A DNA stretch of 64,000 nucleotides from Octopus bimaculoides (taxonomy: Eukaryota): assembly GCF_001194135.2 (NCBI RefSeq), contig NC_068999.1, positions 48,468,594 through 48,532,593 of the forward strand, in the 5' to 3' direction. The position numbers and the translations under genes are program-made. Shown in pieces: positions 1 through 64,000 of this stretch. Numbering within the stretch: the first letter of the stretch is position 1; each line of letters opens with the position of its first letter. The notes under the pieces were generated by a model. The model did not search any database. It was not told the origin of the DNA and saw only the letters and a program-made list of their open reading frames with translations.

Positions 1-1654
1 AGTGTTCAGCTTTTTAAACAAGGACATGATTCCAATGGAAGGAAGGACAATCTGATGCTGAAAGAAGTTACTTGTTCTTCTTGAGGATTGAGACAGATAT
101 AGTTGAAATACATACATACAATTTTAGGTTACATTTTATTTTCCTCAAAACACTTGTTTTCATTGCTGTGCTTTGTACATATCACTAAAATCCAAAAGAC
201 AAAAAAAAAAAAGAAGCTGAGACTTTTCTTGTGGAGTTTGAACATATTGCGATATGGACTAATCACTTTCTCCTAATTTCCTTTTAAATTTTCAGCTGTG
301 TGATTGTCTCACTAGCAACTGAAGACAAACATTTCTGAGACAACTTATACAATGGAAACATTACAGAAAAAGACTGTCTGTAGATTCTTTTTATCCTATT
401 TTGTCATACCCATCCTACCACCATTTCTGCTACCATTTGACAAATACCTTCTGCCCTGAAACCATCTGTATTTTCCCCATTCTCATTTTAACTTACCTCA
501 CATGTAATGATATGTCAGTATTTCTTTCTTCTGATATTCTTAACAAGCAAACCAATCTGTTTGTTAGAAGCCCAGATTTTTGGTTCTCAGTGTTAGTGTT
601 GATAAAGACCTCATACAGTTTTATGGGCATGTATTAATATTTTATGAGAGAAACAAAAAGCAAAAACATGAAATCCCAAATTCTTGTTTTAACCCATTCA
701 AGAGTTGTTGTCCTTCAAAAGTAGTTTCTTCAATGAAAAACTTTTTTTTTGTAATGCACTCAAATTAAATTTTCAGATAGTGACTGAACAGATTTCATCT
801 GAAATCTAATTTGTTTCCCATCTTGCAATCAACCATAAAATACCCTTTGACATTGTTTTCACANNNNNNNNNNNNNNNNNNNNNNNNNNNNNNNNNNNNN
901 NNNNNNNNNNNNNNNNNNNNNNNNNNNNNNNNNNNNNNNNNNNNNNNNNNNNNNNNNNNNNNNNNNNNNNNNNNNNNNNNNNNNNNNNNNNNNNNNNNNN
1001 NNNNNNNNNNNNNNNNNNNNNNNNNNNNNNNNNNNNNNNNNNNNNNNNNNNNNNNNNNNNNNNNNNNNNNNNNNNNNNNNNNNNNNNNNNNNNNNNNNNN
1101 NNNNNNNNNNNNNNNNNNNNNNNNNNNNNNNNNNNNNNNNNNNNNNNNNNNNNNNNNNNNNNNNNNNNNNNNNNNNNNNNNNNNNNNNNNNNNNNNNNNN
1201 NNNNNNNNNNNNNNNNNNNNNNNNNNNNNNNNNNNNNNNNNNNNNNNNNNNNNNNNNNNNNNNNNNNNNNNNNNNNNNNNNNNNNNNNNNNNNNNNNNNN
1301 NNNNNNNNNNNNNNNNNNNNNNNNNNNNNNNNNNNNNNNNNNNNNNNNNNNNNNNNNNNNNNNNNNNNNNNNNNNNNNNNNNNNNNNNNNNNNNNNNNNN
1401 NNNNNNNNNNNNNNNNNNNNNNNNNNNNNNNNNNNNNNNNNNNNNNNNNNNNNNNNNNNNNNNNNNNNNNNNNNNNNNNNNNNNNNNNNNNNNNNNNNNN
1501 NNNNNNNNNNNNNNNNNNNNNNNNNNNNNNNNNNNNNNNNNNNNNNNNNNNNNNNNNNNNNNNNNNNNNNNNNNNNNNNNNNNNNNNNNNNNNNNNNNNN
1601 NNNNNNNNNNNNNNNNNNNNNNNNNNNNNNNNTATATATATAAATGTGTGTATG

Positions 1655-1690
<36 letters not shown>

Positions 1691-3936
1691 TATATATTAT
1701 ATATATATATATATATGTATATTATTTCCTGTGTATGATTTGTGTTTGAGAAGGCGTTCTGACAACTTTAAGACCAGGGACCAGAAAAGTGAAGCCAAAA
1801 ATAGAAAAAAAATGAAGCAAAACTTTTTGTGGAATTCTACAACCAATGTCTATAAAAGAACAAAAATGAACTGAAATGTTTTCTGTTGCAAGGATTATCA
1901 AAACTCCAAAACATCCCTGTGAGGGAAATGATAGGACAGGAAATTATTTTTTCATTCTGACTCTGTGAAAATGCCAGGTAATAAAATGTGACGATTCATC
2001 ATATAGAATTTAAATTTGCTTCTTGTTGATTTATTTTTGTTTTTTATTTAATTACTTGATTTAAGAACAAAAGAAAAATTTCTTTTAATGGTTTGGTTTG
2101 ATACAGGAATGTGTCTGTAGCTTTTTCAAGACCTGTGAGATTGATGTGTTTGATGTTCTTGAATTACTGCAAGAAAGACATGGAAAGAGCAAGCAGGGAA
2201 TTCCAGAGGGATGGGATTCAACAGAGCAAAGATTGGTTATTGTGGTTAGTGTAGGGTATGCAGATAGGAGACAGTATGTAATGAGATGAGTGGAGTTTGG
2301 TTGTGAAACAAATATGATAGTACTAAAGCTATCTGGTTTATTCAATGTTCTTGTTATTTGTGGAGGCACGTGGCTTAGTGGTTGCGGTATTGGACTCACA
2401 ACTGTAGGATTGTGGTTTAGATCCCTGGACCGGGTGATCCATTGTGTTTTTGAGCAAAACACTTAATTTCATGTTGCTCCAGCCCACTCGGCTGTAGAAA
2501 TGAGTTTAGCCTGGAGAGGGATGGACTCTGCCAAGCTTTCTCGCCCAAGATACACTGCATGGCTGCATTGCCCCAATGACCCTTAAGGGGTAAGGGACTT
2601 GTCATTGTCTTTGTTATTTAGCCTAGTGCTTTTCATAGTAGGGATAAGGCTGTGAGAATAAAGAAAAGGGGCAGAAAAATTTGCTGTGTCTAACAAAATA
2701 AAGACTTCTCTAACATGATGGCAAAGAATTATATGGAAGCCAAACTTTATTTGTTTTCTCATTAACAAAAGACTTTGGAGTGATTTGGTAGATGGAAACA
2801 AGATACGCACATGGGGTGCATGTCTCTTTGTTTTGACATTGTGCACTAGTTGTAAATGAGTATCTTCATGCAAACTGTCATTTGTTTTCAATTCAATGTT
2901 CTGTGAAAGCATGTCTGGCCATGGGGAAATATTACCTTGTTTGGAAACAGATGAGGGTTGACAATATGAAGGGCATCTGACCGTAGAATATCTGTCTCAA
3001 CAAATTCCACCTGACCCATGGAAGCATGAAGAAGTGGGCCTTAAAACGATGATGATGATAGTGACTATGTTGATGGGGGTAAAAAATTTCACTAATGCAC
3101 ACACACACACACACACGTGCACACTTTTTGGTGGAGGTTGCTGGTGTTTTATCCTTGTGAAAACTATTAGTTTTAGCTCCAAGTAATCCCTGCTTGAGGA
3201 AACATATACACATACTGAAGACAGAATGAGAAAAAAAAAAAAGACATAAGTACAAACAGTGTAGTAAACAAACATATAGACATATGCACACACAAAGATA
3301 CAGATGCAATTGCATGTGCAGATAGAGACATACCACTGAAAGACAAAATGGAATAAGCAGAACAAGAAGAGATACTTGGGATAGAGAGTTGGTGAAGAGG
3401 TCACAGGGTGTGTGACAAAAGAACTTTGACAAAGAAACTAAAATAATCTGACCAGTTTGAACATAAAACAGGTATTTTGGCTGTGTGTGTTAGTAGGGTA
3501 TTTATGGGAAAGCTTAGTTATTTTTTAATCAATCCTGTTTATTTTATATCACAATTGGTATAAAGTAATGTCATTGGTTATATGGGGGTCAATTACTGCT
3601 TCACTGCATTTCTGACAAGGAAGTGTCTGGAACTAGCAATGGAACAAATATCACGAGCGACTTCGTTTGTTAAGCACCTCTTTTCTCAATTATGTTTATA
3701 GCCTTTGGATAAAAGATGCGCATACACACAAGAACTGACTCAAGGGTGAGGGCCACTCTTTAGTCCAACTCATATATCACTTCTCTTGTGAACTAGAACA
3801 CTTTGTAAAATGATTGGTGATAGGAAGGGTATCCAGCAGTAGAAACCATGTCAAAATGGAATCTGGATTCAGTGAGTTACATTATTGGCTCCCCAGCTTA
3901 GGAGACACAGTACCTGTGACTATAAGCTACTCCCGT

Positions 3937-4300
3937 GGAGGCGCAATGGCCCAGTGGTTAGGGCAGCGGACTCGCGGTTTCGATTCCCAGACCGGGCGTT
4001 GTGAGTGTTTATTGAGCGAAAACACCTAAAGCTCCACGAGGCTCCGGCAGGGGATGGTGACGAACCCTGCTGTACTCTTTCACCACAACTTTCTCTCACT
4101 CTTACTTCCTGTTTCTGTTGTGCCTGTAATTCAAAGGGTCAGCCTTGTCACGCTGAATATCCCCGAGAACTACGTTAAGGGTACACGTGTCTGTGGAGTG
4201 CTCAGCCACTTGCATGTTAATTTCACGAGCAGGCTGTTCCGTTGATCGGATCAACTGGAACCCCCGAGTCGTAAGCGACGGAGTGCCAACCAACCAACCA
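3937..4300 (+). mobile_element. tRNA-derived SINE, family A
   Basis: A box TGGCCCAGTGG and B-box-like GGTTTCGATTCC. Near-identical to the copy at 8385-8749, with a (CAAC)n-like tail. Confidence 0.85.
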
Positions 4301-4879
4301 CCAAACTATTCCTGGATAAAAGAGCTTCTTTAGCCCTCCTAGATGGGGACAACATCTCTCGTTGACTCAACAAAATACATTCAGTTCACAGTACAAAAGT
4401 CGGCTGGGTTATTTTGCTGTAGCTTTGCATGCTACAAAATACAGAGCATGAAGACCCACTAATCCATGGTAGCACAGAAAAACGATATGAAATGATGCTG
4501 AAGACGGCAACGCCACAATTTTCTTGGATCAAATTTTCATAAGAAAACAATGTCTAAGATAACGCGTAGTGGGATCGAACCTGGAACCACGTGGGTGTGC
4601 ACCAATTCCCAAATAACGGGTGAAAGACAATGTCGAGCCCGGTGGATTTTAACTCAGTCTATAAGAGAACGAAATTAAATGCCGTGCAGCATTTCTTCAC
4701 TGCTGATACTGCCATAAGAATGCTGATAATCAGATATAGTAAAAAATATATTTAGCTGTGCGACAACTTCTTTCTTTTATCAAATATCAAGCTCGCCTGT
4801 GAAACCCACTTGACAATAGCACGTAGAACAAAATTAATAAGGAAGTAAATTTTGTAGAACACCGGTTAGCTCAATCTTA

Positions 4880-5025
4880 ATGGCAAGTGGAAGAATTGTT
4901 GATTATTCGGGAAGTTCAGATTCTGATCTCGATGATGAGGAAGAAAGTAAGGAGAGTTGTTTAAAACGAAAATTACCATGTAGTGCAACACCTGAAAAAG
5001 AAATGAATAATAAAAGGCGACACAG
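4880..5025 (+). CDS. USB1: U6 snRNA phosphodiesterase 1, exon 1 of 7
   Basis: ATG at 4880 gives MASGRIVDYSGSSDSDLDDEEE..., resembling the 'LVxYSSS-acidic' USB1 N-terminus. It ends CACAG|GTGAG (phase 2) and joins exon 2 in frame. Confidence 0.8.
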
Positions 5026-6282
5026 GTGAGAACGAGTTACACTGCATATGTTTATAAATTGTCCCTCAATATTACACGAGTTGTAGTAAAACGGTGTCGA
5101 TGATAATTTTTCCCTGTTTGAGTGATATCCGTGTAAAGCTATAAACTATCCCTGACAGAATGTCGAGTAACGTTGGGAAATCAGGCTCTGTGAATCGTCC
5201 CGTTGTTTGTCTGGCAAAATCATTTGTACGTGGACGGTGCTTTACATACTGAGTTCAAATACCTGCGAGATCAACTTTACCATTCATCTTTCCGGGGTCA
5301 TTAAATAAGCCTAAGTCAAGAAATAGTTTCAGTATAATAGATTCGGTGATTCTTTCTCTTTCTCTGAATTTCTGGCCTTCTGCCTATGTTAGAAATTATT
5401 GCTTGTATAAGGTTCATAAGGCGGCGAATTGATTGTGAGAGGCAATAGAATACCTTGCAGCATTTGTTCCGGCTTTTTACGCTCTTGAGTCCAAATTTCA
5501 CCGGAGCTAACTTTGTTTTTTGTCTCTTCAGTGTTGATAAATAAAATACCAATCAAGTACTGTAGTTAATACCCCTCCCCCGTCATCTCTCTCTCCCTCT
5601 CGCACACAATGAATCAGGAGGAGCCTAGAAGCAAGCTTCACACTTTTGTTGTACCAATCCCTTTCTGGCCACCCAATAAGTAAGTTGACTACATCGACCC
5701 TTTGCTCAAATGTTACCTGTTTTATCAATTCTGAAAGACTAGACATTTTGTCTGACATGCTAATGACTCTACCAATTTGCTGCCTGCCTTCGTGAAATAA
5801 ATTAAAAGTGAATTTAATAGTTTTTGCATATAATTAAAAGGCCTGCATTGGCTCTTCCACATTGTAACTGCTCCAGTTTCAGCACATGGTCTCAAATCGA
5901 TCCTGGTACTTATTTTTTTAGGCCTGGTACTTTATTCTACTGTTCTCTTTTACTGATCCACTAAGTTATGGGGATGTAAACAAACCAACACCAGTTGTGA
6001 AACAGTGGTAGGGGGTACCAACACATGCACAAAGATACACACTCACAACAGGCTTCTTTCAATTTCCATCTAACAGATCCACTCACAAGATTTTGGTTGG
6101 CCTGAGATTATAATAGGAGGCACTTGCCCAAAGTGCCATGCAGTGGATCTGAACCTGGAACTATGTGGTTGGAAAGCAGACTTCTTACAGCTCAGCCATG
6201 CCTTAGCCTATGTAAGAAAAATATATTTCAATCCAAGTCACTTTTTTTTCTCTTCAATTATGATTGTGGTAAATTATTTCAG

Positions 6283-6428
6283 AGACCCACTTCCATTGCC
6301 AGATGACATTAAAAACATGTTTAAAGAAAAAGAAATCTCTGTTGTTGACAATCCTGATTTTCATGACGGACGCATTCGAAGTTTCCCTCATCTTGCTGGT
6401 AACTGGGCTACTCATGTGTACATTGAAG
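6283..6428 (+). CDS. USB1: USB1 exon 2
   Basis: tttcag acceptor and GAAG|GTAAG donor. Encodes DPLPLPDDIKNMF...HDGRIRSFPHLAGNWATHVYIE, containing the USB1 'H.GR.RSF.H..GNWATHVY' motif. Confidence 0.95.
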
Positions 6429-6468
6429 GTAAGGATATTTATGTAGTTGCTTCTTTAATTTATCATAA

Positions 6469-7120
6469 ATGATAAAGTGTAACATTATTGTAGAAAGGCA
6501 GAAAGAAAGATTCTGTATTGTGACAATAAGCATGAACTGTTTGCAAAGATTTGGTGTCCCAGACACAATAGCATCTGCCAATGGAATGCAATTTGTGTCT
6601 TTTGAGTTTAAAGAGTTTTGTAAAATGTTTGCTGTTGAACATGTGACTATGGTGCCATGCCATCCCAGATCTAATGGATAAGCAGAATACTTTATTGATG
6701 CGTTCAAGAGAGCCCTAAAAAAGTTGAATAAAGAAGTCATGGATGAGGTAGCTCTACAAAAATTCCTAAGAGTATACCAGGTGACACCAAATCCAAACAT
6801 ACCAGCAGGTATGTCACCAGTGGAGCTGATGTTTGCAAGGAAAATAATATCAGTCTTTGACAAATTGCTACCTGGTAAGAAAAGCAAAATTGCAATGGAT
6901 AATACAGCAAGATATTTCAAAATTGGTGAAAATGTATGTTGTTAGGGCATATAAGAATGGAAAACAAAGTTGGAAAGATGGTGTGATTATCAAATGCATA
7001 CAAAAAATGCTATATTTGGTAAAAGAAAGAAAAGGAGTATACAAGAGACACATGAGTCAACTAAAGAAAAGATTCATTGAGAGTGAACCCAAGAGAATGG
7101 AAGAACCAATGGACTTTTAA
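6469..7120 (+). mobile_element. Degenerate Ty3/gypsy LTR-retrotransposon integrase fragment in USB1 intron 2
   Basis: Three broken frames give FGVPDTIAS.NG.QFVS.EFKEFC....VEH....P.HPRSNG*AE..IDAFKRAL...FLRVY..TPN.....SP.ELMF.R, then KRHMSQLKKR. This is the rve core plus C-terminal module, with a stop and a frameshift. Confidence 0.9.
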
Positions 7121-7368
7121 CCTTTAGCACACTTACATGCATCATGGCACCATATGAGTTTTCTCGCCTGTAGCAGCAGATGCATTATGTCACATTGAGA
7201 GGGGAGAAAACTCATACAGCAACATAATGTGTCTACAGCATGCTAAAAGTTAATGATGATGATGATGATGATGACGATTTTTGTTTTTTTTACGCTGTTA
7301 CATTAATAAGTAATTTTTGCTTAGATTTTTCTCAGCTAAATTTTATTACTAATTCTTCTTTTCTCCAG

Positions 7369-7549
7369 TGGAAAGAAACGAACACTTTGCAGAAATACAG
7401 AGACTTCTACTTTTGGAACTGGAGCCATTTGCAGATTTCAAAGCATTCTCTCAGCTTCATATTAGTTTGTCAAAGACAGTGCCAATCCGTCATCATTGGA
7501 TTCAGCCTCTCACCGACAGTCTGTCAGTAAGTCTACAGGATGCTGTCAG
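7369..7549 (+). CDS. USB1: USB1 exon 3 (first catalytic HxS motif)
   Basis: ttctccag acceptor. Encodes ...FSQLHISLSKTVPIRHHWIQPLTDSLSVSLQDAV. The donor AG|GTTTGT at 7550 gives the phase 2 required by exon 4. Confidence 0.92.
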
Positions 7550-8023
7550 GTTTGTACAACTATTTACTTCCGTGCTGAAACTTGTAGAGAAGATCAAAAT
7601 CTTAACCATGTGTAATACAGAAAGCTTATGTATGTATATATCTGTATGTGTGTGTATACGTTTGATCTACCTGGATCGTTGGTTTTAGAACAGACAGAAT
7701 ATAACAACATTGCTATCTTAGCCCAGCGATGTATGCGTGAGGGTTATTGAACGTATGCCTTGGGGTTGTGAATTGGCAGAATCAGTAGAGTGTCAGACAG
7801 AATGCTATTCATTATTTGTTCTTGATCTTTAAGTTCTGAGTTCAAATCCTACCAAGGTCAGTTTTGCCTTTCATCATTTCTGTGTTGATAAAATAAAGTT
7901 ACTGGGTTCAATATAATCTCGTATTCCTCTTACTTCTAATTTATACTTTGTGTCCACTTTAACTTAGTCATATACCATCTAAAAAGGAAGCGATAAAATC
8001 TTTGTTATTTCTTTTTCCTTTAG

Positions 8024-8077
8024 TACATCGTGTGGGTTTTGTGCCATAAAACTTTACACCAATGAAGAAAATACTCG
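8024..8077 (+). CDS. USB1: USB1 exon 4
   Basis: cctttag acceptor and CG|GTAAGT donor. 54 nt encoding TSCGFCAIKLYTNEENTR, matching the family 'YTNxExTR' motif. Confidence 0.9.
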
Positions 8078-8384
8078 GTAAGTTGCTTTTGGTTTTATTT
8101 GAATGAGAACCGTTGGAGACATCTAAAGCATTTACATATCTGAAGTAGTAGAGATATATAGAGATCTATAGTTTATACATAGTTTATAAATGAAGTGAAA
8201 TCCTTATCTCTCACTGGAAGGAAAATGAAGGGAAATAGAATCTTTCTTATTGACAAAATGATACCTCCCCACACCACACACACTAGATACTATATCTGTA
8301 TCAACACACGAGTTCACATTAAGGATCTTGCAAAACAAATACAAAAAATAAATTTAATTATATAGGCGTTATGTTCGATGGAGT

Positions 8385-8749
8385 GGAGGCGCAATGGCCC
8401 AGTGGTTAGGGCAGCGGACTCGCGGTTTCGATTTCCAGACCGGACATTGTGAGTGTTTATTGAGTGAAAACACCTAAAGCTCCACGAGGCTCCTGCAGGG
8501 GGTGGTGGCGAACCCTGCTGTACTTTTTCACCACAACTTTCTCTCACTCTTACTTCCTGTTTCTGCTGTGCCTGTATTTCAAAGGGTCAGCCTTGTCACA
8601 CTGTGTCACGCTGAATATCCCCGAGAACCACGTTAAGGGTACACGTGTCTGTGGAGTGCTCAGCCACTTGCACGTTAATTTCACGAGCAGGCTGTTCCGT
8701 TGATCGGATCAACTGGAACCCTCGACGTCGTAAGCGACGGAGTGCCAAC
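8385..8749 (+). mobile_element. tRNA-derived SINE, family A, with perfect 14-bp target-site duplication
   Basis: ATGTTCGATGGAGT at 8371-8384 and 8750-8763 brackets the element. It lies in USB1 intron 4. Confidence 0.9.
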
Positions 8750-9396
8750 ATGTTCGATGGAGTTGTCTCCCATGTATTTCCTGACTTTGATGGGACTTGG
8801 CTGTTGTTTCGTCCTTTATTATCTTCCTTGGGCAGATCTAAGACGTTCCAGCCTCGACCATCCTATAATTTTCCCAAATTTATTTATATTCAGGACTATA
8901 TTATTCAATCTCCCCGCTTTTTAAAACGGCAGAGTGTGATGTGAGAAAAAAAAAAAAACAACAACTTACTGCTATTTCTAGCAGATCGAAGTTTGGCATA
9001 CAAAGTAATCCAACGCAATTTAAACGTAGAAAAGCTATTATCTGTGTTATGACTCGCTGTTATTGTTTTTGTTGGATCTCAGGTTATCTGTTAAGCAGTG
9101 AACCAGAATCAAAAGCCTTCAGTCCGTGACAGCAGTCAGAAGATTTTTTTCCTCTTTTTTTTTTCTATTAAGACAAGGTATATTGGGGGACAATGCGATT
9201 AATTACGTCCTTTCTTTCAAAAGCTCGGAGGATGTGATTTTGGAGAGATTTGACTGCTATCTCTAGAAGCTCTAGTAACCACATAAAGACTCCTTTATTG
9301 ACTGCGGTTAGATATTTTTGGTTTGTTTGTGGGTCTAGAAACTGATATGATTGATTGTTTTGTTTTTTTTACTATGCTACTATTATTCTTTTACAG

Positions 9397-9502
9397 ATCC
9401 TTTCTTTCTTTGCAAGTGACCAGTTCAACAGCTACGTTATTTGACTATATAACCTATGTGGATAAAGCATTTAAAGATTTTAATCTACCTCCATTTTATT
9501 CA
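9397..9502 (+). CDS. USB1: USB1 exon 5
   Basis: ttttacag acceptor and TCA|GTAAGT donor. 106 nt encoding SFLSLQV...VDKAFKDFNLPPFYS. Confidence 0.93.
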
Positions 9503-9892
9503 GTAAGTCAAACTATTTTCATCTTTTAAGAAAAGTGAAATAAACTTATCTGCCAGAACTTAAAATTAAGTTAATCTTGTATTAAAGTACATCACCACCA
9601 TCTCTGCTGCCACCACCGCCTTCTCAACATCTACTGTCCATGCGTGCATGGGTCTGATAGAATCCTTTGAGGTAGATTTTTCTATGGCTGGATGCCCTTC
9701 CTGTTGTCCAAGCAAGGTAATATTTCTCTTTGGCTGGACATGCTTTCATAAAAGATTGGAAATGGAGTTAACTGCTTCTGTAATGGTGGCACTTGCTTTA
9801 CAATTAATATGCAATGTCAAGATAAAATGATATACACATATATCTGACACATATCCTGCATTTTTCTTTGTGCTGGTATTGTTTAGGTTGGT

Positions 9893-10058
9893 AATGTTTA
9901 ATGGTCTGATTATGTTTAGTAAGGGAATGTTTTAATAGGCTGATAATGTTTAGTATGAAAATGTTTTAATGGCCTAATAATGTTCAGTATGCCAATGTTT
10001 AATGATCTGATAATGATTAGTACGGTAATATTTAATAGTCTGATAAGGTTTATTGTAG
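9893..10058 (+). repeat. 33-34-bp degenerate tandem repeat, ~5 copies
   Basis: Unit approximately AATGTTTAATGGTCTGATAATGTTTAGTATGGT, in USB1 intron 5. Confidence 0.8.
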
Positions 10059-10171
10059 AGCTTTGGAGCTGTAAAGCTTATTATTGAAATTTATTCCATT
10101 GTTAGAAATGTTCAAAAGTCTCAGTTATAGATTTTCATGAATAAATAAATTCAAATGTCTTGTATTTTTAG

Positions 10172-10255
10172 GACCCATCCTTCCATGTGAGTATTGCCTG
10201 GTCTTTAGGGGATGTTATAAATGCCATACCAGAAGAAATCATGCAGAATTTACAG
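10172..10255 (+). CDS. USB1: USB1 exon 6 (second catalytic HxS motif)
   Basis: tttttag acceptor and CAG|GTAAT donor. 84 nt encoding DPSFHVSIAWSLGD... Confidence 0.94.
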
Positions 10256-10521
10256 GTAATTTTCATATCAGAATATTACCATGCTATTGTTATAGAGTTT
10301 TATTCTTGCCATAGTTTTTGTTTTCATGTTCTACTCAAAGTCCGCCTTAGTCAAACAAATCTTTGATCAAAGACATTCTAGCTGTGATCATTCCATTGTT
10401 TAAGGCTGTGTAGGACTACTGTATCTAATGCATCTTGATAGTATCTGATTTGAGGGAAATTTGGTTACTATTCCTAGCAGCCAAATAAATCTCCTTTAAA
10501 GCACACACACACACACACACA

Positions 10522-10572
<51 letters not shown>

Positions 10573-11007
10573 AATTTTCCTCACTGTCTCCAAATTTCAT
10601 CCACAAGGCTTTGGTTGATTCAAAGCTATGGTAAGCAACACTTCCCCAAAGTGCTGCACAATCAGTGAGATTGAACTCAACATTATTTTGCTGCAAAATG
10701 CAATCATCAACCAACACTGTCATGCCAGTACTTATTTATGTAACAAGGTTTATGTTTACACTACAAAATATAGCAACATTTTTGCTTTGAGAGTTAAGGT
10801 GACTGTCTTACAAAACTTTATATATGACTTCATCATCATCGTAATTGTCATCCTTTAATGATTGTCTTTCATGCTGACATGGGGTTAGATGGTTTGACAG
10901 GTTCTAACAAGCTAGAGAACTGCACTAAGCCCCAATGTCTGTCTTGGCATAGTTTCTACAGCTGGATGCCCTTCCTAATGCCAACCACTTTACAGAGTGT
11001 ACTGGGT

Positions 11008-11162
11008 ACTTTTACTTGGCATTGCACAGTCACTTTTATGTGGCACTGCACAGGGGCTTTTATGCGGCACTGCACGGGCGCTTTTACTTGGCGTTGCACA
11101 AGCGCTTTTATGTGGCACTGCATGGGCACTTTTATGTGACACTGTATGGGCGCTTTTATGTG
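11008..11162 (+). repeat. 24-bp minisatellite, ~6.5 copies
   Basis: Consensus GCTTTTATGTGGCACTGCACGGGC, with units starting at 11008, 11032, 11056, 11080, 11104, 11128 and 11152. Confidence 0.9.
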
Positions 11163-11457
11163 TTGCCAATGCTTTCAAATTTTGGCACAAGGCCAGCAAT
11201 TTCAGGGGAGGGGATAAGTTGATTACATCAATCCCAGTAGTTGACTGGTACTTATTTTATCAACTCCAAAAGAATGAAAGACAAAGTCAACCCTAGCAGC
11301 ATTTGAACTCAGACCATAAAGTTGGAAGAAGTATAGCCAAGCATTCTCTCCGGTGTGGCTAACGATTTTGCCAGCTTGCCTCTTTATGGTTCATCCCTAA
11401 TAAACTTATAAACAATCAAAATTAATTTTCCTTTCTCTTTCTCTTTCTTTTTTCAAG

Positions 11458-11580
11458 AATCACTTGGACAATTACCTTTGTGAACATATCAACAGTTTTG
11501 TCATCTCCATCACAGAAATACATTGTCAAATTGGAAACAAACATTTCACATTTCCTCTAAAATCAAAGAAAAGATACTGA
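11458..11580 (+). CDS. USB1: USB1 exon 7 (terminal)
   Basis: Long polypyrimidine tract ending ttcaag. Encodes NHLD...IHCQIGNKHFTFPLKSKKRY*, with AATAAA at 11645. The spliced CDS is 840 nt (279 aa) with no internal stop. Confidence 0.88.
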   Translation, partial: NHLDNYLCEHINSFVISITEIHCQIGNKHFTFPLKSKKRY

Positions 11581-12331
11581 AATAATTTCATTGATATGAA
11601 AATACTGTTTGTTTTTTTTTATATCTCTTTATTTTCATTGATATAATAAATTATTTTCATAATAATTTTCATGTCTTCTTCTTGGAGAATACATTTTGGA
11701 TTTTAGGAGTTTTTGTATTTTTGTGTTGCTTTAGACATTCTTTTACTTGTTTTATTTAATTTTTGAGGTATATAAGTGTAGGGTTTGGTTGTGTGGCTAA
11801 GAAGCTTGTTTCCCAGCCATATGGTTTCAGGTTCAGTCCCACTGTGTAGCACTTTAGGTATTTTTTACTAATTGCTCTTGTAAGTGGATTTGGAAGATGG
11901 AAACTGAAAGAAGCTCATCATGTATATGTATGTGTGTGTAGGAGGTGCATGTGCTTGTTGGTTAAAATGGTTTTCTTCCATGATGTAATTGTTCGAAGTA
12001 AAGTTAATCGGAAAAATAAACGAAGGAAATACAGACGAAAAATAAGAAAGAAAGGAAAAAAAGAAACTAGGTTTAAAATCTTTAATTTTTGTTAAAATAA
12101 TCTTGTAAATAATATAATCATTAATCATAACAATTGTAGTAGTAGTAGTAGTGGTAGTCGTAGAAGATTCCACAGAGCATTGTGTAAATGAAGAGATAAA
12201 GAATATATATGAATATATATATATATCAGGAAAATTAGACATCTTTTATATCATCCAAATGAGCAAATTATGTTATGAATCCTGATTTAAGAAAACTCTC
12301 CATTCACCAAGGTTAAAGACTGAAACAAGAA

Positions 12332-12492
12332 TTAGTTCATAAGACATGATTCATATGTTGGTATCATGTACTTGATGTTGATGAAAGCGTCTTCTCCACC
12401 ATGACGTTCAAAGAGCTCTAAAGTTTCCTGAATCAAGTCTCCAACATTCATTCGTTTCTGTTGGCTGTAGTCTATTTCATCACCAATATTTA
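12332..12492 (-). CDS. PACRG: Parkin coregulated gene protein, exon 5 of 5 (terminal)
   Basis: Encodes [52 protein letters not shown], the PACRG C-terminus. AG acceptor at 12494-12493. Confidence 0.96.
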
Positions 12493-12705
12493 CTAAAAAT
12501 AACAAAAAGAACAAAACAGCATTTGGTTAAAAAACGATAAATTGTTTCTGATGAAGGCACATGACTATTTAAAACAATATTTAGATGACATTTTTTTTTT
12601 ATAAACAAACTTTGGAAGTGTTGAATGTATTTGGTATTTTACAGACAACAAAGTAAATTTCAAATGCAGTAAAGTTGTGAAAACAGCAGAAAAATTGGGT
12701 ATTTC

Positions 12706-12925
12706 ATCATCATTTAACGTCTGCTTTCCATGCTAGCATGGGATGGACGATTTGACTGAGGACTGGTGAGCCAGATGGCTGCACCAAACTCCAATCTGAT
12801 TTGGCAGAGTTTCTACAGCTGGATGCTCTTCCTAACGCCAACCACTCTGAGAGTGTAATAAGTGCTTTTATATGCCATGGCACGAGGGCCAGTCAGGCGG
12901 TAATGGCAACGGCCATGCTGAAAAT
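12706..12925 (+). repeat. Dispersed retroelement-like family E ((CAT)n-TTTAACGTC.GCTTTCCATGCT...CAGCTGGATGCCCTTCCTAACGCCAACCAC)
   Basis: Copies at about 10830 and 44850 (+) and 14200-14460, 14960-15130, 19380-19625 and 20400-20676 (-). The (ATG)n end suggests a retroposon 3' tail. Confidence 0.75.
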
Positions 12926-13300
12926 GGTAAAATGAAAAAAAGTTGCCTACAGGAAGAAACATTGGATGGAAAGAAGTTGCCAGTATGTAGCTACAAGGAG
13001 AAAGATTGGGTATTTAGCCTTGTAAGACAGAAAAAAGTTATCTGCAGGCAGCTACAGGAAGAAGCATTGGGTATATACCCTTATAAAATGGAAAGAAGTT
13101 GCCAGTAGGTAGCTATGGGAAGAAAAAAAAGTTGCCAGCAAGTGGCTACAGGAGCTGCCTGCTGGCAACTTTTTTCCATCTTATAAGGGTAAATACATAA
13201 TCTTTCTACTGTTCTCACAACTTTTCTGCTTACAGGGTTGAATTGTTCCCTCTCTTCTTTAAAAAATTACAATATAAATAATTTATAAGTGGAAGCTTAC

Positions 13301-13450
13301 AGTTCTTGTTTTTGAAGATGTTGAATATTGGTAGAATCTGTCTATAATACGGTACAAGGGCTTCACCAACTAATTCAGCTGATACAACCAAATGTTGCAA
13401 GACCTTCAGCGTTGTACATACTATAGGCAAACTTCTTGTATTGAGAGCTT
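13301..13450 (-). CDS. PACRG: PACRG exon 4
   Basis: 150 nt, phase 1-1, with canonical AG and GTAAG sites. Encodes [49 protein letters not shown]. Confidence 0.96.
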
Positions 13451-14611
13451 CTATAAAGAGAAAAGAAAATAGTAGCATTAGTTCATTAGTTTTTTTTTAA
13501 CAAATATTCTAAGTGTTGGGATTTGAGTATATTTGTTTGTGCGCAGGTGTATATATATATATGTGTATGAATACATAGATATAGCGGTGATGATAATTTT
13601 TTTTCCCTTCTATTTGTCTCTGTCATTAGACTGTAGCCATGCTGGAGCACTGCTCTGAAGAGTTTTCAGTTGAATGAATCGACCCCAGTGCTTATTTTTT
13701 CTTAAGCCTGGTACTTGTTCTATCGGTCTTTTTTGCTGAATTGCTATGTTACAGGGATGTAAACACACCAATACTGGTTGTCAGGTGGTGGTGGGGGACA
13801 GACACACAAACACACACATATATATACACACATACACAGACATGCACACACACGCACACACATTTATATGATGGGCTTCTTTCAGTTTCCTTTTACCAAA
13901 TCCACTTGCAAAGCTTTGGTCAGCCGGAGGCTATAATAGAAGACACTTGTCCAAGGTTGTCACACACACACACACACACACACATACACACACATACATT
14001 CTATTCTCATTTTTATATATATTATAGATATATATATACATACATACATACATATGATTCATATGAATGAAAACAACTGTGTAAAGAAGTGATGCTCTGT
14101 AACTGTGGAGAGAACCTATGAAAGAGGCAGACATGGGACGAGGTGGTGAAGCAGAAGCAATGACAGGTGACTGAGACCTTTGGCAATATGCCGTGCTTGA
14201 GAAGACTTGTCAAGCCAAGTGAAATCATAGTCATGGCTGATTCCAGTGTCATGTAACTGGCACCTGTGCTGGTGGCGTGTAAAAAGCAGCCATTACACTC
14301 TTGGAGTAATTGGTGTTTAGGAAGGGCATCCAGCCATCATAGAAACCATGTCAAATCAGACTGGAACTTGGTGCAGCTCTCCAGCTTACCAGTTTCAGTC
14401 AAACCATCCAACCCATGCCAGTCTGGAAAACAAACATTAAATGATGATGATGATGATGATATATATATATATAATTCAGTAACACAGGCTAAAAAACTAT
14501 ACACAACATTTGACAAGTCATTTAGCCAAAACAAGTTTATAAAAAAAGACAAACGAAATCAAGTACCATTTTAACTGAATGCAAAGAACATAGGTAAGTT
14601 TAAGAATTCAC

Positions 14612-14783
14612 CTTTAATTGGAATAATAAGTTGAGGAATGCAAGGCAAAATTTTATTTCCTCCATGTTCTAACATGTCATGTATACCCTGGCGAGCAAAG
14701 AATTCATACGGGTGCTGGTTTTCTCGTAAGCCTTCAAAGAACAGTGGTAAAAAGTGATGATAATCCATTTTTTCAATTTCAAT
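14612..14783 (-). CDS. PACRG: PACRG exon 3
   Basis: 172 nt with canonical sites. Encodes [21 protein letters not shown]...[16 protein letters not shown]. Confidence 0.96.
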
Positions 14784-15550
14784 CTGCAAGAAAGGAAAAT
14801 GAAATTTTAAAATAACCCCTATTCTAAAAAAGAAAAGAGAAATTGACTGCTAAAAATATATTGATTACCAACGACTAAAAGTACCAATATCAGTGTAAAT
14901 TGGGTATGAGGCATTTTAGTACAGCCACTTTGGTGCCACCTATTTGGTTGCTGGTGCTACAGTCCACTCTGTAAAATGGCTGGCGTTAGGAAGGGTATAC
15001 AGCTGTAGAAACCATACCAAAACAGACAATGGAGTTCGGTGCAGTCCTCTGGCTTACCAGCTCTTGTTCAGCTGTCCAACACATGCCAGCATGGAAGATG
15101 GATGTTAAATGATGATGATGATGATGATAATTCTATCAAACTATCCAACTCATATCAGAATGGAAGATGGATAATAAATGATAAATAATCCCTGAAAGGA
15201 TAAAAGGCAAAGTTGGCCTCAGTGGAATTTGAACTCAGAATGTAAAAATGGATGAAATGCCGCTAAGCATTTTGCCTGGTGTGCAGAATATGTGTGTGAG
15301 AGAGCAGCACACACCATCAAAGTGACGCAGAGGTACAAATATACAAAGCCCAACATTTTGGATTTACAATACTTTTGCATAATAGCAATGATATATATAT
15401 ATATGTACACACACACAAAGATGTTATGTATTTAAATAGTATCCAACAGGTTGTACTGGATTCCATGTTATCAGTGGCACTTACCTTACAAGTGATCTGA
15501 CACAATACACACACACACACACACACAAATATATATATTTAAAACATTAC

Positions 15551-15685
15551 CTTCCATGCAATCTTGTTTCCTTTCGTATCAAATTCCAGAGCTATAGGGA
15601 AGTCTCCCCTCTCATAAAATCGACGGAAGGCTGTTGTTTTTATGATTCTTGGTTTGAATGCTCCAGCATCTGGTGGTGGTTGAAC
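15551..15685 (-). CDS. PACRG: PACRG exon 2
   Basis: 135 nt, hand-translated (absent from the ORF track): [47 protein letters not shown] acceptor and GTAATG donor. Confidence 0.95.
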
Positions 15686-16086
15686 CTGTTTAAAAAAAAA
15701 ATGATGGATGTTTTGATTGGTTTAATCACATATTTACAAACCTGCCAATGGTTTATTTTACCTGAAACACATACGACTAACTGGCCTAAGTAAGCAACCA
15801 AACAACAGAGCCTCTACATGGTTGACCAACTTGCTAGAAATAGCAGCAGTTTATTCACTCTCAAATCACACTCTACTGTTTTACAAAAAAGATGGAAGTG
15901 TTCATTAATGTCCCGTAATGTCCTGGAGGTATGATGTCTTAATAAATGTTGGGATGGAAATAACTGGAATGTCTTCCATTGGTCAGTGTTTATGCAGGGC
16001 TGACCAAGGGTTAATCGCAACAATACTAATCACTTGTATGGTGATGATGCTCATTTACAACCATCATGTGATGACTAGACTAGGGT

Positions 16087-16117
<31 letters not shown>

Positions 16118-17419
16118 AAATTCAGATAAATACAAGTTTATGTTATTAGTTCCTACAGTAACCCTTTGGTTACCATATTTATTTTGAGATGCTCTGTGTT
16201 TCTTTCAATTAATTTTAAATATAACAAAGAATTTAGTAAAATAAATTAGTTATCATTAAGCTAGTGTTAGGAACATAAATTGTGACGAAGGTTTGGTAGA
16301 AGATTTTAATTCAGAACTTTTGAAAACAAGACATTTGTACTACAGAGCAAGAGCCAGTTTCAGCCGGGCTAGTATCAAAATGGTTAAGGTAGCGAGCTGG
16401 CAGAACTGTTAGATTGCCAGGCAAATTGCTTAGTAGCATTTCATCTATCTTTACATTCCAAGTTCAAATTCCACTGAGGTCAACTTTGCCTTTTATCCTA
16501 CCAGGGCTGATACCATTGGTACCAGCTGAGCACTTGGATTGATGTGATCGACTTATCCCCTCCTCAAAATTGCTGGCTTGTGCTGATACTTGAAACCATA
16601 CATATGTTTCAACCTTGTGGTTGCTTGGAACTTCGCATTGGGTGTTCCAAGTACATTTACTCTTTCACTTGTTTCAGTTGTGTGACTGTGGCCATACTAG
16701 TTGAAGAAATCGACCTCAGGACTTATTTGTTGTAAGCTTAGTACATACAACAAATTACAGTTCTAATTAATCATTCATTAATCAGGGACAATGGTGAGAG
16801 GAGGGTGGAGAGAGAAAGGGAGAGAGAGAGACGGAGGGAGAAAGAGAGAAGTGAGAATCAATAGAGGTATACAAAATGCTGGGGAGACAGGGAGAAAGAC
16901 AGAGAAATGAAGAGAGGGAGTGAGAGAGAGAGAGAGACATAGATGAACGAGGGGTGGTGTGGTTGTTGTGTGTGTGAGAGAGAGAGAGTGCGCGTGTGTG
17001 TGTGTGTGTGTGATGGTTGTCAATGACAGCAGTATTGGTAGGAAATACTAAATGGTAAACAGAATGATAGACGTCAATACATGAGTAATCTGAGAAAAGA
17101 GGAGTATTGGTTGGCAGTACACGTGTGAAAAAACAAACAAACAAAAAAGAACGGGTGTTCAAGAAATCAACAGGTTCAAAGTGATCCCTCATTATGCAAG
17201 TAACGAGATGGAAAGAAGAAAGGAGCAGAGAGATACAGGTTGTAGCAGTGGGGTAGGGTTGAGTCTGAGCATACCCAGTATTTCTCTTATTCCAAAGGTG
17301 ACATGGTAGTGACTAAAAGAGAATGATATAAAGAGGAAAAGATACTAAAAAGACAAAAAGGGGGCAAACAGCCCAGATACTCACATACCACACACACACG
17401 CACATGTGCGTGCGTGCGC

Positions 17420-17642
17420 ACAGAGGGTTGGCCAAAAATCACCCAACGGTAAATCAAAATTCCATAAATGCTATCTGTAATTCTGTATTGACTCGAATGG
17501 AAAAATGTGTTGCTCAAGAAGGACTTCAGTTTGAACAATTTTCATGATGTTTCATATTTAGATGCTTTTATTAAATCCATTAGGTTGTAAAATCTTGGAA
17601 TCAAATGGTTTTGATTTACTGTCAGGTGACTTTTGGCCAACC

Positions 17643-17647
<5 letters not shown>
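17420..17647 (+). mobile_element. Internally deleted Tc1/mariner element (MITE-like) in PACRG intron 1
   Basis: ~37-bp TIRs (GGGTTGGCCAAAAaTCACCcaACgGTAAATCAAAA / reverse complement at 17609-17645), right end in TA. The interior encodes TRMEKCVAQEGLQFEQFS*, like a transposase C-terminus. Confidence 0.82.
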
Positions 17648-17716
<69 letters not shown>

Positions 17717-20066
17717 GCACAGGCATGGCTGTGTGGTAAGCAGCTTGCTTCCCAACCACATGGTCACATGATTCCTGGATTAGTCCTACTGCACGGCACC
17801 TTGGACAAATGTCTTCTACTGTAGCCTCAGGGCCAACCAAAGCCTTGTGAATGGATTTGATAGATGGAAACAGAAAGAAGCCTGTCATATATATATATAT
17901 ATATATATATACACCCACATATACACATGTATGTATATTTATGTGTGTCTGTGTTTGTCCCCCCACCATCGCTTGACAACTGGTGTGTTCATGTTCCTGT
18001 ATTTTAGCAGTTCAAAATAAGTCATGGGGGTTGACATGTGACACTGACATTGATTTCAAAGATCTCAGTCACTAGACAAGTGATCTATCTCCACATGGTA
18101 TCTACTTACATCTAAATGGACTGAGCCACTTACAACACAGTGCATGAAATGAATTCTATGCGTAGCTCATACAGCAGTGAATTGTTACTTCCCCATTTCT
18201 TCATGGTGCTTATTTATATCTACAATGCCTTTGTATGTATACAGCATGTGTTTAGACAAGTTGTTATCGGCAACATATTCATTTAATTCATTAGGCTTCA
18301 GATATCTCATCATATTAGCTTATCTAAAAACATTATGACATGCACACACATAGACAATCACACACTCACAAAGACAATTATAGCTTTCAGCTAACAAACA
18401 GCAGCTAATCGCTTTTGTTATGATAATTTCTGTAATAAACTCTAGTAATGAGTGCAAGACACTTGTAATATGATGTGGTTATTGTAAGTTTCATCTATGA
18501 TTTGCCACTAAGACTTGAGTAGGGTTTCAGTTTTAGGCAGGCTTAATGATAAACTTGTTCACCAGACATAAAGTCAGCTATCTTATTTCTTCTGCGTGCT
18601 GAAGAAAAATAATTGCTACCAAGATATGTTAGTGTGTGTGTGTGTGTGTGTGTACTGCAAGCAAGCATGGATGAGTGATTAAGAAGTTTGCCTTGCAACT
18701 ATGAAGTTCAAGTTTCAGTTCCACTGTGTGGAATCTTGAGCACATGGATCTGTCATAGCATCAGGTTGATCAAAACCTTTGTGAGTGCATTTGGGTAGAC
18801 AGTGACTGTATAGAAGCCTACTTGATGGAGTGTTCTTGTAATTCTAGGGCCCAGCCTTGTCACAATACTGTCATGTTTATTCTAAGTCTTTAGTACCACT
18901 TATTTCATCAATTTGACTGAACAGAAGATAGGCAATTTAAAAAAAAGTCAAGCCATCTTAATATTACAATTAAGAATGGTGTATGTACCAGTGAAGTACA
19001 ACAGCTAAAACTAAAATGACTAGGCAATCCACCTCATGGTCCCAGCAGACAAAATGGAAAAGTCACTGTCCCAGAGGATGGCAATGTAGACATGCTGGAA
19101 CAGCCACTCTGATTCACGAGACTGGCATTTACAGATAGCCATCTTTGCTCTGATAGCAGTGAGCAGAGATGTAGTCCAAGGATCAAGAATGCTGGAAGTC
19201 TCCACTGATTAATTCAAAACAATATGAATAAATAAGCATTACATTTGACAGAGTGATCTGAAGATTAAAGGGTTAAATCCTCTCTGTAGCATCTGATGAT
19301 CTTAGAAGTAGCAAAACCTTTAAAAGACTGTTTCATTGTTTGTTTAATCTCTGAAATTTAACATTATGAAAGAGAAGGGAAAAAGAGGAATAAAAAGGCA
19401 TTGTGTGGCATCACAGAGAAGCGCTCGTATCGTGTCACATAAAAGCACCCGTATGGTGCTATGTAAAAGCACCCGGCACACTCTGTAAAGTGGTTGGCAT
19501 TAGGAATGGCATCCAGCTGTAGAAACCATGCTGAAGCAGACTGGAGTCTGGTACAGTTCCCCAGTTTGCTAGCTTGGGTCAAACTGTCCAAACAGCATGG
19601 ACAACAGACGTTAAATGATGATGATGACGTTTAATAATTTTTATGTAGAGGTTCTCAGAGACAAAGGATACATTCTAAGCGTTCCCCCAACATTTGGGAA
19701 ATACAGCAATTGAATATCAGATAAAATGCTTTGTGCTGTTAAATTATGGTATTTTTATCATACTCATCACTGTACAACTGTTGTAGTGAATGGCTCCGAT
19801 TCTCTCCACCCATTTCAGCTTTCATAATCAGTTGCTATCTCATGGTTGGGCAATTAACCGGGGCCATTGGTGGGATTTGTGTCCCTTCATGAAATTTGAA
19901 CTTAGAATTCAAGTGTAGGCATGGCTATATAGTTAACAAGTTTGCTTTCCAACCACATGGCTTTGGGTTTAGTTCCATTGCTTAGCACCTTGGGCAAATG
20001 TCTTCTACTGTATGGCTCTAAGCCAACCAAAACAATGTGAATGGATTTGATAGACAGAAACTGAAA

Positions 20067-20299
20067 GGCGGTTAGCTGGCAGAAATGTTAGCACGCCGGG
20101 CGAAATGCTTAGCGGTATTTCGTCTGCTGTTACGTTCTGAGTTCAAATTCCGCCGAGGTCGACTTTGCTTTTCATCCTTTCGGGGTCGATAAATTAAGTA
20201 CCAGTTACGCACTGGGGTTGACGTAATCAACTTAATCCCTTTGTCTGTCCTTGTTTGTCCCCGCTATGTTTAGCCCCTTGTGGGCAGTAAAGAAATAAG
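20067..20299 (+). mobile_element. tRNA-derived SINE, family B (GGCGGCGAGCTGGCAGAA...GAGTTCAAATTCCGCCGAGGTCGAC...), nested in a family C SINE
   Basis: GAAACTGAAAG is duplicated at 20057-20067 and 20300-20310. Other approximate copies: 24896, 25135, 25357, 50050, 62896 and 63088 (+); 11180, 37570, 37790, 40540, 40770 and 48865 (-). Confidence 0.85.
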
Positions 20300-21574
20300 G
20301 AAACTGAAAGAAGCTCATCGTGTGTTTTAGTTGCACAATACAGTAGTTGTAAATTAGCATAATGGATATACAAGTGGTCTTGTTCATTTCTAATCTTCTC
20401 TAGGCGATGACTACTGACCGAGACCTTTGGAAATGTGCTGTGCGTGGGAAGACCCGGCAAGCCAAGTGAGATCGTTTCCAGGGCCCCTGGACTGGCTCTT
20501 GTGCGGGTGGCACATAAGATGTACCATCTTGAGCGTGACCGTTGCCAGTACCGCCTGACTGGCCTTGTAGGGTTTTCGAGCGAGATCGTTGCCAGTGCCC
20601 CTGGACTGGCTCTTGTGTGGGTGGCACATAAAAGACACCATTTCGAGCGTGGCCATTTTCGTGCGGGTGACACGTAANNNNNNNNNNNNNNNNNNNNNNN
20701 NNNNNNNNNNNNNNNNNNNNNNNNNNNNNNNNNNNNNNNNNNNNNNNNNNNNNNNNNNNNNNNNNNNNNNNNNNNNNNNNNNNNNNNNNNNNNNNNNNNN
20801 NNNNNNNNNNNNNNNNNNNNNNNNNNNNNNNNNNNNNNNNNNNNNNNNNNNNNNNNNNNNNNNNNNNNNNNNNNNNNNNNNNNNNNNNNNNNNNNNNNNN
20901 NNNNNNNNNNNNNNNNNNNNNNNNNNNNNNNNNNNNNNNNNNNNNNNNNNNNNNNNNNNNNNNNNNNNNNNNNNNNNNNNNNNNNNNNNNNNNNNNNNNN
21001 NNNNNNNNNNNNNNNNNNNNNNNNNNNNNNNNNNNNNNNNNNNNNNNNNNNNNNNNNNNNNNNNNNNNNNNNNNNNNNNNNNNNNNNNNNNNNNNNNNNN
21101 NNNNNNNNNNNNNNNNNNNNNNNNNNNNNNNNNNNNNNNNNNNNNNNNNNNNNNNNNNNNNNNNNNNNNNNNNNNNNNNNNNNNATATACAATGTACATA
21201 CATAAGCATATATATATACATACACATATACATACATATATATATATATATATACATAACATACATATACATACATACATATATACATACATACATACAT
21301 ACATACACACATATATATAGCTTTAAACACAAGAGGGACCTATAAATGTTTTTTGTGTGTGTGTGTGGTAAAGCTTGCTTTTCATGCTAGTATGGACAGC
21401 CATTTGTTTTATCTTTGTTTACGAATGTATGTATATGTACGTGTTTATGTTTAGGAGTTTGTTATTATCTTAGTTACCATTCTGTCAAAGTTGTGGCTCA
21501 GCTCTGATATTTCGTTACTAACTCTTGAAAATAGGTATAGGTGAAGTCATAGAAACTTCAACAAAACGTCCCAA

Positions 21575-21659
<85 letters not shown>

Positions 21660-23566
21660 TGTCAATATATATATATTCACACACACACATCTAGAGAGAG
21701 AGAGGGGGAGAGAGGGGGAGAAAGAAAGAAATACACATAGATTGATAGATAGTGGCGTAAACAATAATGAAATCACAATAGTCATATTCGACGGCAATAT
21801 TTGTGTATGTGTGTGTGTGTATACACATATACATACGTGGTTAATCTTACACATACACACAGACGCAATATGCGTATAAAGTTATATTCAAAATCAAAAA
21901 AAAAACCCCAAACATCAACACTGTTATCATCATCACAGCTTACATCATTATAAACACAACTTCCATCACCATCATCATTTTCACCATCATCATTATCATC
22001 ATCACTATCACCATTAGCAACTTAAGTTTCCCAGTCGACATCGCCAACACCATCGCTATTATCAACACCATTACCAATCATCGTTATCATCGTCGTCGAC
22101 GTGTTGGTCATTGTCGTTGTCATGATCATCAGAACCATCAACAACAATTCAAGCCAACCAGGGTGCCCCTGTAACAGTTAACCTCGCTAGAAACAACAGA
22201 CAATGCTACCTTCAAATTACATTCTACGGTTTTAAAAGAAGGAAAGTTGGACATACATCGTGTCCGGAAAAAAAAAATAGCAGGACGGTCATGGTTGGAA
22301 TGTCTTTGATCACTGGTTTATACAAGAGTTAAACTACAATCGCTACTCAACTCAATATGGGGGGAATAAAATGAAATAAAATAAAATAAAAATATCGTTG
22401 AAAATATTACAAAGAAAACAATTGAGATTCTAAAAGATGTCAAACCTCGAGCGTCTAAGTTTATCACAAAGCCTTTAAGTGGTCACTGATCCTGCTAGAA
22501 ATAACAGGTAAATCTATGCAAGGACTCTACCTGTAGTCCCATCATATTATCTTAAATAAGGATAGATAGCGTAGTTCTGCACACCCCTAAAATAACGGGA
22601 CGGTCATGACTGGGGTGCCCTCTATTCATAAGGCGTGCTCGAACAGGGGTAATCTGTCACTAGACAACAAGCCTACCGTCTCAGATAGATACATAGATAA
22701 AAGGTTATACTGGATGTGTAGCCCGAGATTTGGTCTCTAAAAGAAAAAGGAATGCAAGAAATAAATGGTTACGGCTGGGACACCGTTGATCAAATATAAG
22801 TCTCCTGGATCGAATCTAGAACCTGGGGTCAGACCAGTGTTTCTCATAGGAAAGGGCCATGGCCATGCTCTCCACTCTCCAAAGGAGTTATCCTCTGAGC
22901 ATTGAATAAGGAGCGGAAAATTGCGTTGATGCTTTTAAAACTTGTGAGTTTATCCAACACTATGGCGACAAAACGAAAATGATAAGGATGAAAACCCTAT
23001 TCCGTTTTCTCATTGATAAAGAGGGTGGGAGATTGGCAGAATGCATTTCTTTACGTTCTGGGTTCAAATTCCGCCGAGGTCAACAAGTACTTAAGGTAAA
23101 GTACGAGTTAAGGTCAATGTAATTTACCATTGACAAAGTTCCTTCCGTCCAAAATTAATGGGGACAGATATCTAATATTTTTGGAAAGGGTATCGTGTAT
23201 CTTTGTGATGGGGTGGTTGGTTATTTTCCAGCCTGAGGACCACTGCTAATAACTATTGTATTTGATGGCATAGAAGATGTACGAGCATGCTAGGGGGCAC
23301 CCGAATTTCAGCAGTGCATATCCAGAGAGAAAAGTTTCAGTGCACTAAAGCGTGTAATATTTGAAACAACCTCGTATAAAGGACCCTGGGTGATTTTTTG
23401 AGAAATTGGGGGAAAACTGCGTCTTAAGGAAGATATACTGTGCTTGAAGGAGGTGGGTGAGGGAAAAAAACGTGATGGTCACGGCTGGGACGCCTTTGAT
23501 AATACATAGGACCAGTTCGATCAGGACTGACCTGGGATTAAACCACAAACAACTTTTTCTCTTTAC

Positions 23567-23668
23567 CTTGAAGCGATTCTGTAGTGCTTGGTTGGTAAAT
23601 GCTCCTTCAACTAATAATTTCTTTGAGAGACCAGATTCACTTACGAATGCTTTTTTTTTCATCGTCAT
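23567..23668 (-). CDS. PACRG: PACRG exon 1 (probable)
   Basis: Encodes MTMKKKAFVSESGLSKKLLVEGAFTNQALQNRFK followed by AAG|GTAAAG (phase 0, fits exon 2). 'EGAFTNQALQN' parallels the PACRG 'EGFTVKAMMKN' segment. The spliced CDS is 720 nt (239 aa). Confidence 0.72.
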
Positions 23669-24277
23669 ACGTTTTTGTTTCAGTTGACACGATGTACTTT
23701 GGTCCAAGCAACACCAATTTATTGGTCTTCTGTGGAATGGCAGGAGAAAATATCCACGTACTCGTTTTATCGTCAGATCAAATTCGAATGCAGACACGCA
23801 CACACACTCTCTTTTTCTCTCTTATTCTTTCTATTCTCTCTTTCTCGCTCTTCTCTTTCACTTTTCACTAGACGTATACACTTTCTCTCCTTTCTCTCTT
23901 ATTCTTTCTGTTCTTTCTTTCTCTCCTCTCCCACACTATCGACTCCTCTCTCTCTTATTATTCACCTGTCTCTATTTTTATAACTATTTCCCCTCTTCTC
24001 TTTCTCTTTTCGATTTCTTTCTTTCTTCGTTACGTTCTTATAAGCTTACTTTCTTTCTTATTTTCATTGTGTCACTTGTTCTCTTCTTTATTTTCTCGTC
24101 CTGTGTCTTTAGGAGAAAGATAGCGAAGAAAGGAAGAGAAAGCGATGATAGAGTGAACTGAAACAAAAAGAGAGAGGAAGGGTTGCCAAGTCTGAATGAA
24201 TGAGACTGACAGTGTGATTGAAGGTAACAAGACCAGAAAAGAAGATAGAAAGAGATACAATAAGAAAAAGCGACAAA

Positions 24278-24306
24278 GATAGATAGACAGACAGATAGAT
24301 AGATAA

Positions 24307-24381
<75 letters not shown>
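24278..24381. repeat. (GATA)n microsatellite, representative of many simple repeats
   Basis: Read directly. Others include (CA)(CT)n ~10502-10568, (AT)n ~17645-17712, (TATC)n ~21577-21614, (ATT)(AGT)(GGT) ~24812-24896, (TTG)n ~38685-38748, (AAT)n ~55609-55690 and (ATT)n ~61149-61202. Confidence 0.95.
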
Positions 24382-24382
<1 letters not shown>

Positions 24383-24479
24383 AGAGTAGTAGTGGGAGAG
24401 AAATAGAACAATGACGGGGGATTAAATAAGCGATAGAGTTGAAGAGAGAGAGGGGTGAATCCGAGAAACAAAGCGAAGT

Positions 24480-24493
24480 GTCGTCATAGCGAC
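24480..24493. promoter_or_regulatory. Candidate RFX X-box upstream of PACRG
   Basis: GTCGTCATAGCGAC is a near-palindromic 14-mer, one mismatch from the GTHNYYATRRNAAC X-box consensus, ~810 bp upstream of the PACRG ATG. Confidence 0.4.
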
Positions 24494-24828
24494 CAAAGAC
24501 CCGGATGTTGTTTATTATTATTTATTTTTTGATATTTTCGTTATTTGTTTTCACTTTGGTTTGTTTACGCTGGTTTTTATTATTACTACTCTGGTATGGT
24601 GGGTGAGAGACATGTTAAAGTGTCAGAGAATAAACTTCGTGGTATTTAGTTACGATCTTTTACTTTGTGAGTTCGAATCCAAAAGGATCCGACTTAGTTT
24701 TCATCCCACTGGGGGTCGACACAATAAAGTCCCAGTGAAGAACTGGAATTGATTTAAACGACTAACCCCCACCACCGCTAAATTTCTGGCCTTGAACCTA
24801 TAGCAGAAAGGATTATTATTATTATTAT

Positions 24829-24871
<43 letters not shown>

Positions 24872-25549
24872 GGTGGTGGTGGTGGTGGTGGTAGTATGGC
24901 AGCGAGCTGGCAGAATCATTAGCACGCAGGACAAAATGCTTAACTGCATTTCTTTGGACTCTTTACGTAGTGATTTCAAATTCCGCCGAGGTCGACTGTG
25001 CCTCTCATCTTTTCGGGGTCTATGAAATAATTATTAGTAGATCACTGGGTTGATGAATCGACTCGACTCCTGCCCTCAAAAACTTCAGGCTTTATGTGCG
25101 AAAGGATTATAATTATCATTATTATTACTACTACAGCGGCAACTGGTAGAATCTTTAGCGCGTCGGACAAAATGCTTCGCGATATTTTTCCGGTTCTTTA
25201 CATTCTATGTCATCGAGGACAACTTTGCCTTTCATCCTTTCGAGATCGATAAAATAAACTACCAGTTGAGTACTGGGGTCGATATAATCGATTTTCCTCT
25301 CCCACTTACATTACTGGCCTTGTACCAAAATGAAAAAGAATTATTTTTACTATTAAGGCGTCGAGCTGGCAGGATCAGTAGCGCACAGCGGCATTTCTTC
25401 AGACACTTTACGTTCTGAGTTCAAATTCCGCCGTGGTCAAAAAGTACCAGTTGAGCACAGGGGTCGATGTAATCGACTTACGCCCTCCCCCTAAAATCAC
25501 TGACCTTGTGCTAAATTGGAAAGAATCATTATTTCTACTATTCTGTTAT

Positions 25550-25760
25550 TTATTTCAGTCATTTGACTGCGGCCATGCTGGAGCAGCGCCTTTAGCCGAA
25601 CAAATCGACCGGGGACTTATATAAGCTTAGTAATTATTTTATCGGTCTCTTTTGCCGAACCGCTAGGTTACGGGGACGTGAACACATTAACATCGGTTGT
25701 CAAGAGATGGTGGGGGGGGGGGAACAAACACAGACACATAAACACACACATGTATATACG
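25550..25760 (+). repeat. Dispersed repeat family D (TTTGACTGCGGCCATGCTGGAGCA...CGGTTGTCAAG..GGTGG)
   Basis: Homologous copies at about 13615-13810 and 34500-34680. Confidence 0.75.
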
Positions 25761-26197
25761 ACACACACACACATACATACAGACATAGTGTATTTATGAT
25801 CGTTTATAACAATGAAGTTTAACGTCATAATGCATCAGAGATATGAATAAAGAACAATATCAATTAATTATTATGTATTCTTATCAGGTAAGGATGCACA
25901 CCTCAGAAAAACAGAATGGACTAAACAGAACAGGAGCAGACACGTGGGATGGAAGAGTCGCTGAAGCGGTCACAGATGTGTGACGAAAGATTTCGAGACA
26001 ATGGACATAAGATAGATTAAGAACTTTAATAAACGAGTGAGGAACGAATATACATAGTGCGTGTGTTTATTTGACAAAAAAAAAGAATAATAAAATAAAA
26101 ATAAATAAAAAAAAAAGACCGTCCTGAAACAACAATATGTTTGAACACATGGTTTCACATCGGGAGTCTCGCAAAGCAAATTCATAAACTTGTGTGT

Positions 26198-26234
<37 letters not shown>

Positions 26235-28876
26235 NNNNNNNNNNNNNNNNNNNNNNNNNNNNNNNNNNNNNNNNNNNNNNNNNNNNNNNNNNNNNNNNNN
26301 NNNNNNNNNNNNNNNNNNNNNNNNNNNNNNNNNNNNNNNNNNNNNNNNNNNNNNNNNNNNNNNNNNNNNNNNNNNNNNNNNNNNNNNNNNNNNNNNNNNN
26401 NNNNNNNNNNNNNNNNNNNNNNNNNNNNNNNNNNNNNNNNNNNNNNNNNNNNNNNNNNNNNNNNNNNNNNNNNNNNNNNNNNNNNNNNNNNNNNNNNNNN
26501 NNNNNNNNNNNNNNNNNNNNNNNNNNNNNNNNNNNNNNNNNNNNNNNNNNNNNNNNNNNNNNNNNNNNNNNNNNNNNNNNNNNNNNNNNNNNNNNNNNNN
26601 NNNNNNNNNNNNNNNNNNNNNNNNNNNNNNNNNNNNNNNNNNNNNNNNNNNNNNNNNNNNNNNNNNNNNNNNNNNNNNNNNNNNNNNNNNNNNNNNNNNN
26701 NNNNNNNNNNNNNNNNNNNNNNNNNNNNNNNNNNNNNNNNNNNNNNNNNNNNNNNNNNNNNNNNNNTTTTTCAATCTACGTAGGGAAATATGGAAATTAA
26801 GAATATGGTGGGCGGGGAAACAGAAATTTTAATTTCAAATTTTTTATGAAAAACTCTAAAATTGATCCACACTGCATCCCGCTGTCTAAAAGTGAAAACG
26901 AACGGCTGTTTAGTCCGTTCCCGCATGCGTAAATTTATAGTAAAACAGCAAAAGAACCACGGCATGTAAAGCCCTCACTCGATATGCTAAAAATAACAGC
27001 TAAATGTTCGGAGAATTTTTGTGCTTGTGGGTGCGCGCGTGCAACAGTTTCTACAGCTTATCCGAATGAACAGAGAAAGAAGTACACAAAAGAAATCGGC
27101 AAGGTCAGTTGGGGGTGGGGTGACTGTCCTCCAGTTCCACCCTATGAAGTTCCTTAATAGACTCTGTTTGGAGATTTTCCTGTATTAGGAAGAAAACATC
27201 GTCCATGAGTTCATATATTTTGCATACATGGTATGTTTTATTTAATTGTTTTTCACCTCTTCCTTTCTTCCCCCTCATCTTTTTCCACAAATTGTAAACT
27301 GTCTTCTCATCGGATGCTTCAATACTTTAATATTGCTTATTTTATCGACCCCTGGGTAGATAAGCGAAAGTTAAAGACGAGATTTTAACTCAAAACGACG
27401 AAAATATATCACAAGGAATTTAACCCGTCTCTCTCGCAATCTTGTCATTAACCGCCATTGTAATCCTTATGTTAATGGAGCGTGTACAAGTACCACGGAG
27501 TTTGGTCGGGTGGTAAAATGTAAGAGGACGAGTGCTTCTTATATTGAAGGGACGTGCGGCCCATGAAAAGAAAATTGTCAGAGGTAAGTGCTCCATTTCA
27601 AAGATATGATAAATTAAAATTGTAAAGTAAGAGGTTAATAGCCTCAATTTGTAAATTTATGTAAACATTTATAAAAAAGCAATGTTATAGAGAAGCAAAG
27701 TTCGGCGGGCGGCTTCTGTCTTCTCCCATTGATATTATCACGTTCATCATTCATCTCATTTCATTAATGTGTTTGTCCAGCCCGCAGCTACTCCTCTGTG
27801 TACTGCCTTTATGGCAAATAAAATGAAATAAAGTATATCTAAATATGCAACCGTAAACGACCAGCCCTTTCTTTCACCATCTACAACATTCTCAGTAAGT
27901 AGCTTGTACCTCTCCTTAGAGAAGTGTAGGTGAGAGACGGGATTTGATAGTTTTCTGGCAGTTGAGAGTATTGTCTGGTCTGTCTGCTGTACCTAACAAT
28001 ATTCCCTCAGTATTCCTTCCCCATGTTAGGTGATATCAGTGTATGTCAACGGATTACTTGCATTCCTCCGGAGTCATACCAGAAGTCACAGCCCCTCAGG
28101 GATACATGGTAAACTCACCAGCAAGGGGATTAGAATGCAAAACGCTATACGGATTCTGCCAGAACTACCTTTGAGTAGATGATTAACACATACATATCTT
28201 TTCTTTCTTAGATAAGAAATCGGAAAATAAAAATGAAAGCTCCGTCTTATTTGGCACATTGATCTCGTAAGATTAAAATGTTCAAAGAACCAATCCCTAT
28301 AGATAAACAACAGATCAACGGTCGCTTTCTTCGATAAGTATTTCAGTAATTCGATCAAGAAAATTACTCTATCTGCTCATTGAATGGTACTATCATTGTG
28401 ATAAGATTGGTCTTTTGAATTATCGGTACAACTCATCTTTACCTATAATTCAGACTTTCTGCCGTTTCAACCTATTCAATTTCACTCACTATCTGAAGTT
28501 GTTGGGTAGAAAACACTTGCTCAAGATCCCAAACCCGTGCTCTTGTGATTACGAGGCGAATTTTTAAAAATTTAATCATGTGCCATCAACTTGTGTTTAG
28601 TCTTAGCCTCAGGTCAGCTCTGATTGATTATACCTATGATCACAGACATTCCAGCAGTGACTGTCCCGTTTTTTTTTTCCATACATCTAAGCATTTCATT
28701 ATTCAATGTTATATTTCTTTAAAAACAAAAGGAAAACTTGGGGTGTATTTTGGAGAAGATTTGGCTTCTATTTCTAGCAGATCGAGCGACCATATAGAAG
28801 CTCCTTTGTCTCGTAGTTATCTCCTCCTGATCTTCGACGCGACTTTCAATTGTCAAATGAAAATATTGTAGTCAAA

Positions 28877-29617
28877 ATGATGACATCCTTCACACCATCT
28901 AGAAGATCAGAACTTATATATTTTTTCGCGTTTGCTTTCGTATCACTAACATCTCTACATGAAACTGAAGGAGAAAGAATATTACTGAAGGATGTGAAAG
29001 TTATTTCTTTGTACCAAAACCAAATGACTACTGCAAGAAGATTGACACCAGTTCCTCAATTGAAATGTATTGGAGGATCAGCTGGTTGTCAAGCTTTCGT
29101 GCCAAAACAAGTCCATTGCTACAACAAAGGCTTGGATGGCGACAATATCCTATGGGATTGTAAAACAAACATGGATAAAAAATATCGTTTCGGACACCTC
29201 GCTATATCCTGTGAAGGCTTCGATTATTCCGATGATCCTTATATATTAGCTCACTCTTGTGGTCTAGAATATACTATAAATAACGGCGTTGAGAACAATC
29301 ATCGGGAATATGAAGATTCTCGATCAGATCCAGTATTCGATTTCTTCTGTATTATTTTGTTTGTGTTATTAGCTAAAATGATTTACAGTTGGCAACCGAA
29401 TATCTTTTCCACGTCGAAAAATAATAGTTCAAATATAGATAAACAACATACGAATACTCCAAAACCACCGCTCATCGCAGCACCTTCAGCAACGAATACA
29501 GTTCAACCGCCTCTGCAACATTTTCGTAATTTTAGAATTCGCCCCCATCAAATTTTGTCTTGTGTGATCAGACCCACCAAACAAGGCATGAATCGAAACC
29601 CCAGACCTGATGCGTAA
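28877..29617 (+). CDS. SARAF: SARAF/TMEM66-like single-pass membrane protein, intronless, shortened cytosolic tail (246 aa)
   Basis: Signal peptide, then RILLKDVKVISLY...TTARRLTPVPQLKCIGGSAGC...CYNKG.DG...W.CK....YRFG...SCEGFDY.DDPYIL..SCGLEY (six luminal Cys of the SARAF fold), a TM helix and a Pro-rich tail. The ORF track starts at TTG 28850; the first ATG is 28877. AATAAA at 29653. Confidence 0.9.
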   Translation: MMTSFTPSRRSELIYFFAFAFVSLTSLHETEGERILLKDVKVISLYQNQMTTARRLTPVPQLKCIGGSAGCQAFVPKQVHCYNKGLDGDNILWDCKTNMDKKYRFGHLAISCEGFDYSDDPYILAHSCGLEYTINNGVENNHREYEDSRSDPVFDFFCIILFVLLAKMIYSWQPNIFSTSKNNSSNIDKQHTNTPKPPLIAAPSATNTVQPPLQHFRNFRIRPHQILSCVIRPTKQGMNRNPRPDA

Positions 29618-31568
29618 CCAAAGCAATTGATAAACAATCGAACTGCGAGGAAAATAAAAAATGCTTTCGTTTAACTATGAAACTTTGCTATTTTTCCTAT
29701 AGATTTATTTATTTTTTGCTCTATTTTCTCGTTTACCTTGTATCGAATTTTCAAACAAAATAGTTTAGCTATTTTCTTTTTATTCCGTTGTAATATCGTC
29801 TTTATTCATTGAAAAATAACTTTAGTTTGCTTATTATTTTGATATGGACGCCTCGTTCATTTTAATTTCAATCGAAAGTTCAGCGTTGATGTGACAGAAC
29901 AAACCCCTAACTGTTGGTAAGCCCTTATTGGGCGATCCTTCAATATTGGCCTACAGTGTGTCGGTATGAGGAGACGACGTCATTCACTCTCTTTTTCAGC
30001 CTAGCCTCTTTTGTCTATGCCATGAAGGAAAGTTGTATGGGTGAATGATGTCGTGTACCAATACCGAAGGATTGCCCTTTATTGTATTATGGATTGAGTA
30101 ATAGATGCGCTGGTTTATTTTATGCAGAAGGGCAGGTCATTGCTTGTAACTTTGGATGAACGACTATGAATATAAATCTTGTTGAAAGTGGATAAATTTA
30201 AGGGATGAATCTTTCGAACTTTGTACATATAATAGGATAAAAGGAAACAATGGTAGTTTCTGTTTCCAAATTATCCTGGATTGCTAGCGACGGGCATAAT
30301 TACGCGCGCGCGTGCACATACAGGTGTGTCTGAGGTATGGGCAACTGTTTTCGAGAAGCGGCCCGCATGAGACATGGTTCTTCGCGAGGCGGGCCGCATG
30401 TTACCCATGATACATACATACATACATGCGTGTGTATAGATATGTTTGTATGTTTTCTTTAATTGGGTCCTCAACTCTTAACAGGGTCGTCGGGGAGCCG
30501 TCATGATATATCATGCGTGTCTTTAGGAATCTTAGTCGACAGTCGGTAGAGCGTCGACTAGAATGTTTTGCGGTATTCATTTCGCCAGTCGTGAGTTCGA
30601 ATCATGCTACCGTCAACCTTACCTATGATGCATTATAGGTCGATAAATAAAACGCCAGTCAAGTACTGGGGCGGAATCCTGGAATAGTTTTCACCACTTC
30701 ATGGGGAAGGAAAATGGCAATGGATTATAGTTTTTTCTCCCTTCATTTCTGATAGTTTTTCTGTATATCGTACAATGAAAATTATGATTCTGAATGAATT
30801 ATTTTTTCAAAGTAATTTCAATTTTTTAAACATTTCCCCTCTTAACCTGTGTCCTTTTCTTTCTCTGAGGCAGTGATAGCTATTCTAAAACATCTCTCCT
30901 CCTCCTTCTCATCCATCATCTTCTTCACCTCCTCCTCACTCTCATACAGGTTCAAAATGTCCAAGCGAGACTTGAACTCAGAGCGCCGTAACGAATCTCG
31001 CAAAGCATTCTAGCCGACGCTCTGTGATCCCATTGGTTGAAGACCAAAGGATATATATATATATATATATATACATATATTCGTGCAAGGTAGATAATAC
31101 TTTGCACTTCACTCAAACCAATATATAGGTGCGGCTCGCGAGGGTGCCTGACCGTTCCAACGACTCTTTCTTTTTCACTTTATCGACTTAGCCTCAATCA
31201 AAACAATCCTCGCCTATCCTTTTGTCAAGGACTAAGTCGATAAAGTGGAAAGAAAAATAATTTTCTTGTTAATATTTTCTTATTATTTATCAAATTATGT
31301 CTTAAATCTGATCACAGCATCCTAGGAGAGTGAAAGGTGAAGTTAACCTCGGATGTATTTGAACTTAGAACGTAAGGAGTGGGAACAAATAAATACCTCG
31401 TTGTAATTTGTCCGACGCTCTGACGTTTTTGCCACTTCGCTTGATCTCATTTCGCTGATTTATTACATCACTATATTGTCAGCAGTTCCTCACGTTATGT
31501 CCTTTGATAACGATAGCAACGCTAAATCAATACACTAATTTTCGAAGTTTACGTTTAGGGGACTTGAA

Positions 31569-32060
31569 ATGTCTCCAATGAGAACTATCTATTTTGTTTG
31601 TTTCCTAGTTTTGGCTCCTCTACATAAAAATGAAGGGGAGAAAATTTTTTCGGAGGTAGATAGTTCGTTGAATTTTAAACAAGAGGCTGCTGTAAATAAA
31701 TCGTCACAAAATACATGTGCAAATCGTTTCCCAGAATCGGCTGGTAGTAACGATTTCGTTACTCAAACTCCTAAATTTATTAAACAACATCAACATGAGC
31801 AAAACAAGAACCAGCAACATATGGTTGTAAATGCTATATCAGATGAAAATCAGAATAACAAAAAGACTCCCGATAATTCAGAACGCGCTGGCAACAATAT
31901 GAACAAAGTATACGCCATTAAATATAGTAATAATCGGCAGTTGCATTTCAAAAACTTCTTGATCTGTTTTGATTATGCAGTTATATGGCTGTTTTTGTTT
32001 ATTGCCATATATGTCGCATATTCTACTTACACCGAAAGGAATCAGATGTACTTTTTTTAA
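31569..32060 (+). CDS. Uncharacterised 163-aa type I membrane protein, probable divergent tandem paralogue of the adjacent SARAF-like gene
   Basis: ATG-initiated intact ORF with a hydrophobic N-terminus ending LHKNEGEKI (neighbour LHETEGERI), a polar N/Q/K-rich middle, TM FDYAVIWLFLFIAIYVAYS (neighbour FDFFCIILFVLLAKMIYS) and AATAAA 13 nt after the stop (32073). Confidence 0.7.
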   Translation: MSPMRTIYFVCFLVLAPLHKNEGEKIFSEVDSSLNFKQEAAVNKSSQNTCANRFPESAGSNDFVTQTPKFIKQHQHEQNKNQQHMVVNAISDENQNNKKTPDNSERAGNNMNKVYAIKYSNNRQLHFKNFLICFDYAVIWLFLFIAIYVAYSTYTERNQMYFF

Positions 32061-32449
32061 GTCACTGAGAAGAATAAATATTAATCTTGCATCCCGTTGC
32101 AGTTCATCCTTCTTATTTCATCAATAACACAGGCCAACAAAAAGAAAAGAAAAAGGAAAAAGTTTTCTGTTGTCAAAATATTTGAGCCTGAACTAAAAAG
32201 GTATTTTGACACACAAAATCCGAAAATGATATCCGTTTATTACCACCACGTCAGGGTTTTATGATTCTGGATCCATAGAATTTCATTGTTTTTTGTTTGT
32301 TTTTGTTTTTGTTTTTTTTTAATAAAACAGCTTGTGAGGAACAAGGCATAACATACAAACATACATTGAAATTGGTTTTTCTTCAAACCCAGAATGTTTT
32401 CTTAAAATTCTACCGAAAAACTAGTAAAACTCTTAAAATTTCTGCAGAC

Positions 32450-33160
32450 CAATTACATTATTGTCTATGCCTACGAATTTGCGTGTGGAGGATTTTCATG
32501 AGGGCTGGACCTCAGGAAGATCACGAGCCATGTTCCAGCAGTGGTCCGCCATCATTTGCAAGTCATATCTGCCTTCATATGTTCATATAATTCCATGTTC
32601 TGATGGAAACGTTCTTATTGCTTGTCACTTGTGTCACCGAGATTTCCAAGGAATTTAACAAGGTGACTTTGGAGATAGTGCAGCATTATGCTCATATTTG
32701 CTCCCAACTTTTGGGGATTGCTGGTTGCGTTCTTGTTGTCTAGCAAGTAATTTATAAGTATAACAAATGAATTCTATATTTCAATGCAATTCATTAAATT
32801 TACAAAGTTCCCATCTTTCATCAATTTTCTGATTTGAGGCCCATAAAATACTCTAACTTTTATGATTTCACTGCTAAGACCTGAAAATGTCTTGATCCAG
32901 AACTTTAACAAACTGCTTCATAATGCCAAGTTTGATATGAAGAGGAGGTAGGATAATTTTTTCCTGGTTGAGCTAAAGGTTCCCAACCACATAAAAAGAC
33001 CTGGAACCAATGTTTGCTGCAACCATTCTTTGACCACCCAATGTTTTCCCCTGGCTCTGCTCTCCCCACATACATAAAAAGGATGGATATTTGGTATATC
33101 CACTTTGTTGCCTCAGGAGAAAATTGCCCATCTTAAAGTCCACGCATATCATCCACTAAT
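32450..33160 (-). mobile_element. Degenerate DNA-transposon transposase (CMC/Chapaev-3-like; family call tentative)
   Basis: Hand translation gives WMICVDFKMGNFLL.QQSGYTKYP.FLCMW, KIILPPLHIKLGIMKQFVKVL, FYGPQIRKLMKD, LGANMSIMLHYLQSHL..F.GNLGDTSDKQ*ERFHQ and MMADHCW, with stops and frameshifts. Confidence 0.78.
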
Positions 33161-36100
33161 GATTTGTGGTGGGGTTATCTTGAAATCTAGACGAGATGGT
33201 AAACAACATTCTATTTCTGGATTCAGCAAATCAAAAATCTCCCACTTCAAATCCGGTAAAAACGTCCTGACAACAAGATAGCCTGGTCAGTGGCATGGAT
33301 ATGTGAAAGTCGGCTATGATTTCACTTCATAATATTATTATAGCGTTAAAATTTAAGTGAAATCCATTAATAAGTTTGTGTAACGAATATGTATGAAATA
33401 CATTTTTACACAGCAACAATTATTACATCTTGTATTAACAGTGGTTCGCTATCTTTCTGGATTTGAATTATATAAATGTTGCTGGTTGAGGAAAGGGATG
33501 TAACATTTTCTAATTGTATTGTCTTCAATTATGATTCGATTCGCATCATCTAGGATACGTTATAAGAATTATTATACGACTCAAGTACTTGGTACTTTAT
33601 ATTTTGACTTGCCTAGTCGTAGGGACGCCATTACGACATACTGCGATCCTTAGGCCTTTTTAGGCCTGACGGAACCCGTTCTTCTCCAGTTGTGAACCCA
33701 ACCGGTTTCTTTCAGAGAGAAAGGGGAGAGAAAGAGAAAGAAGAAGAGAGAGGGGAGAGAGAGAGAGAGAGAGATGTTCACTTCTGACATATCTAGCACA
33801 AACGAACATTTTTTAAAATATAGCTCTGAGAGTTACTGAATTAGTAGAAGCAGTACACAGCCACACTTTGGCTGTATTCATTTCTAACCTTCTAAAAAAC
33901 TGAGTTCAAATATGACCTCAGTCTATCTTTGCCTTTCATACATTTCAAATTTGGGGACAAAGTCAGCAAATTCGGGGAAGATGGGAAGTCGATTACATCG
34001 ACCCCAGTGTTCAACTGGTACCTGTGTTATCGATCCCGAAAGGATTCTCTCTTATTGTTATAAGTCTAACAGAAAGGCTTTCTGTCCTTCATAATCAGTC
34101 TCATTGCTTTTGTTTCTGCACCCACGACGGCGAACAGCTCCAGAAATGTCATGCGGTCTGGTAGAATCATTAGGGCTTGAGGACTTGAAAATCTATGATG
34201 ACCCATCTTGACCGCATATGGTTTCTCTTTACCTTCAGGCTGACCACTTACCCGTATTGCAGCATTGACCCCTTGCACGATACCGAGCCAGGGTTTTAAT
34301 GTCGTTGTCAATACTCCTGGCTGCCCTCCCTGTTTTGCTCTAACCCTTATACTGTGGCACAAGTCTTTGTATAGCTGTTTAACATACTGATTGCACCTGG
34401 CACTGCTTCGACCTCAGTTTTGAAGAACAAGGTTCAAATCCCCCTATATTCTGCTGCGATTGGCGGAAACAACATTCTTCCATATTTTTTTTCTTTTATT
34501 TGTTTCAGTCCTTAGACTTCGCCCATGCTGGGGCATCGCCATGTGGGATTTTTAGTCGAACGAATCAACCCCGGTGCTTATTTTTTAAGCAGTTCATAGC
34601 AGTTCTTTTGCCGACCCGCTATGTTACGGGAACATAAACACACCACCACCGGTTGTCAAGCGGTGATGAAGTAGACACACGCGCGTCCCTGGCCACATAC
34701 ATACATATAAACAAAATAAAAAATAATATATATATAATATTATGTTTGTTTATGGCCGGTCAAATAGTGACCATTCGTTCCACACCTATAAAGCGCTAAG
34801 CTGTATAGGCAACTCTTCAGACTCAAATGGTCGATGATACATAACGTCTTTCTTTAAATGTAGAAAACGCCAGGGTTACTTGGTAAACAAAAGTACATAT
34901 AAACAATATGGTCGAGCTTGGTTGCCATGGGAGGTACGGGGTTACCTCCCCTACATCACCTTCGCTTGTGATTATATTCTTAAGCTACGTGTGTTATGTC
35001 TTAAAATCCAACATCTCGGATTCGACTGCGGTGGTGTTCTAAGATGCTGTTGTTGCTGCTTTATTCGATATCTGTGGAGTTCGAAGCTTGCAGGATCGGC
35101 TTCGGCTGTGGTGAGGAAAGGGATGTAATATTTTCTAATTGTATTGTCTGAAATACCTCTATCCTGAATCTTGTATTGAGTTGACGAAGTAGCGCCACTG
35201 TAGAGAAGAGCTATGAGTTATCTCCCTTCATTTTGTTAATAAATAAGAGCAGTCTCCATGACGCTAAAGCGTTTTGTCAAAGATAACTGGAGGAAGCGAT
35301 CAATATGGGAGTTTGATCGGCTGGGGTGATCAGGTTACACATGCCAGCCCTTTGAAAACACCACCGCCATCATTGAACCCCTCTTTGCCCATGGGTTAGG
35401 GACCCTTCCAGCAAGGAAAATAGAATGACCAAAAGGGCTCCCGATTCTCTTTGTCCAACCCATGTATTCGTATTCCTTCTAAATTATACTTCTATTTATA
35501 CGAGTACATTCCAATATATGATGAATGATCTCTGTTGTTATTATTAAACGCTTTTGTATTGCTCTGAATTATATTGTATTAGATTCTTGCCTCTTTTATA
35601 GCTCTTGTAGGAAAAATAATGAAGGAATTATCGTGGTTGTTTCCTTTCACCTTGTGTGATGTGAATGACAGTAGATCTTTTCTTTTCTTTCCTCATTTCG
35701 GGCTGTACATCTTAATTCAATTAATAAATGCAACACGGGGAAATAAATAAATAAATACATAAATAAATAAACAAATAAATAGGTTTAAAAAAAAATAGGA
35801 AGAATAGATAAAAGACAAAAGATAACAACAAGAACAAAAAAACAGACCCATCTTTTATCTCACTGCATCACAATTTGCAGGTTGAAGAATTTTTTTTGTT
35901 TGTTTCTTTTTAAATGAGCAAATACAAAGAAATATAATCAATATTCAAGCAATTGTTGTTGTTGTTATTGTTGCATTGTATTTCTTTTACTTGTTTATTT
36001 GTTCTTTTTTTATATTTCAGAATTTTTGTTGGCTTTTTTTTTTTTTTTAATCATTCTTTGGTTTTGCTTAAAAGTTAATTATAATAATCTTTTTTAATTC

Positions 36101-36611
36101 TGGGATTTCTGAACATAGTTTTGTTTTTTATTTTTTATTTTTTAATTTTTTTTTCATAGTAAATAGTTTTGCATGAGAAAGGATGAAAGTAGAAGCCATC
36201 CAAGGGAGTCTCGTGCATTGGCTGGAAATTCAGCTCAAAACCATTTTCATACCAGATTATAGCACTTTTACCACAGAACCACCAAATCATTCATGTTATA
36301 TAGGTGCTTAGCATAACGTGTCATCATGAAATATTTGTTTGTTTGTTTGTTTGTTGGTTTGTTTTTTGAAATTTTTTTTTAATATTTTTCAATTTTTTTT
36401 TTTCTCCATTTTTTAAAAATATTTTATGCCCAGTTTTCCTCTTCATTATAGTTACATCATCGGTAATTTAATTAAATCAATTAGTTTATTAATTAATTAA
36501 TTAAACTGTACCAAAGAGCAATTCCTTTTTATTCTTTCCTTCACAAATTAATAGGTCCTGCAATATATTTTGAAATATAATGGTTATACACATAGAATGT
36601 ATTAAGATATA

Positions 36612-36647
<36 letters not shown>

Positions 36648-38708
36648 TGTATGTATGTATGTATGTATGCATGTATATATATATGTATATATATGTATGT
36701 ATGTATGTATATATATATATATATATGTATNNNNNNNNNNNNNNNNNNNNNNNNNNNNNNNNNNNNNNNNNNNNNNNNNNNNNNNNNNNNNNNNNNNNNN
36801 NNNNNNNNNNNNNNNNNNNNNNNNNNNNNNNNNNNNNNNNNNNNNNNNNNNNNNNNNNNNNNNNNNNNNNNNNNNNNNNNNNNNNNNNNNNNNNNNNNNN
36901 NNNNNNNNNNNNNNNNNNNNNNNNNNNNNNNNNNNNNNNNNNNNNNNNNNNNNNNNNNNNNNNNNNNNNNNNNNNNNNNNNNNNNNNNNNNNNNNNNNNN
37001 NNNNNNNNNNNNNNNNNNNNNNNNNNNNNNNNNNNNNNNNNNNNNNNNNNNNNNNNNNNNNNNNNNNNNNNNNNNNNNNNNNNNNNNNNNNNNNNNNNNN
37101 NNNNNNNNNNNNNNNNNNNNNNNNNNNNNNNNNNNNNNNNNNNNNNNNNNNNNNNNNNNNNNNNNNNNNNNNNNNNNNNNNNNNNNNNNNNNNNNNNNNN
37201 NNNNNNNNNNNNTATGTGTGTGTGTGTATGTATGTATATATATATATGTATGCATTTGCATACATGTATATAAACAAATATATAGACTTAAATGCCTACA
37301 CACTGCTCTCCTCTTTATATCTCTCTTTTACTTACATAAATATGTGTACCATGTATATACACACAAATATAGGTATGTGTGTGTGTGTGTGTGTGTGTGT
37401 AAATATTCATATGCGTGTATGTATATGCATATATTTAAAGACAGATGGTAAAAGAGATACAAAAACACATACACATACACATACACACATAAACATGTGT
37501 GTGATGTTTATACGCATGTGTTCATTGTTTTCTTCAATAAACACTCTGTATCAATTATTCTTTTCTACTCTACGCACAAGGCCCAAAGTTTTTCGGGAGG
37601 GGAGGCCAGTCGATTAGATCGACCCCAGTACGCAACTGGTACTTAATTTATCGACTCCGTAAGGATGAAAGGCAAAGTTGACCTCGGCAGAATTTGAACT
37701 CAGAATGTAAAGACATATGAAATACCATTAAGCATTTCGTCCAGCGTGCTAACATTTTTGCCAGTTTGCCGTCTTTAAAAGAATATTCTTTTTTACTCTA
37801 GGCACAAGGCCTGAAATTTTTGGGGAGGTGGGGCCAGTCGATCAGATCAACCCCAGTATGCAACTGGTACTTAATTTATCAACCCTNNNNNNNNNNNNNN
37901 NNNNNNNNNNNNNNNNNNNNNNNNNNNNNNNNNNNNNNNNNNNNNNNNNNNNNNNNNNNNNNNNNNNNNNNNNNNNNNNNNNNNNNNNNNNNNNNNNNNN
38001 NNNNNNNNNNNNNNNNNNNNNNNNNNNNNNNNNNNNNNNNNNNNNNNNNNNNNNNNNNNNNNNNNNNNNNNNNNNNNNNNNNNNNNNNNNNNNNNNNNNN
38101 NNNNNNNNNNNNNNNNNNNNNNNNNNNNNNNNNNNNNNNNNNNNNNNNNNNNNNNNNNNNNNNNNNNNNNNNNNNNNNNNNNNNNNNNNNNNNNNNNNNN
38201 NNNNNNNNNNNNNNNNNNNNNNNNNNNNNNNNNNNNNNNNNNNNNNNNNNNNNNNNNNNNNNNNNNNNNNNNNNNNNNNNNNNNNNNNNNNNNNNNNNNN
38301 NNNNNNNNNNNNNNNNNNNNNNNNNNNNNNNNNNNNNNNNNNNNNNNNNNNNNNNNNNNNNNNNNNNNNNNNNNNNNNNNNNNNNNNNNNNNNNNNNNNN
38401 NNNNNNNNNNNNNNNNNNNNNNNNNNNNNNNNNNNNNNNNNNNNNNNNNNNNNNNNNNNNNNNNNNNNNNNNNNNNNNNNNNNNNNNNNNNNNNNNNNNN
38501 NNNNNNNNNNNNNNNNNNNNNNNNNNNNNNNNNNNNNNNNNNNNNNNNNNNNNNNNNNNNNNNNNNNNNNNNNNNNNNNNNNNNNCATACACATGCATAT
38601 ATGTATATATACCAGTTTGAAAATATTTGTTCTGTCCTATATAAAGTACATAATTCAAACGCGTCTGTCTACAGCCAAGTTTTTTTGTTGTTGTTGTTGT
38701 TGTTGTTT

Positions 38709-38748
<40 letters not shown>

Positions 38749-38998
38749 GGAAGGAACTGCTTTTGGCTTCAACCGTAAATAATGTGGGTTCAAGAGGGGG
38801 CGCAGGTATTGAAATTCAAAATCTTTGAATCAATAATGACTGAATTAATTGTGCGTTACAGAAGTGTGGAATTTGCAGGGAAAAGGTTGTCTTAACAGAA
38901 AGACTTGTTACACACACACACACACACATGCACACACACATGCACGCACACACACACACACACACACATATGTAGATTCTTTCATACATGCATATACA

Positions 38999-39029
<31 letters not shown>

Positions 39030-39325
39030 TACATACATACACACACACACATGCACACACACACACATACACACATTCACACATACCAACATGCATTTAT
39101 ACATTCACGCTTAGATACAAACACCCATCCGTCCAACCAATCATCCACCCATCCATCCATCCACCCATTCACCATCCATCTACCCATCCATCCGCCCTTC
39201 CATCCATCCATCTATCCATACATAATTATCTAGATTTGTATGCACGCTCATGTACAAACTAAAATATACATCCATCTATACATATATACATATATGATAT
39301 TTTCTCTCTGACCGTCTGTCTATCT

Positions 39326-39370
<45 letters not shown>

Positions 39371-40044
39371 TCTCACTCTCTAGCAGTATTTGTATTGGCT
39401 TCAGAGTTAAGCATTTTATTTGGTCCTGTCTGAAATTCGAGGGAGAATGTTTATGTCAAGTTTTTAAAAAAAAATGAATAAATAAAAACAAAAAGAAAAC
39501 ACTAATCAATGATCAGACCACAGTGCAAAGGGAATGGGGAGATAAATCTTTAAATTTTCTTTTGATAACTCTTATTTACAANNNNNNNNNNNNNNNNNNN
39601 NNNNNNNNNNNNNNNNNNNNNNNNNNNNNNNNNNNNNNNNNNNNNNNNNNNNNNNNNNNNNNNNNNNNNNNNNNNNNNNNNNNNNNNNNNNNNNNNNNNN
39701 NNNNNNNNNNNNNNNNNNNNNNNNNNNNNNNNNNNNNNNNNNNNNNNNNNNNNNNNNNNNNNNNNNNNNNNNNNNNNNNNNNNNNNNNNNNNNNNNNNNN
39801 NNNNNNNNNNNNNNNNNNNNNNNNNNNNNNNNNNNNNNNNNNNNNNNNNNNNNNNNNNNNNNNNNNNNNNNNNNNNNNNNNNNNNNNNNNNNNNNNNNNN
39901 NNNNNNNNNNNNNNNNNNNNNNNNNNNNNNNNNNNNNNNNNNNNNNNNNNNNNNNNNNNNNNNNNNNNNNNNNNNNNNNNNNNNNNNNNNNNNNNNNNNN
40001 NNNNNNNNNNNNNNNNNNNNNNNNNNNNNNNNNNNNNNNNNNNN

Positions 40045-40083
<39 letters not shown>

Positions 40084-42044
40084 GTATTTATATTTCTGTG
40101 TATATATATGTTTGTGGCTAATCTATATAGTTTATATATATATATATGAATACATATATGATACACTCTTTTTGTATGATGATGGTATACATTATGGGAT
40201 ATATACACACACAATATTTATCATAAATAATGATATTTTGTATGTTTTGTGGGGTTTTTTTCTGTTTATAATTTTTGACCAAAATACCATTTGTGCTTTG
40301 ACTTCAATTAGGAGAAGGAAAAAAAAAAATAAACAATTCATTAAAACATAAAATCTGATGAGCAAAGTAAAATCACGGCAATTGCTTTTTATTTTGTTTT
40401 ATGATAATGGCAAGTATTTAAACTCAAGTTGCTTTTATTCTTACATATCACTAACATATAAGCTATAAATTGTTTTTTGTTTTTTTTTTTACTTTTAGCT
40501 TAGAATCTCTGTAAGACAATCTTATAAAGTCAGTTTCGTATTTTAGCAGAAGGCCAGTAATTTCAGGGGAGGGGGATAAGTCGATTTCATCAATCCCAGT
40601 GTTCATGTGGTATTTGCTTTATCAACTCCGAAAAGGATGAAAGGCAAAGTCGACATCGGCGGAATTTGAACTCAGAACATAAAGACAGATAATACACTGT
40701 TAAGCAATTCGCCCAGTGTGTTAATGATTCTGCCAGTTCGTCGCCTGAGACAATCATATAATATTCTTTCTACTATAGGCACAGATCCTGAAATTTTGTG
40801 GTGCGGGGGTGGGGGGTGGGGGGACTAGTCGATTACATTGACCCCTAGTGCTCAACTGATACTTATTTTATTGACCCCCGAAATTATGGAAGGCAAAACC
40901 AACACTGGCAGAATTTGAACACAGAATGTAAAGATGGACGAAATGCAGCTAAGCATTTTTCTTGGCACTCTGATGATTCTGCCAGCCTGCTGCCCCAGAC
41001 AATGAAGAGAAAATTGGTTGAATTATTTGCCTTTAGTTCCTGTTAACCTATTTAAAACTTTTGCCAGTCCAAAGTATTTTCATAAGTTTGTCCTAAACGT
41101 CCACATTTGTTTTCAGACATTTAGTTAGCCCTTGTTTCATATGTTCTGAGTAATAATAAAGCTTTCCTTTCATAAGTCTCAAGATACTCTCATAGCTGAA
41201 AAAAAATCAGGAATGCGTATCATTTATGTTGTATGGACACTAAAGAAACATGTTTCTTTGTATCTCATGTGATATACAGGACATGTTTCTTTGTTTTATG
41301 AGATTCACAGGACAGGTAAAAGTTAAATAAATTATATTTCTATAGTTCCTTGTTATTAGTGTTGATTTATGAAATACTTCTAAAAAAGGAGACTATATAT
41401 CTTTTATTTGTAAAATACATGAAAATCCACACTACAACATGTAGATCATCCCTATAGTAGATTACATACATCGGTGTTCTGCAAGGTCTTGGAAGGGAAC
41501 ACTGTCTTGCTATTGTTGTGGACTCTCCCACTTTTCAAAATTATTTTGCGTAAATTTCACAGAACTTTTAATAACTAAAACACCAACACTCATGAATGCT
41601 GAACTATCTTAATGATATTGAAATATTCCTAAATATTCACCAATATTTTATATCGTCAAGCAGTGTGAATGGTGATATATGAATAGAATTACCAGTATTT
41701 ATTTGATAAATCATATACAATCAAACATTGTAATATGGCGTATCTAAAAATGAGATGTTTTAAAACATCCTTTTCTGTTAAATGTGTGTTCTTTCAATGA
41801 ACTATTTTTTTTATAAGCTCTTTAGACACACATTGCATCCTCTGAGGCAGGACTGGGGAAGCATTTGGGTCTCTGGCTGTTTGTGGAACTCTGACGCAAA
41901 AATAATTTTTCTACAAGACCATGCATTTTAGACACTTTCATAGAGAACACTATGATGGATCTCATAGTGATTTACTTTAAGTAATACATCAGCTCAGCTT
42001 TTTATAAGATCCATAACATTTTGGTTTATGATAGACATGAAGCA

Positions 42045-42081
<37 letters not shown>

Positions 42082-45000
42082 AATAGGGGGTTATTAATGA
42101 TAGGTTGTTGAAAATTATCCTATTTTTATATACATACACCTTTTACTTTCATACACTTTAAACATAATACGGCAAGCAAAGATCTACAGTTCATGATTGA
42201 AAATGTATTCACATATAGCTATATCAATCAATCAATCAATCAATCAATCAGTCAATCAATCAATCAATATTTTACTTATCACGTGTAATGTGTGATAATG
42301 AAAGTCTATAATACGATATTTTATAAAGAAAGTTATTTGTTATTAGCTGAATAGCAAGCTTTTAGAGGATAAAGGTTAAAGTTGTGATGTTTATGCCTTT
42401 CCCATGGCATTAGTGATGCAGAAATGGGAAAATAACAATAGCCAGAAAACAAACCATAAAAACAAAGTTGCAGACTTGGCACCATGGAACCTCAGATTTT
42501 GCTGACCACTAAATTCCACAAATATCACCACAACATTTTACAAATATCTCCATATAAATCTTTGTATACAAATAAGTATATTTGTAACTACCCACTCAAC
42601 TACTTTGAGTAGGTAGTTACAAAAACATTTGGCATCACTCAAAAAAGACATTTAATTAATATGTTTATATTTGCTATCTAAATTTATATATATATATATA
42701 TATAAAACTACCTATGACTAGAAGTTGATATGTTTTCTATGTTCCTTGCAACATCAGTTGTTGCTGATGGGAGGATGCAGATTGGTTCAAGTATCACATT
42801 TTAGGCTCATGTGATCAGAGCAGCGATTGCCTACTTTTGTTATATGACAAATGCAATATAACACATCATATAATATGTGGATACCAAACATCTCCATTCA
42901 GACATTTCATATAACTGTATATTCTATAACTCTTGGTTATAGAATGGTTTTCAAAACTCACTACTATTATTACTGAAGTGATCTGACTTGTTGGAAACTT
43001 GTGAATCTTTCATCTTTAGAATTCCTATGGAGATTTTGTGTTCTGTTCCCTGTTTGTATTTCTGTTTTATTTTGTTTCAGTATTAAAATAACAAAGTAGA
43101 AACAATTTAATATAATGTTCTGATACCTGATTAGCACAGAGAGCAAGTGTTTAGCTCATAGTAAACCAAATATTCAAGATAAGCTCATATGCCCGTTTTC
43201 ATTTCATGTTGATGTCAATTCATTCACTTTACAAGCTGTGCCAGTAGAACCACTGAGCAGACAGCTTACACGTTCCGACAGACTGTAGAGTATATATTTA
43301 CATACTCATGTTTTGTGTTCTATTTTCCTGTTTGAATCACCAAACCTAAGAGTATTGATATATATCTGAAGCATTTCAAAAAATATAATCTTCTTAAAAT
43401 GTTCTTTTGTTCTGATGAAATCAGTGGTATTTATACACTTGTACTTACATGAAAAATTGGTATGGATTAATTATACAAACATGTATTCATACATACATAC
43501 ATACATACATACATACATACACGCAAACATCCAAATACATACATACATACATACATGCATACACATACACTCATACATGCACACACATATGTATGTATGT
43601 ATGTATAAACACACACATATTTGCACTCATTCATACATACATTTACATAACAATATTTATCTCAGCTGAGTGTTATGAAGAGAGTCAATAGCTAGACATT
43701 TCATAAGAGTAAATGGTGGGGAGAGGCGTGGGGGTAGGACATAGGAATTGTAGCACTTGTTCCATTCACAAGAATTTTGCCATTGTAAGTAAGTGTTGTG
43801 AAATAGATGGGGAAAAAATCCCCAAGAAAACATGGAATAAAAATTGTAGTGTACATGAGTCGTGTACATGACCTGTGAAGATCTTACTGATGGTTCTACA
43901 CCAAGCACAAACATACATGATGAGAGAGAGGAAAAAAAGAAGAAGGGAGAGAGGGAGAGGGAAAGTGAGATAGTTAAAAGTAGGGAGAGGAGGAAGAGAG
44001 CGGGTAGGGAGAGAGAGAGAACTTGCTAGAGACTGGAGAGAGGAAGGAGAGAGAGGGAGAAGGCGGGATGGAGAGAGAGGAAGAAGGAGGGAGGGAGTGG
44101 AAGGGAGAAAGAGAAGGAGGAAGAGAGAGAGAGTGAGTGAGGGGAGTGGGACATTGAATGTAAAGTACTTGTTTTGTTAAATTAAAGACTTGGAGCAATG
44201 TTTTTTGGTAAATGCAAAGAAAAAAATCAAGGATTTCCATAGGAAATACTTACAAAAGTAAATAATATCTGTTTTCAAGTAAGAAATATTATGAAATTGA
44301 TATATTTATGTTGCAACCAATTAGGGATATACACAATAACACATTAGCAAATGAATTTAGTAAAACATAAAGTTAGCATTTCATTGCTTGCTTAACAACA
44401 AATCATTAATAATTGCAAAGAAAAATTTCCCCTCTCTTTCTCTGTCTTCAGAAAATTAGTAGATTAAAGTTGTCTTAACTAATTCCTGGTTGCAATGTTA
44501 TAAAGGCTGAATGTATAACATTGATCTAACTTTGGTTTACTCCACTCATCTGTGTGGAATAAATTTTAGTCATTCGACATTCAGTCATACATACATACAT
44601 ACATACATACATACATACATACATACATACATACATGCATACATACATAAGTGCATGCATTCACACATACACATACATGCATTCATAAGTCATAAATATG
44701 TAAATGCATATGTGACAATTTGGTTAATGTCCAGTTTCCAGTGAAAGAGGCTTGTTTCTGGGTAAGAAACTAGCTCTTTCACTAATGGTGAGAAATTTAA
44801 AAATAAAAGCAAACTAGACACATACATACATAATACATCACCATAATCTAACATCTGCTTTCCATGCTGGCGTGGGTCAGATGGTTTGACAGGAGCTGGC
44901 AAACCAGAAGTGTTGTCAGGGCTCTGTTGTGACACAAGGTGTGCCTTGAGTACTTTTTATGGACCTGACAGAGCCCATCCATCTGCTGGTCTGACACCTA

Positions 45001-46198
45001 CCAATACTATCCATTATCCATGATCCATTAACAAGTTATCAGCCATATTGAATTTTTGGGGTTATGAAGGAGGAATTAACAGTCAATTATATAAATCCCA
45101 GAACTCAATTGTTACCTCAAGGAACCACGGAAGGCAAAGTTGATCTCTGTGTGATTTGAACACAGAACATAACAGACTCATAACTAAATTTTTCAAGACA
45201 GTTTGTCCAATATTATTATGATTCTGCCAATCTACTTGCCCTACTAGCTTTGATAACTACCAAAATAAGGAACTGTAATCTTGTTGCTGCTGTTTGATTT
45301 CATTTAAATACCACTGCATTTAAATACCTCATTTGACATTCTGTGAACATGAAGTTGGCCAAAGGAGAATCTGAATATAATGTTCACAGTCATCCTTAGC
45401 TTTTCTGCATCATAAGCTCAATACCCACATTAGAATTCTGCTCACATCTATAGAATGCTGCTACTATTTCATGTAACAATATCTAAAAGTAAATCTGAAA
45501 TCAGCCATTTGGCTGATTTGAAAACAATTCAGTCACCAACCAATACTTCACAGATATACTAGCCCTTCTATCTTTTCTAGAATGACCTCTTCTCTTCTGA
45601 ACTTGATCTCTATGCCCTATTCACCCAAGTCTTATTTGTTCCATCACTTCTATTGTGTCTAAGCTCTAGAGCCTTTTCCCTCACAAAGCTTTATCTGTAA
45701 TCCTTTTTCTCCCAGTACTGTGGCTCCCATCCTTAGAATTATCTCCCTGCTATCCATGTTTTACATACTTTATAACCATTGACTTATAGATAGCCAAGCT
45801 GAACATCAACTGCCTCAATTTTTACCAGTCCTGGAGGATCTGTCAAAGTCATGAGGCAATAAAAATAACCCTTGTCCTCTGGTTCTATAAACATGTTGTG
45901 ACTTTAATCAGAGCATTATAATGTCTGATGCTTAATTAAGAGCCATTTAATGAAATCTTAGTTATGTTGAGGTAATAATCTGTTTATATTAATAAGGAAT
46001 ACAGAAAATAATTACCTGTTGATAACATGTAGATAGAAAGGAGGAGGGAGAAAGAAAGGTAGGGAAAGAGGGAAGCGAAGTGAAAGTGGGAGCGCAAGAA
46101 AGTTATAGTAGAAGGATTTGATATAAAAAAATATATCAGAATGATGTTAATGCAATAACCAGTGTGATATTATCTTTATTACATTTTGTTGTATTATG

Positions 46199-46238
<40 letters not shown>

Positions 46239-46771
46239 GCATACATACATACATACATGCTACATAAATGTCACACATACATAATTATATAATGACGCTA
46301 TTGAGTGTGTGTGTTTGTTTATTGAAATAGTTATTTAAATCAAGTTATGGGAGAGCAAATATAACCTTATATTGAAAGGTAAGATATATATATTTATATA
46401 TTTATATATATACATATATATATCACATGTCCACACACACATATTATGGTTTGCTTGGAATTGGATAAAAGTGAAGATTCTAAGATTTTGTCCCCTTTAT
46501 AAAAGAGTTGATTTATCACTATGTATAATTAAAACCTCAGTGAACTCTGAATTCAGCTGGAAAGCCAATAAATGAATGTTATGGAATTTCGACTAAGAAT
46601 CACGGGATGTAGTTTTGGCTGATGGGAGTTGAAAGTGTTGAGAAGGTAAGCAACCAGCATTGATCAAATAGTAAATCTTGATGACGCAATTATATCATTG
46701 CTTACATGTTAGTGAAGTTTCTTCCTATATACATATACATGCATATATACATATATATATATACATATACA

Positions 46772-46829
<58 letters not shown>

Positions 46830-47219
46830 CACACACACATACACGCATATTTATATATATACATATACATATATATATATATATACATACACTCATTTAT
46901 ATAAACATACATACATGGCATGTAAGCATATATGTATGTCTATGCATGTGCATATAGGCGACTATCCTGCAGAAAATATATATTGGACAATTCACATGAG
47001 AATTCTGGTGGCATCATACACCAACAAATCATGTTTTATTCTTTGGTGCTCACCATGTTTATGTATTTATAAAGGAAACAATTCTTTTAAAATATTACAC
47101 ACACGCACGTGCATATACACATTTATATATGTGTGTGTGTGTATATATATATATATGTTGTTTATAGTTTCAGCTTAGAGCTGCGGTCATGCTGATGCAT
47201 TGCCGTGAAAAAGACATGT

Positions 47220-47290
47220 TGCGTCGGCCGGGAATCGAACCCGGGCCGCCCGTGTGGCAGGCGAGCATTCTACCACTGAACCACCAATGC
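47220..47290 (-). tRNA. tRNA-Gly(GCC), with two stem mismatches (possible pseudogene)
   Basis: Minus strand reads GCATTGGTGGTTCAGTGGTAGAATGCTCGCCTGCCACACGGGCGGCCCGGGTTCGATTCCCGGCCGACGCA (71 nt). Intact A and B boxes, anticodon GCC, and a T5 Pol III terminator 8 nt downstream (47208-47212). Confidence 0.9.
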
Positions 47291-47304
47291 CCATATATAT
47301 ATAC

Positions 47305-47387
<83 letters not shown>

Positions 47388-47903
47388 NNNNNNNNNNNNN
47401 NNNNNNNNNNNNNNNNNNNNNNNNNNNNNNNNNNNNNNNNNNNNNNNNNNNNNNNNNNNNNNNNNNNNNNNNNNNNNNNNNNNNNNNNNNNNNNNNNNNN
47501 NNNNNNNNNNNNNNNNNNNNNNNNNNNNNNNNNNNNNNNNNNNNNNNNNNNNNNNNNNNNNNNNNNNNNNNNNNNNNNNNNNNNNNNNNNNNNNNNNNNN
47601 NNNNNNNNNNNNNNNNNACACACACACACACACACACATATGCCTTTACTTTTCGAAAAAACCTCGGTTCAAGGCTATCTCGCCCTGCTCAATTGTCGAA
47701 GAAACGAGTAAGTAAATAAATAATTAGGAAATATTTAATTAAACCAAATAAACGAGATTGTGTTTCTTTCTGCAGGTTACACATAACAAATAATAATAAT
47801 AATAATAATCAGGTAGGCGTGAAAGGACCTCCGGTGCGGTGGGGGATGGGGCGGCTAAGGTGTGAATATTTGGAGTTAGGAGGGGATTGTGGGGTGGTGG
47901 GTT

Positions 47904-48601
47904 TTAAACTTGAGCTTCACAAAGGTTAACATAAAGATCACTATCGTATGACACAGTGGCCGTTGATTCCTTCTCGACACTCGGAGGATCACTCCCATCA
48001 TCCCTACCCACATCCGATCCTTTACTTCTAAACCTCTTCTCACTGCTACGCCGTGATTGGTCTTTACTCGACCGCTCCGATCGATTCGACACAATACTGT
48101 CCGAACCGATCTCATGCAATACACCACACATGCTACTGGTATCCTTTTTTGATCCTTCTTTGCGGCTGTTAAGGAATTCAGATATTTTAGTGATAGCCGA
48201 AACCGGCGATAATTGTTTCAAGTCCAAATGGAAGCCATCTTTCTCCTCGTTTATTCTGGAGAGTATTATTTGTTTTTGTTTGTTTTTCTGTTGAATTAAA
48301 CATTGCAGTTGTGTTTTGTTGCCGTCTTTTTCGGAGCTTTTTAAATGTACAGGACAGACAACATACTGAATGTTTTCCAGTGGTTTGTCCATCATGCCAT
48401 CACCAACATCGATATCCAACAAAGCTACAGCTTCTGACACATTCTGACTAACAGTACTCGGATAACTGTCGATTACTTCTTGGTTACTGGGGTGTCGTTC
48501 GAAGATCGGCATAAAAAACATGCAGAATCCTCCTAGAATCATAGCGGATCCAGCAAAAATATAACCGGCCGATGTAGACTCGTATGATTCATTCAAATAA
48601 A
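47904..48601 (-). CDS. SLC16/MCT-like MFS transporter, terminal exon (last TM plus ~200-aa acidic/Ser-rich tail)
   Basis: tttttcag acceptor at 48603-48602, phase 1. Encodes [33 protein letters not shown]...VNLCEAQV*, in frame with the upstream exon. Confidence 0.85.
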
Positions 48602-49419
48602 CTGAAAAAAAAAAGAAAGAGAAAAATCATATTATATACTTGATAGTCTAATAAATAAATAAATAAACAAACAAACAAAAAATAGACAAATAAATAAATA
48701 AATAAATAAAGGAACTTAATCTTTCGTTGCAAGAGTAAAATTAGAGTTATCTCCCTTGTAACTATCAATTTTTCTCGTGAAAATAAACAGAGATGATAAT
48801 TGTTTTTAACAGCGACTCAATGCCTAATAATTTTGAAGAAGTGGTTTTAACAATGAAATCGCTTTATTGGGTAAGTCGATTACATCGCTCCCAGTGTTTT
48901 ACTGGTACTCAGTTTATCGACCCCGATAGGATGAAAGGCAAAGCCGACCTTGGCAGAATTTGAACGTAAAGACAGACGAAATACCGCTAAGAATTTCGCC
49001 CGGCTTGCTAACGTTTCTGCCAGCTCGCCGCCCTTAATCGATATCTTGATTAAAACAGATAATAGCCCGAATAAATATGGTCACAATTGTTACCAAACTA
49101 AACACCAATGGGCTTTCAACAAGGCTTAGTTTAGCCTTAATCCATCTAAATACAAATTCACTTGTAAAACTGAAAGGATTCAGACTTGTCATTTTATAAA
49201 AGATTTTCTATTAAATGACTTAAATTAGGTTCAAAATAACATTAAAAGTAGTCAAAAGAAACGAATCGACGCCTCAGAAATATTGGCTTTATAAGTTATT
49301 ATCCTCTCAATTATTTTATAATTGAATATTCTTTTGGTGAACAAAATTGAGTGTTGTATGCTGTGTGTATATTCTTTACTAATTTTAATTGCTTAAGTAA
49401 GAATAAAAGTTTGACTTAC

Positions 49420-49801
49420 TAGCTGTAAAAGTTCCAGCCAAAGTGGAAATAGATTGGGCTGCACAGGTAAAACCCCAGGCTCGCTCCATTATTTTCACCT
49501 TAACTAACTGATAGATATACATCTTCAGGCTGTAATAGTAACCTCCACAAGCAATTCCATATCCACAGGCATAAAGGGCATGAACTGTGAGATGATCGGC
49601 CAACTGCAGAAGGACAGTGAGTAAACCGGCAGAAAGAGCGGCTGTTTGACATAGGTGACGCCTCGAGATTAAACACTCTTTACTTTGACGTATAATTACA
49701 TAACCGAAGCCGAAACATCCGGCAACGAAACCCGTGCACAGGTAGATATTCAACAGTAAAAGATTGTGGTCGCTAACGTTGTGTTGGGATGCAGTAAGTA
49801 G
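49420..49801 (-). CDS. SLC16/MCT-like transporter exon (TM8-TM11 region)
   Basis: cttttcag acceptor and A|GTAAGT donor. Encodes LLTASQH...[10 protein letters not shown]...[24 protein letters not shown]...[16 protein letters not shown]. Confidence 0.88.
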
Positions 49802-51307
49802 CTGAAAAGAAAAAAAACGGAAAAAAATATATATAAATATATATTGTATAATAGTAACAGATCAAAAATATTTAAATTCTTTTAAAATTAGGGAAAAATT
49901 AAAAACTTATTCAACGTATGACATCATGACATATCCGATATTGAGTAAACTATGATTACATTAGACTAAAGACTATGACTAGTGTTTTATGTTGTGAAAC
50001 AATAGATGCACATCTGTCGTTTAAATTGCTTTTATTTTTCGTTATATTAGGCAGCGAGCTAACAGAATCATTAGTATTCAGAGCAAAATGCTTAGCGGCA
50101 TTTCGTCCGTCTTTATGTCCTAATTTCAAATGCCGCTGAGGTCGACTTTGCCTTTCATCCATTCGGGATCGATAAAATAAGTATAAGTTGTTCACTGGGT
50201 TGGTGTAAGTGATTTACCTCCACCCCTAAAATTGCTGGCCTTGTGCCAAAATTTGAAATCAATACTTTTCGTTATGTCTCATATTTCTGCATTTCAGTAC
50301 CTTTCTGGTGTCTAGTATGTAGTTGTAGAACATGGACATACAAGGATCTTTAAAACCACATCTTACGACAATGATAAGTGTAAAAACTATCACTATGCTC
50401 GGTAGATTCACCCAATACAATATTGTAAAGATTAGTAATTGAAATTATAATTATGGTTTCAGACTTCGTTGCACAGTTTTCCGAAGTCTTTTAGATTTGT
50501 TTCAGGAAAATGCACAACAGGTCTAAATGTTATTCGTCTAAATTTTATTCAAATGTTTTCTCTTAGGAAGAAATCATCGTTATTGACCAGCAATTGTTAA
50601 CCAAAATCATGCTAAGGTGTTCCCAAAACATTTCTACTGTCGGAGCACATTTTTCCCAGTTTTTGCACCTCACAGGATTGGAATTTCTTTATGCATTCCG
50701 GTTCACGTTTCAATATAATTAAACGGTCTTTCCTTGGTCTTCATCTCTTTTTACCATCTATGTTTTTAGTGACTCATTCATACATAAATACATTTTACAA
50801 AGATAAATTGCACTCAGTTGATTAAACGCAAAACCAGTCCAGTTAATATTAAATATATCAAATAATATAACAAAATATATTTCACGTTCCAGGAACTCAA
50901 TTTGTAATCAGTTGTAGTTTACAAATGAAAATAAGTTTTGATACTTAGTGTGTGACTCTAACACTGTTATAGAAAATGATGATAAATATAAAATGCGCCA
51001 TTACTATATAGATAATTGCATACACTTACTAGGGAAGCTACGTTAGTAAAGAGACCTGAAGCCACAACTGAATGCTTAAACACTATTGCTTATAATAAAA
51101 TTTATGAATGCCCGTAATTTCACTTGAAAGAAAATTTAGTTATTTGCTTGTGTGTGTGATTTAAAAAATACGTACATTTATATTAAGATATTACGATAAT
51201 ACATGATTTTATAAATTTACTTATACACAACCTATTCGACTTGTTAATGGATGTGAGATGGGTTTTGAAGCAAGCAAACACATTTTGTATATTCATAAAG
51301 AACTCAC

Positions 51308-51578
51308 CAGTAATATAAATGGAACGTGGATACCAAGACCAACGAGAGCCACAATGATTAACATCATTAGTAGAGCACGCATTCGTAATGCTTGGAAGTC
51401 AAAATAAGGAGGCTTTTGTGCCTCTCGATCACGTCTGGTCTTCATTTGGTTTTTGATGTGTAAAAGCATCTTCCGACGAGGATGATATAAAGAAGCAGAT
51501 CGGTATAGAAACCCAGCAAATATTGTCAGTACTTGCATACCAGCTATGCTTTGTAATGCACGGGTCCATGTCAATTGC
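51308..51578 (-). CDS. SLC16/MCT-like transporter exon (TM6, central loop, TM7)
   Basis: ttgcag acceptor and CTG|GTGAGT donor. Encodes [13 protein letters not shown]...[19 protein letters not shown]...KPPYFDF...GIHVPFILL. Confidence 0.88.
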
Positions 51579-52469
51579 CTGCAAATAAACCAATCAAAAG
51601 TCTTGAGAAACTGAGCAACAGTAACAAAAAGCAATAAAATCAAATGTTCCTTTTTTTCTGGAAGACACAACTTTATCATTTTGTTGTGTCTAGGGAGAGT
51701 CATCATGCCCATATAATTAACACACACACACTGGTTCAATTCCACTTATTTATTAATAGATTTAATTTAATAAATGAGTGTAACTGACCCAGTATGTGTG
51801 TTAAATATATTGGTGTAATAACTCTTCCTAGACGCAACAAAATATGTTTCAAAACACGAATTCACATAAAGAATCTTGCAAACCAGATACAAAAACGAAG
51901 TACAACTTTATCATCTAATGGCGTCCAATTTGAAACGGATCTTCGAACCCTTGTACCAGCAAATCAATATCCAAATCAATAAACTGGACTATTTGCTGAT
52001 GTGTTCGTAGTTCTTGTTTCACCAGCAACCTTGTTGAAGTGTTTGTGCCAACATCAACTTCACGAGCAGGCTGTTCCGTCAATCGAATTGACTGGAACAC
52101 TCATCATCGTAACCGACGGACTGTCCAGCCCCTATATTTTGTCTCACAACTTTTATGCAAACACGGATCTTACTATTTGGTTATCCTGCAGGATACATAC
52201 CTGTCTTACGTCTACGTCCACCTCAGAGGTATTAGTAACAGTTGTAGACGTGATGAAATCGTTGTGATGATAATTGAAACCGTTCTCAGATAAAGTTCAC
52301 TCAACGCACATCATCTCACTCATCTTACAACAAAGAGAGAAGATGCAGTAAAAAAGAAAAAAGAGAGAGGAAAAGAAAGAAAAAAGAAAAAATGGAGAAA
52401 AGAAATGAAGGAGAGAAAGCGGAAGGGAATTGTTTACTTCTACACTTCACTACTCGTATACATACTAAC

Positions 52470-52803
52470 CTTATGAGAAGCCGGAATAGGACGGACATGA
52501 TGGTTGCTCCTACACCTATTGCTGTCATGGCTATCAATTCAGCAATTTCTCGTCGCCGGCAGAAATATCGACCGAGCATGATATTGGCCGTTGTAGACGT
52601 AATTCCGCACCCGACGGAAAACACTAGACTGTGACTGATGTACATATGCTGCATTTGGTTTGAAAAGGCCATAAAGAGGCAACCAAGAGACGAAACCATG
52701 CCCCCAATAATGGCACACATGCGAGGAGATTTCCGTCGGCAGATCACTGTGAAAATGGGGCATACGAGCAACGTCACGCTAAGACCAGCGCTTCCGACGC
52801 GAG
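52470..52803 (-). CDS. SLC16/MCT-like transporter exon (TM2-TM5); upstream exon(s) not located
   Basis: atttcag acceptor and AG|GTTAGT donor. Encodes [34 protein letters not shown]...SVGCG...[14 protein letters not shown]..., with the MCT 'YFxKRRxxA' signature after TM4. Confidence 0.9.
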
Positions 52804-53084
52804 CTGAAATATAATAGAAAGGAAGACATACGTAAATTAAACTGGCAAAAGAAAAAATAATCTTTTTTTTTAATGTCTAATTTTTGTCTGAATTTCTGAA
52901 AAGGAAAATCATCATCATCATCACCATCATCATCATTATTATTCTTATTAAGGCGACGAGCTGGCAGAATCGTTAGCACCCCTTCCGGGCTCGATAACTT
53001 AAGTACCAGTGAAACACTGCGGGTTGATGTAACCGACAAGTCCTCTCACCTCAAATATCAGGCCTTGTGCCTTTAGTAGAAAAG

Positions 53085-53125
<41 letters not shown>

Positions 53126-54044
53126 GGCGGCAAGCTGACTGAATCATTAGCACGCCGGGCAAGAGGCTTAGTGTAATATGACACGTACAGAAAGTCTTTG
53201 TTAGAAACTTCACATTTGGGTTAATTTTTTACATATCATATACATATTCAGGTGTCGTGGTGTGTCTTCGATCATTCCAGGTTGAATACGCAGTCGTGAA
53301 AACAGCTATTAGGAGAGTGTACGCCAACTCGACTCGAGACACTCTGAATACGGCGAGAGTGGAGAACGTCATGGCGACTCTGACGTCTGCGACACTCTGC
53401 GAGATTGGCGGCAAATTTGACTGTACTTATAAGCTGTGTTCACGGGAAGTCTAGACGAGCCGCCAGACTTATCACATGAATAACAGCCGTTCATTGGATA
53501 AAAATTGGGTTTGCGCACAAGATCGAATTGTGATTTCTATGTGGCAAAACGTGGGATCGAATCCAATTCTATGGATCCAAAGGTAAACAGCCACTCAAAT
53601 TCAAAGAGGTTAGTAGTGGTTTGTGTCTGGAAACAAAAATAAATTCCACTAAGTTTAGAAAATGGAAAATGTGCCGAGAGAGAAGAGAGCGTTAATATTT
53701 TGGACCGGGTCCTATTTCCAAAGAACGATCAATGTTCTTAATGCTTCAGTTCAATTAGTTGTAAATAGGTAGTGTTTGATGGTAATTACTTGTTAATAGG
53801 TATTATATGACCGCAATTAGTTGTAAATAGGTATTATATTAATTATATCGATTGCTGTAAGCAGAGGTCATTGAATAATTAAAGCAGCAATTAGTCGTTA
53901 GTGTTAGCGGATCGGATAGCATACTGTGCCGTATTTTCCTGCATTCTGTGTTCGATTCTTTCTGAGATCGATTTTGCCTTTTATTTCTTCGGGGCCGGTA
54001 AATAAAACACCATTGAAATACTGGGGACCAACTTCTCTTCCATA

Positions 54045-54098
<54 letters not shown>

Positions 54099-55607
54099 CT
54101 TTTGGAATCGGTTTTGTTAAGGAGCTAATAAAGCGGCGTTCATATGGCAACACCTCCTAATTACTTCGCCTCCATGTCATAGAAACGACAAGCAAGAAAG
54201 AATTGTATAATTTCTCTTCGTTATGTTAGAGGTTAAAAATTTGACCACGAAGATCGTAAAAAGAATGCATGACGTTCACAAGTTTCTGTACGACGTTAAT
54301 AACGTGAGCTAAAATAAGCTTTCATAGAAAATTAAAACCAAGTTGTCGACTCCTTTTTAAAAGCTTATTACATCTTGACCTATGCATCCACCCTTAGAAC
54401 ACTGATTAGTTTGCAGTCCTAAACTAAAATTTTCTTTAGACAAAACAAGTTTATTATACTTAGTGAAGTGTTATGGTGAGAGAAATATCGATGAGAAATA
54501 CGAAAAATAATAATAAAAAAACCTGCAGAACGCCAAATCAGACGTGATATGGTGATGTTATTACAAGTTTGGTACCTTATATAAGTGATCGACCTCACCA
54601 CCACTTCTATAAACGATAAAGAAGGAATCAAAGATGTAATTTTAATATAGATTTTTTTGCGGCGGGTGAAAATTCGTTTCATATTTCAACATATTGAATT
54701 AATTGAAAAATTTATTTCCGTAAAAAAAAAAATTTTATTTTATTAGAAAGCATTCTCCCCACCACCATATATATATAATATATAATATAATATTATATAT
54801 ATATANNNNNNNNNNNNNNNNNNNNNNNNNNNNNNNNNNNNNNNNNNNNNNNNNNNNNNNNNNNNNNNNNNNNNNNNNNNNNNNNNNNNNNNNNNNNNNN
54901 NNNNNNNNNNNNNNNNNNNNNNNNNNNNNNNNNNNNNNNNNNNNNNNNNNNNNNNNNNNNNNNNNNNNNNNNNNNNNNNNNNNNNNNNNNNNNNNNNNNN
55001 NNNNNNNNNNNNNNNNNNNNNNNNNNNNNNNNNNNNNNNNNNNNNNNNNNNNNNNNNNNNNNNNNNNNNNNNNNNNNNNNNNNNNNNNNNNNNNNNNNNN
55101 NNNNNNNNNNNNNNNNNNNNNNNNNNNNNNNNNNNNNNNNNNNNNNNNNNNNNNNNNNNNNNNNNNNNNNNNNNNNNNNNNNNNNNNNNNNNNNNNNNNN
55201 NNNNNNNNNNNNNNNNNNNNNNNNNNNNNNNNNNNNNNNNNNNNNNNNNNNNNNNNNNNNNNNNNNNNNNNNNNNNNNNNNNNNNNNNNNNNNNNNNNNN
55301 NNNNNNNNNNNNNNNNNNNNNNNNNNNNNNNNNNNNNNNNNNNNNNNNNNNNNNNNNNNNNNNNNNNNNNNNNNNNNNNNNNNNNNNNNNNNNNNNNNNN
55401 NNNNNNNNNNNNNNNNNNNNNNNNNNNNNNNNNNNNNNNNNNNNNNNNNNNNNNNNNNNNNNNNNNNNNNNNNNNNNNNNNNNNNNNNNNNNNNNNNNNN
55501 NNNNNNNNNNNNNNNNNNNNNNNNNNNNNNNNNNNNNNNNNNNNNNNNNNNNNNNNNNNNNNNNNNNNNNNNNNNNNNNNNNNNNNNNNNNNNNNNNNNN
55601 NNNNNNN

Positions 55608-55693
<86 letters not shown>

Positions 55694-56591
55694 TGATGAT
55701 GATGACGATGATGTTATTATTATTATTATTGGCCGGTACATATACACACATACATACATATGTGTGTGTGTAGGTGTGTGTATATGTGTGTGTGTCTTTG
55801 TGTTTCTGTTTGTTCTCCACACCGATCACTTGACAACTGGTGACGGTTTGTTTACGCCCTTGTCACTTAGCGGCTCGACAAAAGACACCGATAGCATAAG
55901 TACCAGACTTAACAAAAATAAATAAATAAATAAATAAATAGATGGATAAAAACAATAAACACTGGGATTCGATTTGTTCAAGTTGTTATCCCAGCATGGC
56001 CGCAGGATAACATAAAAGATTTACGTCTGCACCATCATATCATGTGCAAATCTCAGTCGCGTAAATACAATTCTTTACTCGCGTACGCATGTGCACGCAG
56101 ATGCATGCTGCGTGCACATGCGAAATACAAACGTTCAGCATGCAACATGCAGCGTGTCTTTACCATTCGCCCAATCATTTAAATGAAACGTACAAATTCT
56201 AATTGACCCAATCAGTATGTGTTACACTAAAATCCATTGGTGTTTCCCCGAGAAGAGAAAAACCGGAGAAAAAGCAGATGTGTAGGGGGGGGGGGGGGTT
56301 TAGCTCGCGCTGTTGCCGCTGCTGCTACTTCTATAAACTACTTCCTTTAAGTCTAAATATGGAGTGAATTTCCTTTTTTGGCTTTAGCTACCAGTTTTGC
56401 AGTAGTATTGCCATCTACGTAGAAATAGCGACTGCATACGTCTTTAGACACAGACACACATACACACACACTCACATACACACGCATATATACACACACA
56501 AATACACACACATACACACGCATATATACACACACATCGCATACCCCTCCTTTTTTTTGACAATTGCACACACGTTTTAGCCATGCACCCC

Positions 56592-56629
<38 letters not shown>

Positions 56630-56640
56630 GAATATCTATC

Positions 56641-56689
<49 letters not shown>

Positions 56690-56830
56690 GTATGTATGCA
56701 TGTATGAATTTGTGTCTGTGTGTTCGTAGCTTGTTGCACGGAAATATATGCTCAATATCACGTGTTGAATTCTTTTTTTTAATCTCTTTTGACCGTCTTG
56801 TCTTTCACCGAACGTATTTGTGCAAGCTCG

Positions 56831-56864
<34 letters not shown>

Positions 56865-56984
56865 CACACACACACACACGCACACACACGCACACATACA
56901 TGCATGCATACATACATACATACATGCATGCATGCATGCATACACATACACGGGTGCGCGCCCGAGCGCGCGCGTACACACGTA

Positions 56985-57209
56985 TATAGGAGGTGGTGCT
57001 GAAAAGTTCCTGGCTTTAAGGGTGTCGTGAAATGCCTGGCTGGAGGCCCGACCCTCTGAGTTCTTTTCCAGGGCTTAAAGAAACTGAAGGACCGCTGCAA
57101 TAAGTGCGTGAATCTGAGACGGGAATATATTAAATAAAATCATAATTAACAGATCCCCCTGTGTTTTCCTTTACCCAAAGCCAGGAACTTTTCAAGACCC
57201 CTTCGTATA
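56985..57209 (+). mobile_element. Internally deleted mariner-like element
   Basis: TIR core TGAAAAGTTCCTGGCTTT (57000-57017) has a perfect inverted copy at 57177-57194, with TA-flanked ends. The interior encodes LKDRCNKCVNLRREYIK*, like the mariner 'RWxKCVxxxGxY' C-terminus. Confidence 0.8.
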
Positions 57210-57236
57210 TATGTACATAGGTATGCATACGCGCAC

Positions 57237-57278
<42 letters not shown>

Positions 57279-58200
57279 GTATATATATATAAATGTATGT
57301 ATGCATATGTATGCATATGCATGTATATATATAATGAATATATGCATATATATATATGGGAAACAGGACACAGTAGTGTGTCGATAAGCCAGCTGGAGGA
57401 AATGTCCTCCTGCGGCTAAAGCAACAGTAACATCCACCCCTAGGGGTCAGCCACACTTAAGTGGCAATACACTTCACTATNNNNNNNNNNNNNNNNNNNN
57501 NNNNNNNNNNNNNNNNNNNNNNNNNNNNNNNNNNNNNNNNNNNNNNNNNNNNNNNNNNNNNNNNNATATATATATATATATATACGTAGGTATATAGGAG
57601 GTGTGCGTGTTTGTGTGAATGTGTACATACTATAAACTACGCATTGTATGCATGTGCGTTTAGACATGCTCGCATAAAGGCAGACATACAAATATTGCAT
57701 ACATAGATGCGTACATACATGCATGCATACACGTATACATACATAGATGCATACGTGTAGACGTATATGATTTAGATAGGTGTATAGATAGGCGCACATA
57801 TATTCTAAATCTGCAAATAAATCATCGGCTTTGAAATATGTAGAAGGGATTCCTTACGAGCGATCCGTAACATTTAGGGGTGATACGAAGGCAAGAGAAA
57901 GAAAGGGTAAGCGAGAGAGGGATACAGTGAACAGAAGAAAGAAAGAGAAAGAGAGAGGGAGAGAGAGAACGAAAGAGAGAATAGAAGTAGGGATGAAGAT
58001 ATATACGCAAGTGCCTTTCTTAAGAGTTGTAGTGTGTTAGGGTAAAAGCGAAATGGCTACACATAAGAATTAGTTCCTAGAACCAGGCTGTGGACGAAGA
58101 AAAACTAATCATAAATAGTTTGGCAAGTTTCATGTGTATATATATATTAAGGCGGTGCTACAGCATGGCAGCGGTGAAATGACTGAAACAAGTAAGACGT

Positions 58201-58465
<265 letters not shown>

Positions 58466-58969
58466 GTGTGTGTATGCGTATTTTATTATTAATCGACAAA
58501 AGTTTCGGAGTGGCCTAAAGGCCGAGAGTCTGGTGCATTGGTAAGTGCCAATGTATGCAAGTCTCGACCCTTCGGTCACTGTAGCTTCTGCTTACAGACA
58601 GACAGACAGACAGACAAACACACACACACATGCAAGTGTGCGAACTCTTGACCCTTCCGCCACTCTATAGCTTCTGCTTATACAAGCACTCACACACACA
58701 CATATATGCATGTGTGCGCGCATGCGTAATAATTTGCCATGCATGGACATCGTGTTCAGTGAGATGGCGGCTTGTATCGGCTGTAGAACTTGAAACAGGT
58801 GTTTTTATTTACGAACCTCTTGAGGATGATAGGCAGTGTCACATTGTGTAGGATTTGAACTCAGATCATAAAAGGGAGTAAATATTTCCTTACGCGGTAT
58901 TTTATCCGCGCCTCTACCGTTTCCGCCAGCTCCCGCCATAGGTATACATACTTATACACGTGTGTGTGT

Positions 58970-59000
<31 letters not shown>

Positions 59001-60515
59001 TAAGAGTCAGAAGTGACATTGTGAAACATGGAGAGAATTCGTGTGGGTGAGAGAGGTAGAGAGAGAGAGACGAAGTGAGAAGGAGAGAGAGAGAGGGGAG
59101 AAAAAGACAGGCGGATGGAGACGGTAAAAAATGGCTGGACAGAAGTAGTTGTCGGCGAACCTTTGATTGGTCAGTCTCGGGACAATGGGAAGTGAGTTGG
59201 ACCAGAGTTGTAATGACGTCAATCCAACATTCAGTTGTAAAATCGTAAAATGGTTTTTCGATTCGAGAGAGTACAGGTGAAAAATTACGATTAAAAAGAG
59301 GGTGAAAGGGAAAGCTATAGAAAGTGTGTGAGGAGAGAGTGAGAGAGAAGAAAGGTAAACATAGGAAGAGAGAGAGAGAGAGAGAGAAAATTGAAAGAAA
59401 TAAGAGGAAAACAGCAGAGACAGGGAAGAGAGAGAGAGAGTGTGTGTGTGTAAAGGATATGGAGAGGAAGAGAAAGATGTAGAAATAGAAAGAGTGAAGC
59501 GACATAGAATAAACAACAAAGAAAATAACGAAAGAGTAAGATGCAGAGACTAAAAGAGAAAATAGTGATAGATAGAGAGAGAGAGAGAGAGAGATGGAGG
59601 GAGAGAGAGGAGGACTAAGAAATGTGAATATTTATATACATACATATACATATGCATGGTGTGTTTGTGTTTGTGTGTGTGTGTGTGTGTGTGTGCAGAC
59701 ACACAAACTTATATACACAATTACTACGTCCCTCAAAATACCTTTGTACCGTAGAAAGAAACAATATTTAATGTAGAACGTATTGTTTATTTAAAATTAA
59801 AATTAATAATATATTACAATTAAATATTTATGTATCTACATGTACTTTGCGTGGAAATTGTTGCACGCACACACACACACACACACACNNNNNNNNNNNN
59901 NNNNNNNNNNNNNNNNNNNNNNNNNNTTTAGCAACCCTAATTCTTCAATCCCTCTACCCCCTACCTCCCTCCTCTCCTTCCACGTGGCCGGTGTTCGGCC
60001 AAGCTTGACCTTTCTTTCGTGGTTCGACTACCATCCGTGTAACATCTCTTACATACCTTCCCATAACTTTCATCTTCTATGTTCCTGCCGTAAGGCTTCA
60101 CTTCCACACTCGCAGTTTCGGCCAGTTACTCTCGAGACTGCTCTAATCTGGCTGGCCCCAAGAAAATCAAAGCTAAGAGAACTAGATTCTTTGGAAGAAA
60201 GCAAGCGAATGTATACGAAAACAAGGACAAAAAAACGGAGAAATGGTACACAATTACAAATACAAACAACAGGACATTATCAACAGGTGTCTTTCGACTA
60301 CGGACGAATTAAATTAAGCTTGTGGGCAATAAAGAAATAAGAATTGAACTGGAGACAGATAAATCACAAAGTTTAATGACACCAATATAGTTTAAACTGT
60401 CAAAAGTTGTCCAACATCACGACGTAGAAAGAATTACATGGATAAAACAATTCTATATTTCCGAGATGAGGAATTTATGTTATGCATACTGTATATATTA
60501 GTCAGACTGATGTCC

Positions 60516-60671
60516 TCATCTTGTTTGTTGCTTTCACTTCGTTTCGGCTGTTGTATACTCCAACCTTCTTCAGGTGTCATGTGTCGATACAACAACCGGG
60601 TTCATCGCAAGATACCTGAAGAAGATTGGATCATACAACAGCCGAAACGTAATGAGACCACAATCAAGATG
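60516..60671. ncRNA. Inverted pair of minimal type I hammerhead-ribozyme-like motifs (Penelope-like element terminal repeat)
   Basis: Plus copy: CTGAAGA (60616-60622), stem II, GAAAC GTA (60644-60651). Minus copy: CTGAAGA (60573-60567), GGTTG/CAGCC stem, GAAAC. The arms are inverted repeats with a 36-bp core carrying 3 mismatches. Confidence 0.55.
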
Positions 60672-61145
60672 AAATGCCAGTTCGACCAATATAAACAGTG
60701 TACATTATTATATGGACGTAAAATCTATTGTCTTCACCTTAATAATGAGAGAAAGCGAGGAGGAGAGGCAAAGATTTGATTTTTAGCTTTTTTGGCGGTG
60801 ATGGTGGTGGTGGTGGTGGGCGGCTCAAATATTTGTCATTTTGAGAACCTGTGTATTTGTTATGAAAGAGACCAATAGTAATTTTGAAGCAGAATGGTTT
60901 TCAAGAAACAAATTCAGCAAGCTGTTGTTGCTGTTGTTGTTGTTTAGCCCCATGCCAACTTCGATCCAGAAGACCTATAATGGAAAGACCTCCCAGTCGT
61001 GACCACTTCGTCTTTTATTATTATTATTGTTCAGTAGTTTTATTTTTATAACGTGCTTTCACTTCACTACCGAGCGCAGCTCTGTGCGCCTTGGGTATGT
61101 GCTGTGGTTTGCTGTGATGCTCTTATGGTTACTGTATTGAAAGTG

Positions 61146-61203
<58 letters not shown>

Positions 61204-61770
61204 GTTTATATAGAGGACTGGAAACTCAGCAGAAATGTAATAGATAGAGAGATGAGTTCTTAACTTTTGTATACGATTGCCAAATTCCATCACTAAGGTA
61301 AACATAGCTGACGTAATCCATCACTACGGCCAACTCAATGACAAAAAGCGCAACTCGTTTACTTTAGTGATGGGATTTTAGCACCCCTCGTATACACACA
61401 CACATATACATATATACACATACATACATATACACGCCAATGATATAAATAATAGTAAAATATTAAGTATTTATGTAAATATATTAATCTATAGTATTGA
61501 AGAGGCTAATGATATATTTTAAACGTGGGAATGCAACAAAACTGGAACCTGGCAGAATGTCAGTCACATGGAACAAAATCAACGGTTAACTGTGCCGAGA
61601 GCCAATGACAATAATACGGTAGTGACTTTCGGTAGAGGTGTCTGATGGTCAACTGTACGGAATTGTGAACTCGAGTGTGTTGTAATCTGTACTTTAAGCC
61701 AAACAGTCATAGCGATAACATTCATCGTCATAAAACACCTCAAAAATTTGAAATATAATATAATATATAA

Positions 61771-61802
61771 TACTAGCAGAAATACCCGGCTTTGCCCGGG
61801 TT
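61771..61802 (+). mobile_element. Possible 5' end of a non-autonomous Helitron/Helentron-type element
   Basis: T-ACTAGC start followed by a short GC hairpin ACCCGGC-TTT-GCCCGGGT. The other end was not identified and a gap follows at 62128. Confidence 0.4.
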
Positions 61803-63488
61803 AAAGAGAATAATGAAATCTAAAAACGCCGTCTAGACTACGCAACCCTCAACTGTTAGTAGCTACGATACCATATTTCTACATTAATAACTCTCCAATC
61901 CATGCCAGCATGGAACATAGACATTAAGTGGAATGCCAGTCTCTCATCTAGGAGGGCCTTGAAATCAATGTTACCAACTGGGGACTATGTGTGTCGCAGT
62001 GATAATAAAAAGACCCAAAGGAGGTCTGCAACGAAATAATTTTACTCAACACTTTGCAAGTGAATCAGTGGAGGCAAAGATGCGTCTCATTTACTTGACA
62101 ATTTATGCACCACATTGCAGAAATCACNNNNNNNNNNNNNNNNNNNNNNNNNNNNNNNNNNNNNNNNNNNNNNNNNNNNNNNNNNNNNNNNNNNNNNNNN
62201 NNNNNNNNNNNNNNNNNNNNNNNNNNNNNNNNNNNNNNNNNNNNNNNNNNNNNNNNNNNNNNNNNNNNNNNNNNNNNNNNNNNNNNNNNNNNNNNNNNNN
62301 NNNNNNNNNNNNNNNNNNNNNNNNNNNNNNNNNNNNNNNNNNNNNNNNNNNNNNNNNNNNNNNNNNNNNNNNNNNNNNNNNNNNNNNNNNNNNNNNNNNN
62401 NNNNNNNNNNNNNNNNNNNNNNNNNNNNNNNNNNNNNNNNNNNNNNNNNNNNNNNNNNNNNNNNNNNNNNNNNNNNNNNNNNNNNNNNNNNNNNNNNNNN
62501 NNNNNNNNNNNNNNNNNNNNNNNNNNNNNNNNNNNNNNNNNNNNNNNNNNNNNNNNNNNNNNNNNNNNNNNNNNNNNNNNNNNNNNNNNNNNNNNNNNNN
62601 NNNNNNNNNNNNNNNNNNNNNNNNNNNNNNNNNNNNNNNNNNNNNNNNNNNNNNNNNNNNNNNNNNNNNNNNNNNNNNNNNNNNNNNNNNNNNNNNNNNN
62701 NNNNNNNNNNNNNNNNNNNNNNNNNNNNNNNNNNNNNNNNNNNNNNNNNNNNNNNNNNNNNNNNNNNNNNNNNNNNNNNNNNNNNNNNNNNNNNNNNNNN
62801 NNNNNNNNNNNNNNNNNNNNNNNNNNNNNNNNNNNNNNNNNNNNNNNNNNNNNNNNNNNNNNNNNNNNNNNNNNNNNNNNNNNNNNNNNNNNNNNGGTAG
62901 TTTGTCTATCGTTACGTTCTGAGTTCAAATTCCGCCGAGGTCGACTTTGCCTTTCATCCTTTCGAGGTCGATTAAATAAGTTCTGGGGTCGATGTAATCG
63001 AACTTAATCCCTTTGTCTCTCTTTATTCGTCCCCTCTATGTTTAGCCCCACTGTGGACAATAAAGAAATAAATTTAATATAATATAAAGGCGGCGAGCTG
63101 AAAGAATCGTTGGCACGCCGGGAAAAATGTTTGATGGCATTTCGTCCGTCTTTACGTTCTGAGTTCGAATTCCGCCGCGGTCGACTTTTCCTTTCATCCT
63201 TTCGGGGTCGATAAAATAAGCACCAGTTGAACACTTGAGGTCGATGTAATCGACTCAACTTAGCCCCACCACCAACCAAAATTACTGGACTTGTGCCAAA
63301 ATTTGAAATGAATATATATACATATATATATATATTTATATATATACACACGTATATATGAATATACAGTAACGATGCGGGTACTTATGTGTACATGTGT
63401 GTGTTGTATTTATGTATTTGTATGTATGTTTTTCTCTTTTTAATTTAGAGTAAATTTTTAAGAGCTACCGACTTGGTTGGCTGGTATG

Positions 63489-63519
<31 letters not shown>

Positions 63520-64000
63520 GTATGTAGATTGCTAGGTATTGTCAATCATCTCCATTTTTATAGGTATTCAAAATTATTCATTGGTCTATTTTAAACTGTT
63601 GTATGAACTGGAGTAACAAGAAATTGTTTGAACTCTTTATAAAATGAAATTATTTCATATTAACAAAATAAAAAAGTTGATGTTTTAACCGTATAAACAT
63701 GTCTCACTAAATGACAAAAAAAGGGTAGGGAAAAAAATATGATACGAACGTGTATTAGCCTGAGTTTAATTAATTAGAATAAATTAGATTTAACTCAATT
63801 AGTTTAATTTAAGTTATAGGCGCATGCATAGCTGTATGTTTAAGAAGCTCGATTTGCAATCTAGTGGTTTTCGTTTCAGGTCCACTGCGCGGCCCCTTGG
63901 ACAAATGTCTTCCACTATAGCCCTGGGCTGACCAATACTTTGTGCATGAATATGGTTGACAAAAAGAAAAAAAAATGTGAAATCCCTTTATATATATATA

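What the first reader, a model, noticed from the sequence alone, without database searches (positions are those of the whole stretch)
31569..32060. Orphan membrane protein that keeps the SARAF signal peptide and TM helix but replaces the luminal domain
Seen: an intact intronless 163-aa ORF 2 kb downstream of the SARAF-like gene on the same strand. It matches the neighbour at both membrane-targeting ends. The N-terminus is IYFVCF..LHKNEGEKI versus IYFFAF..LHETEGERI (DNA CTACATAAAAATGAAGGGGAGAAAAT versus CTACATGAAACTGAAGGAGAAAGAAT), and the TM is FDYAVIWLFLFIAIYVAYS versus FDFFCIILFVLLAKMIYS. The six-Cys SARAF luminal domain is absent, replaced by ~100 aa of N/Q/K/S-rich sequence, and the tail is only ~10 aa ending in YFF. 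Known: SARAF is an ER single-pass regulator of STIM/Orai store-operated Ca2+ entry, and C-terminal FF motifs act as COPII export signals in ERGIC-53/p24 proteins. Inference: a tandem duplicate that neofunctionalised, for example as a secretory-pathway or surface protein or a TM-only modulator. This would be a lineage-specific two-gene module.
Basis: partly seen in the sequence, partly recalled or inferred. Interest (0 to 1): 0.75.

Follow-up and report, generated by a model that had tools for sequence, protein, structure and literature searches.

The report
Unannotated octopus orphan membrane-protein gene
A 163-codon reading frame next to an octopus SARAF-like gene is very probably a real, unannotated, octopus-restricted gene for a small single-pass membrane protein, likely born from a copy of its neighbour; it is a tidy example of how orphan genes arise, not a new kind of system.

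Summary
It is single-copy DNA. It has its own unspliced transcript in RNA assemblies of two octopus taxa, with very high depth in some samples. It is intact and free of indels in three octopus taxa.

Substitutions show coding constraint: 34 changes, 18 at third positions, 20 nonsynonymous against 14 synonymous (p=0.002). The constraint lies in residues 63-163 (5 nonsynonymous, 10 synonymous; p=4e-5). These cover the N/Q-rich middle, the juxtamembrane region, the TM helix and the YFF tail. Residues 1-62 evolve almost neutrally.

Resemblance to the neighbour holds only for the N-terminus. A profile of the neighbour's three orthologues scores 11.2 bits, matched by 5 of 5000 segment-preserving shuffles, and weak colinear traces run to SAG..FV. 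The TM resemblance alone is generic (p about 0.1). The ORF fails every SARAF-defining feature: no Pfam match, no six cysteines, no cytosolic STIM-binding tail. It has no homologue in 5.8 billion proteins.

Best reading: a lineage-restricted type I membrane protein derived from a tandem copy of the SARAF-like gene, of unknown function and not a SARAF-type regulator. Interest is moderate to low.

The parts
31569..32060 (+). ORF163 coding sequence (163 codons plus TAA)
   Evidence: ORF listed and sequence read. Intact, same length and indel-free in O. sinensis (L001:14881-15372) and in organism B RNA contigs. Overall dN/dS is 0.26-0.46 in the three pairwise comparisons.
31569..31622 (+). N-terminal signal-peptide-like segment (residues 1-18, MSPMRTIYFVCFLVLAPL)
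   Evidence: Hydropathy maximum at the N-terminus and a helix in the AF2 model. Aligns to the neighbour's IYFFAFAFVSLTSL. No dedicated signal-peptide predictor was available.
31623..31766 (+). Residues 19-66: region weakly colinear with the start of the SARAF-like luminal domain (LHKNEGEKI ... SAGSNDFV); fast evolving
   Evidence: HMM and hhalign alignments. In residues 1-62 there are 15 nonsynonymous and 4 synonymous changes, not distinguishable from neutral.
31755..31955 (+). Residues 63-129: N/Q/K-rich middle and juxtamembrane segment, strongly constrained, no detectable homologue
   Evidence: Residues 63-96 have 0 amino-acid changes against 6 synonymous changes in three taxa. No hit in Pfam, PDB, 5.8 billion proteins or 1.84 billion representatives. 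The AF2 model is disordered at residues 38-100 and helical from residue 104.
31956..32030 (+). Residues 130-154: transmembrane helix FLICFDYAVIWLFLFIAIYVAYSTY
   Evidence: Kyte-Doolittle 19-residue maximum of 2.31 at residues 130-148. AF2 pLDDT is 89-92 here. One conservative change (I132V) and three synonymous changes across three taxa.
32031..32057 (+). Residues 155-163: short tail TERNQMYFF with C-terminal di-phenylalanine
   Evidence: Read from the sequence. Invariant in three taxa. Its action as a motif is inferred only.
31224..32435 (+). Approximate unspliced transcript unit carrying ORF163 (outer limits of separate RNA contigs; in run X4 a contig spans 31053-32933)
   Evidence: RNA contigs: X25 31224-32000, X19 31252-32026, X15 31346-32174, and X34 (organism B) 31471-32435 at depth 150.5. 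X4 spans 31053-32933 at depth 1348. No splice-like joints outside simple repeats. The + strand is inferred from A>G-only RNA-DNA differences.
32073..32078 (+). AATAAA hexamer 13 nt after the stop codon (a second one lies at 32321-32326)
   Evidence: Read from the sequence. Use as a poly(A) signal was not tested; several contigs run past the first hexamer.
28877..29617 (+). Neighbouring intronless SARAF-like gene, the presumed parent of ORF163
   Evidence: Pfam PF06682 at E=1.4e-51 and PDB 6O2U at E=9e-39. O. sinensis orthologue P0002 is 90% identical. The mRNA of another species (L002) maps colinearly to 28626-29912.

Best explanation
ORF163 is a real but unannotated protein-coding gene, so far seen only in Octopus.

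The protein. It encodes a small type I single-pass membrane protein made of four parts: an N-terminal signal peptide; an exposed (luminal or extracellular) polar segment of about 110 residues, largely disordered and rich in N, Q and K; one aromatic-rich transmembrane helix; and a 9-residue cytosolic tail ending in YFF.

Origin. It most likely arose as a tandem copy of the adjacent intronless SARAF-like gene. It keeps that gene's targeting logic (signal peptide first, membrane anchor last, similar spacing). It has lost the disulfide-bonded SARAF beta-sandwich and any long cytosolic region.

Where selection acts. Selection now acts on the C-terminal two thirds: the N/Q-rich stretch, the juxtamembrane helix, the TM helix and the tail. 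The signal peptide and the first 45 or so mature residues drift.

Inferred mode of action. The protein is inserted co-translationally into the ER and probably leaves it, since it has a C-terminal FF and no KKxx or KDEL signal. It would act through its membrane-proximal and membrane-embedded part, for example as a small accessory subunit or partner of another membrane protein. It is co-expressed with the SARAF-like neighbour in the same samples. It cannot act like SARAF on STIM1, because it lacks both SARAF functional regions.

Shown: the ORF, transcription, three-taxon conservation, the pattern of coding constraint, single-copy status, and absence of SARAF-defining features.

Inferred: translation, topology, trafficking, duplication origin, and any partner.
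For: Gene reality:
- The ORF is intact, 163 codons and indel-free in the window, in O. sinensis (L001) and in organism B, while its flanks carry indels.
- There are 34 substitutions, distributed 7/9/18 by codon position (p=0.014).
- 20 are nonsynonymous and 14 synonymous, against a neutral expectation of 81% nonsynonymous (p=0.0024).
- Residues 63-163 have 5 nonsynonymous and 10 synonymous changes (p=3.9e-5), with omega 0.085.

Transcription:
- Separate RNA contigs cover the ORF in 12 RNA or RNA-like assemblies of two taxa that were laid (8 of organism A, 4 of organism B); the index places it in several more. Depth reaches 1348 (X4), 150 (X34) and 154 (X28).
- The intergenic stretch has depth of about 4 in X34, so this is its own transcript.
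- DNA runs show single-copy depth equal to the neighbouring gene and no variants.
- RNA-DNA differences in unique sequence are all A>G on the + strand.

Architecture: hydropathy and the AF2 model, which has helix 3-37, disorder 38-100 and helix 104-162 with pLDDT about 90 at the TM.

Origin:
- Same strand and 1.95 kb downstream of the neighbour. Order is conserved in O. sinensis.
- The similarity is specific to the neighbour's clade, and landmarks are colinear.
- No ORF163-like sequence lies downstream of the other two O. sinensis SARAF genes.

Not a SARAF; the SARAF domain roles come from PMC8391525.
Against: - No direct evidence of translation.
- The NCBI annotation of O. sinensis has no protein product there. 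No gene caller in a 15-billion-protein collection produced this protein.
- The ORF as a whole is no better conserved at the nucleotide level (5.1% divergence) than its flanks (4.9-6.7%). The case for coding therefore rests on the pattern of substitutions, not their number.
- An ORF would survive 25 random substitutions 35% of the time.
- Splitting the ORF into 1-62 and 63-163 was done after seeing the data.
- Homology to the neighbour is short and weak. It is absent against a family-wide SARAF profile (0.2 bits), and the TM match is not significant.
- The run kinds are guessed by the tool ('RNA?'), and contigs carry no strand.
- The AF2 model was made from a single sequence (mean pLDDT 60).
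Confidence: 0.6

Rival explanations
1. An orphan gene only partly related, or unrelated, to SARAF. In this reading the constrained part (residues 63-163) arose de novo or from unrelated sequence. Only a short 5' fragment (signal-peptide coding region) was copied from, or converted by, the neighbour, or the resemblance is coincidental. It is still a real small membrane protein.
For: - Significant similarity is confined to about 23-60 N-terminal residues.
- Nothing in residues 67-163 matches the neighbour above chance or anything else.
- The similar part evolves almost neutrally, while the dissimilar part is the constrained one.
Against: - Overall architecture and spacing are colinear with the neighbour (39 against 41 and 77 against 86 residues between landmarks).
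- The SAGxxxFV remnant sits at the expected place.
- Both TM segments begin FD[FY] and end YS.
- Tandem position on the same strand fits a full duplication.
Confidence: 0.22
2. A transcribed relic. ORF163 would be a decayed SARAF-like duplicate, or part of a conserved non-coding or readthrough transcript, whose open frame persists by chance and is not translated into a functional protein.
For: - Flanking transcript sequence is as conserved as the ORF.
- In run X4 contigs run continuously from 27931 to 32933 across both genes, so some readthrough exists.
- There is no annotation or predicted protein anywhere.
- ORF survival by chance is about 35% for the A-S distance.
- Short uORFs precede the ATG.
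Against: - Third-position excess and nonsynonymous deficit (p=0.014 and p=0.002), and p=4e-5 in residues 63-163.
- No indels in 489 nt across three taxa, while the flanks have them.
- A163-codon ATG-ORF is among the five longest in 64 kb.
- Expression is separate from the neighbour, with intergenic depth of about 4 against 150-290.
- A at position -3 of the start codon.
Confidence: 0.12
3. A tail-anchored or hairpin topology instead of type I. The N-terminal hydrophobic stretch would not be a cleaved signal peptide, so the polar region faces the cytosol and the C-terminal TM is inserted post-translationally.
For: - The TM ends only 9 residues from the C-terminus, which is typical of tail-anchored proteins (established knowledge).
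- The N-terminal 62 residues are under little constraint.
- No signal-peptide predictor could be run.
Against: - The N-terminal hydrophobic core is kept in all three taxa (only R5S and V10I).
- It aligns with the signal peptide of a bona fide type I protein.
Confidence: 0.06

Closest known systems
SARAF / TMEM66 family (Pfam PF06682; human luminal domain structures 6O2U, 6O2V, 6O2W)
   Same: Single-pass layout with an N-terminal signal peptide and one TM helix. The N-terminal 20-60 residues weakly resemble the octopus SARAF-like neighbour. Genomic adjacency to a family member.
   Different: - No PF06682 match.
- None of the six conserved luminal cysteines; no beta-sandwich is predicted.
- The cytosolic part is 9 residues, instead of about 140 residues carrying the conserved PGFW...GFGGTxRR region.
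- SARAF's inhibition of CRAC channels depends on its C-terminal SOAR-binding region, not on the luminal domain (PMC8391525).
[quoted passage not shown]
   Same: - Same strand, intronless, and co-expressed in the same RNA samples.
- Shares IYF..F..L..LHK.EGE[KR]I, SAGxxxFV and a TM helix that starts FD[FY].
- Similar dN/dS (0.23 against 0.26).
- Both lack the canonical SARAF cytosolic tail.
   Different: The neighbour retains the full SARAF luminal fold signature (E=1.4e-51) and a 75-residue divergent tail. ORF163 retains neither.
Taxonomically restricted (orphan) genes formed by duplication and divergence beyond recognition
   Same: A parent gene lies next door. Only the targeting segments are still recognisable. 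There are no homologues outside the lineage. Expression is high in some samples and absent in others.
   Different: Here the parent can still be named, and the new, unrecognisable part is the one under the strongest purifying selection.
C-terminal di-phenylalanine ER-export signals (ERGIC-53 KKFF, p24 proteins; from my own knowledge)
   Same: A type I membrane protein with a very short cytosolic tail ending in FF, invariant in three taxa.
   Different: There is no di-lysine retrieval signal and no lectin or GOLD domain. The motif's function here is untested, and the whole tail is conserved, not just the FF.

Membership tests
SARAF (PF06682) | Sequence match to the SARAF family profile | tested here: not met
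   hmmscan at E up to 1 gives no SARAF hit for ORF163, while the neighbour scores 176.6 bits. A 13-sequence family HMM gives 0.2 bits, within shuffles.
SARAF (PF06682) | Luminal 10-stranded beta-sandwich held by three disulfides (six conserved Cys) (PMC8391525) | tested here: not met
   The only Cys are at positions 11, 50 and 133. The AF2 single-sequence model shows helix, disorder, helix and no strands (low-confidence model).
SARAF (PF06682) | Cytosolic C-terminal region that binds STIM1 SOAR and mediates inhibition (conserved PGFW...GFGGTxRR in alignment A2) | tested here: not met
   Only 9 residues follow the TM helix. The conserved tail columns seen have no counterpart.
SARAF (PF06682) | Type I single-pass layout: N-terminal signal peptide plus one TM helix | tested here: met
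   Hydrophobic segments at residues 7-18 and 130-154; AF2 helices. No SignalP or DeepTMHMM was available, so cleavage and orientation are inferred.
SARAF (PF06682) | Regulation of store-operated Ca2+ entry | not testable with these tools
   Needs Ca2+ imaging or electrophysiology.
Tandem duplicate of the neighbouring SARAF-like gene | Sequence similarity to the neighbour beyond chance, colinear, and specific to that paralogue | tested here: met
   Clade HMM scores of 11.2 and 12.5 bits, reached by 1 of 3000 and 5 of 5000 shuffles. hhalign E=5.7e-4. The signal is confined to the N-terminus; the TM alone is not significant. Support is moderate, not proof.
Functional protein-coding gene | Conserved intact ORF with a substitution pattern of purifying selection, and transcription | tested here: met
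   Three taxa, no indels, dN/dS 0.26-0.46, nonsynonymous deficit p=0.002. RNA contigs in two taxa.
Functional protein-coding gene | Evidence of translation (ribosome footprints, peptides) | not testable with these tools
   No Ribo-seq or proteomics data were accessible.
COPII FF-motif cargo (ERGIC-53 / p24 type) | Two aromatic or hydrophobic residues at the extreme C-terminus of a short cytosolic tail | tested here: met
   The tail ...NQMYFF is invariant in three taxa. This shows sequence presence only; Sec24 binding and ER export are not testable here.

The most novel reading that the evidence does not exclude
ORF163 and the SARAF-like neighbour would form an octopus-specific, co-regulated two-gene module. 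The orphan's constrained juxtamembrane and TM part would pair with the neighbour, or with another SARAF or STIM-type ER protein. Its fast-evolving distal N-terminus (omega near or above 1 in residues 19-62) would be an exposed, rapidly diversifying surface, as in reproductive or recognition proteins. That would make it a new class of small accessory subunit born from a Ca2+-regulator gene.
Probability: 0.08. Interest if true: 0.6.

Novelty: new variant of a known kind. Interest (0 to 1): 0.35.

Why it matters
- It adds a conserved, apparently highly expressed but unannotated small membrane protein to the octopus gene set. It is absent from the NCBI O. sinensis protein annotation at this locus and from a 15-billion-protein collection.
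- It gives an unusually legible example of orphan-gene birth. The parent is still next door, the targeting signals are still traceable, and the unrecognisable part is the one under selection.
- It shows that Octopus carries at least three intronless SARAF genes plus this derivative on one chromosome. One SARAF paralogue lacks the STIM-binding tail. This is relevant to anyone inferring SOCE regulation in cephalopods from annotation names.
- It does not open a long-standing question.

Tried and rejected
- Homologue searches for ORF163 found nothing: the word-indexed search of 5.8 billion proteins, full HMMER against 1.84 billion representatives, Pfam (only sub-threshold SPOC and DUF2417) and PDB.
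- Exact look-up of ORF163 and of the neighbour's protein in assembled contigs found nothing on record.
- tblastn of both proteins against the whole window found no further copies. There is no ORF163-like sequence near the two other O. sinensis SARAF genes.
- A frame-shifted origin of the middle region is rejected: six-frame tblastn shows only the in-frame N-terminal match.
- The global MAFFT DNA alignment of the two loci is uninformative (AT-rich, 67% column identity). It was replaced by local alignment with shuffles.
- The global protein alignment is not significant.
- The non-colinear 'HFKNFLI / HFRNFRI' match (E=0.49) was judged to be chance.
- Rfam found no family in 27000-34500.
- Splicing between the two genes is rejected: every joint reported in the 12 RNA or RNA-like assemblies laid across the locus, or every joint shown for them, anchors in simple repeats at 30410-30437, 31050-31080, 32286-32322 or 33750-33777.
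- A repeat or TE origin is rejected: ORF depth equals single-copy neighbours in four DNA runs.
- Raw-read RNA runs X39 and X40 have almost no coverage, so they gave no strand or splice information.
- Fold search was not run, because the model is low-confidence and mostly disordered.

Full report
**What the window is.** It is a draft eukaryotic scaffold with eleven N gaps. The ORF at 28877..29617 is a SARAF-family protein (Pfam PF06682, E=1.4e-51; PDB 6O2U, E=9e-39). [quoted passage not shown] The window therefore comes from an Octopus species, called 'organism A' by the run index.

**The observation.**
- The ORF is exactly as described: ATG at 31569, TAA at 32058-32060, 163 codons, + strand.
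- It lies 1951 nt downstream of the SARAF-like stop codon.
- It is one of only five ATG-ORFs of 150 aa or more in the 64 kb window.
- Its cysteines are at positions 11, 50 and 133 only.
- Residues 25-129 are rich in N, K, S and Q.
- A hydrophobic peak (Kyte-Doolittle 2.31) lies at residues 130-148.
- Nine residues (TERNQMYFF) follow the membrane segment.

**Is the resemblance to the neighbour more than chance?** For the N-terminus, yes.
- BLASTP gives 11/23 identities, E=0.002.
- hhalign aligns ORF residues 1-67 to SARAF residues 10-78 with E=0.0014, passing through LHxxEGExI and SAGxxxFV.
- Three-species profiles of each gene give E=5.7e-4.
- An HMM built only from the neighbour's three orthologues scores ORF163 at 11.2 bits and its O. 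sinensis orthologue at 12.5 bits. That is reached by 1 of 3000 plain shuffles.
- The score is also reached by only 5 of 5000 shuffles that keep the hydrophobic segments in place. It is therefore not generic signal-peptide hydrophobicity.
- With a family-wide SARAF HMM the signal vanishes (0.2 bits). This is what a copy of this particular paralogue would show.
- At DNA level the best local alignment is in frame and at the equivalent position, but only modestly unusual (10 of 500 dinucleotide shuffles).

The TM similarity on its own is not significant (E=0.13; 492 of 5000 shuffles).

Landmarks are colinear. LH to SAG is 39 against 41 residues, and SAG to FD is 77 against 86. 'Replacement' of the luminal domain is therefore not demonstrated; divergence in place fits equally well or better.

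**Is it a gene?**

*Copy number.* Four DNA runs give the ORF the same depth as the neighbouring gene (for example 12.3 against 15.1, and 51.7 against 52.4) and show no variants. It is unique sequence, not a repeat.

*Transcription in organism A.*
- RNA assemblies contain separate contigs over the ORF: X15 31346-32174, X19 31252-32026, X14 31336-31949, X25 31224-32000. Depths are 6-13, about a tenth of the SARAF-like gene.
- In run X4 a contig spanning 31053-32933 has depth 1348, next to one spanning 27931-31079 with depth 1102. Flanking contigs have depths of 6.5 and 70.
- Two other RNA runs (raw reads) have almost no signal for either gene, so expression is sample-specific.

*Transcription in organism B.*
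- In this second taxon the ORF contig reaches depth 150 (X34) and 154 (X28), against 291 for SARAF-like in X34.
- The intergenic stretch has depth of about 4.
- The ORF therefore lies on its own unspliced transcript and is co-expressed with the neighbour.

*Splicing and strand.*
- All reported joints sit in simple repeats (AT at 31051-31080, T-rich at 32286-32320). There is no evidence of splicing between the two genes.
- The mRNA of the SARAF-like gene in another species (L002) maps to 28626-29912 only.
- Contigs carry no strand. However, every RNA-DNA difference in unique sequence of organism A is A>G on the + strand, and DNA runs show none. This is the signature of ADAR editing of + strand RNA.

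*Caveat.* The run kinds are the tool's guesses ('RNA?'). The depth contrasts and the A>G pattern support them.

**Conservation.**
- The O. sinensis locus (L001) keeps the same gene order: PACRG on the opposite strand, then SARAF-like, then ORF163.
- Its ORF163 orthologue (L001:14881-15372) has 163 codons and no indel. It is 92% identical in protein, with 25 nucleotide differences split 4/6/15 by codon position and dN/dS 0.26. For comparison the SARAF-like gene has dN/dS 0.23.
- Organism B is a third taxon. Its changes differ from those of O. sinensis. Its ORF has 12 differences from the window and no indel.
- Over the three taxa there are at least 34 substitutions, split 7/9/18 by codon position (p=0.014). 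Twenty are nonsynonymous and 14 synonymous, against a neutral expectation of 81% nonsynonymous (p=0.0024).
- The constraint is uneven:

| Residues | Nonsynonymous | Synonymous | Result |
|---|---|---|---|
| 1-62 | 15 | 4 | Indistinguishable from neutral |
| 63-163 | 5 | 10 | p=3.9e-5; omega 0.085 between the window and O. sinensis |

- A Fisher test between the two parts gives p=0.013. The split was chosen after seeing the data.
- Residues 63-96 (FVTQTPKFIKQHQHEQNKNQQHMVVNAISDENQN) have no amino-acid change but six synonymous changes.
- No ATG lies between codons 4 and 85. Translation from the annotated start is therefore needed to explain the constraint on codons 63-84.

*Caveats.*
- The ORF's total nucleotide divergence (5.1%) equals that of its flanks (4.9-6.7%). 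Other intergenic blocks are 10-17% diverged. The whole transcript is thus conserved, and the coding argument rests on the substitution pattern.
- Chance ORF survival is 35% for 25 substitutions.

**What the protein looks like.**
- It has an N-terminal hydrophobic core (IYFVCFLVLAPL) that aligns with the neighbour's signal peptide.
- The polar region carries one N-glycosylation sequon (N43).
- AF2 from a single sequence predicts helix 3-37, disorder 38-100 and a long helix 104-162, with pLDDT about 90 over the TM (mean pLDDT 60, so only the coarse picture is usable).
- The tail ends in YFF and is invariant.

From established knowledge of type I proteins, this reads as follows: a cleaved signal peptide, an exposed disordered N-terminal part, a constrained juxtamembrane helix and TM helix, and a minimal cytosolic tail. 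The terminal FF could serve ER export, as in ERGIC-53. No signal-peptide or topology predictor was available, so a tail-anchored topology remains a minor rival.

**Comparison with SARAF.** The review PMC8391525 states two things. First, the SARAF luminal domain is a 10-stranded beta-sandwich fixed by three disulfides. [quoted passage not shown] ORF163 has neither, so it is not a SARAF family member by any defining feature. At most it is a SARAF-derived gene.

The neighbour itself lacks the conserved cytosolic tail (PGFW...GFGGTxRR) that is present in the canonical octopus SARAF P0005 and in vertebrate, nematode and flatworm SARAFs. All three O. sinensis SARAF genes are intronless. They lie at 41.4, 45.06 and 46.45 Mb of one chromosome. 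Only the 46.45 Mb copy has an ORF163-like gene behind it.

**Verdict.**

| Claim | My estimate |
|---|---|
| ORF163 is a real protein-coding gene | about 0.85 |
| At least its 5' part derives from the adjacent SARAF-like gene | about 0.7 |
| Type I secretory-pathway membrane protein, if coding | about 0.75 |

Its function is unknown. The distribution of constraint points to the membrane-proximal and membrane-embedded part as the working end. This suggests a small accessory membrane protein rather than a SOCE regulator of the SARAF type. It is a clean but ordinary case of a lineage-restricted gene born by duplication and divergence, and it is currently unannotated.

Noticed in passing
window 28877-29617; alignment A2: The SARAF-like neighbour keeps the luminal SARAF fold signature. 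It has replaced the conserved cytosolic tail (PGFW...GFGGTxRR) with an unrelated 75-residue tail that is conserved in three octopus orthologues. By the SARAF literature it should not be able to bind STIM1 SOAR in the usual way.
   Followed up: partly
L001, L007, L008 (O. sinensis CM016877.1 at 46.45, 45.06 and 41.41 Mb): All three O. sinensis SARAF genes are single-exon ORFs on the same chromosome, 1.4-5 Mb apart. Vertebrate SARAF is multi-exon (my own knowledge), so the octopus family may descend from a retrocopy.
   Followed up: partly
window 29376-31774: RNA-DNA differences in organism A RNA contigs are exclusively A>G on the + strand. Examples are 29376 (inside the SARAF-like CDS, full depth in X15, X19 and X25), a cluster at 30684-30714, and 31182/31190. 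A further site at 31774 would recode K69R in ORF163 (one contig, depth 6). DNA runs show none of them. This looks like ADAR editing, including hyper-editing of the intergenic or readthrough RNA.
   Followed up: partly
window 27931-32933: In run X4 two abutting contigs (27931-31079 at depth 1102; 31053-32933 at depth 1348) cover both genes and the spacer without a break. In other runs the spacer is nearly empty. This may be readthrough or a long isoform in the high-expressing sample. The contig also starts about 900 nt upstream of the SARAF-like ATG.
   Followed up: no
window 32291-33155: Sequence downstream of the ORF stays 93-94% identical to O. sinensis, well above the 83-90% of other intergenic blocks. 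One block (32810-33030) is inverted relative to O. sinensis (L001:16561-16340). It may be a long conserved 3' UTR or another element. Part of it (32739-33200) has raised DNA depth, so it is partly repetitive.
   Followed up: no
window 47904-52777, minus strand: Several long minus-strand ORFs (47904-48596, 49385-49753, 51293-51745, 52325-52777) look like exons of a multi-pass membrane transporter. One gives a weak MFS_1 match (E=0.0095, below the cut-off).
   Followed up: partly
L001:1-6446 (minus strand), upstream of the SARAF-like gene in O. sinensis: The upstream neighbour in O. sinensis is a PACRG (ParcG) gene on the opposite strand.
   Followed up: no
window 31354-31408 and 31497-31538: Two short upstream ORFs (ATG at 31354 and at 31497) lie in the presumed 5' leader of the ORF163 transcript. 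The main ATG has A at position -3.
   Followed up: no
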